A DNA stretch of 64,000 nucleotides from Podarcis erhardii (Eukaryota), in assembly GCA_964252035.1 (NCBI GenBank), contig OZ176201.1. The stretch is one strand, 5' to 3'. This document shows, piece by piece, positions 1-64,000 of this stretch. Position numbers and translations under genes: made by a program. Numbering within the stretch: the stretch's first letter is position 1; every line of letters begins with the position of its first letter. The notes beneath the pieces are model-generated. The model did not search any database. It was not told the DNA's origin and saw only the letters and a list, made by a program, of their open reading frames with translations.

Positions 1-783
1 TTAAGAACCAGCCACGAAGCCGAGACTCTCGGCAATAGTGATGGGAGGATGAGGCCGAGCAGTGGCGGCTTTGCCAATCAAACACCTCGCCTGGTTTACC
101 TCAGCATGGGGGTGTCTCTGCCAATCAAACTCCGTGCATGCTTTACCTCAGCGAGGCACGGGGATGACTCTGCCAATCAAACGCTGTGCCGCACTGAGGT
201 AAACCAGGCGCAACATTTGATTGGCAAAGACGTCCCCGCGCTGTGCTGAGGTAAACCAGGCACGGCGTTTCATTGGCGGAGCTGCCACTGCTTGGCCTCT
301 TCCTCCCGCCTCCCCCGCCCTAGTGCTCCTGTGGCTGTTGCTGCTCTGCGTCCCCATGAGGAGGGTGGCAGCAGCGTTCCTGGAGGAGGACAGCTGGCCT
401 GGGCTAGGACTCGGCAGGGCTGCCGCCGCCACATTCCCATTGGCGGCCAACATGACGGTGGAGGATGATGAGGCTGGTGATGAAGTGGCCCAGGTAGCGG
501 CCTTCACCTCCAGGGAGCAGGAAGGTGAAGGGGCGGAAACACCCGTCTGGGGCTGCAGCTGCAAGTGAGGCACCAGCTCGTCCTTGCCTCAGTCTCCGTG
601 CTCCTTGAAGAGGATCATTGGACAGTGCGTGCCGCTCTCAGTCAGCTCCCGCAGGCTCCCGGCTTCTGAGGTGCCCAGCTCCCATGAGTGCACCGACCCA
701 CTCTCTAAAACTTCCCATTGGCCCCCGACAGTGTCTGAGGGACAGTGAACCAGTCCCCTGTTTAAAAAGTTTGAAGACCCCTG
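1..783. mobile_element. One terminus of a non-autonomous hAT (Charlie-like) DNA transposon; the other end is presumably upstream of the window
   Basis: Reverse complement of 765-783 is CAGGGGTCTTCAAACTTTT, a typical hAT/Charlie TIR. It is preceded by a GC-rich, repeat-containing interior. No partner TIR or TSD is visible, so the extent to position 1 is inferred. Confidence 0.55.
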
Positions 784-1350
784 TGCTTAATCAACATATG
801 CACCTAATATGTCTAATTCCCATTTTTTTCAAATTAAACAATATCAGCTTTCCAACTGCACTCTCCACTCAAATCCACTTTTTGCGTCCAAGGTTGGTGG
901 ATACTGATAGATTCCAGCTCCCATCAGCCCTGCCAGCATGGCCAAAGGTGAGGGAAAATGAGAGGAGGAGTGCAACAGCATGTGAAGGGCTTGCCCAGCC
1001 CTGGCACAGGCAGTTCTGGATGAATCACAACTGCACAGCCCTTCACAAGTGCTAATATATATTAGCTAATATATCTTCATTTCTTTTTAGGTTAAAAGGC
1101 TGAGGCTATCTCCAGAAAGCTCTGAAGGCAAAAGGTTTGGTGGGAGGAGTTGCTTCTTCTTTCACTTCCCAATACATTGTGCGTTGCATTTTGGATTCAC
1201 TGTGGACACAATTGTGTCATTAAAGAACTGGCTTCCATGGATTTTGATTGCACGGCCTGATCCTGGGAATGCTGCAGACATTGCTACATCTTTGTGTGCT
1301 GTGCCAACTGGGGGCGTTTTTGTGTTGAGTCATAATAAGGATCACCACTG

Positions 1351-1353
<3 letters not shown>

Positions 1354-1386
<33 letters not shown>

Positions 1387-1390
1387 CGTG
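1354..1390. repeat. (GT)n microsatellite grading into (GCGT)n
   Basis: Directly visible. Confidence 0.95.
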
Positions 1391-3084
1391 TCAGTGGGAG
1401 GGTTAGTTTAACATCACAAAAGCCTATATACGAGAACATGGCATCCCAGGAAAATATTGGGAGAGAGGGAAATCTGTGGTCATGCTCACTGTGTACAAAG
1501 CAGGCTTTGTTCCTCTTTCAATGACAATGTTTCTTGAGTTGGAGGACAATCCTACGCTATAAATGTAAGCTGGTTTCAAACCTGATCAATGCTTATCACT
1601 GTCTTCTGGAAAGCTAGTAACTGTAGTTCGTCAATAGGCTAGGGATTTCTAACAAAGAGCATTTGACAAAACGATGGTCCTCAGAGGTGCTTGATTTGAA
1701 GGATGCATAACACTCAAAACTGTTTACTAGTTTTGATTTGTAGTGAAAATGCCATGGTTGTAACTGGATGATGAGCTGGTGTAATTTTACATTTTTGGTT
1801 GTGAACACAATTAAAAAAAAATGGGGAAGGGAACTCTAGTGTGTGTGCGTGTGTGTGCGTGTGTATAAAATTCACTTATTTTGGAAAGTTTATAAACTGC
1901 CAAACATTACATAAAAAAACGATAAAGCAACAGAAATGCAACAGATAAAAATAGACAAAACATTTCTCAAAAACGAAATCAGATACTGTCTGTGAGTCAA
2001 CCCATTCTTCTGGGAAAGCCTGTAAAAATAAGAAATAAAGTGCAGAATAAAGGCTTTAAGCTTCCATTGTGCTCCACAATTTCTGGTCCATGCTGAGCTC
2101 TAGAGAGCAAAATGAAGTTCACTACTTCTGCCTACTGGTTTTCTGAACTGGCCCTGGGTGAGGTAATGTGGGATGTTTTGCTTATAGGGAAATGTGAGAT
2201 GCAAGAAAACATGCCACTCTTTGATACAGGCTCTAACATAGGAAATGATACCCTGGTAAAGTTTGCTTTATCTGTAAATAAAATCAAAGCTACGCTGGTG
2301 CTGAAAGGGCCTTCATTACCTCAAACGGCTATTCTAGTTAGTATGGAACTAATCAGTGTTTTCCTCAAATGGTGAGCACTGTTGTGACTTTGCATAATGA
2401 TGTCTGGGCCAGTGCTCTGTAATTTTAGTGGCAGCAAAGCAGGATGAGTTCTACCACACCTCAGTCTTTTCCTTGTGTCAACTTGGATGGTTTAAAGATA
2501 ACCTGTGTTTGCTTCCAATGTGTGTCATCTGTTTCTTTGACAAGTCTGCATATATAAAATACACAGAACAATAACTTTCAGTTTCTTTTCATGTGTTTCC
2601 AGCCATTTGATTAGCACTTTGTCAATCACTTTTGAATGTATCTCTGCAGTGATGGAACTTACTGTTGCTTCTGTGGCTTCCATAACCCATATGTCAATAT
2701 ATAAGGCTAAAGGGGGTAGAATGTTTGCTTCCCACCACTTTAATTCTATATTTTTACTAAATAAATGTTGTGCCATTGGTAGGAGCAGAATGGGCCTTTT
2801 GCTATCCAGGAAATGAGTGTCAGTTGTCAGCTTGAGGAGAAACAAAGGATCCATTGAAATACTTTGATGGGTCGAAAGAGGTTAAGTATTAGATATGAGG
2901 TGTCTGAAGATTTTTTATTAGTTCATTCTGACCCAGCATTTCAAAAGAACTCCCTGTTTAATTAAATGATCGCCCACCTTGTGACAGTCAAGGTGTTCTT
3001 GGGAGGACAATGTTGGCATTGTTGCTGTTGTGCTGATTGTGTAGCTGGATTGGCTGTCGTACGGAAGCCTCCCTTTCTCTAAGA

Positions 3085-3560
3085 CTGAGCAGGTCTTCAA
3101 ACTGGCTGTGTACATGGGACTTCTTAAAAGAATGAGAAAACATGCCTCCTATCGCAAGGGGCTTACAATTTAAAATTCAAGAGATGGGGGACAAAAGAAG
3201 GGAAAAGAAGTAAACAGGGGAAGAAGATGCTTTTTTTCATCTCCTTTGACTCAGTAGAGTAGTGGGTATGGAGTCTAGAGGTGAGTTACTCCAAAGGCTT
3301 CAATGAAAAGATGGCATTTAAAGGAAATAACAGAGGTAGCGTCATGCAGTTGTTCCAGGAGACAGCTCCAAGCATAAGGGGAAGCAAGGAAGACAGAGTA
3401 GAGTTTTTTGAGGAACCTAGAGACCTTCAGATGCTTGAGGGTGGCAGTACTGGAGATGTACTGGCTCTCACCAGAGGTTGCAGTACTCAAAGACTGCTTT
3501 AATGCATAGATTACTATGGTACATAGAGGTCTCCATGGCTCTCAGGACAGAAGGAGGGAT
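3085..3560 (-). mobile_element. Degenerate L2 LINE 3' fragment
   Basis: 'catgcctcctatcgcaaggggcttacaatt' resembles the L2 3' motif (ccctgccctcaaggagcttaca) as recalled. Highly diverged; boundaries approximate. Confidence 0.4.
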
Positions 3561-4306
3561 GGTCATGGCTAGGAATGTACTGGGATTTAAGAGTGGAGTG
3601 ATTATTTAGCTGTGATTCCTGTAGGGAGTTGGACTCGATGGCCCTTTGGGTCCTTCCAACTCTACAACTGTGACTGGCCTATCCCAAAGTCATCACTCTC
3701 TGCCCTTCCAACTTCATGGATATGGGTGGGGGAATTTGGAAACAAGTGTCCTCAGTCCTACTCTGACATTCACCATACCGCCTCACACAAAAGGTGCGCA
3801 GTCACAAATTATACCGAGAGTTTAGCTTCCTTTACACACTATACCTAGCTTGGTTGGTTTTAAAAATAGAATTAAAAATAGAATTTGCACACATTCACAG
3901 AAGAGAAGAGATCTTGTTGCCAGGAAAACTCAGCCACAAATTGGGATAACCAGGCAAGTGGGAACCTTAGCCTTGCAGAGGTAATAAAAGCCTCTGCTAT
4001 TCTTTTCATTGCTGGAAAGGATGAGGGATAGGGGGAAAGCACTCTATTTAATGTAAATCTGTTACATAACAACAAACCCATTTGTTTGCCTAGCCATTGT
4101 CAAGCTCAGTTATACTGGGTGAAGATTTAGAATACTGTGATTTCTATTTTATCAAAAACTAGCAAAATGCCCTTCTTCATGACGGCTGGTGAGCTTATAC
4201 CAAGGAAACACAAACAGAAGGGAAGCTGTGTTGCTGCCCTTGCCTCCTACTGCCTGGCCCCATCCCCTTGACATCCATGCATGGAGAATGAGACAAACCT
4301 TTAGAT

Positions 4307-4442
4307 CAGGCATAGGCAAACTCGGCCCTCCAGATGTTTTGGGACTACAACTTCCATCATCCCTGACCACTGGTCCTGTTAGCTAGGGATGATGGGAGTT
4401 GTAGTCCCAAAACATCTGGAGGGCTGAGTTTGCCTATGCCTG
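4307..4442. mobile_element. 136-bp palindromic hAT MITE
   Basis: ~60-bp near-perfect inverted arms starting CAGGCATAGGCAAACTC. Perfect 8-bp TSD CTTTAGAT at 4299-4306 and 4443-4450. Confidence 0.95.
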
Positions 4443-4482
4443 CTTTAGATCTTAACACTTAGCATCCCATCAGTACCAAATA

Positions 4483-4741
4483 CTGTATTTTTTGCTCTAT
4501 AAGACTCACTTTTTCCCTCCTAAAAAGTAAGGGGAAATGTGTGTGCGTCTTATGGAGCAAATGCAGGCTGTGCAGCTATCCCAGAAGCCAGAACAGCAAG
4601 AGGGATCGCTGCTTTCGCTGCGCAGTGATCCCTCTTGCTGTTCTGGCTTCTGGGATTCAGAATATTTTTTTCCTTGTTTTTCTCCTCCAAAAACTAGGTG
4701 CGTCTTGTGGTCTGGTGCGTCTTATAGAGCAAAAAATACGG
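4483..4741. mobile_element. Tc1/mariner (pogo/Tigger-like) MITE
   Basis: TIRs CTGTATTTTTTGCTCTATAAGAC / GTCTTATAGAGCAAAAAATACGG with TA on both sides (4481-4482, 4742-4743). Internal 33-bp inverted repeat at 4580-4654. Confidence 0.85.
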
Positions 4742-4851
4742 TAGCTCTCCCTCCAGTGGCCATGCAGGCAGCATAAATGCCTGAAGGGAGGAATTGCACC
4801 CAAAGGGATGATAGTTCCACATCAAGTGAAAGATTATGCACACCCTTCAAT

Positions 4852-5173
4852 CAGGGGCGGAGGAAGGGGGTGCAGTGGGGGCGGACCGCCCTGGGTGTCT
4901 TTGCTGAGGGAGTGACATTTGGTGCGCTGCCCACCCGCGACTCCCAAGCCTACCTCAAGCCATCGGGGGGAAGGGGGGGAGCTGTGCTGCTTTGCCAGTG
5001 GCATTCCCCCTTTGTTTTGACAGCTGAGGGAGGCTTGGGAGTCACGGGCGGTGCGCCGAATGTCCGCCATTGGCGGAAGGGCTTGCACGCCGTTTCATGC
5101 ACCCGAGCAGCTGTCCCACGCTTGGGAGGGCACCCTCTGCACCCTGCACCCCTCGGGAGCACACTCCGTCCTG
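4852..5173. mobile_element. Older GC-rich hAT-like non-autonomous element
   Basis: Imperfect termini CAGGGGCGGAG... / ...CTCCGTCCTG with GGGGTGCA subterminal motifs. Flanks do not form an 8-bp TSD. Confidence 0.45.
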
Positions 5174-6765
5174 GGTTATATGCACCATATGCCCTGCCGC
5201 TGCCTTCAATACTTGTGCTGTATGCCAGGAGGCCAGGAGAGGAGTTGCTGACCAGGAGCAGAATCATCTGATTGGAGCTAACGCCTGTCAACTATGTTGG
5301 CCTGGCATGGGCTAATGAAGCCTGGGGAAAAAAATTGCAGACCTGCCTGTCTGCATTTCTGTTAGCAGGCACTTTTCCTCCTGACCTTCCCTTCTTCCTA
5401 TTCCCACCCCCCACCCCCTTTATTTTTAAAAGCATCCTTTAGTTATCGGACTGCGGCTGCAGAAGTTTGAAATTTTGCAATAAAGGAAGTCTGGAAAACA
5501 AAATGAAACAAGGAAAGCCAGAACTGCAAAAGGGGGATTTATAGTTTCTAGCTATTTATATTGTTAATGACAAAAGAACGGGAGGGAACTATGGCAGGTG
5601 TTTTTGTTTCAAAAGGTGCTTGCTATTATTTAACCGTCACTCAGAGGACATATGTAAAATAAAGCCTTTTTTTTTACTGAAAGCCTGCTAAACCGCCACC
5701 GGCCTGTTTCTCCTGCTCTCCCTCCCTCCCCCATTGCAATTGTGCTGAGTCACATCCTGGTTCTTGTTCCCTTATTTCAGTCTCTGTTTTTTCTCTGTGC
5801 CTCTGAGTTAGTCTTCCTGCCTGCTTTCCTGACTCTCATGTTAAGTTCCACTTCTACAGCTAGCTTAATCAAAATTAAATTAAATTAGAAAGAACTGCCT
5901 GCTCAGATAACACAAAGAAAATGTTGCTGGCTGGATTGGGCTCTCTCCTCTGCCATCCATGTGGTCTGAAGCAGAGAGGAAAAAAGTCACATCCCTGAGG
6001 GCAGAGTGAAGTTTTGGGTTGTGAATTCAACTGGCAAGTCTGAATCACTACTGTATTTCTTTTTTCCAGTTTCAGCCCACTAATTGCCCAAGCCGTGAAT
6101 TCAGGAGCGAAGGAGCCATTTTGTAGAAAAATATGATTCCCTGTTTTAACTATAGCCCAGAGGGCACGCTATAAATATTAACTGGAATACTGCATGTAGA
6201 TGAGAAACTGAATATAGCCTTTCCTTAATAACCACATTTTGATGGGAGGTCATTACTAGCATCATGATGTTTCACTGTTATGTACCCTGTAGAATAATGT
6301 GCATGTATGCTATTAACAGCCAAACTCGGATATGATTGTGGCAAACGCATGTGTTTATATATGGATCTGCCCCAGTCATAGAGGCAGGGGTCCATTTTAA
6401 GAAGAAAAGTGGATTCATGGTTTAGGAGTGCTAAACTCTGCATTTTAACAAAGACTTCACAACAAAGACCGTTGGTTTCCCCCAAAAGAATTCTCCTTAG
6501 CTGAGCCTGGGCTCCAATGCTGGAAGGATGCTTAGCTGGAAAAAAAGCTCTTGAAGAGAGGTGTAAGCTATGAGCAGCAGAAGGGTTCTACACTTCTCAT
6601 CTGCACCCCAATTAAAACCAGTCTCCTCCATTTCCTACATATTTGGGGCAGATACACATTTAAACCTCATATGCTACTATCATGTCTTGCTTGCCTTCTA
6701 AGCAATATGCCTTCTGCTCTAGGAGGCTGCCTTATACTGAGTCATATCTAAGGCTAGGCAGCTCA

Positions 6766-7088
6766 GGACCGCAATACTGCAAGGACCGCCTCTTTCCATA
6801 TGAACCTACCCAGACCCCGAGATCATCTTCTGAGGCCCTTCTTCATGTGTCTCCTTGAGAGGTCTGGAGGGTGGCAACACGAGAACGGGCCTTCTCTGTA
6901 GTGGCTCCCCATCTGTGGAATGCTCTCCCCAGGAAAGTTCACCTGGCGCCTTCATTATACACCTTTAGGCACCAGGCAAAAATGTTACTTTTTAACCAGG
7001 CCTTTGGTTGATCCAATTTACATCCTATGCCCTTTTAAAATGTGTTTTTTTTTGGGGGGGGGAATGTACCCTGGGTATAGAGTGGTAT

Positions 7089-7130
<42 letters not shown>
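6766..7130 (+). mobile_element. L2 LINE 3' end (ORF2 C-terminus, 3'UTR, (AAT)n tail)
   Basis: 6766-7011 translates GPQYCKDRLFPYEPTQTPRSSSEALLHVSP*EVWRVATRERAFSVVAPHLWNALPRKVHLAPSLYTFRHQAKMLLFNQAFG*, the typical L2 'RAFSV.AP.LWN.LP' end with one internal stop. (TAA)13 tail at 7091-7130. Confidence 0.8.
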
Positions 7131-7131
<1 letters not shown>

Positions 7132-7439
7132 TCTGGTTTTCAACATTATGATCTATCACCAGCTAAACATCATGATATACCAGTATTTCACCATGTCTGA
7201 AATAAGGATGGAGCTATGCATAGGCATTGACTGGCTTCACAGTTTTTCCTACATTGTGATTATTGCATAACACTCTCTCTCATGCACATCCTGATTCATG
7301 ATGCATTGCCAGGTCAAAACTTATGAAACCGATATCGCAGCATGGACTTCAAACCGGTTTTGGACTATATATCTATATATCACCCAGCCCTAGTCACATC
7401 ATTGGTCCATCTAGTTTGTGCCGCTGTTTTCCACACTGT

Positions 7440-7530
7440 CTTGCAGAGGTTCTCCATAATTTTCAGGCCTACCTGGACATGTTGAGGCTTGAAGCTGGGA
7501 CCTTCTGCATGCAAAACAGGTGCTCCCCCC
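7440..7530 (-). mobile_element. tRNA-derived SINE (Squam3-like) 5' fragment
   Basis: 'gggaccttctgcatgcaaaacaggtgctc' is the reverse complement of the tRNA-like head seen in the copies at 54235 and 60421. Confidence 0.5.
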
Positions 7531-10500
7531 CCCCCAGGCTACTTTATCTGCCCTTGGTTTCCATTCTTTTTCTCTGTTCACTTCTATTCCTACTTCCATT
7601 TCCAGAAGACCATGCAGAGGTGAGACAGTTCCACAGCAGGGATAGAAGTGGCAGATAAACAAAGAAATGGGAAGATGGAGAACTGGTTGATGGAAAGGCC
7701 AACCTACGTAAATAAGATGTCTGCAGGTCACCTTGACACATACGGCTACAAGTGGGAAAGTGAGAGCCACGTGGAAGCAGCAGGCGATCTGGGGGAAAGC
7801 TTCATGAAGGCAGAAAAGGTAGGAAGGGGATAAGACAGCCCTACAAAAGGAATAGGGAGTAAGCAGAAATGCAAAGCAGGAAACAATAAGCAAGTAGTAA
7901 GTAGCAGCATTCTAGGTGTATCAAGGAAGGTATTTTATACAGGAAAGGAGGTTGCTGCAGACTAGAGCCTGTGAGTGCTTGTTGATGCTTTGCTTTGTTG
8001 GAATTGGCTAGAGGCAGAATTAAAACCTAGGTTTCACATTGCGCTTGATGTAATGCTATATTATCCAGCAATACCTTCCCCCGTGAGCAAAACCTTTCTG
8101 TAATATTTAATGTTTTGCTATGAAAAATTAACAGAAAAACAGAGAACGAGTGAGAACAGAAACTGGGACTGGAACAATTGAGCTGCTTTTAATCCCCTGC
8201 CCCCCACCCCACCCCCCGCTGCCGCTGCCGCTTAATCAGCAAGAAACAACCAAAAGGGCAGGGCTTATAAACAGGAAACTTTTAATTAAAAGCACAGAAA
8301 CCCTGAAAAGCTTCAATAATGTTTTGTCCATCCATGCTGGATGGACTCATGTAATTGGATTCTATTGCTGTTTTTAAAAAATTGAAAAACTGTGAGTGGA
8401 CAACACAGAAAACACAGATTGTAGTACTTTCACAACAGTTCCATCTGATTTCTCCATACATAGTGGGTCATCAAAGGATGGAACATCAAGGGGAAAAGGT
8501 CCGTGTGGCAGCTTCCTTGGTTTGGGATGTACCCAAGCAAAGTCAGTTTCCCTTCTCATAGGCAGTAAATAGCTGAAAACAGAAGCTTGGTTTCAAAATC
8601 TTATGAATGCCTATGAAAAGCTTATCCATAAAAGAATCAATCTTGTAAATGGGTACTTATACTGAAATATAATGGTGACTAATTAAATATTAACTCGGTC
8701 AATGTGGTTAGGCTTTGATACTTCCTACAAGTTGGCACATACTTGTGGCCTAATTATAACTTGACACACACAAAAAGATTAAGCACAAACTACAGGATAT
8801 TTTTTCCTACGGATCCTTTGTAAGCCACAGAGCAACAAAATAAAACAGTTTGCAAAGGACAGAGTGATTTGGATATACAAAAGCTGAGAGGATTGAAATT
8901 GCCACCAGGCCTGAAACAAAATAATGTAGGGTATAAAGGCAGCCCGGAGAGGATATTGTGAAAAAGCACGAGATATTACAATTGTCAGGCACTCCTAGCA
9001 AGACTGAAACAACCTTGCCCCTCTCTCTGGATAACAGGCAGTAGGAGGACATCAGTATGTGTTCTGGATCTCAGATCCAGATGTGGTTCCTGCCTCAGAT
9101 CAGCCACTCCTTTAGGAATGAACAAACACACCAATATGGCTTCCATATAACCTCTCTTCTCTTGGCTGCATCACTACACAAGCCTCTGTTTTTGTACTGG
9201 CTGCAGAATTTAGGCCACGGCTGCTTTCATGTGTGGCAGCACGGAGGCAGGATGCTCTGCAGCAGATGCAGCAGAATCACAGCCTTTGGGCACATGACGC
9301 CTGCAGCATAGAGTAATGGCTCCACAAAACCTTGTGGAACAGCAGCCTTTCCTGGAACAGCATCATATCAGTTCAGTGCCGCTGCTTGGCTCAGGCTGCA
9401 GTGTCTCCTTTCCTGGAAAAGCTGTTCCATTATTAATCAGGGTCCTACCGCTGTCACCAGTGGACAATGGAAGATTTTGCTTCCTTTTATTTACTCCTCT
9501 TATTCAGCAGTTCTCTCTCTCTCTCTCCCCTCTCTTTTTTACAGCTCAGCAGATTCATCAATGCAGAGGCATCAGCTGATAACACAACACGCATGCCACA
9601 GAGAGATAAAAGGGAAACATGGCCTCGCCGCTGTGTGCTGAAATATTGAAGTGAAAATGAGTGCACATTTTACTGCTTTCTTTCCGTTCATTCCATCACA
9701 TCAAGGTTTCCTCTGCTGCTAAAAACAGATTGGGGATTGGCAAGTGGAGCTGCTGCAAAATGCTGTTCCTTAGATTGCCACTGTATTTGCAGGAGGGGAA
9801 TTGGGGGCGGGATTTGCATCAGTTTTCAGGAGTGGCCAATTGTGTGTGTTTTTTTCTCTCTCTGTCTGTGTTTACATTAGGTGTATATGGTGTGGCAAGC
9901 AGTGGCAGGTGGCAGCTTTCTACTTCCCCAGTGTGGTCCAACGTTACAGAGGACAGTCCTTTGTTAGAGGGCTGTCCAGTCCAAGTCTGAGTTAATGACA
10001 AAGAACCCAAAGTAGCGAGACCAGGGGCCTTGGAGTTCTCTGTCAGCAGTTAGCACCTGGGTAGTAGACTGAGAAGGCACACGTTATGTAGTGCCTTCCC
10101 CACTATGGTGGGATGTACTGTATTTCTGTTTGTATTATAGTAAGCACATTTTATGCAAATTGGTGTCCTCTTTTATCCTCTTTGGTAATGCAAATCCTTG
10201 CTTTAGGCAATCCATGACTCACCACCCTAATCTGCCACCCCGGTTCCTTGTCTTGGCAAAGCGTTGGGAAGTGGCAAAGTGATGTATCTTAGCCAGACAG
10301 GAAGAGGAGCAAGAGCTCTTTTGGCTGCCAGCCACCATTTCCCATGCCCAGAAAGCCACTCGACATCAGGCTTAATAGTTGGGACATGGAAACCTCACTC
10401 CCTTGCATCTCCTTAGGTGGCATCCTTGTATCCAAGCAGAACAAAAGCAAATGGCTGAATCGGATGTGATATCAGAAGAACAGCCTTCTGCTACAGAGGC

Positions 10501-11787
10501 CTATGAAGAAGTCAGAGACTCTAGACTTGGGTCAAAAGTGGATGCTTGTGTCCTGGAGCTGTGCATTGTACAGGAGGAGATGAGTGTCATCCAGTAGTGG
10601 CTGGTGCCCATTGGCAGGGAGAAAGGCAGGAAGGCCACCAGTAGGTGGCACTGGAGCAAATGGCAGGTGGAACCAACTGCAGTATTCTAGTTTTGTCACC
10701 ATCACCCTCCCTGTTGTGTTCTAAAAAGGCAACATAGAGACCAAGGAGGAAGTTGAGAGCCAGGGCCACCCTGTGAACTGGTTGTAAGCAAGAAGGAAGG
10801 CAGACATAGGATGCTGGAGGACAAACTGAGGTTTGTGGGGCAGTGGCCCATTCAATAGACCAGCTTTTGCTGCTGCCACCTCCCAATGTCCTCTGTGACC
10901 AGCATGCTCTTATCTATTATATTTATATCCTGCCTTCTCTCCAAGGATCTCAAGCTAGTGCACATGGTCCTTTGAATAATGGAATAGGAATGACTAGATT
11001 CCTTGGAAGAAAGCAAAAGCTTCCCTAGAACAGTGGCAGATCCTTTGCCACGTAGCTGTCACCAGCCAACTGATTCCCAGCCCTATCAAACACGGTTTCT
11101 CCTGCCGTGGACAAATCCGCTTTAGCCTGAACCAGCCAGATAAAAGTCTTCAGGTGGCTCTTGCTGACAGCCTTCAATGGCTGGCCTCCTGAGCCAAGCC
11201 CCACGTGACCAAGGCGCCTAGGCTAGAGTCACGCAAGTGGAAGAATGTGTGTCTTTAAGGGATTTGTTTACTATTCAAATAGTAAAGAGAAACACTTTCC
11301 CCTTAAGCTGTTGCACCACTTGTAAAGTTGGAGGTAAATAGAAGGTTGCCATTACTACTGGGGTCACGGATGCATAGGCTGTTGCAGGACATTAATGGCA
11401 CTCGCATTGTGTCCTGGAAGCGGCAACCCCAGAGTGCTGTCACTTTGCCTTTTTGCAATTAGCAACAAGCAAGTGCAGACGCAACCAGGGCCAATTACAC
11501 CCCAAGTGGTTTCGGAGGTTTGTAGGTAGCAACACCTTTGTTCTGCTTAATGTACTGGCTGTCAAGAAAGAGGAGCAGAAATCCTTCTAGGTTTATGACA
11601 CGAACTTGGCAAAATCGCCTTCTTCTACCACCCTCAATGAAACTGCAGATTTAATAACAAGCAAGCCTGGTTTTCTTTGTCCTGTGATTTCACTCCTTAA
11701 TGGCTTGCACATTCTTAATTTGGCTACTACAAAAATCCATTCAAAAGCACATCCCCACCCCACCCCAAAAAAGAAATATATGGTAGA

Positions 11788-11903
11788 GTGACCCGGAAGT
11801 GTCTCCGGACAGCGCTGGCCCCCGGCCTCTTAAGTGAGATGGGCGCACAACCCTAGAGTCGGACATGACTTGCCCGTACAGGCAGGGGTACCTTTATCTT
11901 TTA
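11788..11903 (+). mobile_element. Sauria SINE (Squam1) 5'-truncated 3' fragment
   Basis: GTGACCCGGAAG...GAGATGGGCGCACAACCCTAGAGTCGGACATGAC...GGGGTACCTTTATCTTTTA matches the recalled Bov-B-related Sauria SINE tail with its (ACCTTT)-type end. Confidence 0.8.
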
Positions 11904-12893
11904 GGACACTCTTGGTCCCAGCATGCTCTTATCAATTGCATTTATATCCTGCCTTCCCCCCAAGGATATCAAGATAGTGCACATGGTCCTTCACTGTGAT
12001 GGAGAGATACTGATCGGACTACATGGTCAAGTGGGGATCGAAACGTGGGTACCTTCCATCATAGTTTACCATTCTACCACCTGCCCATTAGCTTACTTCA
12101 TGACTGAGCTGAATTTCCACCCTTCCAGGTATTTGACTCCTCTCCCTTCAGTATTACCCAAGACCACAGAACTCCATATTTTCTCCACAAACATTTAGGC
12201 TACAATCCTTTGTACACTCATTTGGGAGCTGAACGCAGTGGGACTTGCTTTTCGGTAAACATGCAATGATCAAATAGGTTAACCCCTTAGTTCATTCCTC
12301 TTTTCCACACTGATTTCCACATCTTCTTGATTCTTCTCTTTAGTTCTACCTTTTATTCACAGCCCCAGCTATCTTGAGCTGCATTCCTTCTTGACAGTTC
12401 TGGATCCCTGATAACTCCCACCTGCCTGCCATATCTTTGGTACACAGTTGCTCTATTTCTGGACTTGATGCTCCTGCTGTCTGCTTGCCCTTCATGATGA
12501 CTCCCAGCTATTGTGCCTCTCTGCCCCTGCACCACTCTCCTCACAAATACACACTCTCCTCACAAATACACACTCCTCCTCATGCCACTTTGTTCCTTCC
12601 CCCAGGTTCTCTCCCCTTAGCTGCCACACCTAGACATGACTCAGATGTTTTGCCCATTCTCACACAATCTGTAAAGTCCTTGATGAGTTACCTGCCCCAT
12701 GAAGAAGGTTAGGCTGAGACCTATTGGCTCAATTCAGATGCCATAGCCAAGGCTGTCAGAAATTTGCTCTCAGGTCTTCCTCCACCCCTCAGATGTGCCA
12801 ATTCCATCCTCTGCTTCTTGGTTACCAAAGTGTGCCTCCATCATAAAATCCAAAGCCATGGTTTTGAAGTGGATTTCCAATTTGGACAATTTT

Positions 12894-13398
12894 TGTTATG
12901 AGTTGGGAGGGGGTGTCAGTTTGGATGATGCCCGGAGTCCCTTCCAATTCTTGGCATCCTGTGTCTGTGGTATTAGCAAGCTTGCCAAACCAGTTCCTTA
13001 ATTAAGAAAATGGCTTTGGCTGGCTCATTAAGTACCATGATTAGGATAACCCAAAAAGTTGTCCTGTGCCATGGAACAAATGGGTGGGCCTTCAACCCTG
13101 TTCACCTGCTAGATAGGAGAATAACAGCAGAGGTGTGTGCATGTGAATTGGAAGCTGAGGACACAGAGACATGTTTAATCTAAAGCTGTGACTATTGGAG
13201 GAGCAAGATATGTTGGGCTGTTAATGCTGTGAGCCCCTCCATCCTATGTTCAGGTTGTATTTATGTGTAAATAAAAACTATATATCCTAAAGACACCACA
13301 ACCTCCAGTCACCTTCATTCTGAGGAAACCAATCTCTGGGTAAGTGCTTGGAACCCCTGGAATCTCTCACTGCTCAGAGATTGGGGTGGCATGTAACA
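12894..13398 (+). mobile_element. Probable solo LTR
   Basis: TGTTA...TAACA termini, ~505 bp, with AATAAA near 13270 followed by a U5-like segment. No matching TSD found. Confidence 0.45.
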
Positions 13399-16300
13399 GT
13401 ATGGTTAGCAATAACCATAGTTTGTGTTTGGATGCCACAGCAAACTATGGTTACAGCAAGCCAGGAAGGGGAGGAGAAATGTAGAGTGGGGAGTCGTGAG
13501 TCCATAACACATCCCAAACAACCAAACAACGATTGTCCCCATAACCACCCAGTGTGCTTTCATCTGGCTGGTTCAGCCCACAGAGGAATTGTCAGTGACG
13601 GCAAGAGCTTCTTTAGAGGACAGGTATAAATGTCATAATATGTAAAGTAAAAATCAGGGCCACGGATACATTTACACCTAAAAGCTTTATGCATTCCCCT
13701 GGCACTGTAGCTCTAAAGAGGCATAAGCCAGTACCAACCCCTTTCCCTTGAACTCTGATCTCTCCAGATGTATTGGCAGAATCCTTTCTTTTAAAGACCA
13801 TAAGAATGGCATGCAGCATAGGCATAATTCTGATGAAAGCAATTCCCACCAATAATCATCTACAGATAGATGAAGTATGCGTGAAGTCATTTAAAAATGG
13901 AAAACCTAGCGTGATAGGCTCCAAAATACGCAGTAATGGCTGCAGGAGAAGACAGCAGATTTAGAGCTCTGCTAAAATAGCCACTTCTGGCATTAGTGGA
14001 GGTGGTGCTGCAGATAATTGCATATGGCATTCATTACAGATGTGTGTTATAGTTTGCCTGTGCTGCTATGTGTGAGAATATAAAACTGAAGGAAGGGCAA
14101 ACTTGTGTTTTTTGTGCAAATACAATCACTCTAACAGATAATTTGTTTTTGCTTTTAAATGAACAGGTTTGGTATTATTACCCAATATTGCCAAGGAAAC
14201 TAGATTAATAAACCCAAGGGCTTCCAGGAGTCTGTTAGCCTTTTATGCTGGAAGGTGGCAATTCCCATATCCTATGTTAAAGCTGTGTAACATGATACTT
14301 CCTTGCAAGTAACTCCTGTTGTCAAAATTCTCATTTTTGTCACCATTACGTTTATACCCCACTTTTCCTCCAAAGCATACATGGGTCTCCCCCTCTCCCT
14401 TTTCACCCCCAAAAGATCTCTGTGAGGTAATGTGCTGTAAAATGTACTTCGGCAAAGGAGAGGTGTGAGGTGTCATCTTGAAATGGACACACAGTCAAAA
14501 GGCTGTGTAGGTTGCATTTGCACAATGGGAGGGTGGAGCTCATACAGTGTGCATGTACCACCACACCCCTTCTGCCATCCTTCTCATTTCTTCCTTAGAT
14601 TGGGGGGGTGGGGTACCTGGGACCCTTGAAATGTTGCTGGGTGGGTAGGCAGGGGCTGGTGGGAGCTGGAATCCTACAACCAGTTTGTGGAAAGCTGCCC
14701 TTTAACAACCGGACAAGTTTTCCTTATCTAGAATGGTCAAGGCAAGACTGAAGGCTGAGATCTGACAAATCTAGAGGGAAGACACTGAAGAGGAACAACC
14801 ACCATAGGACTTGTGACATTCTTTGTTGACACATCATGACAGTCACCAGAAACCTTCCTAGTGTTCCCCCATCTCCCCTCTTTTCTTCATAATGTTTTAC
14901 AGTAAACCAAGTGTAGAGAATATTTGTTTTGTCATTTGAGGAAATGCAGAGCCGAGCTGGATGGAAATGGGCAGTTCTAACTCACCTAATGTAATCTGCT
15001 CCATCAGAGATTTGGAAGGCAATGTGTAAGCAGAGTCTGAAAGACATAAGGTTGTGGCAAACCAGCCGGGCAAGCTGATATATTCAACAGGGAAGCTAAC
15101 ACCTACTTGCTGTTGTTGTTTCTCCTCACATTGTTTATAGACTCACACCCATAGATATGCACATTGTCTTAATCATTGCAGAAGGGCAAGTAAAGCTGCA
15201 TTCTGATCGAGTGTAGCAGCTAAGCAACCTCACTGAGTTTGATGTTCAAAACAAGCTTTTTCACACCCGGCCCTTTGAACATGGCTTCCATCATGGAAAA
15301 ATCATGAATGCTGTCATTACGTGTCTGGTCACTGTCTGGTGTGGCTTCAGAATAAATGTAACAACTACAGCACAATTACCATTTGCACACCCTTTTCATA
15401 TTCCCATGGCTCTTTCCCCCTTGGTGAGAGGTGCGTTGCCTCGTTTTTTGTATGGTTAATTTCAAAGGTGGGGTGAGAGATGTGGGAGGAACATTATGGG
15501 AATTATATAAAACATCTATTGTTTGCCTCACTAATAAAACAGGATCCAAACCAGTTTCCAGCCTCTGGCAACAGTGCTGTTGGTGTAACAAATAATGTTG
15601 CTTTTCAAGTACATCTGGTCTGGTGATTTCAGCAACACTTTGCTTCCCACATCTGACCTGTATACTATTTGCACTTTAAACTGATTTGTTTCTTTTACTC
15701 ATTGAGCATCTGACAGTAGCCTTTTGATCCTTTGACCTCCCAAGACACACAAACTCCCTCAGATTTACTCAATTTCAATTTACTTAAGTATTTTATCACT
15801 TTTTGTCTCCCTCCCTTTTTAAAGAACTTTGTGTTCAAGATAATCAAGGGATGGAAGCAAGGTCTGATTTTTATACATACTAGGCTTGTCTCATTTAAAA
15901 CTTTTTTTGCCATCCTCAATACTTTAGCAATAGAGCAGTAAAAAATGTAATTGTTATCGCTTACATTTTTGAAAAATAATTCCGAAGTTGGTGTAGCTTA
16001 TTACTACTTTTGAAAAAGAAAAGCAAGATAGAAATATTAAAGTAAATGAGGGGCCATAGCTCCAGGGCCAGATTAATGCCTTTAGAGGCCCTAAGCAATG
16101 AAAAGTTTATGGTGTCCACCATATACAATTCAAAATAAAAACAATACTAAATGGTAAAATAAATTTATATTTTTTCAAATGACACAAAACTTACACGTAT
16201 GCTGAAATCTACATGCATGTATCTCATGTGCAACACATTACAGGAACTGATTTTCTCAGATTATATTAATCTATGTTAGTAGGATCTTTTCTGGTTTAGG

Positions 16301-17810
16301 TGAGGATAAGTAACAATATAAGAACAGAAAAATGGGGGGAATTGTGTAATGGAGTGTAAGGAAGTCTAAGAAAGTTCAGGTTTTCCCCATAATGTTTGCT
16401 TTGATGCTTCAGTGCTTTCTCTGAAATATCAAATGTCAAATTCTTTCCAAAAATTATCTCTGTGTGTGTGTGTACCACTGTTTTGCTGGTGCCTAAGCAC
16501 GTCCTTCATTTGCCTCTTGGGTAATCCAGCACTGCATAACTCAATGGTAAAGGGAGCATTTTTCAAGAAAAAGGCCCCAAGTGGGGCCAGGAAACGCCTC
16601 TCTCTAAAACCCTGGACAGCTACTGCCAAGTTCAGTGTAGACCACTGGTCTTTAACTGGTGGGTTGGGACTAACTAGTAGGTTGTGGCATGATCCAAGTT
16701 GGGTCACAACAGGATCACGACCACTTTGCAAATACATGGTAAAAGATGAAGAAAGGGGTCCCCAAATGCCTGTTGGGGATAAAAGTACGTCCTGAGTATG
16801 AAAAGGTTGGAGATATCTGGTGTAGACAATACTGAGCTAAATTATCTAGCCCAGTGGAAGGCAGCTTCCTGTGTTCCTAAATAAAGGAATGAAACAATGG
16901 AGATGAATGAATGACTTATCATTAAATCCAAAGGCATTGCACCCATGTTACAGGCAAAAGTATCTAAAACCAAGGTGGTGTGCAGGCACACAACCAGGAA
17001 CTGAGTAGATCTTTACCTGCTTAGCTTCAGCAAGGAAGGGGCCTTGTGTGTCTCTTCACACCATTCCCTGGAATTTTTATATCCCTTATCTGCCTTTCTT
17101 GATTTGAACGATAATTTCTTACTCGTCTTTTGGACACTGGAAGAAAACTGGAGAGGGCAGTTAGGATAGTTATAGAACTAAGAAAATGGTGGTGCAGTGG
17201 GAAGAATATTAAAACTCTCTTTCACATGCAAGGACTTTCTTTCAAATGCAAGGACTGTAGTTTGCTTCAAAAATGTCTGCATCTAATAATAAGTAGAAAA
17301 CACAAGTGTTTTGTTTACTTCAGAAATTATGCATACAGCCCCTGGAAACTGAGCATGGTGTTCAGGCAAGTATTTGCCGTAGTTATTATTAGATGCAGAC
17401 ATTTCTGAAACAAACCAGATTATAAACAGCTTGTATCCTTCCCACCTTCTCCTGTGGGGGAAGACTGGAACTAAGCATCTTGATCTGACTCTATAGGTCC
17501 CAAGAAGGGGGTGGAAAATATAATCTAAGGAGTCGAAGATCTGGCCACATCCTCTAATATCCTGAGAGTTCGCCAATGATGATGCAGTTATTTCTGATAC
17601 TGAATCAAAGGTTCTCTTAGGACCACGCTTCACCACCCAATGAATCAACAGTATCTCCAGAACTGATCCCAGTCCTTAAGGGCTGCTGAGAACAGGGACC
17701 AAATCCTGATTCCTAAAATGATACTTCATAACTCTTGTCACTGTTCCACCACATCTGTACGGTCCCTTTAGACAGCTTTAGATGCCCCCTGAAGCTTGGT
17801 TGCACTTACG

Positions 17811-18200
17811 TGTCATGGGACAGGAGTCGGCCTCACCTGCTGAACAGCAGTCTGAAGGCAGAGAAGGCAGATTGACTCCACCTTCAGCTGTTCAGCCTTC
17901 AAGGACTCAGAGGAGAAGGCGCTGATGAGAACCAACTGGCTTCATCCTTCTTAAGCAGAACTTCCAGCAGCAGTCAGATGCTGGAAACAGCACATGTAGT
18001 TCCTGGTCCGACCTTCCTGCTTGTCCATTGCTCATTGGATTCCCTGACCCCTGAACCATCTGACCATGTGGATTACTGTTTGCCTGACCCTAGGACTGGA
18101 TCTGACTTTGGATGCTGACTCTGCCCCAGACACTTCTGGTTAGCTGGCCTCCCACTCCACTGAACTCTGCAGGTTGTGGCTCAGCAACGAGACTACAACA
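17811..18200 (+). mobile_element. Possible solo LTR (Gypsy-like)
   Basis: TGTCA...ACA ends and repeated GACCC/GACT motifs in the 3' half. No TSD found. Confidence 0.3.
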
Positions 18201-19035
18201 TCATGCTACTGTTTAAAAAGACTCTGTTACTGAAAATTCTGTGTGTGCCTGTTTTTCTGTGTCCAAGGCAAAGTCCTAGCTTGGGGCGGCGGGGGGGGGG
18301 GGGAGGCTAGCCAGGTTTTCAGCCCCAGGTGAAGCCTCCAGAGGGGCCTCACTGAGGCTCCCAGCCTGTGTGTGTGTGTACGCAAATGTGCATGGGGGTT
18401 ACCAAACTGGGTCTTTAACCCCAATGAAATAAAGCCTAGTTTTGCCACTGTCCAAGGAAGCCTAGTCATGTCTCCATACATTTAAGAGCTCAAAAGGGCC
18501 TGTCCTTCATTGACACAACTACATTGCTGGCCACCCTCAGCCTTAACTTGCTTCTGTTATCCCGGAGGAGCTTCCTTGAGACTGTCAGCCTTAGATAGGA
18601 TGCCTCTGCTGTCTCTGTCCTGTGATGCAAGACAGTAACCAAGCCTGATCTAGAAGGGCATTGTCTCACTCCTCCAATCCTTTGCTTCTCACATCTTGTG
18701 CCCATTCAGACAACATATATCATTCTAGATACCAAGAACCTCCATCTACCAGTTGGCACACAGGATCTACAATCCCTGTAGACTTGTGATCAGTCAGCAG
18801 CTTCAGAGGACATGGACAAGACAGAATTGCACTCATTTCCAAGTTTCTTTTCTTATCACAGAGACTTCAGCAGTCTTCCAGTTTGACCAATTTACCTGTT
18901 GTCAATAATGTACTTATTATCAGCAATTTTTGTCTGTTTACCAGGCCTAGAATTACTATTTTAATGCCTGGTTTCACAACTTTCACTCGGGGGGGGGGGG
19001 ACACACACAGAGACATATTTGAACAACCAATTAAT

Positions 19036-19299
19036 GCTGAATTCCTATGCATGTTTACTTGGGTGTAAGCTCCACTGTAAGCAATGGAGCCTTCTCTTCA
19101 ATAAGCATGTTTAGGATTGAAGCATAAGGCCCACTGAACTTGGTGATGAAGTAAACCTGAATAGGATCATACTGCAAGAAAATATAACTTTAAGGCCATT
19201 ATTTCATACATTTAGGTAACAATCCTAACCATGGTTCTCTGGGAGTAAGCCCCTTTGGATTCAGTAGGCCTTACTTCTGAATAGATATGGCTAGGATTG
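19036..19299. repeat. Two adjacent copies (19036-19124, 19220-19299) of an ~85-bp palindromic dispersed repeat
   Basis: Both have AATCCTA...GTAAG...CTTAC/TT...TAGGATTG inverted symmetry. Similar degenerate copies near 22330, 23135 and 27400. Confidence 0.55.
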
Positions 19300-20229
19300 C
19301 TCTGTTTCTGAAGTTTAAGCACATGCTTAATTCCCAGTGTTTTGCTGTGAGTTAAGCAAATGTCCTAAATCCATTCATTTATTATGAGAGGCCCTGAAAA
19401 AAATGCAGTGTCAGATGAAGGGGTGGCCATCTGCATTACACCTACAGTAAGTAGACTCAGAAGATGATCTCACATATATGCAACCACATGCCACTGACCA
19501 TTACAGGAGGTCAACAAAACACTTCCAGTGTTGTTAATTTCCTCCCTTCCCCCTTCCACTAGGTAAGTATGCTGCCTTTGCTTCTTTGAATTACTACTGA
19601 TGCTGTTTTGCAACTGGTACTTAAGGGTTTTTGAGGTGGTTGCATTAAATCTGCCATCCAGCAGAGCTGAAATCCTAGTGGTTAAATAGGTACTTCAAAA
19701 AGTACAATTGGGTGTAAGGTTTCTTGCAGCAATCAAACTGGGGGTTGATTATGTAGGTATGAGAGTTTACTCATATCTAGAAAAGCTGCTGAAGCTATGA
19801 TTTCTTCCTTTCTTCCGAAACCTGTGCTATGTGCTGGCACATCTACACAAATGGCTTACACAACATTCTTGCAATAGTTATGTGCTGTTGTGCTACAACT
19901 AGTCACGCCCAATTCTAAATGTGAATAAACTGGCATAGCAGGTCCTGGGACCAGGCCACAAACCTGATGGTTTATTTGCTAAATAAGGAGGAAGCAGTAA
20001 TAGAAAGATCTATTGTCAACCAGCTACCAGTACTGTATTCAATGGGCACATTCCTTTCTCTTTGCTACATTGATATTACATTTGCTCCCTGTCTTATTCT
20101 GTTTCCAAGCACATTGCCCTTAGTGTATTTCTGCTATGTCTATATTACCGTATAAAAGGAAGAGGACCTGGCACTATGTAAAAAAATTCCTTCCAGTAGC
20201 ACCTTAAAGACCAACTGAGTTAGTTCTAG

Positions 20230-20267
20230 GTATGAGCTTTCGTGTGCATGCACACTTCTTCAGATAC
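20230..20267 (-). ncRNA. Minimal type I hammerhead ribozyme motif in the PLE terminal repeat
   Basis: Minus strand reads GUAU-CUGAAGA-A-GUGUGCAUGCACAC-GAAA-GC-UC-AUAC: conserved core, palindromic stem II, AGCU palindromic stem III and a 4-bp stem I (GUAU/AUAC). Confidence 0.75.
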
Positions 20268-20447
20268 ACTGAAACAGAAGTCACCGGACCTTTCTATATA
20301 GTGAGAAGGTGGGGAGGGGTATTACTCAGAAGGGTGGTGGGAATGGGTGATTGGCAGATAGCTGCGATGAGCCTGTTGACGACTCTTAACGACTGCAATA
20401 GGTCTAACAGGAAAAAGCAAGGGGTGAGAAGGTGAAAAATGGCTTTG

Positions 20448-20861
20448 TCATGTATAATGAGATAAGAATCCAATGTCTTTGTTCAAACCAGGTCTCTCTA
20501 TAGTTTTAAGTTTGGTGATAAGTTGCAATTCAGCAGCTTCTCTTTCCAGTCTATTTCTGAAATTCCTTTGTAATAGAACAGCTACTTTGAGATCTTGTAT
20601 AGAATGTCCTGGGAGATTGAAGTGTTCTCCTACTGGTTTTTCTGTCTTGTGGTTCCTGATGTCGGATTTATGTCCGTTTATTCTTTGGCGTAAGGTCTGG
20701 CCTGTTTGTCCAATATAGAGAGCTGAAGGACACTGTTGGCATTTTATGGCATACACAATGTTAGACGATGAGCAATTAAATAGTCCCGAGATGGTATGTG
20801 TGATGTTGTTGGGGCCAGTAATGGTGTTGTCCGGGTGTATGTGGCAGCAAAGTTGGCATCT
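20448..20861 (-). pseudogene. Penelope-like GIY-YIG endonuclease domain (truncated ORF remnant, frame still open)
   Basis: Manual translation: RCQLCCHIHPDNTITGPNNITHTISGLFNCSSSNIVYAIKCQQCPSALYIGQTGQTLRQRINGHKSDIRNHKTEKPVGEHFNLPGH...ELQLITKL...GLN*. The VYAI..YIGQT motif with interleaved CxxC and downstream His residues is the PLE CCHH signature. Confidence 0.9.
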
Positions 20862-23800
20862 GGTGCTACTGGAGCACCATTAAGGTGCTACTGGAAGGAA
20901 TTTTTTTATTTTGTTTTGACCATGGCAGACCAACACGGCTACCTATCTGTAACTGGCACTATGTAGATATGCTTCATTTTACCAGGTTCTAAAAGTAACA
21001 TTGAATTTAAGCTCAAACACTAAAGAGGCGTGTGGGGAAGGGGAATCCCATGACGCTCTCACTTGTCTCTCTAGATCATTTTGATGCTTGTGTGTTCCAT
21101 TTAAAAGAATAATCGGCAAATGGCTTATTATCAAGAAAAAGTTATTTGTTTGCACTAATCAAGCCTTAAACTTGGAAGTGTAATGCAGAACTAATTCCTT
21201 TTAACTAACTAATCAACATGTTTCATTTATAAGTTGGGATTTATCAATATAGCACATGAAAGGAGAGAACATATTATTATTTCAATTTAGATAATATGCA
21301 AAAAGCACTGTGTTTGTAATGACCTGCTTTCACTGAATATAATCAAGCTGCAAAGCTCTATTACAGGCTGGAAATAGCAGCAGCTTACTTTAATGAGATT
21401 GCTGGCTCTGGGCCCCAGCTGTTCTGTGCAGGGCTGTCCCCTTGCTCTATGACCTACCAATATGTGCTGTCACCAGTAATGAGACAGACCTGGTTCCCTA
21501 ACATGGGGGGAGAAAACTACTAAGCATGTGCTCTTTCTACCATCCCAGCAGACACCCCAGATTCTTTTTCTCCCCAATGAAGGGAAAAGTGGAATATTAA
21601 ACATGCAACCACTCTCTTCCACAAGCCGGCCTTTGTTGCCTGAAATAAACCCTGCAAGCCAGAAGATTCAGAATCTTAAGCCGAAGATTTTCATTTTGCT
21701 GCTCCAAAGTGCATTTAAGAATTGCTACTTACTGGGTATTATGTGCCGTTATATGCCAATAGGGCACAGTTCAATATGGCTTTGTCCCCAAAGGCTCCTG
21801 AACCCTCTGGTATTTTGCAATGTATGGCAAAACGTGTGATTATACACATTTTAGAGTGGGGTGTGAATTCTATGGATTTTGTGGGTTTATGATAGATCAA
21901 AAGCTGCAATGGAAATGTGCCAGGAGTTGAAAAATCTGCACCTGATCTGCATAAAACACAGCAGATTGCAGATGCTCTGGTTGTTAATACAGAGAATACA
22001 GCCTAGAGACTACCAGTCCCATCAAGCAATTATCCATCTTCATCAGAGAAGCCGCCTCAGTATGATCAAGAGAGAATCTAGGATTTTCAGGCATGTAGCC
22101 TCTGAATGCTCCAGCGTTGAAATCTGACATTGGAGACTCTTTAAAGGCTTTGTTGTAAAACACCGAGATAAACAGGCCGTAATGTATATGCAATTCACAA
22201 AACCTTCATGCCTATGTTACATTGGGGTGCATTCTGAAAAAAACCTAATGCAACACTATTTTAGTTTGCTGTTTCATTTGTTTTGTATCTGCAGAAAGTT
22301 ATACCCTCCCACCACACACTTAGCTGCAAGCTTATATCCGCTTACTTGGGAGTAAGTGCCATTCAACTCAACACAGCTTACCTCTGTGAGTAGACATACA
22401 GTGCTGGACATCACTGGTACATAAGATCAAAACAGTATTCTGTAGTTTTATCCCAGATATATTTGCTAAGGCTGATTGAGATGGGAGGCTTCCGTGGAAT
22501 TAATTGCCAGACTTTTGTGTACATCGATGTGAGTACCACCACTCTTAAAATGCTACCTATTTCTGGGTCTAAATTATTTATGCATTTGTTATATATTACA
22601 TGAGCTGTTAAACCTGGGGCATTTTTGCCGCGTCAGGCCATTCTCAAGAAGCACATTACATACAATGAATCTCTTCCACTACATTAAAGAACGGGCAAAT
22701 ACAACTGCATGTGATACCATTCATTAATATTACATAATTACTACATCTGAAATAGTTCTTTGGGCACTGATGTCTTTAAAAGAGAGAGGGGGGAGAGAGG
22801 GAGGAAGGGAGAGAAAGAGACTGAAGGCTGCAAGGCAGTGAATTCTATTAAACGCTTGTTTAACATATGAGGGTATATAAATACATAGTACCTTAATGCA
22901 ATCACAGAAAAATAGCAAAGATGGCTTTATTAAATGATGCTATTAGCACATATAATGTGCCCTATGCAGAATTTAAATGGTTTACTGAGCTTATAGAACA
23001 AGTCTTTGCTGTTGCAGTGGATGATCAGGGACACAACATAATGCAGGAATCCAGATCTGCAATTCCAGTTTGCCTCAGACAAAAGGCTGTGAGTGTTTAA
23101 GAGAGATCACTTATAGTGTTGCTGTGGTCTAAGGCGGCAATCCTACACACCCATTCATAAACACCCACAGACACTTAGCTAGGAGGTAGATCACCATGAA
23201 CAAAATGGGATGGCCCCCACCGACCAGCAAGTAAAACATGCATAGGACTGCACTGGAAAATATGCAATTTGGAAACAAAAGATTTTCCTTAAATTTGGTC
23301 TATTCTATATTAGCTACTGCTTGGTTGCCTGGAGATAACTCAATCAGAGATAGCTGAGGGAGGAGAAAGTGAATGATGCTGAGTCTTTTCTTCTGTCAGA
23401 TGTCCTTTCTACCATTGTACACAAAGACTACTTGCCATACGTGGCATATTAGAGATGTCACTCAGAAATGTGAATGATGAACATAGTGGCCTCCCAGCCC
23501 AAGCTGCACTTGACCATCCAAAAAAATGGCTACAGAGTTCCAGCCACCAAATAATGACTACTTCAAACATTGGAAACTTCAAATATAGAAAACTGATTTG
23601 GTCTAGAAAAGAAATGGATGCTTAGTTTATACAAACAGATGCCCTCACTCCAATATGGCACTCCTTTATTTCTAGGCTAAGAAGATTGGATCCTTTCGTA
23701 TTTGTAGAATAGGAGGCTGTATGTTAAAACAAATAAAGTGATAAAATCAGCAAAACAAAACACAGTTAAAGAAGCATATGTGGCCACTATCAGCAACTGA

Positions 23801-26800
23801 GAAGTCATGTGGTTGTTTTATCTGCACTATGCTGACTGACAAGGCCAAGGGCTCGGCTTTCCTCAAGCCAGATGATACTCTGACAGTTGTAATCCACAAA
23901 GGTAACTCAAGTCTCCTTCCCCCTGGCTTGAAAGGAAAGGCGCCTTTTGAGAGACCATCTTTATTCAAAGAGTCTCCATCTTGAAGGGAGATGATATTAG
24001 AAGTTTATGATGGAAGTAGTATGGCTGTTAACAGAACACTAGCAGTCATGGATATTGTAACAGAGGTCTGAGAAAGGCCTAGGTAGCAAATATATCTGCA
24101 AGGTAGATTTTTGAGGACATACGTCATAATTTTATTTTGTTTTCAACCTTCTCAACATAGTCATGGCTGTGTTTGCAAGGAAAAAACCCTTGTCTTGCGT
24201 TGACACCAGGTGGCTCCTGGCGGTAGCCATGTGTTCTAGCTCCTGAGCCCAAGTCTAGTTTGTCAGGTCAGGGAGTTAAGGTGCTGGGCATTTTTCTGGG
24301 GAAATACATTGAATGGAGTGTGTTATGTGACTTAAGTAAGAAAGGTAGTTGGTGCAGCATAAAACAGGATTCTGACAAAACCTGCTGTTGTGCAACATTC
24401 CAAAGAGAACCGAAAAAAGGATTTTACTCTAAGAAAACCTGCCTGATAGCATGCTAGGCCCAGTCGCGAGGCAACTTCACTGGGCATTTTTGCACTGCAA
24501 ACAGGTAAGTGTAGACACAGTCCTGAAGTGTCTTCCTGTGAAGATATCCTGATATGTGGGATGTTACCACAGCATGTTCACACAGTGAACTATGCGCATT
24601 TGTTAACGGCAAGGGATGGTTATAGCATTTCCTACGTAGAAGTGAATCCCATATAAGAATTTAGTTATATATTATATGAACCTGAGAGTTCTAAGGCAGG
24701 ATTCTGGCAGGAAAGAGGAACTCGGGTGGCTGAAACCAGTCCCAAACTTGATCCAGGAGCAGCCTTATACTAAGACAGAAAATTGCTCTATCTAAGCTAG
24801 TTTCACTATGTTAACAAGCCATGGTTCTTCATGGTCTTAGATGGAGGTCTTTCATATTTCCTGCTACCTGGTCAGGTTTTGCAGCAATCTCAACAGCAGA
24901 GATTCCAGCAGAAATTGATAAATGGCCCCTTATTGGCATTCTTCCCAACCCTGAAGTGGAGAACAAGGTGGAAAACTGTAAAGATCTATCTCAACTCCAA
25001 AGTTCTCTTTAGCCCTTTCTCTCTGTTATTGCCTTGTGTCCACCCACAACTTCATTGGACAGGTGTGGATACATCCACTCCCCATTCTCAATAACACCTA
25101 CATCTGTTTTCAAACAGAGACACTGTGGAGCAATGCAGAATCAATCGGCAATGAGCTTTTATCTTCAGAATGAAACCACTTGGTCAAGAAGTGATTTTCA
25201 GGGGAGAAAGATACATCTAGTGAACATTGGGCGAGCACGGCTGCAACAGTGAACATGGAGCATGTGCACAATTTCCTACAAGAAACCAATAGCTATGTAT
25301 GAAATTTGTCATGTATAAAAACGGCACTCAAAGTTTTGCTTGGAGGTTTGCATCAGAGGGGAGAAAATACAAATACAGAAAAGATGTTAACACTGTTAAA
25401 TGAATATTGAATTACTGAATATTCATAGCGGACACTGCATTTCCCCAGGTACATGATCCATCTTTTTCACTGCCGTGCTTTAAAAAACATGGAATGTCTG
25501 GTTTGAATAAACATTCAAGAATTGGCTCTAGCATTCCTGGCAAGAAAATGGTGTGTGTGCAAGGAATGCATGCACACTTTATTTGTGTGATTTTTCTAAC
25601 AGAATTTTTACAGAATATTTGTGGAATAGTTTGAGGGATTTTGTGATATGTATACAGGTGTTGGTGGGAACAGAGAATAAAAGAAGGGAAGTTGAAGTGG
25701 GCTGGAGCAGATAGGAATGACGAGAAGTGGAACAGGGTAGTACGTCATGGGGGATAAAGATGCATCTGGCACAGTGTCAAGGTACAAAGGTTTGTTTCAG
25801 CTTTGCAAAGTCACTTTGCATAATAGAACTCTGGTTTTCTAATCTTCCTGGCATATTGCAATATGCATCTACACTTGCAAGCTCTTTGGGATGGGCTGAG
25901 AAAAGGCTTTAAGGATTATTGGTTGTGGTTGTGGATTTTTTTTCTTTTGCAGTTGTCATGCAAACAGCTTCTCCTCCTCGTCTTCCTCTCAGTAGTATTC
26001 AAGGGCTACTGATTTCTGCACTAAGCACATGAACACATCAACAACCGAATCTGAAAGCAGAAAATCCAAATGCCCGTGTTTTGTGTTACTAAATTTAGTC
26101 TAGTTACAATATCTGGGGATTTGCACAGTACTGCTGCTATATTCTTCCCCAAATGATGAGTAGTTCCAGGGGCAATGCTACAAGGTTTAGCTTCCATTGG
26201 AAGAGAGAGCACTGGAAACTTATGGCACAATAGTAATATCTGCCTTGTTTATACAGCAGATGTACAAGCACAGTATACCGGTAAGTGGAGGTGAGCTGGC
26301 ATTCCAACAGCAGGCAGCAGATGCAGTACCCCATGCATCAGATTTCCAGAGAGCAGTTGTTGTATCTTTTTCTCTAAGAGTTTACCACAGTTTAATCAAT
26401 TTTAGCAAAAGGTTCAGTGATCTCTCTTCACCAAATCTGCAGTTCAATCCTACAAGTGCCTAGAAGTAAGGGCCACTGAGTTCAGGCTCAGACACTTTAG
26501 CCATAATGATAGATCAGTCAAAGTAATCAAAATGACAAAAATGCATAAGAATGCAGGGTGTTTTTTTAAAAAAGCAGTGGCTAAGATGGTGTAACGGAAG
26601 TTATGAAATGAGCAAAGGAGTTGTGAACTTTCCATTTGGATTGGCATGTGAAGGAGGATGGAGAATTGTAAAAGATACAGGTGGCCTTGGGGAGACTAAA
26701 CACACACTGAGATTCACACCCATCCAATATTGCACTTCGATGCTGTCACTTGTGATTTATCTTCTGAAAATATGGTGAAAAAGAGACGTAAAAGCCAAAT

Positions 26801-27952
26801 CAAAATATGATTTACTACTTATGCGGTGGTATTTAGTAAGGGCACTTCCAGTTTGTCAATTATTTTCGGGTGGGATTCAATTACATACCAGCAAATTCAG
26901 GTTGCATTAATATAGCAGTGTGCAGTAAATCCTCTTCCTCATAAGACTGGACTTTTTGCAATAAGGAAAGTGATGGGAAAATGCACTGGATGTGGGATTA
27001 CATCTGCTTTGACATCACTGTGAGCAAATCAGAATGAATGCTCATCAAATAGCCAATGTCACCTAATCTTTCCACAAACAAATCAAGCTGAATGCTCAAC
27101 AAACGGGTCATACTGTACCAAGTCAGGTAAGAACCTTTGAAAATTGAACAGTAATAAATTGCATATTGTTGGTGAAGCAGGGGGGTGCAGGAGCAGGTCA
27201 AGGATTTTAGGGTAAGCAAGTGCTACTGCTAGTGCAAAATGGCTGCTATAGATGTGGAATGCTATGAGTGATCGGTATGATGCCTTATATTTACTTTTAT
27301 CTTATGCTTTTAAAGAACCTTTAGAGTTGCTTTTGCTGGACAACAGTACATGGTGCCATTGATGGCAATGATGTACAGCCTAAGCCAGCAAATGTTTTAT
27401 TGAAAGTAAATCTCGATGAGGTCAATGGGATTTACTCTCAAGTAACTGTGCATAGGATAGCAGTGCAAGGATCCTTGTTGTAGGAAAAGCAAGAGTGTGC
27501 TGCAGTCTGGTTTTACCATTTTTAGAAACCAGAACATATGAGAATTACTTTCTTACACAAAACTCCTACACAACATACTGCTTGGAACTCGGCTTTCTGC
27601 TGCAACAAGAGGATGAAAACTCCATTGTATATTTGTTAATTTTTATGTGCAAGTCTTGCTCCTTTATGTAAGAACTGTTATTTAAATAAATCTGAATGTA
27701 TTGCCACTTTTTGAATATGGGAATTATTTCTGGGCGAAAAATACCAGGTCATAAAATGCAGTGGGATGAATAAATTTGGTACCAGAATAATTGGTTTTTG
27801 AATCTCCAAAAATGGAAGACTTTTTCAGAATTGCTTGAAGATCATGTGTTTAATTTTATCTTTTGAATATACACAACGTTTATATTTGCAATTTATATGG
27901 GGGGGGGGAATCCACTGCACTACTTCAATGCAGCTTACATCCAAATAACAGC

Positions 27953-28130
27953 ATAGGAAGCTGTAGGTCAGACTATTTGGCCCAGTATTCGCAAGTATTA
28001 GCTTTGTAGGTACAATTGCAGGCAGAACTCTGGACCATCATGGGCTGTTTGGTCCTTTGGAGATAAGAGATTGAACTTGGAACCTACAGCATGCAAAACA
28101 TAAATTATACCACTTAAAGTCCCTGCTGCC
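27953..28130 (-). mobile_element. Degenerate Squam3-like SINE
   Basis: 'cataggaagctg...gtcagac' tail and 'gattgaacttggaacctacagcatgcaaa' head, both in reverse orientation. Confidence 0.45.
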
Positions 28131-28793
28131 CTTAGAACTGCAACCTTAAATGCTCCACTTTGTTTATGCAGTGCAAAGGGGAGATCCCTGCTCTCAACGT
28201 TTTTATTTTTGTCATTATAATCAGGGTGACAGCACTGGCATAGCATAGCCAGGATTTATAGGGGGAGGGAGGATCAATGTTTTGGGGGGCAGAACTGAGC
28301 TATCTTTGATGTGTTTGGTCAGTTAGTTAAGCATTTTTATTTATTTACTTTATGGTAGGGTGCTGCCCACCTTGCCCACCCTTCACTACACCCAGGGGTG
28401 GCAGCTTCCTTGTGGCCTACTAAATGCTCATCATTGAAGACAATTTCTCTTAAGGCTAGGATTACTGTCCATGCAGTCAGAGGTCGCGTGTAAAGTCACA
28501 TTTCTTTGCACTCAACCTCCCTTGAGTGACAACGACATACTTCGTCCTTGTGATCGGGTCAGGGGGATCCATCCATGCACCTCACTCAACAGCAGCACTG
28601 GCTAGTGATGCCTTAGTCAAATGTGTTTTTGCCCCCTTTACATTCCCCCGATGGCTTCCCTTGGTGAGCCACCCTCCCCCTCCCGCACCTTAGCTGTCTG
28701 CACTAGGAGGGGTCCCTACTCTCTTCTTCCGAGCAGATGATGCCTTGGCTGAGATCGGTCCCTCACTCCCTGCCCCGAGGGCTGCCAGGAGCC

Positions 28794-28997
28794 CAGTGGC
28801 GTAGCGTGGGGGGTGCAGGGGGGGGGGCGGCCGCACCGGGCGCAACATCTGGGGTTAGGGCAAATCCACAGGTTAGGGGGCGCAAATCCACGGGTTAGGG
28901 GGCGCAAATCCACGGGTTAGGGGGCGCAAATCCACAGGTTAGGGGGCGCAAATTACTTGCCTTGCCCCGGGTGCTGACAACCCACGCTACGCCACTG
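28794..28997. mobile_element. 204-bp hAT-like (Tip100-type ends) MITE with an internal 22-bp tandem array
   Basis: 17-bp perfect TIR CAGTGGCGTAGCGTGGG. Perfect 8-bp TSD CAGGAGCC at 28786-28793 and 28998-29005. Units GGTTAGGGGGCGCAAATCCACR start at 28871, 28893 and 28915, with partial units on both sides. Confidence 0.95.
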
Positions 28998-30964
28998 CAG
29001 GAGCCGGCTCCTCCTCTCTCTGGGCTAGCAGGTGTGTCTCCCGGCAACCCTCGGAGGGGCTTGCCACGGAGGCCATGCTCCCCCGCCACCTCCTCGGTCC
29101 CACTGGTCTCTTTCGCAAGAGCCAGTAGGTAAGGCACGAACTGCCCTTTCAAGGGTGTCTTCCCTCCCCCTCCCCCCTCCTTTCCACTTTTGTGCTGCCG
29201 TTCCTGCTTCCTCCTTTCTTTCGGGTCAGAAGGAGGGTTTCTCCCGCTAGCTCTCCTAACGATAAGGTACCATTGCCCTCCAGCTCCTCCGAGGGCTTTG
29301 GAGCAGAGGCAAGGCTTGTGCTCCCAAACAGACGGCCCTCGTCTCCTCTTCCTGCCACCTTCAGGCTGCCTCTCCCCCCTCCCCATCTTGCAACCCCAGG
29401 CTAGTGGTGGGCGCTCTTTCCCGGCTCCCTTTTGCGGATCCCAGCCCCGCCGCCTTCCTGCTTGCATCCGGGGTTGCCGGCGCTGCAGATGCGCTCAGGG
29501 GCAGAAGCAGCCTCGGTTTTCTGCCAGATCCGGCGAGGAGGGCGCAGCCCGGCCCTGCGGTTGGCAAAAGCCACGTATAAGTTTGAAAGTCATGCCGCCC
29601 GTCGCCATGGCTAATCTTTGATCACCCTAACGCACCGACAAAGGCGTGCTGGCATTTAAAGGAACCCTGGCCCTCGCAAGTTTCAAGCCGTCTGTTCAGC
29701 GACAGCACAGAGAGGCGTTAACCCTGGATAGGATTCATAAGTAAATTGTTAAGCTGCCAACGGCGATTTCCGTCTTTGGTACGTATGTGTAAACAGGTGC
29801 CTTTTCGTGTTGCGGAGACATGTGGGGGGCATGAGAGGTCGGTCCATAAGGGAATGTTTCGTTAGCTGAAAAGTACGGTTATCGCCAAGTGGGACCAAAC
29901 ACACCCACACAGCAAAGGAGCAGCCCTTTGGTTTTCTGTTGATGCAACATCCATATGGAGGTCGTTGGGTCTGGCCTGTTCTGTGGGTTTACAGAGCGCT
30001 CGCTGGTGCTTAGCCAAATCCTTTCTGTCTCATTTGGTTTGCACCTTCTTGCAGTAAAAATTGGCACCTGGAAGAGATCGACAGTCTACCCCCAACGAGT
30101 CTTTTCTTCTTCACTCTTTCCGCACTCTCCCCAAAGTCCCCGCAGGAGAGGAAGCTTAGTATTTCCAGCAAAATGGCTTTTATCGAGGTATTCTCAAGAT
30201 CCTTGCAGTTTAAACTTCCTCATTGCCTCGAGCAGAGGCCGAAGGAGGAGGAGAAACATGAACTGTCATGGAAGGCGAAACGTACAACATGCTCCTGTGG
30301 GGTGACCTGAAATGAAAACTGTTCTTTAAAAAAGCATTAAAAAAAGCATTTTCTACCTGTCTCACGACTTAGACTAGGGTCAACCTCTCTCTTAACTTCG
30401 ATGCAGAGTTCTTCGAATACGTGGTCGCCTATATATGTTTAAGCGACCTATTCGAATAAAAACTCTGCATCTATATGTGCTGGTAAGTAAACCTTCACCT
30501 GTCTCTTTCTCTCTCACACACATACTTAATACATATATAAATATATATATATTTATGCATATATGTGTGTGTGATGCAGCTTTAATTTCCAGCACATAAA
30601 ACAAGCCAATCTTCAGTGAGCCCTTTAACCAATGATAAAACCTTAACATCTGCCATATTCAAAAATGGCTGTTTAAGCGAGGCCAACTATAATTTCACCT
30701 GTCACGGGAGTTTCCCCGACCTAAACCAACATGTCCGCCTTGGTTCGCTCTGAGGAAAAGAAAACTGCCCAAAACAAAGATGGCCACCGCGCCGAACAAT
30801 TTCTGCCCTCATCCAAAAGGGCTGCCGACTCCCGCAGTCCCTCTTCTGGCTTAGGGAGAGGCGGCCTAGCGGCTGAGGAGGAGAGGGAGGGGCGTGGCCG
30901 CTGCCAGAGAAGGGAGCGAGAGGGAGAGACGCGGGGGGGGGAGAGGCGTGGCTTCTCTGAACCG

Positions 30965-31503
30965 GAAGTGCCGCGCTGCCTGTCTCCAGCTGGTTGTCAT
31001 TTCGATCGGAGGCTCGGTCCTGTGGAGACGACGACGACGACGGTGGCGGCGGCGAAGGCGGCTGAGGCGGCCGGGCCGGAGTGGCGAACCGGCGGATCGA
31101 CAGAGTAGCCCAGCGCCTCGTGACTAAACAGGAGCCCCCCCCCCGGTCCACCCGCCCGAGAAACAGTTGTGTTACATGAGGGGAAAAGAACGACGCCGGG
31201 AGGAGCCGAGGCGGAGGAGAAGCAGCCGCAGCCTCAGCAGCAGCCGCCGCAGCCCCGGAGCATCAGCAGCGGGAGGAAAGGCAGGACCCCTGGGAGCCGC
31301 CACCGCCACCGCCGCCTCCCCCCTCGCCGCCTCCTCCTCCACCCTCCGGAGCCAGGCTTGATATTGCCCCTCCCTGCTCTTTCGCCACCCAGCGATCCTC
31401 GTGACCCTCCCTCCCTTGAGAAACCGGCTCCCATGGGGGAGAGAGGAGCCCGGCCCCCCGCCAGCGCCATCCCCTCCCCGCCGGAGACTGCGCCCCTCCT
31501 GAG
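30965..31503 (+). other. CPEB4: Putative non-coding first exon of CPEB4 (5'UTR), spliced to an acceptor at 32779/32780 or read through as a retained intron
   Basis: Donor-like GAG|GTAAAA at 31503/31504. Strong acceptor TTTTGTTTTTTCTTTCCAG|G ending at 32779, 27 nt before the ATG. Start position inferred. Confidence 0.5.
31176..31361 (+). other. Upstream ORF 1 in the CPEB4 leader (61 aa)
   Basis: ATG at 31176, stop ending at 31361 (frame of track ORF 31167..31361). Regulatory role inferred from known uORF control of mammalian CPEB4. Confidence 0.45.
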
Positions 31504-32806
31504 GTAAAAGTCCTTCTGCGGGGGTGGGGGTGAAATCCCTGCTCTCTTTCATTCTCTCCCCCCCCCTTCCGAGGGAGCAAGGGCGGCATCAGCCCTATAT
31601 ATTCCTCCTCACCTTCCCCCACCTTCGAAAGAGGTTCGTCTCTCTTCTCTCCAACCCTCCCCACCCCACCCCCCGCTTTCTAAATATTCTCAGTCCAAGG
31701 ATCTGAGCCCGATCTCTCCCCCCGCCCCGCTGTCGCACAATAAATTATTCTGCTGATGGCTTTAAAATGCCTAAACTCCGCTCGCCAGATATACTTATTT
31801 CAACCCCCCCCCACCCCGCCCCCCCCTCCAAACACTTGACTGCTGATTTTTCTGAGGTGAAAATTTTCCTCTGCAGGCAGCCAGGATTCATCTGAAGGAC
31901 ACACAAATATCGGATCATAATAGGAAGCGAGCTCGGAAAAGCAGCAACCAGGAACCCACCCAACCAGCGGCAGCAACAACAAGAATCCACCCTCCTCCTG
32001 CACAACTCAGTCCGTACACATACACACAACACGCAGTGAATGCAGATATCTAGAGATTAAAACAGGAACAAATCCTCGCACCCTCCCCTGCTTTATATGG
32101 AAAGGACTTGTCAGAAGGGCATCCGCATAGAGCATATTATACATATAGTCCTACAAGGCAAAGGCAGTAGCAGCACAGGTTGGGGGGGTGGGGAAAGCTC
32201 TCCTGTACAACTTGCTCCACCATTGAAATCTTGAGGTAAAAATTTCAGATTTTTAGCAGCAAAGACTGTTAGAATAGATCACAGATATATATTAGATTAT
32301 ATAGAATTTATTAAATTATTCCAGATTTAAATATATTTTTGGAGCTGTGAAGGAGTGAGGAGCACCAGATGTCTTGGTATTGTTTCCATTAATGTGTACA
32401 TGGGCAGGTTGAAGCGGCTGTTAAGGCAAAAAAGTTTTTTAAAAATCTTTTTAAAAAAGAATTCCCAGGAGCTTTCTTTCATCCCCACTTCATTCTTGTG
32501 CATTTCCTTTTAGAAAAAAGGGAAACCTCTTATTTTGTTAACCAAAGATTTACTTTCTATTCCTTCTGGATATTTGAAGGAAGTGAACACAAGTCTATCC
32601 ATGTCAATATTTTAAGTGATCTCATTAATAAGATTCCAGGAATAATATCCAAATCAGATATCTCAAGTGGGTAGGTGGGAAAGAAGGGGGAGGTGAAAGA
32701 TCTGTAGTAATTTTCAATAATCTTGCTTTAGTAGAAGAACAAAAACATTTTAAAGTTTTGTTTTGTTTTTTCTTTCCAGGCGGAATTAAAATCCTAAATA
32801 AAATAA

Positions 32807-33931
32807 ATGGGGGATTACGGGTTTGGCGTGTTAGTGCAAAACAACACCGGGAATAAGTCAGCTTTTCCAGTCAGATTTCATCCACATCTGCAGCCTCCGC
32901 ACCACCATCAAAATGCAACCCCCAGCCCCGCTGCTTTTATAAATAACACAGCTGCCAATGGCAGTAGTGCTGGGTCAGCTTGGCTCTTTCCTGCTCCAGC
33001 TGCCCATAACATTCAGGATGAGATTCTGGGGTCTGAAAAATCTAAAACTCAGCAACAGGAAAAGCAAGACTCCCTAGAAAAACAGCAGCTTTCCCCTAGT
33101 CAAAGTCAGGAAGCAGGCATGCTGCCTGAATCAGAGAAATCTAAATCTGAAGAAAACCAGGGGGATAATTCTTCCGAGAACGGCAATGGGAAGGAGAAAA
33201 TAAGAATAGAATCGCCAGTGTTAACAGGATTTGATTATCAAGAGGCTACAGGGCTGGGTACTTCAAGCCAGCCCTTGACATCTACAGCATCTTCTCTGAC
33301 TGGTTTCAGTAACTGGTCAGCAGCTATAGCTCCTTCTTCTTCAACAATAATCAATGAAGATGCGAGTTTCTTCCATCAGGGAGGGGTTCCTCCTGCTTCA
33401 GCTAATAATGGTGCTCTGCTGTTTCAGAATTTTCCACATCATGTCAGTCCTGGCTTTGGGGGTAGTTTTTCCCCTCAGATTGGACCCCTCTCTCAGCACC
33501 ACCCTCATCACCCCCATTTTCAGCACCATCACAATCAGCATCAACAACAGAGAAGGTCTCCTGCAAGCCCTCATCCACCTCCATTTACGCATAGAAATGC
33601 TGCTTTTAATCAACTGCCTCATCTTGCTAATAATCTTAACAAACCACCTTCTCCATGGAGCAGCTACCAAAGCCCATCACCTACACCGTCTTCTTCATGG
33701 AGTCCCGGTGGCGGTGGTGGATATGGTGGGTGGGGAGGGTCCCAAGGGCGAGACCACCGCAGGGGACTGAATGGAGGAATCACACCCCTGAACTCCATCT
33801 CACCCCTGAAGAAGAATTTCCCAAGTAATCATATCCAGTTGCAGAAGTATGCACGGCCCAGCTCCGCTTTTGCTCCAAAATCTTGGATGGAAGACAGTTT
33901 GAACAGAGCTGACAATATCTTTCCTTTTCAG
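32807..33931 (+). CDS. CPEB4: CPEB4 first coding exon (N-terminal low-complexity domain, 375 codons)
   Basis: MGDYGFGVLVQNNTGNKSAFPVRFHPHLQPPHHHQ...KSWMEDSLNRADNIFPFQ is near-identical to mammalian CPEB4 as recalled. Ends at phase-0 donor CAG|GTGAGA; 1125 nt. Confidence 0.98.
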
Positions 33932-36900
33932 GTGAGATTATTCTACTAATACTAAATAGAATATTCATAAATGTGTTAAATGGTTGCAGAAATAGCAAGA
34001 CTCTGTTGTTTTTGCATGGTTTCTATTCTTAGAGCTGAGGACTTAATTTTAAAAATACACCTCTTGTATATAGTTTATCCTTTGACATTTCAGGCTTCAT
34101 CTCTGAATCATGAATGTTCCGTATAGTGTTTGTCAGAGAAGTAACTATAGGCTAAGAGTGCATCTGTTATGTAGGTAGTTTGCTGTCAAGTTAATGCACC
34201 TGATCAATAAAACAGTTGCAAGAGTGATTATTGAAATAATTCTTTTCTGGGGTGGATAAGTCCTAAAAAAATTGAGCAGCTGAAATGGAATCCCCCCCTT
34301 TTTTTACCATATGGCAATAGCATTATGTTTTCAGTACACAAGTATTGGATCCTAAAACTGGACTATCAGAAAATATGCCTATGGCTTTGTGAAATTTCTC
34401 CGTTCAATAGGAATGCATCTGTGTTTTTTTTAAAAAAATAGTCTACTGGGATTTACAGTTTTCTTACAAAATGTGGAGCTGATCTCCTCCAGCAAGGGCA
34501 ATAGATTTTGGTAGATTATAAGTCATTACTAAAAATAGATATACACTCGCTTCAGACATTGGCCTATGCTGTTCAAATGAGGCCATATGTTATCAGGAAA
34601 GAGGCTGTGTGCTTAAAATGTATTGGGAATTTGTCTCCAGTTTCTGAAGGTTAATTACTATTAAAAACAGCCAGCCATGTAATCAGTGAAAATCTGGACA
34701 ATGGCAATTTTATTTTTTATTTTGGAATTTGTGATTAAGCTTGATGGGTTTAAATTTTTTTTATAAAGAGTATTTTGAAACCTAAGGATTCATGGGTGGT
34801 GTGTGAAAAAGCAAAGATTGCAAAATTTTTGTTGCATTTCTAGGCATGGTATAAGCGAAAAACATGGTGTGACCTAGTTTTGTTGTAATTTGGGATAGGA
34901 AAACCGGTAGATCAGAAGAAACCTATACTTGACTTAAATACAGTCTTAAAGATCTAAATATATTTTATAATCTAGTTATACTGCACAGAGAAGTGGAAGT
35001 TCTTGTATTATCTTGCATGCAGTTCTCTGGTAAAAATACTATCATTAATGAGACTTTTTAGTTCATGCTGCATAGCCAGAAGTCTTGAAATAATTTTTCA
35101 GACTGGAAGTGTATAAAAGGCTCGTGTAGAAGACCAAATTTAACCTTGGAAACCATTAGCACTAGCACTGTCACTGCAGCAAGCTCTGACTTCCTGTTTA
35201 ATTCATTCTGTACCGTGACAACGTAGCTACACTGTGACAGAATAAGACCGTGTCCTTACTCCTGTAGTTAAGGCCTCAAATCTATGAATGTCAGAGATGG
35301 AAATTTTCTGTTGGTGTACTGGCACACCATTTTTGGGTTGCTGCTCTTGGGGCTATGGTCTGTATCTTGACACATGCTTTTCTTATATGGTATTGTGGTC
35401 AAAAATAATTTGTGGCAGTAGGTTGTTGTCTGTTTACTTAAGCAGTAAACAGAAGGCCATGGCAAGACCAAGTCTGATGTTTTCTTGTGCCTAGCAAAAG
35501 AAAGGTATTTTAATGAAATGGTTTCCGGTTTGTCACTGCTTGAGTTCTGTGATGAGCAAGACAAGAGCAGGACTTCAAAAGAAGAACCTAGCACTCAAGC
35601 AAATCCTCTTATGAATTTTAAAATAATCTTGGACATTTACCTTTTCTAGTATAAAATCCATATTGCTTTTTTTCTTTGCACAAATAACTAAAAAATAAAT
35701 GAGTTGGTCCTCTTTGTTCAAGTAAGCATGCAAGGTATATGCAATTCAAAACAAAATGTGCAATATAAAGTGTGTTTGCAAAGCTTTACATAAATGAAAG
35801 GCCCTAAATGCATCAAATCAGGGCTGTCTCTGGACCTATAATTGCCAGAATCTTCTTGGGCCCATGTTTAGTATCACTACACACAAACTATCTTGGCAGC
35901 TATAACAAAATTGCTTAAATAGATGGCAGTGTTACTTGATCGTGACTAACCCATTCACTGGGTGACCTCTTGCTATTTTAACATATCCATACACAAGTAG
36001 CTTCCTAATATAAGTCAGCTCTTCTATAAAGAGGGGTTTTGCAATGTTTATATAAATATAATAAGTGCAGAATCTCTTTTTAGTCTCATCTGAATGCCTT
36101 TTGAAATACAAAATCCATATCCTTGAGGGATTTTCTCTTATAGCGAAAGATCCTCTGTTAGAAGTATAGAGCTGGCTTTCTTTTTGAAGGATGTTGGCTT
36201 TAATGTTTATGTAGATATTTTACAGGAACGTAGTTTAATTATATATATTCACCTATAGTGCAGTTCATTATGACATTATGTATAAATCTAGGGTACTGTA
36301 AACAGGAGGATGGTAACTGGCTGTTAACATGCACTCTGGATAATAGTCCAGTGGTCAGAGTGTTAGGCTCGGGTCTCTTAATTATAAGCACATAGGCCTA
36401 AATTCTTCTGCCACAAATTAGGAATAAGGATTTGATGCTTTAAGGGCACTTGAGAACAAATCAAATTCTACCTACCTTGAACAGTACAGCAGTACATAAG
36501 GACCAAGTGCTTGACTGTTGATATTAATGTGATGCCAAAATGTATGTCCGGTGACATAATCCAGTCCTGCCCCTAGTAACAGCTGTTGGCACTGCTGCAT
36601 CACTGTTTTCCTGGATGGGATGCTGCATTGCTGTATGAGAGTTCCTGTACTGTGCTGCTGGGGAGGAGATCGGAACACAACCAGTTCCACAATGCAGCAT
36701 TTTTGAACTTTGGAGGGATTCCTGGAAGTGTGAAAGCTCATACAATGTATGCAACTAATTATGATTCTTGGGGATATCCCTGGTTGGATATCAAGGATAT
36801 CCCTAGTGCCATCTTATTAGGGTAGGACGCCATTATGTCTGCAGCAGTGTAAAGCAACGTTTGGTCTGCTTCAACTGAAGCGGACCTATAGACTCGGGTT

Positions 36901-39900
36901 GCAAATAAATGTGCCCAGACACTTTAAAGCAGATATGCAGGTTATGTCTCAGCTATAGCCAGTACCAATTCTCCCCTAATGAATAGATATGCAGGCGGGT
37001 AGCAGCTGGACGTGGATGGGCTGGCTTTCCTGCTTGTCTATCTGCCCACATGGTGGTGGTTAAAGGTCTGTAAAATAGTGTGAATTGTCCTTCTGTGGTT
37101 TCTCAACCAAAAAATACAACATAGAGCAATATGAGCTGTGCTTTTGGTTCACTGTTATCTTAGTTCTGGTCTCTAAAGACACAAAGGGAGAAGAAAGCTG
37201 CACACAGAGCCAGTGTAACCTGCAGTGCAGTTTGAATCCAGAAATGCAGCACAGAGCAATAGAGTGAGTGCATGTGGCTCTCTCCCTTTTGCCAGCAGTC
37301 TTTTAAACTATAAAGGGTATGCATGCATTTGACATGCCAGTGCATAGTATTTCTGGCCTGGTAGAATGGGAGATTACTTGTGGCAATGGGAGATTACTTA
37401 CGTTGTTAGGCTTGCTTCAAATGCTGGAGCTTGGTCTTGCAAAAACACAGTGGTGGATAATAGACAGAAAGGTAAGTGATCGCTCTGTATTTGTTTGTAA
37501 GCATGCTGTAAAAGCAAAAACATCATTATGGTTGTAGAAATAACGTCCTGGCTAGAATAATGTTGACTAGATTCTGTAATATGACCTGCTTGTAATTCTC
37601 AAAATACAATGCAGCTGTCAATGCAATATACTTTTACTGAAAAAATGTATGCAAAGCACTTTAAACATTTGAAAATGCTAGATAAACCATGTGAGAAAGC
37701 AGGATATAATTAATAATATAATACTACATGCCATCTCTTTGCAATATTTCCATTTTTAAGAAAGGCACACAAGATCATACCATTTAGCAGAAAATGGAGG
37801 CTGAGTGATTCAACTAAAGATTAATTTTCATATTGATTTAAAAACTTTTTTAAATCCTATGAGTGTAGTGTTAGCTTATTATTCATTGAAGAATAAGAAG
37901 TTATTCTTAAATAGAACTTTATCTTGCATAATAAGGCAACTATTTGGACATCTGAGGAAAAAGTTGGCAATGGTGTGTTATTTTTTGGGGTGTTTCACTG
38001 AACTAAGCGGAGCTTATTTCTGAGTATAAGATTGCACTCCTGGTGTCTTATTGTCTTTTAAAGATCTCATTGTCTTATTTTCCATTGTGTCACTGTTTGA
38101 AGTCAGCAGTATAATAGACTTGGTCATAGCAACTGCTTTTTGCTGATGCTCTGCCCTCATGTTTACAAAGATTTTCTTCTGTATACTTCTTCATAAAAGT
38201 GGGACACCTTGCCTGTTTAGCAATAAAGAAGGTTAAGGTTGAGATTGGAAGATATATTATTGATGACAGAAAGAATGCAATTCTATATACTTAGCTTACA
38301 TTAGAGCAGACTATTGAAATACCTTGAATCTATTAACTGAAAATACATCTGTTAAACATACTCACAGACTTCTTGCTGTTAAGACATTTCAAACAAAAGT
38401 TCAGATTCTGATCTTTTCCCTGGGTAACTCCACTGAAATCTGTAGGCCTGCTTTCCCACAAGTGGTTTCTCAACAGCTAGCAAAGTGTTGATGGTTTTCT
38501 CCTGCTGTGGCTATTTATGATAAAATCTCATAATTTGAATCAAGAGTTGTGAAGACAGATTTAGAATTTTTATCTCATTTGGTCTTAATTTCCCTATCCT
38601 TGAATCACTTCCTGGCACCAGGGTTTTCAAGTGGCCTTTATAAGGAAATTTTGGAATGATTCTCATATTCATGTAAATAAACAAGTTACTCTGATGGACA
38701 GCAAGGAGCTAGGAGGACAACAGGGGACAGCATTTGTTTTATACACTTCCCAAACAGGCCCAAATTGGATTCAGTGCATTTAACAAACAAACAAAAAACA
38801 ACTGGCTATACATGTGCAAGATTTACCTAGAACCAGACTGGGAGAACATGAACAAGTCACTCCAACTCATAAAACTCAAAAGTTGTTCAGCAAGAGTCAG
38901 ACGGTTTTTCTTAAGCAATAAAGGCTTTTGCAATATTTTCCCTCTCTCTTCTTTAATATAGCCAAAACTTCAGTGCATTTAAGAACCTCTATTTAAAATC
39001 ATGTCATTGAAAGAGCTGTGGAAGGAAGGTAGAACATAATGATAGAGACAAGGTACCAACCATGGCGAGAGGGGCTGAAGCAGTCTTTCTGGTCTGTAAA
39101 ATGAAATATTTATATTCCTTTTGCTCCTCTCCTTGCCCTGCATTTTTCAGAGTGGTAGACATGAGTGAGGAAGAACCACTTATCTAGGATACCTCTTAGG
39201 TGATAAGGATTATTTAAATAATAGTTTTTAGATAAGTTTCAGAAACCCAAGACTTGTTTTTAAATTCAGGTGTGTTTATATGTACAGGAGCAGTGCATAA
39301 AATATGATGAGTTAACATAAGCTTATTCTTTAAACAATGCTTCAATTAAATTGCTTACATCATCAGCAAACCTTGTTACTGAAGCCTTAATCTTCAAAGA
39401 ACTCTCACTTTAAAAGACACACCACAGCCTTTGCTACAAGCAAGTTTGTCACACCCAGACAGGCTTTTGATTCTACACTGTTTGGCATTCATGTTGGCAA
39501 TTTATGGATTAGATTGCCTCACCCTGGGAAACACAATATAGAAACATTCAGCAGTAACTATCAGGTGATATGGGTGCAAACTGTGACACATCGTGACCCT
39601 TAGACTCTGTGTATGCATGTTCTACCGAGTAAGAGTAGAATGAAATCGTACAAGCATAGGGACGCCATATGGTGCAAGGGGTTACACAAAAAGTAGATGT
39701 CATAATTTTATGTTCTTCTTGCACCACTGAATTTTTATACAACTGCAGAACCTAGTGCCACTGCTTGAATTACAGGGGTCCAGAATCCTTACCATATGTG
39801 ACATCCTAATAGTGACTATTTTAAAAAACTTTTAGAGACATTATTTGTCTATTTGGCTAAAAGTGGAGAGATTCAGAGAGTAGAGCCTGTGGATTTCATT

Positions 39901-40273
39901 AAGGGCCACCCAACCCTCCCATCAAATGAGCACTGGAAGGGATCTCCCATTTTAAGCATTGCTGTGCTTGTGGAACACAGATGATGACAGGTTTAGTTTT
40001 GAAAGTGCAAGCACTCTGCCTGAATCCAGAGCAAGATTTCACTGCCTACTGCAGGAAAAATTGCTGAAGTTCTAAAGTTGTGTTTGCACCAAAGCTTCTT
40101 GAAAGCAGAGATGTGCCATAATTATTTGTGACTCTTATTTCTAATATGTTCAAGAGTATCACGATGCATGCTCTGTATGCAGCAAACCTCAGGAGTATGC
40201 AGTCTTTATTAGTGCTTTCAGGTTTTTTCTCTTTTAAAGAGCCTTTCTGTCATCTGAAGTATGATTCAAGCTG

Positions 40274-40310
40274 GTGTGTGTGTGTGTGTGTGTGCGCGCG
40301 CATGCGCATG
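40274..40310. repeat. (TG)n-(CG)n alternating purine-pyrimidine tract
   Basis: Directly visible; includes GCGCATGCGC at 40298-40307. Confidence 0.9.
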
Positions 40311-42856
40311 TCTGTGCACACCCACACAATTTTAAAATGGAAATTATGGATTGGTACCAGTGTGTGGAGCAAGAACTCCTGCAAATTTGGCTCAGTTGTG
40401 CAATCTCTGCATTAAAATGTGTCCCCTTGTCCTTTTGGAGGCTGATAAGCAATGGCACATGCTTCAAAATGATTTCAACCTTGAGGAAAGACACCAACCA
40501 TTTTTTTCTCTTTCAAATGAAGTTATAGCACAGTGCAGAATATTAACTGACATCCTTTAGTGTATATTAAGCAAATATCTGATGATTACTACCATCAGTG
40601 TTTAGTTTTACAAAAATCTTTTTTAAACCGTGAGGTTTAATTAATTACTTAGAAGTGTCTTGCATCTTGACTAAATGTACAAAATGCATGATGATACTGG
40701 TATGTCTCTGAGAAACAGCTGCTATTTCTTTATCGGTTGACAGCCTTCTATTCTTTAGTGGTAGAAAGCAGTTATTTAGTAATGTACCGGTAATCTTTAT
40801 TAGTCAGGCTCTTATTGGCACAATTACTTGCTTGTTCTTTGTAGACTTTCCAATTCAGTATCCTTTGAACCACCTGTTAAAGCAACACTACAGATACATT
40901 ATAGCAAACTGCAGTAAATAAACACAAGTGTTCATGCTTTATTGTGCTGCTGATTACCTGTTTACTTATTTATTATGCCCATATAGTCATCAGACTTGAT
41001 TAATTCATTCATATAGGTATTTTGAGGTTAGCACAGTGACTTGATGTGGTGTCCAGTGGGATATTGGTGGAGGGCAATGGCTATTGTTTTCATCCCCCCA
41101 AATAGAGCCAATTTGTGTTTATTTTAAAGGGAAGCTATGCAACCACTCCTCATATTTGACAAACATTGCATCTGTTTTTGTACTTCCCCATCCACACCAG
41201 AATACAAACAACCCCAGAAGAAATGGTCCTTTGGATGGAGAAAACTGGCTCAGTTTCCAGGGGACCTGGGCAAGAGTACACTGTTCCTATTATATAGAAA
41301 AAGAAGTAGGAGCCATGTTGTATGGTAACCCTCTTGTACTGTACCACTTCAGAATGAACACGTGAAGCTCTGCATTGGCATATTAAGCCCTATCTACTCC
41401 AGCTAGCAACAGCTCTCCTAGGGTTAAAAAAAATGGTGCCCTACCCTTGAGCACCCCTCCCGCAATGAAGCAAACATTTGCTTCACAGAGATAAATGGAT
41501 TTTGTTTTTGAGTGTTAAAACGTGAGACAGAAAGTAGAATTGCAACTGACTTGCACATCTCTTCTTTGTACCCTTAGTGGTTGATTTTGAGTTTTTTTGT
41601 TTTGTTTTATTCCGTACTTGTACCTCTAGTGAAACTGTTTGATAGCCAGTTAACATGATTAAGCATGGTTTTGCCAAAGCACAAATCATTTTCTGCGCTA
41701 GGCATGGGACAAGTGGAAGTATGGATGAGGCTTTAGGCTCCTAGTTGCATGCTTATCTTCAGACATACTCCTTCTAGTACTTCTAATAGCAGGGACTATG
41801 TTGCTTCACACTTGCAAAGGATGGGTCCATCCATATGCAGAGTGAGTGGTCATCCTTTGCAAGTGTGAAGCAACATTTCTTAAATTGGGTAGCAGGGACA
41901 TACTATATTCTATTTCTTCTTGGCCATAAGGCATGTTTTATTTCAGAACTGTGCATATGGCAGCTTAATACATTTTTCCTATAAAGCTATCCTGGCTTAA
42001 ATTTCAAGATACTGATTAAATATGAAGAATCCTCCTGGAAAGATGTGAAGTGATCTGTCTATACAGAATGTTAAGAAATTGTTATGGAAGAATACCAGTA
42101 ACTCTAGACATGTCAGCCTTCCTTTGACAAGAAAAGAAAATAGGTTGAGATCTTCCTAGAGGTGGGAGTGGCAGAATAGTTCAGACTATGATGAGATTAT
42201 GTGCTTTAAATTAAATAAGAAGGAACAGAGTGAAGTCAAAAGTCTGTAAAAATAGACAGTGCCCTATTAGTTTTCCTGTAAGTCATGTAGAGGGAACCTG
42301 CACAGCACCCATCTTCTTACCCAATCATATCCATATGTAAGTTAGGTTTGGTGAAAGGCTGCTGAGTTCATCTCATAGGAGTTTCTTGTATCTCCTAAGA
42401 ATGGTCAGACTCTCATTGGTTTTTAAATATATGTCTGCTGAAACGGGATGTAAGAAATGCTCACTTGTCAAAGCTATGCTTTCCTGGATCTCCCTGTGTT
42501 TTTACACAGTGACTTGAATGTCTTCATAACTTTTCTTGATACATGAATACAGATACTGTTGCAAGATGTGGCAGGTCTAAAACTGGCATCATACCTACTT
42601 GATGTTCACAACTCATTAATTATGACAACTGGATGACTAATTCCAAAGAGCTTCAAACCCTAATGCTTGATGTTCAAAATTAAATAGGTTTTTTTTTACT
42701 CAATCACGTGAGTTTTGGCTAGTGCAGAAACTTGCAAGTGCTGTCATTTTGAATACTATTGTCAGTACCCTGGTTATATTAAATGGGAGGGTAATGTCCG
42801 TCTCAGCCATGAGCTCTGCTGACCCATAGCAGAACCCATGAGTTCTCCACTGTACT

Positions 42857-44566
42857 TAGCATATATGATAAGAGTAAGTAGCGTTTTAACTAAAATGGAA
42901 AATGAGCATTCTAAAAATGTTCTTAAAATTTTGCATTGCCTTGGAATGTGGACCATGCTTTTATAGTCTCTCTTTGTTGTTTTGTGAGATAACTTGTTGC
43001 CTTTTTTTTTTTTACCATGGGTGAACTAAGGTTATCTTTCCTGGTTGAGAAGATGGTACCTGTGTAGGCAGTGGCGTAGCGTGGGTTGTCAGCACCCGGG
43101 GCAAGGCAAGTGATTTGCGCCCCCTAACCCGTGGATTTGCGCCCCCTAACCCTAACCCCCAGATGTTGCGCCCCCCCTGCACCCCCCACGCTACGCCACT
43201 GCGGAGTCGTCCGCCATCCTGAGCCAGCGGACCGACCGATCGCTCGCCCGCCCGGAGCCGCTGCGGCCGGAGAGCTGCGCCCGATCGCTCTGCGCCCTCT
43301 GCCCGCCGCTGGCTCTAGGCCAAACCCCGGGCCCGACTCGGGAAGCAAATACCGCGCATGAGAGGAAAAGATGCGCAAACCCCCGGCGCAGGCGCCCCGC
43401 TTGTTGACACGGGAGGGGAGGGGGGGAGAGGAAACGCTGCTGGTGCCGCTGCTCCTCGGCAGCGGCTCCTCCTCTTAGCCCGCCCTGCTTACATTTGCGC
43501 CAATCCCCACCCACTAAAGCCTTCGCGCCTCCCAATGGGAAGCCTTGCCGGGCGGCGGCCTCTGCTGCCTGAGAGTTCTAAAGCCACGCCCACTTTCCCA
43601 GAGACTGGCTGTTCTGAGGGATCCAGGGCAGGACCGGCGTGCGCGCGCGCTTCTTGCTGCCCGGGCGCTTGCTCTAATCCCGCCTTCCCTGGGAGGGGAT
43701 ATATGCATATATGATAAGAGTAATATAGCATATATGATAAGAGTAAGTAGCGTTTTAACTAAAATGGAAAATGAGCATTCTAAAAATGTTCTTAAAATTT
43801 TGCATTGCCTTGGAATGTGGACCATGCTTTTATAGTCTCTCTTTGTTGTTTTGTGAGATAACTTGTTGCCTTTTTTTTTTTTACCATGGGTGAACTAAGG
43901 TTATCTTTCCTGGTTGAGAAGATGGTACCTGTGTAGGCAGTGGCGTAGCGTGGGTTGTCAGCACCCGGGGCAAGGCAAGTGATTTGCGCCCCCTAACCCG
44001 TGGATTTGCGCCCCCTAACCCTAACCCCCAGATGTTGCGCCCCCCCTGCACCCCCCACGCTACGCCACTGCGGAGTCGTCCGCCATCCTGAGCCAGCAGA
44101 CCGACCGATCGCTCGCCCGCCCGGAGCCGCTGCGGCCGGAGAGCTGCGCCCGATCGCTCTGCGCCCTCTGCCCGCCGCTGGCTCTAGGCCAAACCCCGGG
44201 CCCGACTCGGGAAGCAAATACCGCGCATGAGAGGAAAAGATGCGCAAACCCCCGGCGCAGGCGCCCCGCTTGTTGACACGGGAGGGGAGGGGGGGAGAGG
44301 AAACGCTGCTGGTGCCGCTGCTCCTCGGCAGCGGCTCCTCCTCTTAGCCCGCCCTGCTTACATTTGCGCCAATCCCCACCCACTAAAGCCTTCGCGCCTC
44401 CCAATGGGAAGCCTTGCCGGGCGGCGGCCTCTGCTGCCTGAGAGTTCTAAAGCCACGCCCACTTTCCCAGAGACTGGCTGTTCTGAGGGATCCAGGGCAG
44501 GGCCGGCGTGCGCGCGCGCTTCTTGCTGCCCGGGCGCTTGCTCTAATCCCGCCTTCCCTGGGAGGG
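42857..44566. repeat. Tandem duplication: 841-bp copies 42857-43697 and 43726-44566 separated by a 28-bp junction insert
   Basis: Period is 869 bp, and identical ORFs in the track are offset by 869. I found only two substitutions (43229 G/44098 A; 43633 A/44502 G). Confidence 0.97.
43069..43201. mobile_element. 133-bp MITE of the 28794 family in opposite orientation (duplicated at 43938-44070)
   Basis: CAGTGGCGTAGCGTGGG TIRs at both ends and fewer 22-bp units. Its right flank (CGGAGTCG) does not match its left flank (TGTGTAGG). Confidence 0.92.
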
Positions 44567-45315
44567 AGGGTCGGCGGTGGCCGCGAGCGTCTGGGGTGGG
44601 GCGCGCGCTGGCTCTCCCTGGCGGCCCCCGCGCCTGGCGTTCTATCAGCGCGCCCGCCCGCCTCCTCTCTCTTTCCCCACCCATCCTCCACGTGCTGCGC
44701 TCTAACCCGGAGTTAGAAGGGAATTAGAACACGCCCCCCGTGTGGGGTGGTTTTTTTTTTTGCTGCTTCTTCTTTTTTTAGGGCTTTAAAGTTATGCTTA
44801 ATATCTGCAACACATTGAGTGCTCGTCCAGAAAAGTTGAGACTCACCCTCCAGTGCTATGCTCATGAGGCGCTTTCCTTCTCGTTGCTTATGACTTCGTA
44901 GCAGCGGGGGAACCGCCAAAAAAGCCCCTTCGGGCGCGCGGGAGGAGCGAGCCGCCCGCTTTCCCGCCCTCGCCGGCCTCCTGGGGCGCACGCAGCGCTC
45001 GCGCCCTCCGCAGCCCGCCCAAACGCGCGCCAATGCCGGGCGGGCGACGCGCCCCCTCCGGGAAGCGCGATGTAGGCGCCGCTCCTGCACCCGACGGCCT
45101 TTTCTGCAGGGCTTCTAGCTGCAAGCGAGTGTGCGCGCAGAAGGCGGCGCCTGGGCTGGGGAGCGCGCAGCCTCGTCCTTTCCATCGCAGCCAGCACTGT
45201 GAGAGAGAGAGTGAGCCACCAGGACCAGGTAGGGGCAGAGAGCTCCGAGTGCGCCCCCAAAAATGTTGCGCCCGGTGCGGCTGGCACCCCTTGCACCCCC
45301 CACGCTACGCCACTG
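43938..45315. mobile_element. Composite hAT-like element (1378 bp): MITE + ~1.2 kb GC-rich cargo + extra outer terminus
   Basis: 8-bp TSD TGTGTAGG before the left TIR (43930-43937, also 43061-43068) and after the outer TIR CCCACGCTACGCCACTG (45316-45323). Confidence 0.9.
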
Positions 45316-47949
45316 TGTGTAGGCTCCTCCATTTGAGTGACAGGTATTAGGGACCAATAGAGCTCTCCTCTATTTTTCACAAGTTTTTGACTTCCTTTTG
45401 TTCCTTCTTTCTGACTTTAGAACATGCTGATCACAGACTAGTCAAAGTCCAAAATTGTACACTAAGCCACATTACCTTCTCTAATGGGAACATAAGCGTT
45501 GATGTTCCATTGGCTTGCTTTCCAGCTATGAATTCACTTTTAAGTATGAACATATCTAAAGGAAATGACCTCCTTGTAGGTCTGTTAGGATCCTGTAATG
45601 CTAAAAATATGTTTAGCTCTATTCACCATTGGACTTTCCCAAAACGTTCCTTATACGCAATTGCAGTATATTGGCCTGTGTGCATGTTTCTTCTATGGCT
45701 TTAAAAAAAAAAAATTGGCATCATTGAACTTGCCCATAAAGGGCCTAGTGATTAAGTTGCAAAACACAAGTTAATCTCTCTAGATAACCTGAAATATTGT
45801 ATTTCTTCTGGAAGTTGTTTCTATGAGATGAGAGCAAAAGAATGTGTGTATAAAATAAGATAAATTCTTTTTACTTTAAGGTAGGCTATTTCAATCTGGG
45901 GTTTCAGCCTGCTTTGGGACTGGAAACAGCCTTTATCACTTTTGTGGATTATTTACATCAGAAGATAGAAGGTGGACTGTGTTCCTGTTGGTTCCTCTGG
46001 ACTTTTCAGTCACAATCAGTACCATTGACCAAGGGGGTAGGGCTTGGGTGCACTCTTAAGTAGGCTCTGCTTATTCCTTCTGAGACAGGGCTCAGAAAAT
46101 GATGCTGGGGCAGGTACTGTTCCTCCCTGTGGTGAGTTGCCTGCAGGGTTCTTTCCTTGTTCTGCTTAAGCATCTACATAAAAGCTCTGGGTGAACAGAC
46201 ACAGTTGAAGCTGAAGCTGGAAATCTCCAATTTTGAGATCTGGGCTATATAGTCATCAGTGTGCAGATACATAGACCTTCTCATTTTCATCTGATCCTAG
46301 GGAGACAGTAAGGAAATAAGGTGGTAAGAAATTGAGATGGATGTGCATTTTAAACTCGAAAACTGTGTATACTAGCAAAGCTCAGCATCAACAAGGTCTG
46401 TTGCTTCAAGCATTGACTTAACAATTTACTTTTCATCTTTTCCCTTGTTGGGGAGTAAAGCAAGTTTTGATGGAGAATTATATTTTAAAAATATAATTCT
46501 ACTATAGGATTGCCATGCTTTTATTACTTACCTGGCCTCTTGAAAATGGGTGTAAGAGATGAGCTGGTATTTAACTTGGCATGTCTCTACTGACTTTGGA
46601 AAATTACAGCTTGACCTCAAGGTTAGGGAGCAAAGAACTGCAAGCAGGGCTCGTGTGCATAGTTAAACAAAGCCTTGTTGCTAATCCCATGTCCCGAGTA
46701 AGTTCACAATAACTGTACTTTCTTTTAGGGCAGAAACATTTTTTTTAATTTTTTTTTAGGTAGGTGAGTTTAAATAGACTATCTGGGACTAATGTTATAC
46801 CCATTAAAACAACAATGAGAAATTTGAAATATAAAACAGTGAGCACATCTTAGCAGGCACGCCAACTCTTTGTTGGATAGTGTTGAGGGGGCCTGGTGCA
46901 TGTCACACGCATGTGATGTCATGCATGCTGCACTTTGCAGCACCAGTGGCTGGCTCCTCCAGAGTTTTCTGCCTCCTCCAGATTGACACAACGTTGAACA
47001 TTCTGTTTAGTTGGGTATTTGTTGTTTCGGTCAAGAGTGAACTATGAAAGTACTTGCTAAGTGATGGTTTTGGCTATTGTATGTGAGAAATACTTGGGAA
47101 GTGTGTTACAGATGACAACATGGTAATGCCTTCACTGCAAGTCATTGTGCCTCAGTTAAATATCTATGTACCGTAAATTCCATTGTTGGTCTCGCTACAG
47201 TAAATGGAATTTCAGTGTATGCAGTATTCTTGTTATCTGTAACACTAGGTAATGTGGAATACCAATATTTGAAGTAAGTAGAATTTCAAGACTTGCAGTT
47301 TTTATTGAACTGCATCTGACCAGAAACTACTGATAACTGTATAGCACAGAGCAAATGACATTATGTACTGCACTGCTGCATTTCAAGTAAATAGATGAGC
47401 TCTTTGGGCTTTAAATGCTAGGAGGATGGTTTTGAGATTATGGTCATAAAAAGTTGTTTGTAATATTTAAAAATGCTTCAGATTTAAAAAGAATTATTTA
47501 TACCTTTGTATAACATGCGGGGGGGGGGGGGGGATACAAGCATCAATATATCCTATCAGTAGAGTAAAAAAATAAAAGAAAAGGATAAGAAATGTAGGAG
47601 AGTAAAAATTTAGCTCAGTGAGAATGTTTCCCACTTGGACTATTTCACCACTTCGTTTATATCAATATGAGTGTTTGGAAATACATAACTAGTTATGTTT
47701 TACTCTAATTGCATAAAGAACTAAATATAATTGTTTTATGAAACTACTTTTACTGAGGCTTGAAGTCTGTGGTTTTAAATCAGCATTTGATGTATCAAGC
47801 TGATGAAATCTGGCAAACATGGCCTTGCATCAGATAGGGTTATATTTTTATTATTTTGTTTATTATTCTCATATTGTGATCCTACCTTCCAAACAGGACT
47901 GGTGGTAGCTCTTGACTGACTTAAATTTGCTTCAATATATTTTGGATAT

Positions 47950-48330
47950 TTAAACTGCATTTCCATCCTGAGTGTGCTTAAGGTAGTTTACAACAACCTA
48001 ACAAAACACACAGCAAAAAATCAATGCAAAGTATCAATATAATTACATACAGTGACAGCAAAACTATCCATGTTGAGACTTGAGAACTAAAATGTATTCT
48101 AAAATAAGTAAGTGTTCAGTTGACAGCTAACACCATATGATGTAGCCTTGGAGGCCTCCCAAAAAAAGTATTCCAGAGCTGCCATACTACACTGGAAAAT
48201 TCCCATTTTGGGTATACGTATCTAATTATCCATGGAAAGGTAGCCTATTGGAGATCCCTAAGAGTAGTGGGATTTTATATGAGAGAAAGTGTTGTCTAAA
48301 ACACACAACATATTTAAGGTCATCATTTAG
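47950..48330 (-). mobile_element. Degenerate L2-like LINE 3' fragment
   Basis: Diverged tail and 'ttccagagctg' motifs typical of antisense L2 remnants; boundaries approximate. Confidence 0.3.
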
Positions 48331-48987
48331 TGACAGTGAATTCTGAAATGCTTTTCACTAGGTCTTGATTTGCCTTAAGTACTGAAAAAAACCCTTTTTG
48401 GATATTTTTTAAATATGAGGTTGTTTTGAACTGCATTATTTGTAGAACTGATTTTGCCTTACTTATTGTGTATTTGATATGATTGTATTGATCAAAATGC
48501 TGTTCACTTGTTTTTAATGCTTCGTTATTGTGAGCCATTTTGAGCTCAACTTCGTTGCAAAAGTGGCATGCAAATATTAAATCAAACTAAATTGCGTTAA
48601 AGCAATCTTTATGCTACAAATGAAAAATATTTACTCAAATGATGCAGACATTATATATTCTGTATCTTGTTTCTTGGTAGGAGTACCTCTGAATTAGGTT
48701 CAGATAACCTTCACTTCCTAACTTGAAGTTACAGTACTTTTGTTTCAAAATTATTGTGCTCCAAGGGACCGATCCAGTGTATACCCACTTAACTTCAGTA
48801 AATGCTGCAGCCTCCAGTGCTTACAAACTGTTCTCCAAACCATTAATAGTTTGCTTTGCTCTAATCAATATAAGCTGATTCTGAGTATTTTATTAAATTG
48901 CTGCTTTAAAAAAATCTGTTTTGAAAAGGTTTCTGGGTAGTTCTTAGTAGCATTCTCTTTAAACTGGTATTTGTGTTTTACTTGCAG

Positions 48988-49069
48988 GATCGCACGAGAA
49001 CTTTTGACATGCATTCACTGGAGAACTCGCTAATTGACATAATGAGAGCTGAAAGTGATTCACTGAAAG
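48988..49069 (+). CDS. CPEB4: CPEB4 second coding exon (82 nt)
   Basis: Acceptor TTTTACTTGCAG|GAT and donor AAG|GTAAAC. Translates DRTRTFDMHSLENSLIDIMRAESDSLK(G), in frame after the first coding exon and homologous to mammalian DRPRTFDMHSLESSLIDIMRAENDTIKG. Confidence 0.96.
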
Positions 49070-51294
49070 GTAAACTTGGATTACTCTTTTCCTGCAATAA
49101 ATAATTAGGCTGACATACTTGCACAAAGTATGAAGTTCAAGTATTTATAGAATAGCTAAAGCAGTTACTTCCCCCTCCTATTTGTTAGTTTGTCCAGACT
49201 CTGGATCTCCTTTTTCTTTTGCTTCAAGTGGAAGCCGTCAGTAAAACATTTGTGTGTGCTTAATGGCCTCCTTGGCATAATACCTCTTAAAAACACAGGC
49301 CATGTTTTCCAACATTGCTTTCTGAAGTGGCTTCAGATTAGCAACACTTTTAAAATGTGATTTAAAATTGAAGCCTTATCTGAAGATATGTAAAATGCAC
49401 CTACCCTGTTTGCCTATTTTCCTCAGTATGATATTTTACAGTCTTGGGCAATCCTGTTATACCATAGATATAATGTACAAGAGTCCTTTGAATATTAGGG
49501 GTTTTGTTGGAGTACAAGGTAACCAACTGACCTAGCCCTAGAGCTGTGTATGTACTGTCTGTCTGGTAAGCTGGTGGAAAAAGTGAGCTAAGCATATAAG
49601 TTACAGAAGTGATGAATTTTGGTTTGGATGAAGATGCCACTCAGTGTTGTTTCATTGTGGTTCCTCTATATTGTGATACACCTACAGAACAAGATGGTGT
49701 AGAATTTGCCCCTGAATTGAAGTTTAAGGTCCATTTAACTTAGGAAAGGCCAAATGCACTGGTTCCACTCCATAATTAACTTCTTTTCAATGACTCTTGG
49801 AATTATGACTCTTGGAATTATGGGAAAGGTAGTTCCCATGTTCCATCTCTGCTCCTAGGCCTGATGATATGGGTAGCCTCTTTGACCATGGTAACTATAT
49901 TTCCCATTATATGGATTGGCTCAAGCGTTCGTAGGAACAACCAGGCCCAAGAGCAGGCTGAGGCCTCAACAATGGGGAACTATACTACTAGTAATTAGGG
50001 ATATAGAAGTGCCCTGACTCCCCATTGTTCAGACTTGCAGCTGATTCGAAATCTTTTAAACTCTGGCATATGTGATGACAAAAGTATCTGTTGTCATTGA
50101 GCATTTTGTGTTCCTGCAGACTCCAGTTAATCTGTGCATTATGCAGAATGGATGATACTCCTAGTCCAAATTCACTGCTGAAATCTTGTAAATTCTGACA
50201 ATGACACTTTGACATTGAAAACTTTGTCAGAAACATCTTAGTGGGTACACATACTGCCTACTCTGGATGTAGAGAATAAAGTAATAAATGTCTGCTGTCT
50301 GACAAAATGAACAATGCTTTTATCAGGTGAAAATGGTACGGCTTGAGGAATTGATGAAGTCACATAAATAACCATTCTTCTGTTCTGAAAATGGTTTGAA
50401 TCAAAACATACCTGAAATATATTAATGTACAACCTCCTAGAAGCAGTATGTTAAGCAATACATTTGTCTTGTTTATGGTCAGTGCTTAAGCAATAATCTT
50501 AACTTACATGTCTCGGGGTTTTATGTGTCAGACTCCCTTATTTATCTACTTTGTCCAAGGCTTTTGCTCTAGTTCATCACTGGCCTTGGCATGGCTAGAG
50601 CAGATTTACGGCCTTCCTGGAAAGTAAATTTCTTCTATTGTCTAGGTTCCTGGTAGTAATGGAATTAACTTACCCTTTAATAGTTCTTCTTGTCACAAAG
50701 AATCCCAAAATGCTTGACACAGTGGCTACCCAAAGTTGCTTCTACCTACTTCTGGGGTGAAAGCAGTAGCTACCACTGTCACCAAATCTAAATAGCTATT
50801 CAGGGTGGAGAATAAATTATCCAGGTGAAACATATGGGGGACCTGAGCAGCAGGTATGGTCTTTCCTCAAAGAGAAGAGAGCCAAATCCAGTTTCAGTTA
50901 GCTTCCTGCGCCATGGCCTTAAACTATGTGAAATGGAATCTTAATATATAACCATGTTGCCTCATGTGCAAGTACAAAAATGTCCTATCTTTGTAATTAA
51001 TTACCTTGCAGGCTTATACTGATATCAAGTATATAACTTACATTATGCTTGGTGGAACCAGCTTATAGAAAACGCAATTTAGCAAGTGGTGTGGTGTAAC
51101 TAGGCAACTCCCATGCCTTGAACAGTAGCAACGAACATACATTATTGTTTGATTTCAGTTACATAATACTGTTGTTGGGTTTCAGAGCCTTTCCAAGGAC
51201 TGTCTCTTCTGTACCTTGCTTCTTGGGAGGAGTACCTCTGAATTTGGTTCAGATAACTTTCACTTCCTCATTTGAGTATCCACAACTGGCTAAT

Positions 51295-51861
51295 GGCCTG
51301 GTTTGCAAATAACACTAAGCCAAACCACGGCTAAACATGAATGTGTGAGCCTGTGACTACTTGTAGCAAAAATTGCAGCTGCTTCATACCTCCCCTGGTC
51401 CTCCTGCTTCCAGGGGCAAACCAAAACATTTTGGTGATTGAGACTAAATGCCCTGCTGCTGCCCCCACACTTGGGGTGTGTATGCACGAGGCTCTGCAAG
51501 GGCTTTTTCTCTTTCCACTCCACTGGTGGTGGTGGTGGTGGGATGTAGGAAGGGATTTCCCCCCCTTGCTGAGACTCCCTGCCCCGCAGCGAACTTTCCC
51601 ATGGGCCTCCTTCTGCCCCCAGGGGCAGAGAGACCAGCAGCAAAGCAGAGTGGTGGAACTCCCCACTCTCGCCGAAACTAGGTGAGAGTGGGGCATTCCA
51701 GTGGTGGCAGAAGCAGTGGGGCAGGCTGGGTGCTGCCGCCTGCATTTCTGCCACCTGAGGCAGCTGCTTCACCCTGCCTCATTTGGGTGCCTGCTTTGCC
51801 TGCTGCCATACTGCCTGGAGCTTAACCATGGTTTGGCTTAGCATTACATCTGAACCTGGGC
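51295..51861. mobile_element. Older non-autonomous DNA transposon with ~38-bp imperfect TIRs; a third terminus-like copy at 52111-52145
   Basis: CTAAGCCAAACCACGGCTA (left) versus TAACCATGGTTTGGCTTAG (right, inverted). Superfamily not assignable; no TSD found. Confidence 0.45.
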
Positions 51862-53709
51862 TTGTGATTTGTCTTGCTCCAGATAAACCATAAGCTATAG
51901 CTAATGGTTTGTTTGGGTGCGGGGGCGGGGGGAATGGGACTTACAGCTCATGGTTTGTCTGGGGAATGCAAATCACCATGAGCCTTGATTTGGATGTGAT
52001 TCCATGCCAGACCATGGCTTTGCTCCAGGAAGCATGGCAGTAGGATGACCAGAGGAGTGAAGTTGCTGCCATCTTTGCTGTGAATACATATATGCTTACA
52101 CATTCGTCTTTAGCCATGGGTTGGCTTAGCATTACATGCAAACTGTGTCAGTGTCTTACTTAACTGAGTCTGTGGTCATCTTGTCATAGCAATCAGAACT
52201 GCTTGGTCTGGGAAATATTCTGTGTACTTTTAGGTGCTTCATCCTGATAAGAACTGCAGAAAAGGGACATGGTTTCCTTTCATAAATAAGTAATCTAGGT
52301 TAATTGGCCTCCAAATAGACATAATCTAAAATAGAATTGCTGTCAAGGTTCTTAACTTTCCATGTATGCATTTTAGCTATTTAATGTGAAATATTTATTA
52401 TAGTTCAGTTGTGCTATTTTGTCATTGCACGCTTTTAAGAGGTTATTTACTGTAACTCTTCATAGGTTGTTTTTTTTAATAAGCATCCCAAAAAGATGTA
52501 AGATGTGACTCTGTAAAGCTATTCATCAACTCATTACTGGGTAAATGGGGATATAAATATTTCTGTATACTACAAGTTATTTTCCAAGGTGGCATTTCCT
52601 TTCAAATGTGAGATAATTGGCAGAAGCCTTTGTTGCTTGTGAAGTTTTAAAAATAGGCTCACACTATAACTCTAGAAAACATTCTGAATCCCATGAAATT
52701 GGATTGGCACACTGGATAATGGTAGCACAGATAGCTCAATTAATATCTGACTGAGTGCTTGGCTGCATGTTACATTCATCACATAATAAGTAATCATGCA
52801 TAATGTCAGACTTTGACCACTGAAAATTTTGAAGGACCCCTTGAAACAAGCAAAGAAAGCTAGAGTTGATTATAGGCAGGCTGGAAACACGATAATCATT
52901 CTTTTCCTCAGTGGCTATTGCCTTAAGGTCAGGGATAGAGAATCCAAGGCCCTGATAGTGGACTGTGGGACTCTCCCAAGCCACAGCCCCTCTTTGGGTG
53001 ATTCTGGTTAGCAGGAATATGCCATTGAACTGTGATCATGCCTCTTCCTGGCTAACTGGAATGTAGAAGCCTCTGACTTTTGTGTGGCTGGAATGCAGCC
53101 CACCATACTCAGGTCACATCCATTGTTCTTCCCACCATTGCCACTGGATCCAAGCACCACTGACTTGCAGGAGCTGAAAGCCTGTAAACGTTGAGAGGGA
53201 AATGGTTACTAACGAACTAGCAACTAAAGAAGAACTTAAAAAAAAAAATCTTTAATGTATTTTTGTCACATATACTACCCAATTAATCATGTCCCTTAGG
53301 CAGTTCACAGATTTCAGATAAATAAAATATGAATACAGTCAACCAAATCAATTAATATAAAAGTTGCACCAGGAGAAAAATTAGCATAAAACCATATAAT
53401 AACATGGAATAAATGGTTGGTGGATGAATTAAGATGGCCAGTAGTTCCTGGGAATGGGCCACAGACTTGTAAGCTGCCTTCTCTCTCGTGAGAATTCTCT
53501 CTTTTCCTGCCCCCTATCATTATGGTTAATAACTACATCGGCACTGAACTTAACACTGTTTCATGTTAACCAAGGTTCGCATTGTGCCTATGGTTTGCAG
53601 AACTGCTTCCAAATTTTGATTGTGGTAGAAACACTGGTTAGGTTGATGCAATTTAATACCTAGCCATGATAATGGGTTATGAGAAAGGGTTGGAGAGATT
53701 ACTGTATGA

Positions 53710-53816
53710 CAGGGATGGGGAACTGCTAACCCTCCAGATCTCAGCCCCACCCATGGTTGGGATGATGGGAGTTGTAATCCAACAACCACTTGGAGGCTGC
53801 CGATTTCTCATCCCTG
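53710..53816. mobile_element. 107-bp hAT MITE, internally deleted relative of the 4307 family
   Basis: CAGGGATG...CATCCCTG termini. Perfect 8-bp TSD CTGTATGA at 53702-53709 and 53817-53824. Shares the GATGATGGGAGTTGTA core. Confidence 0.85.
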
Positions 53817-54234
53817 CTGTATGAAATGTAGATCTTGGAAAAGAGTGTGTGATTCTGTGACCTGTTCAAATCTCTTGGCTAAGATTAGAAATCAGGATTG
53901 TTACCCAAAGTTCTCGTGAGCTCTCATACATACACTCCTGTTCTCTCAAATGTGTTTGCCTAGCAAGAAGAGACAGTAGCCTATGTTCGCGCTTTTAAAA
54001 TGCATACCCAATTGAATAATTAAAAGCTGAAGAAAACAAAACATGTGTGTAGAAAGCTGTGGTGTCGGTTCACCTTGGGGTAAGTCACTATTAAGTGATA
54101 GCTGCAAAAGGGTATGTTTTTCTGGTTATCGTAGGTGAATTTTGAAGAGCAATGAGACTGCTTCCCTCTTAATTTTTTTGAGACATTGTAAGCACAATAA
54201 CCCCAGAAGACTGCAGACTTTTGTTGTCTGTATA

Positions 54235-54414
54235 GGGAAGGACCATAGCTTTGAGGTTGAGAATGTTTTGTGTGTAGAAGGTCCAGATTCAATTCATAGC
54301 AGGTAGGGAGTACTCCCTGTCTCTTAAACCCTGGAGAGGTGCTGCCAGTTGGTGTAGACAGCACTGAGTTAGATGGATCAATAGTATGTTTTGGTGTAGG
54401 GCAGCTTCCTGTAT
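54235..54414 (+). mobile_element. Squam3-like tRNA-derived SINE
   Basis: tRNA-like head, then 'aaaccctggagaggtgctgccagttggtgtagacagcactgagttagatgga...ggcagcttcct'. Confidence 0.7.
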
Positions 54415-55188
54415 ATAGAGGGGATTTTTGTTTGGGGGTAAATGTGTATCAATAGCCTCCTAAAGAAGCATATTTGCTTGGTTTTTCTTCCTGGAATTTT
54501 TTTTTTTTTTTTAAGTACTGCACTTTTGTATTTAAGCAGAGACGGTGAGTTATACTACCCAAACAATTGTCCTCTAAACTATTGTCAAATGTTAGGGAAC
54601 TTTGTTTTTGTTGACCACCTTCCTGAATCCTCCATTATTTGCCTGCCTTGAGCAGCTGTCATTTTCAGTATGATATTTATATCCACAAGAGTGTCTGCAG
54701 AAGTCTTTCTCTAGAGACTTAATTGCATTTCCTTTATGAGAGATTTGACTTTCATGGACTGAACTTGACACAGAGAGACATGCTTCTCCTCCTCCTCACT
54801 ACAGTTATTTGAGATGGCAATTTGATCATTGTCATGCTAATAATGAATCAGACGATATGCTTTCTTCCCTATAATAAAATATACTGCATAGTCTCAAATG
54901 GTCATCAGTTACCTGGAAGTAGGGCAGGAAGAAGCTGATTAACTGAAGGAGGATAGTGGTATAATAAAAACATAAGAAGAGCCCTGCTGGATCAGATCAA
55001 GCCTTCATTTAGTTTAGCATCCTGTTTTCCAGAGTGATCAACCAGATGCCTCCAGCAAGTCATCAAACAAAGCGTGGATGCAATAGGCCTCCCATGTGTC
55101 CATCCCTCTTAATGGGTATTCAGTGGAATATTGTTTACGAAAATGAATCTTCCACTTAGCCACCCTGGCTGATAGCTACTGAAAGATC

Positions 55189-55567
55189 TAGAATCATAGA
55201 ATCATAGAATCATAGAATCATAGAGTTGGAAGAGACCACAAGGGCCATCGAGTCCAACCCCCTGCCAAGCAGGAAACACCATCAGAGCACTCCTGACATA
55301 TGGTTGTCAAGCCTCTGCTTAAAGACCTCCAAAGAAGGAGACTCCACCACACTCCTTGGCAGCAAATTCCACTGTCGAACAGCTCTTACTGTCAGGAAGT
55401 TCTTCCTAATGTTTAAGTGAAATCTTCTTTCTTGTAGTTTGGAACCATTGCTCCGTGTCCGCTTCTCGAGCAGCAGAAAACAACCTTTCTCCCTCCTCTA
55501 TGTGACATCCTTTTATATATTTGAACATGGCTATCATATCACCCCTTAACCTCCTCTTCTCCAGGCT
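55189..55567 (-). mobile_element. Young 5'-truncated CR1 LINE 3' end
   Basis: (TAGAATCA)n octamer tail followed by GAGTTGGAAGAGACCAC...GTCCAACCCC. ORF2 C-terminal sequence on the minus strand. Confidence 0.9.
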
Positions 55568-55789
55568 GTCTATCCTGAATGATTTTACAAAATCCTCATT
55601 TAAAGTAATCTAAAGCTAGTGTTGGGAACCACATCTTGTGGTAGTGAATCCATCAATTATGCATTGTGTAAAGATGTGCTTTATTTATCTTGTCTGTCCT
55701 GAATCTACTGCCAGTTTCATTGGGTGACTCCCAATTTCTAGCATTATGAGAGTGGGAGGACACGTTTTCAATATACACCACCTTCATGC

Positions 55790-55928
55790 CATAGACTCAT
55801 TGAATTGTAGAGTAGGGAAGGAACCACAAGTGTCATCTAGTGCAACACCCTGTAATGCAGGAATCTTTTGCCAAACATGGGGCTTGATTCCATGACCCTG
55901 AGATTAAAGGTCTAATGTTTATAAACCT
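55790..55928 (-). mobile_element. tRNA-Lys-derived SINE with CR1-type tail (POM/Squam2-like)
   Basis: 'ggggcttgattccatgaccctgagattaaaggtct' is a degenerate reverse complement of tRNA-Lys(CTT), joined to a CR1 'gtagagtagggaagg...catctagtgcaac' tail. Confidence 0.6.
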
Positions 55929-56591
55929 GTTTCAAAAAAAACCCCCAAACCCTTTAGGTGTTACTAAACTGAAAAGTCCCAAGTGTGTTAGTCATTCCTT
56001 GTAGGGAAAGTGCCTTAACCCACTTGATTACTTTGGTTGCCCATTTTGCATTGAATCCATTTCTGTACTATGGGGTACTATGGATTTCAAATCCAGCCAC
56101 ACCAGAGATTTTATAGAATGACATTATGATACTGATAGTCGTCTTGTCAATGCTTTGCCTGGAATTTTCCTCTTTTTTAACACTACACACTGAGTTAATG
56201 TTTTTGTCGAGCTATCCATAATAATCTTTTTTATCTACCATAACCCTATTTTTTTTATTAAACTCTTTTAAATATTGTACTGTATTTTATATTGTTGTAC
56301 CTGCCCTGAGACCTTAGGGTGACGTATGAGTAATAAATCAAACTGTTACTAACATTAATAATGAATAATAATAACCCCACAATCTTTCCAAGTTACTAAC
56401 CGTCAGTTGATTAATATACCTGTGAATTTGGGATTAAGTATTCAGCTCTGCTAAGCTTTCACACTGTTGTGTGAGGTTAGTTAAAAGTAACCAAAGCAAA
56501 GTCATGAAGTGCTCTTAAAATGGTGTAATACTTAGGTTAATGATGTTGAGGAAGAATAAAAAATTATCTCCCTTTTAGATGAAGTCATTCC

Positions 56592-56598
<7 letters not shown>

Positions 56599-56629
<31 letters not shown>
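56599..56629. repeat. (TG)n microsatellite
   Basis: Directly visible. Confidence 0.95.
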
Positions 56630-56633
<4 letters not shown>

Positions 56634-58911
56634 CTGTTCCATTCTTAAAATCTATGAAGATAAAGTGGTGATAGTATTAATGAGAGCAGATTAGGTTATT
56701 GTAGGAGGTACATTAAATGTATCAAGCCCAGCTGGTTGCATCATATTAAACTGCTAAGACAACTACTGTACAGTGTTTTTATGTATGTTGATCATTGAGG
56801 ATAAGATTTCTATAACACCTCACTTTTCTCTTCCAGTGTTAAAATAAAATGGTGCCACTTACAACTAGAATGGTGAAGTAATGGCAAACTATGGGAAAGC
56901 CCCAATATAATATGTTAAATAATAGTGGAAGCTTTCTTGAAGCAGCAAGCAAAATCTATAAATAGGAGGATGCAGAAACATTCTGCTTGTGTTTTCTTAG
57001 TCCACCTCTTATATGCAAGAAAAAGAAATTTTGGTGACAAGAAGACTGTGTCACAAAGAAGTTCAGAGCTTCAACGTGCCTTATGTCTTCTTAGTCTGTC
57101 TTTTTCAAGTTGCAAAATGCTGACTCAAAAGCTAGTTGGGTGACATTAAGTGCTGTGTGCAGCAAGCTACAGCACATTACTTTCTGCATTAATTAGAGAG
57201 GCTGTTGCATGTATTGCAACACAGCTGCCTGGTAATAATTTTGTAATATGAAGAAATTCTAGATTTTTATGCAAACCCGATGGTTTTCTAATGTATGGAA
57301 CATTGCTTTATCTGAATGTTGATAGAGTATAGTCTGTATAGTCTGGGGCAAAACCAAATTGAACAGTTTTGATGCAGCCTAGTGTCCATTTTTATATTAT
57401 CTAAATCGGGAGCACCGTATAAGTACCCCTCCCATGACTCACTCCTTGATGTGGTTGGTTGATATAGACTCAGCTTCAAGACTTGGTTATATGTAACTGC
57501 ACCTCTGTTTTTATACTGAATCTGCTCCATGTATGCTTTCATTATTGCTTGTATGGTTAGGCGTTAATTTGCCCATATGTTTTTGATAAATCAATACAAA
57601 TTTTCAAAAGGAAAAAAAAACCCTGTTTAGATAGAGTATGAGGAGGGAAGTAAAGGAATGATTTAAACTCTCCCTTCATTTATTTCTATGATGGGCCCAT
57701 TATTTTTTCTGTAGATTTGCTGATTTTTCTGAAGTGCCTATTATGCTTGGAACACTTTCTGTGTCAAAACACTTTTGTGGTTTGAGGACTTCTCTTGAGG
57801 TTGCAGTCACATGTGTCCATTTGCAGTAAAACGGCAACCACTGACTTGTTGAACATCCTTTGACGGAGCTTTCAGAAAGCCACAGCCACTAGTGTGCAAG
57901 ATCAAAGGCAAATGAGTGACTTATTCAGTATTTTGGACAACTAATAAACAGCTCACTGAAACTATGCTTAAAAAAAACCTTACTCAAGGAAGTTATTCTA
58001 AAGTAAGCTGCCTCCTTCAAATAAGACATAATGCTAACTAATCACTATTTGAGCTTGTTTTTAGAGAGATGAGTAGAGCCAAGTGACCCCTTGGCTTGAA
58101 GAGGCTGTAAACCTCCCAGTGGCTTACTTAAGGTGGTAATGCCTAATAAGAAGCCAAGTTTTTAAAGTTCAAAACATAACCCGACTGGTTACCAGCTTTG
58201 TACATTCTCAGGAGATAGGGGAGTATCAAAATCTTTATATTGGTGCTTTCTCCCCCTTCGTTGATGATACTTGAAAGATCTGTATGGAACTCGAGCCCTC
58301 TTAAGGGATATTTTATACAAGTTAAGTAAACATGCAAGGGATGGGGCATGGAAGCAGGCATACTAATTCCACCACCACCAAACCTCCACAAATTGGAAAA
58401 TCAGGGTTTTAACATGTGTCGGAGCCTCAGTGAGTGCAGATTTCCAGCTTCAGAAGACTGCCTCCAACCCAGAAGAACTGGTGGGGATGGGGACATGTGC
58501 TTGTCCCCATGGCTGCCTCTTGTATGTTTACTTAACATTTATAGAGAACACCTGAAGAAGCTTTTGTGTCCTCTGTCATTGTTGTCCATTTTCATCCGTT
58601 TCAGTAGTAGGTGGGTTCTCTTGGAAAGCAAAGAGAAAGTGGGGCACTTGTGTAAAAATGCATGTAGGAGGTGCTTGTGTGGTATGGGATAAGATGAGTG
58701 CTGGACTTTCAGCAGAACAAGCTTCTGCAAAGTATGAGTAGAGAAAACAAGAAAATGACTTTGGCAATAACAGAACTGTAAATAAGTTAAGTGTAGAAGG
58801 TGGGGTGGACTGGGAAGGGAGGGGAGCCTAGAACACGTGTTTGATGGGGTTAACTTTCAAAAGATTTAGGAGAATGAAGAAGTGTCTGATTGGGAAGTTG
58901 ATACTTTTGAT

Positions 58912-59053
58912 CAGGCCTAGGCAAACTCAGCCCTCCAGATGTTTAGGGACTAAAACTCCCATCATCCCTGACCACTGGTCCTGTTAGCTAGCGATGATGG
59001 GAGTTGTAGTCCTAAAACATCTGGAGGGCTGAGTTTGCGTTTGCCTGTGCCTG
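58912..59053. mobile_element. 142-bp palindromic hAT MITE (same family as 4307-4442)
   Basis: Near-identical to the 4307 copy plus a 6-bp GTTTGC duplication in the right arm. Perfect TSD CTTTTGAT at 58904-58911 and 59054-59061. Confidence 0.95.
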
Positions 59054-60420
59054 CTTTTGATTCTAGGTGTTGGAAAGTAGAGGTGTAACATTTCTGGAAT
59101 TTTTGAAGCCATTTAGCGTGCCTTCTAGGGGGAAAGAGAAATATATGCAATATGTTCTTCTCATACCTAAACTTAGATTGCCACCTTGAGATCGTGATAT
59201 GTATTGTGTGTAATTTAGCAAATAATACTACATTGTTTGCTATGAATGTCTTTAAAGTTTTATTCAAACAACAATTATATACTGTGGTCAGTGCTTAAGA
59301 GTGACCTGCAAGTTGCTGGACTTAAAAGTGAAAAAATGCATTTTGGATTTTGCTAGTTGGCAAAATAATAATAAAATAAAAATTGACAATGGGAATGCTT
59401 GACACTGTAGTAAACAAAAGGGAGGCTTTATTATCTGGACTTAGTGCTGGTGGCTTGTATCCAGAGAACTGTGCGATTAGCTTTGCATACCAAGGAAGCT
59501 TTGGAATTGTTTTTCTCAAATAGCAGTTCCCCTTTCTCATTTATGGCAAACCTCTTTTGAACCAGAAGAATTTTATAAGCCGTCTGTGCTATGGAGTGCA
59601 CTTTCCAACTTTAAAGGAAAAAGGCCTAAGATCCTCCACCCTTGAGGTTTTAGAAGGCTGGTCTGAGGCAAAGTGCTCGTTCAGCCCTTTCAATGAATAC
59701 TGTGTCTTCTAGGTGGGGCATCACTTTTAACTCTTAAGGTAGCATCTATGAAATGGCAGTTGGCCTTTATAATGCATTTGCTACCTGACAGTAGCATACC
59801 CCTCAGTATTTTGGACAACTTCTTAACGAATGTTGCTATTGAATTGTCATTTGGCTCCAATCTACTTTGCGGGAGTTCAGTTAAATGTGCCTTACCTAGA
59901 GACCTCTGCATGAGAGGACATTGGAGGTGCTCTCCTTCACTTCAGTGAAACCAACAAATGTAAGCCTCATTTTTGAAAAATGACACATCAAAAGAATGAA
60001 TAGACCCAAAATAGCAGCAAGAATCCGCCAAGGTCATTGAGCAATAACCACGGTACAATAGCTTGTGAAGAAAGAAACTGCTTCTATGATGAAACCTACT
60101 TTTCCCTTCTGGTGTCTGAAGAATTTCAAAGTCTGTGCCAGAGGATGCCACTGTCACAAAGAAGAGAATTGACTGTGTAACAAACTTCATTTTGAAGTCA
60201 TTAGAAATGACATAGTTAATAGATCCTTTTTTCTTAGTGTCTCTTTTTCAAAATTTATTTCTTTTATGTTTTCATGCTGGTCTGATTTACCTTTTTGGAT
60301 AGTATGAAAACTAACTGAAATAAATGCACTGATTATGTTTCTGGTTCTGGTTTCCTTATTTGGCTTGATGTCCATGTGGTGGTTGCAAGCTCCAGACTTA
60401 TAAAACAACTTACAAAAAAA

Positions 60421-60611
60421 CATAGGAGGCCAACTTGTACTGAGTCAGACAACTGATCCACCTAGCTCAGTATTGCCTAGACTAAGTGGCAGAAGCTTTC
60501 TATGATTTCAGGCATAGGGCATTCACAGCTGTACCTGGAGATGCTGAGGATAAAGCCTGAGACCTTTTGCATGCAAGGCAGATACTTTACCAGTTAGCCA
60601 TTTCACTTCCC
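60421..60611 (-). mobile_element. Squam3-like SINE
   Basis: 'cataggagg...actgagtcagac...ctagctcagtattgcctagact...gagaccttttgcatgcaaggcaga' is the reverse complement of the 54235 family. Confidence 0.7.
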
Positions 60612-63600
60612 AAAGGTCTGCTGAAAAGTTCCAAAAAAAGGGGCAAGGGAGTTCTAAGTTGAAACTGAGTGAATTAGACAAAGTCATCTCAATGAGAAAT
60701 ACAATTTACAGAGAGCTCACAAAGCTCCCTTTATCTGAAGCTAAGTCTTTCTTCCCCAGTGCTGGGTATAGGCAGAAACAGGACTCTTGAGGGCCTTCCT
60801 TCACATGAAGCTATTAGAGCAATGATTGTGCAGTTCTTATCTATTTGTTGCTCAGTAGCTGCAATACTTTCTTCGTGGAAAGACTTCTGTTTCAGAAGTT
60901 GTTTCCTTTTCTCGGAACGTACTCTCAATGTGATATATCATCCTTCATCAATCACACCACAGAACTGCAATTGCAATGGCCAAACGTTGCTATTGCAATG
61001 GCTGTTGCTAGTGACATCATGAGTGACAAAGCAATAAAGGCCTACTTACATGCCAATGCCATTTTGTGGGCATTTATTTTTACAGTTTCTTATGGCTGCC
61101 GGCTGCACTGCTGTGCAACATCAGTGCTTCATTGCTTATACAGCAGTATTTGAAGCTGTTTGGTGGTTCTGTCTTTCCACAGAGTCATTTGAGGAACTAT
61201 TAAAGTTTCTATCCCACCTAACCTGGTATTTAGTTAGCATTCAGCTGGACAGGGCAAGTTTTAGCTGCTGTACTCACACACTTCTATCTGTGATCACACA
61301 TTTCTATCTTTCTGTGATCACACACTTCTATCTTTGGGGTCTGCCCTCCTGGGAGCGTTTGTAGAGCTGTTCTAATTAAGCTGATAACTTGTAGATAAAG
61401 ACACAATCTCTCTCATTTTCTTACAATGGAATTATCAGTGTCACTTCATTTTACAGCAAACCAAGTTCAAACTTGGAAACTCAAGAATTTTTATTTCTGA
61501 ATTGTAAACTTACCTCCCCACCCTCCTTTAAGCCAAGTGTTGGATGACTATTGACATTCAAAGCTTTAAATAATTTTCACTTCCTGCTACAAAGTTGTCT
61601 GGGTTTTTTTTAATTAAATAGGTATTAAGTAAAATAAAAAATATTAAATAAGCATTAGTTTATTGCACAATCATAGTATAAGCTGATTACTTGTAAAGCT
61701 GTATATTGAACATTCCATCTGAAGTTTAGTTTTGCATATAGTGAGGCTTGTTATTTAAATAAGCAAAGGATGAAGTGATTCTGGAGAGACTTGTTTGGAA
61801 TATGTTCTGGGATGTTAAGACATACAGGTACATTCAAAACAGACCCATGATGAGTGCTCTACCTGGAGCTGTGACAGTGTTGCGTGAGCACAGGGCCAGT
61901 AGTGGCAACTGCACCAGAGTGAGCAAAAGTTCTGAAGCAGAGAACTTGTGAGATAAGAGCCTCCCATCCCCTTAGCATACTGTGGTTGTCCTTTGGATTT
62001 GCTGCCACTCACCTTGTGACTCCACCTTGGTTCTCACCTGCCACATTATGCCCAGGAATTAGTGTATGTTTGGTTGTGTACAGTGGTGACAGCGGGAACT
62101 GAAGTAGGAACAGGGAGAACTGACCTGACGAGGGGATGAGAGCACCAACCTCTTTCATGGCCTTGACCTGCTTTGTGAGGAAAAGACAAAGTGTTTTTAA
62201 AGTGCTTTTTAAAGAGTTCACGTTACTATACACCCTTGCATCATTTTGTCTCTTTTAGCACTATACAATACACCACATGATGCAGTATTTCAGAAAGTGG
62301 GAGTTTACAGGAACACTGCCTAAGGTGTTGGGACTTAGTGCTGAAGTACTGGATTATCCTGCAAAAACCCACCAAAGAAACAATATATGCAACAAAGCCC
62401 ACTGGCAGCTCTGTCCATCTGTTTATTATGGCAACACTATTGCTGGACAGTCATGTTGACTATTTACCATATCTAGTGCCATAGTATATCCTCTTCCATC
62501 ACTGCCCTGCAGTGGTCTTTTGGGTTGTGGTGGGGTGGGGATGAGCAAAGAAAACTGTAAATGAAACATTAATTAATATATATTTCAGTTCTTCTAGATG
62601 CCCTATTTCTGGCCAGTGTTTCAATATTCACAGCTCCTAAGTCAGAAATAACATTTTAAAGAGTTTGAGGGTGTTTCTTCTGCTAGGCAGTGGACAAATG
62701 ACCCGCCCCCTTTTGTTAAGCAGCCCTTAAACATGTTGCTCACTGCATCACTGTAATGTGCAGTTAACCTTTGTTTCACCTTAAGCTCAGTTTCCAACCG
62801 TGTTTATATATACCTCAGCTCTTCAAAACCTAGCTCATCTTTATTGGAATAGGACAGCCTTCCCCAATGTGGTACCCTCCAGATATTTTTGAGTACAAAC
62901 CACATTATCACAGGTCACTGGTTGGAGCTGATGGGAATTGGAATCCAAACTGGAGTTGTTTCCTTCGGAAGGAGGTACTCTCTTAATTTGAGAGATATAA
63001 GAAAAGGGTTGACCAATTTGCAGCTAAAGTCTAATGAATTTCACAAGTACTGATTACATTGAGTTATTGTATCGTGATGGGAAACCATATTAAAAAAAGA
63101 GCATGCACCTGTCTAATTCAAAGACAAAGAACTAAAATTTCTAGATACCTTAAATGACAGTGCTGTAGAATAGTTGGTTATGGCAGCAACTATAGACCTG
63201 TTATTGAGTGGCTCCCAGGACCTGGCACAAGAGGTAAAATTAAATTTAAAATACCCTACATGTTTTTATTTATAATTTTAATGATAAGTACATTTATAAT
63301 CTGCCCTATCCTGTTGGTTTAGTGTTCCATATATACACATTTAATCTGGTTGTTAAATGTCAGCACAAAGAGGAGAATTCTACAATTGTTTTGCAAGTAT
63401 TTTATTTTGCTATTCAACAACATTTCTTGGCTCATTTTTTTTAAAAGAAAAGTGACTTTTCTTTATTTTTATTTCCTGACAATCGGCCATCTTAGAAATA
63501 AACCATTCCATAATGTCTGTCTGATATTGTGAAAGACTATGTAAGTTTGTATTGTGCATATGCATGTAAGATTTAATATTTTTGGTAATCTGAACAGTGT

Positions 63601-64000
63601 GTTTACAGCCACCCTGAATAAAGTTACTGATTTTATAAGTAAAGTTCCCTAATCAGACTGCTACCCAGAGAAATTACAAACAGGTTGTTACTGAAAGGTT
63701 GTAACTGTGGCTGGATTTATTGTTTTTTCTTTTATAAATAATTTGGGTTCTGTTTTGTAGTATACCTCAAACTTCAGGTATTTTACAATCTAGCCCTTCC
63801 AACCACTTTGTCATTGCTATTTCTTACATTAACTTCATGTGAGCTAATCTCACTCACATTAGCTGCACATGAGCCACTTTCTCACATTAGTGTCCCATGC
63901 ATGAACTGATCTTTCTCTTCTGATGCTGTAAATGTAAGAAGGGTTTTGGACAATTTGTCATGAATGAATTTGAGGGATCGGAACTTTATTTGCTGTTCTT

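Follow-up and report, generated by a model that had tools for sequence, protein, structure and literature searches.

In the window (the whole 64-kb stretch of DNA analysed here), exon 1 of CPEB4 is located at 32807-~33940 on the plus strand. The composite element described below therefore lies ~10 kb inside intron 1, in agreement with the earlier note on this DNA, which had placed it in a CPEB4 intron. The protein region encoded by exon 1 is disordered. A 17-nt terminus, CAGTGGCGTAGCGTGGG, has seven matches in the window against 0.04 expected, and three perfect copies of this TIR belong to one unit, at 43938 on the plus strand and at 44054-44070 and 45299-45315 on the minus strand. A CpG-rich region precedes CPEB4 exon 1, and a 204-nt MITE of the same family sits at the margin of that region. 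The features are listed here, with the strand where one was assigned.

28794-28997, minus strand: ordinary 204-nt family MITE, with its own 8-nt TSD GGCTCCTG at 28786-28793 and 28998-29005
42857-43697, plus strand: tandem duplicate comprising 212 nt of left flank, the TSD, MITE-A and 497 nt from the start of the cargo
43698-43725: filler at the tandem-duplication junction, partly repeating the start of the duplicated segment
43930-43937: left TSD TGTGTAGG, from the sequence and the empty-site joint
43938-44070, plus strand: MITE-A, a complete 133-nt family MITE without the GGTGCGGCCG segment common to most members (left TIR 43938-43954; two 22-nt subterminal repeats 43981-44021; right TIR 44054-44070)
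44071: one C separating internal TIR and cargo; in three other species the homologous DNA aligns from 44072 onwards
44072-44787: cargo piece 1 (GC 0.67, CpG o/e 0.87; CCAAT at 44369 and 44401; CACGTG at 44689)
44788-44791: junction filler AAAG, 4 nt, aligning to the homologue of neither piece
44792-45153, minus strand: cargo piece 2, promoter-like GC-rich DNA on the minus strand
45154-45204: stretch from the last cargo homology (organism C) to the start of MITE homology; organism C has 51 unlike letters past 45153
45205-45315, plus strand: right part of a second family member, of the MITE-B subfamily (TIR 45299-45315), carrying the GGTGCGGC segment, which is absent from MITE-A
45316-45323: right TSD TGTGTAGG, from the sequence and the empty-site joint

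The TSD TGTGTAGG at 43930-43937 and 45316-45323 brackets the whole 1378-nt unit. The inner MITE is followed by CGGAGTCG and not by TGTGTAGG, and thus has no TSD of its own. Both the presence of three ends of one family and the position of the TSD around the unit rather than the MITE had been described before and are confirmed here. TSDs of 8 bp, as in hAT elements, are found at the unit (TGTGTAGG) and at the 204-nt member (GGCTCCTG). The perfect 17-nt TIRs open with CAGTG and are of the short YARNG type, which was taken as the terminus of hAT TIRs from published work (PMC3014272). No transposase-like ORF was found near matching TIRs in the 64-kb window, and the TIR sequence had no match in a full-text literature search. 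The composite is a hAT-type non-autonomous element.

The two right ends of the unit are of different kinds. Most family members carry the GGTGCGGCCG segment, as loose alignment ends at 44042 show. Many plain members, in all four sequencing runs, join ~44000-44009 straight to 45225-45229 with the letters GAGTGAG between. Alignment to the 204-nt MITE shows that the third end is ~110 nt long (~45205-45315), with GGTGCGGC and a MITE-B-type interior. The earlier note had correctly assigned this end to the same TIR family, but had placed it at 45250-45315, whereas its inner limit lies at ~45205. The third end derives from a different family member than MITE-A on the left. The ends of the composite accordingly derive from two distinct elements in direct orientation with a single TSD, as in macrotransposons. 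The different family origin of the two right ends, the two-piece cargo and the tandem duplication were all omitted from the earlier description.

The cargo has a GC content of 0.67 and a CpG o/e of 0.91, against 0.15 in the flanks, and is the strongest CpG island of the window. With thresholds of GC at least 0.55, o/e at least 0.65 and more than 500 nt, a CpG island is found at 43951-45250 (GC 0.66, o/e 0.88). Besides the CCAAT and CACGTG motifs of piece 1, a CCAAT box at 45030 and GC boxes are present, so that the promoter-like motifs first reported for this CpG-rich DNA are borne out. The stretch 44072-45204 has no similarity to plain MITEs; such an unrelated interior within TIRs and a TSD is the mark of a Pack-TIR element. 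The cargo, given as ~1.18 kb of CpG-rich DNA in the earlier note, is composed of at least two pieces (716 and at least 362 nt) linked by AAAG. Organisms B, C and H share alignment breaks at 44072, 44787 and 44792, past which lies unlike DNA; the alignments of organisms C and H stop at 44787, and those of B and C start at 44792.

On the minus strand, piece 2 possesses ATTGG and GC boxes, followed by ATG AGC ATA GCA CTG GAG G and then GTGAGT (~44864-44840), and then by AT-rich intron-like DNA. Piece 2 may represent the first exon of a gene, with an exon-like signal of seven codons and one splice motif. The longest cargo ORF (44227-44724) had no protein homology in a word-indexed search or in an exhaustive HMMER search of 1.84 billion representatives, and neither a transposase ORF nor a hAT motif was found in the cargo. 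A search of 42500-46000 against Rfam returned a single sub-threshold match, to mir-185, in both duplicate copies. This match in piece 1 was taken as chance, since its 27 bits lie below the gathering score of 60. In RNA of organism H the depth is ~104 over 44242-44787, against 3-5 in the intron, and zero over 44844-45101, a picture from one run of another species that multicopy DNA or intronic RNA would give equally well.

Contigs of organisms B and C and of the same species cross the site in its empty state, with one TGTGTAGG(C) and no cargo; in organism B a contig of 2110 nt passes through it. The joint 43929->45316 has nine shared letters in organism C and in the same-species sample X1, and therefore the empty allele holds a single TGTGTAGG(C). 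The depth of this joint in X1 is 74.9 against 85-97 in the flanks; the depth of the empty allele exceeds the expectation for a simple heterozygote. Because the TSD surrounds the whole unit and the site is empty in relatives and in the same species, the unit arrived in one event and the insertion is not fixed. The position of the TSD and the empty site also uphold the proposal that the moved unit used the outer end of the MITE and the distal end and skipped the internal TIR. The earlier note had named two contrary outcomes, cargo at the orthologous position in species without the TIRs and an empty site without a single TGTGTAGG; neither was observed in the two related species or in the same species.

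These data bear on whether the cargo could be a native CpG island of the CPEB4 intron, for example an alternative promoter, bracketed by independent MITEs. Its rank as the strongest CpG island of the window would fit such an origin. This reading is refuted by the empty site, where the intron of relatives and of the same species has one TGTGTAGG and no cargo, and it also conflicts with the inner MITE having no TSD of its own and with the multiple copies of the cargo, so that we give it practically no weight. That the inner MITE arrived later as a nested insertion was likewise considered and rejected, owing to the missing TSD of the MITE and to the empty site that is without the whole unit.

The left part of the composite is present twice. 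The 841 nt of 42857-43697 are the same as 43726-44566 except for two mismatches, and thus flank, TSD, MITE-A and the start of the cargo are all duplicated in tandem; the unit first described (43938-45323) is the second copy. One of the two positions that separate the copies agrees with the family majority. The tandem duplication postdates the insertion. Its formation by alternative transposition was rejected, as both breakpoints lie away from TIR ends. A duplication so nearly perfect might point to an assembly artefact, in which a chimeric join of repeat-rich reads made the three-ended unit, the tandem duplication or both; the same-species short-read sample is also mostly empty at the site, and no contig was displayed across the filled junctions. 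Against this, an unbranched contig of X1, assembled independently from short reads with a depth of 2116, covers the internal TIR/cargo junction (44045-44197), and the right-flank contig of X1 starts exactly at 45316, as expected with filled and empty alleles both present. A perfect TSD together with a precise empty site is consistent with genuine transposition, and the two differences between the duplicate copies, one of them matching the family majority, argue in the same direction. We regard an artefact as very improbable.

The cargo contigs of X1 have depths of 1247-2584 compared to ~90 for the flanks. Expressed as a ratio, the cargo depth is ~13-27x in this species and ~7-12x in organism B; contig word depth stands in for copy number here as a proxy only. 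A variant of the cargo with a 63-nt deletion is present among the contigs. The cargo differs from the X1 cargo contigs at 3 of ~994 nt (~0.3%), a divergence that indicates a probably recent insertion. As the unit is multicopy by this proxy, it behaves like a Pack-type cargo carrier. The comparison with plant Pack-MULEs drawn in the earlier note holds to this extent, but a vertebrate analogue is not new, since cargo-carrying hATs have already been described in vertebrates (Tan et al. 2021, PMC8277862).

The distribution of the cargo in other species leaves room for a second origin. In organism B two cargo lineages were found, ~5-7% apart and each multicopy (depths 97 and 137 against 12 for the flank), and the more diverged one is the lineage seen in RNA of organism H. 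There, an RNA contig of 2016 nt extends 1860 nt past the left border of the cargo (44072). The cargo might thus be the interior of a longer element of the hAT family, autonomous or not, to which a MITE or recombination between elements gave a new left end, and the composite would be an internally rearranged ordinary non-autonomous hAT. The multiple copies in this species and in organism B, with two diverged lineages in the latter, are compatible with this, and a larger repeated unit would also fit the long RNA contig. The cargo depth in RNA of organism H (~100) is no greater than many intronic copies would yield, the cargo has no coding homology, and recombination between elements is common in lizard hATs (PMC3014272). 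In organism C, however, the cargo is approximately single-copy (depth 54-145 against 106-182 in the flank, by the same proxy), and pieces 1 and 2 are found in separate contigs, which continue into unlike DNA. The missing transposase ORF and hAT motif also speak against a longer hAT, and the CpG o/e of 0.9 and the AT-rich intron-like stretch with ATG...GTGAGT resemble the 5' end of a gene. We consider the longer-element origin possible but doubtful; a host-derived cargo is more likely than a transposon-derived one, only narrowly.

The best explanation of the locus is that a composite non-autonomous hAT element inserted recently in CPEB4 intron 1 and has not reached fixation, and we think it fairly probable that the structure and origin are those proposed here. 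DNA of several templates may have been joined in a single event. The likeliest route would be a series of template switches while a MITE was repaired or replicated, passing from the right half of MITE-B to piece 2, then to piece 1 and then to MITE-A. Alternatively, two MITEs may have inserted beside the same CpG-rich DNA and then moved jointly as a macrotransposon. A hAT transposase encoded elsewhere would cut the outermost left and right ends and pass over the internal right end, and the 1378-nt unit would be pasted with an 8-nt target duplication. Copies of the composite, including the junction of internal TIR and cargo, would exist at roughly 20 sites in this species. After the insertion in CPEB4 the left 841 nt, both flank and element, were duplicated in tandem. 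More tentatively, a currently active hAT MITE family of this lizard lineage may repeatedly build and amplify composites with host CpG-island or first-exon DNA. The internal TIR could then be a structural fossil of the birth of a Pack element, by two-element or template-switch capture at promoters that are preferred as targets, and introns, CPEB4 intron 1 among them, might be seeded by the copies with new islands that are unmethylated and promoter-competent; we hold this wider scenario to be rather unlikely as a whole.

In vertebrates, DNA transposons that carry cargo and exist in multiple copies are rare (4 of 370 surveyed Pack-TIRs), and none has been reported as still segregating. The composite is young (~0.3%), absent from part of its own species and present in ~20 copies by the depth proxy, and its seams are visible in the whole MITE, the two-piece cargo with the 4-nt filler and the foreign right end. 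These properties make it a good natural case for testing how Pack elements form. It could also serve to test the spread of working CpG-island promoters into genes, the promoter activity being putative.

Huang and Dooner (2008) reportedly described the maize Ac/fAc macrotransposons and composite insertions. As in the composite, the outer ends of two hATs, one complete and one fractured, carry intervening DNA in direct orientation with a single 8-nt TSD. The maize units are 10-28 kb in size, in contrast to 1.4 kb with MITE ends of ~100-200 nt here; the composite is from a vertebrate and, by the depth proxy, amplified to many copies, and no two-element donor locus was seen. More generally, hAT macrotransposons are known in maize (PMC9910405).

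Plant Pack-MULEs and Pack-CACTA elements likewise amplify GC-rich 5' fragments of genes, often several per element, but they belong to other superfamilies with TSDs of 9-11 nt or 3 nt and long TIRs, and the resemblance is one of analogy only. The non-autonomous hobo/hAT families of Anolis carolinensis (Novick et al. 2011, PMC3014272) are also from a lizard, with 8-nt TSDs and YARNG termini. Lizard hATs take up extraneous DNA, and the Anolis families diversify through such uptake and recombination between elements (PMC3014272). Their filler often consists of other TEs (PMC3014272), whereas the cargo here is CpG-island-like and without a TE hallmark. A literature search for lizard hATs with CpG islands returned nothing specific.

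Among animal Pack-TIR elements, the multicopy Pack-hATs such as Pack-hAT-N8_XT of Xenopus tropicalis (PMC8277862) are closest to the composite: in both, unrelated 5'-end-like DNA that is rich in GC is enclosed by hAT ends and an 8-nt TSD, and relatives lack the element at the orthologous site. These Pack-hATs are multicopy, as the composite is by the depth proxy. The published model for multicopy animal Pack-TIRs invokes template switching and fillers made of several fragments, and a survey counted 4 such multicopy elements among 370 (PMC8277862). The junctions of the composite are compatible with template switching (FoSTeST model, PMC8277862). For the composite, no donor locus of the cargo was observed directly. 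The median cargo of animal Pack-TIRs is 224 nt (PMC8277862), compared to ~1.1 kb in two pieces here, and the frog Pack-hAT example has three copies (PMC8277862) compared to ~20. Unlike animal Pack-TIRs, the composite keeps one whole MITE with an internal TIR, and its insertion is still polymorphic. As an example of a vertebrate transposon that carries and multiplies foreign DNA, the composite is a good one, though it has precedents.

The layout proposed in the earlier note for the composite unit (43938-45315), in which a target-site duplication (TSD), a 133-nt MITE, GC-rich cargo, a third terminus and a second TSD follow one another, was confirmed on the sequence with the following features:

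43930-43937, left TSD TGTGTAGG
43938-44070, MITE-A, 133 nt, with perfect 17-nt inverted repeats CAGTGGCGTAGCGTGGG at both ends
between MITE-A and the third terminus, GC-rich DNA of about 1.2 kb
45299-45315, third copy of the 17-nt terminus, in right-end orientation
45316-45323, right TSD TGTGTAGG

Seven copies of the 17-mer terminus are present in the 64-kb window, where 0.04 would be expected, and those outside the unit lie in a 204-nt family member (28794-28997) and in a duplicate of MITE-A (43069-43201). Since MITE-A is followed immediately on its 3' side by CGGAGTCG and not by TGTGTAGG, the TGTGTAGG duplication belongs to the whole 1378-nt unit and not to the inner MITE, as had been claimed. 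The termini start with CAGTG, which matches the YARNG rule of hAT termini (PMC3014272), and the TSD is 8 nt long; on these sequence features the unit agrees with the hAT superfamily.

An ORF at 32807-33946 on the plus strand (380 aa) shares 93-97% identity with the CPEB4 first coding exon of birds and mammals, which bears out the suggested location in a CPEB4 intron and places the unit about 10 kb into intron 1. The own CpG island of CPEB4 lies at about 30701-31750. Another member of the MITE family is found upstream:

28794-28997, minus strand, plain 204-nt member with its own TSD GGCTCCTG at 28786-28793 and 28998-29005

This member has four or five subterminal repeats of 22 nt and sits at the 5' margin of the CpG-rich DNA that precedes CPEB4 exon 1; as the sole other member in the window it provides a single observation that would favour promoter-proximal targets. 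About 2 kb upstream of the unit, at 41798-41876, lies a perfect inverted repeat whose 26-nt arms are separated by 27 nt.

The structure had been read correctly in the earlier note, but a near-perfect 841-nt tandem duplication was overlooked there. The segments 42857-43697 and 43726-44566 are the same at an offset of 869 except for two differences (43229 and 43633). The duplicated span takes in 212 nt of the left flanking DNA, then the TSD, the entire MITE-A and the cargo up to its nucleotide 497, and the duplication therefore postdates the insertion. Its junction (43698-43725) is a 28-nt filler, in part a repetition of the first letters of the duplicated span. A classical alternative-transposition origin of the duplication was ruled out because both breakpoints lie away from TIR ends.

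Four public runs supplied contigs that were aligned to 43726-46300 (2575 letters): X1 from P. erhardii itself (organism A), X4 and X5 from DNA of one related species each (organisms B and C), and X15 from RNA of another, fourth species (organism H). One 2110-nt contig of organism B joins 43726-43929 directly to 45316-46062, skipping 1386 nt with nine letters fitting both sides, which means a single TGTGTAGG plus a shared C in the empty allele. The identical joint is present in organism C, and X1 has it too, at a depth of 74.9 versus 85-97 in the flanking contigs. The insertion is thus absent from the relatives and unfixed in its own species. The predicted empty CPEB4 allele with one TGTGTAGG was seen in all three organisms, and both findings that would have spoken against the proposal, cargo at the orthologous site and an empty site without a single TGTGTAGG, are excluded. 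In X1 the right-flank contig has its first letter at 45316, which is what a sample holding both filled and empty alleles should give; the share of the empty allele exceeds what a simple heterozygote would give. The left-flank contig stops at 43925, 13 nt short of the expected branch point; a SNP at 43926 in the haplotype that lacks the insertion would agree with this. The insertion happened very recently: cargo contigs of X1 show three differences from the window copy in about 994 nt (44098, 44571 and 44891) and the TIRs and TSD of the unit are perfect.

Many plain members of the family, in each of the four runs, connect about 44000-44009 straight to 45225-45229, often with GAGTGAG between the joined halves, which matches 45209-45215. 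Accordingly, the stretch from about 45205 to 45315 represents the right half of a MITE subfamily (MITE-B); the third terminus is of the same family, as noted before, but reaches inward to about 45205 beyond the 66 nt assigned to it. It contains a GGTGCGGC segment, as do the 204-nt member and, judging from loose contig ends at 44042, most family members, and MITE-A is without it. By sequence, the two right ends of the unit derive from different family members.

The cargo, with GC of 0.67 and a CpG observed/expected ratio of 0.91 versus 0.15 in the flanks, is the strongest CpG island of the window. It consists of at least two pieces, based on alignment breaks in the relatives: homologues in organisms B, C and H all start at 44072, and those in C and H stop at 44787, beyond which a 1705-nt contig of organism C runs for 1450 unlike letters. 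The alignment resumes at 44792 in organisms B and C, preceded by 41-58 unlike letters, and the second piece ends at 45153 in organism C. The AAAG at 44788-44791 is part of neither piece. No protein homologue was found for cargo ORFs when the longest ORF was searched against protein databases, and Rfam gave one sub-threshold match alone, to mir-185 (27.3 bits versus a gathering score of 60). This match, at 44281-44357 and in the duplicate at 43412-43488, is probably due to chance in GC-rich DNA.

Cargo depth by run (word depth of contigs, a proxy for copy number and not copy number itself)
X1 (organism A): cargo contigs 1247-2584, flank about 90, ratio about 13-27x
X4 (organism B): cargo contigs 85-146, flank 12, ratio about 7-12x
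X5 (organism C): cargo contigs 54-145, flank 106-182, about one copy or less

A single unbranched X1 contig with a depth of 2116 covers 44045-44197, from the internal right TIR of MITE-A into the cargo, so that essentially all copies in P. erhardii have the same junction. The multiplied entity is the three-ended composite itself. A variant without 45043-45105 (63 nt, with ACGC instead) makes up about a third of the local depth in X1 and shows that the composite family has subfamilies.

Capture of the cargo from host DNA has roughly an even chance. It is favoured by the CpG-island character, by the nearly single-copy depth in organism C, where the two pieces are in separate contexts, and by an exon-like signal in piece 2, whose minus strand has GC-rich DNA that contains ATTGG and GC boxes and is followed by ATGAGCATAGCACTGGAGG, GTGAGT and AT-rich DNA, and may thus resemble a promoter and first exon. 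That the cargo is part of a larger hAT-family element is less likely; in favour of a transposon origin, piece 1 in organism B forms two lineages 5-7% apart, more than the roughly 2% between species in the flanks, and both are multicopy (depths 97 and 137 versus 12). Of these two, it is the diverged one that occurs in the RNA of organism H, where a 2016-nt contig extends 1860 nt past 44072. Mixed or other histories take up the remaining probability. In the same RNA run, piece 1 has a depth of about 104 versus 3-5 in the intron, which multicopy background could explain, and piece 2 is without any coverage.

These data show a cut-and-paste insertion, with an 8-nt duplication, of a unit whose left end belongs to one MITE and whose right end belongs to a second. 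Its outer pair of ends would be recognised, and its internal right end bypassed, by a hAT transposase whose gene lies elsewhere. The composite may have been born by serial template switching while a MITE was being repaired or replicated, with the repair resolved by annealing within the shared left half; truncated MITE-B, the two cargo pieces, the 4-nt filler and complete MITE-A would then come from one event. Such a route, FoSTeST, is the published idea for multicopy animal Pack-TIRs (PMC8277862). The macrotransposon route, established for maize Ac/fAc (PMC9910405), would require that two MITEs lay beside one stretch of CpG-rich DNA and that MITE-B lost its left half afterwards.

The unit carries cargo, as the description of a vertebrate analogue of Pack-MULE implied, but it is not the first of its kind, since animal Pack-TIRs have been published: 370 were surveyed in 100 animal genomes, 208 of them hAT, and only four of the 370 were multicopy, three from Xenopus, one from alligator, including hAT-N8_XT with a 5' UTR (PMC8277862). 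Uptake of extraneous DNA and recombination are also known for lizard hATs (PMC3014272). To these, the unit adds a multicopy lizard case that is still segregating, with a large two-piece cargo and with an internal terminus still in place as a record of its composite origin.
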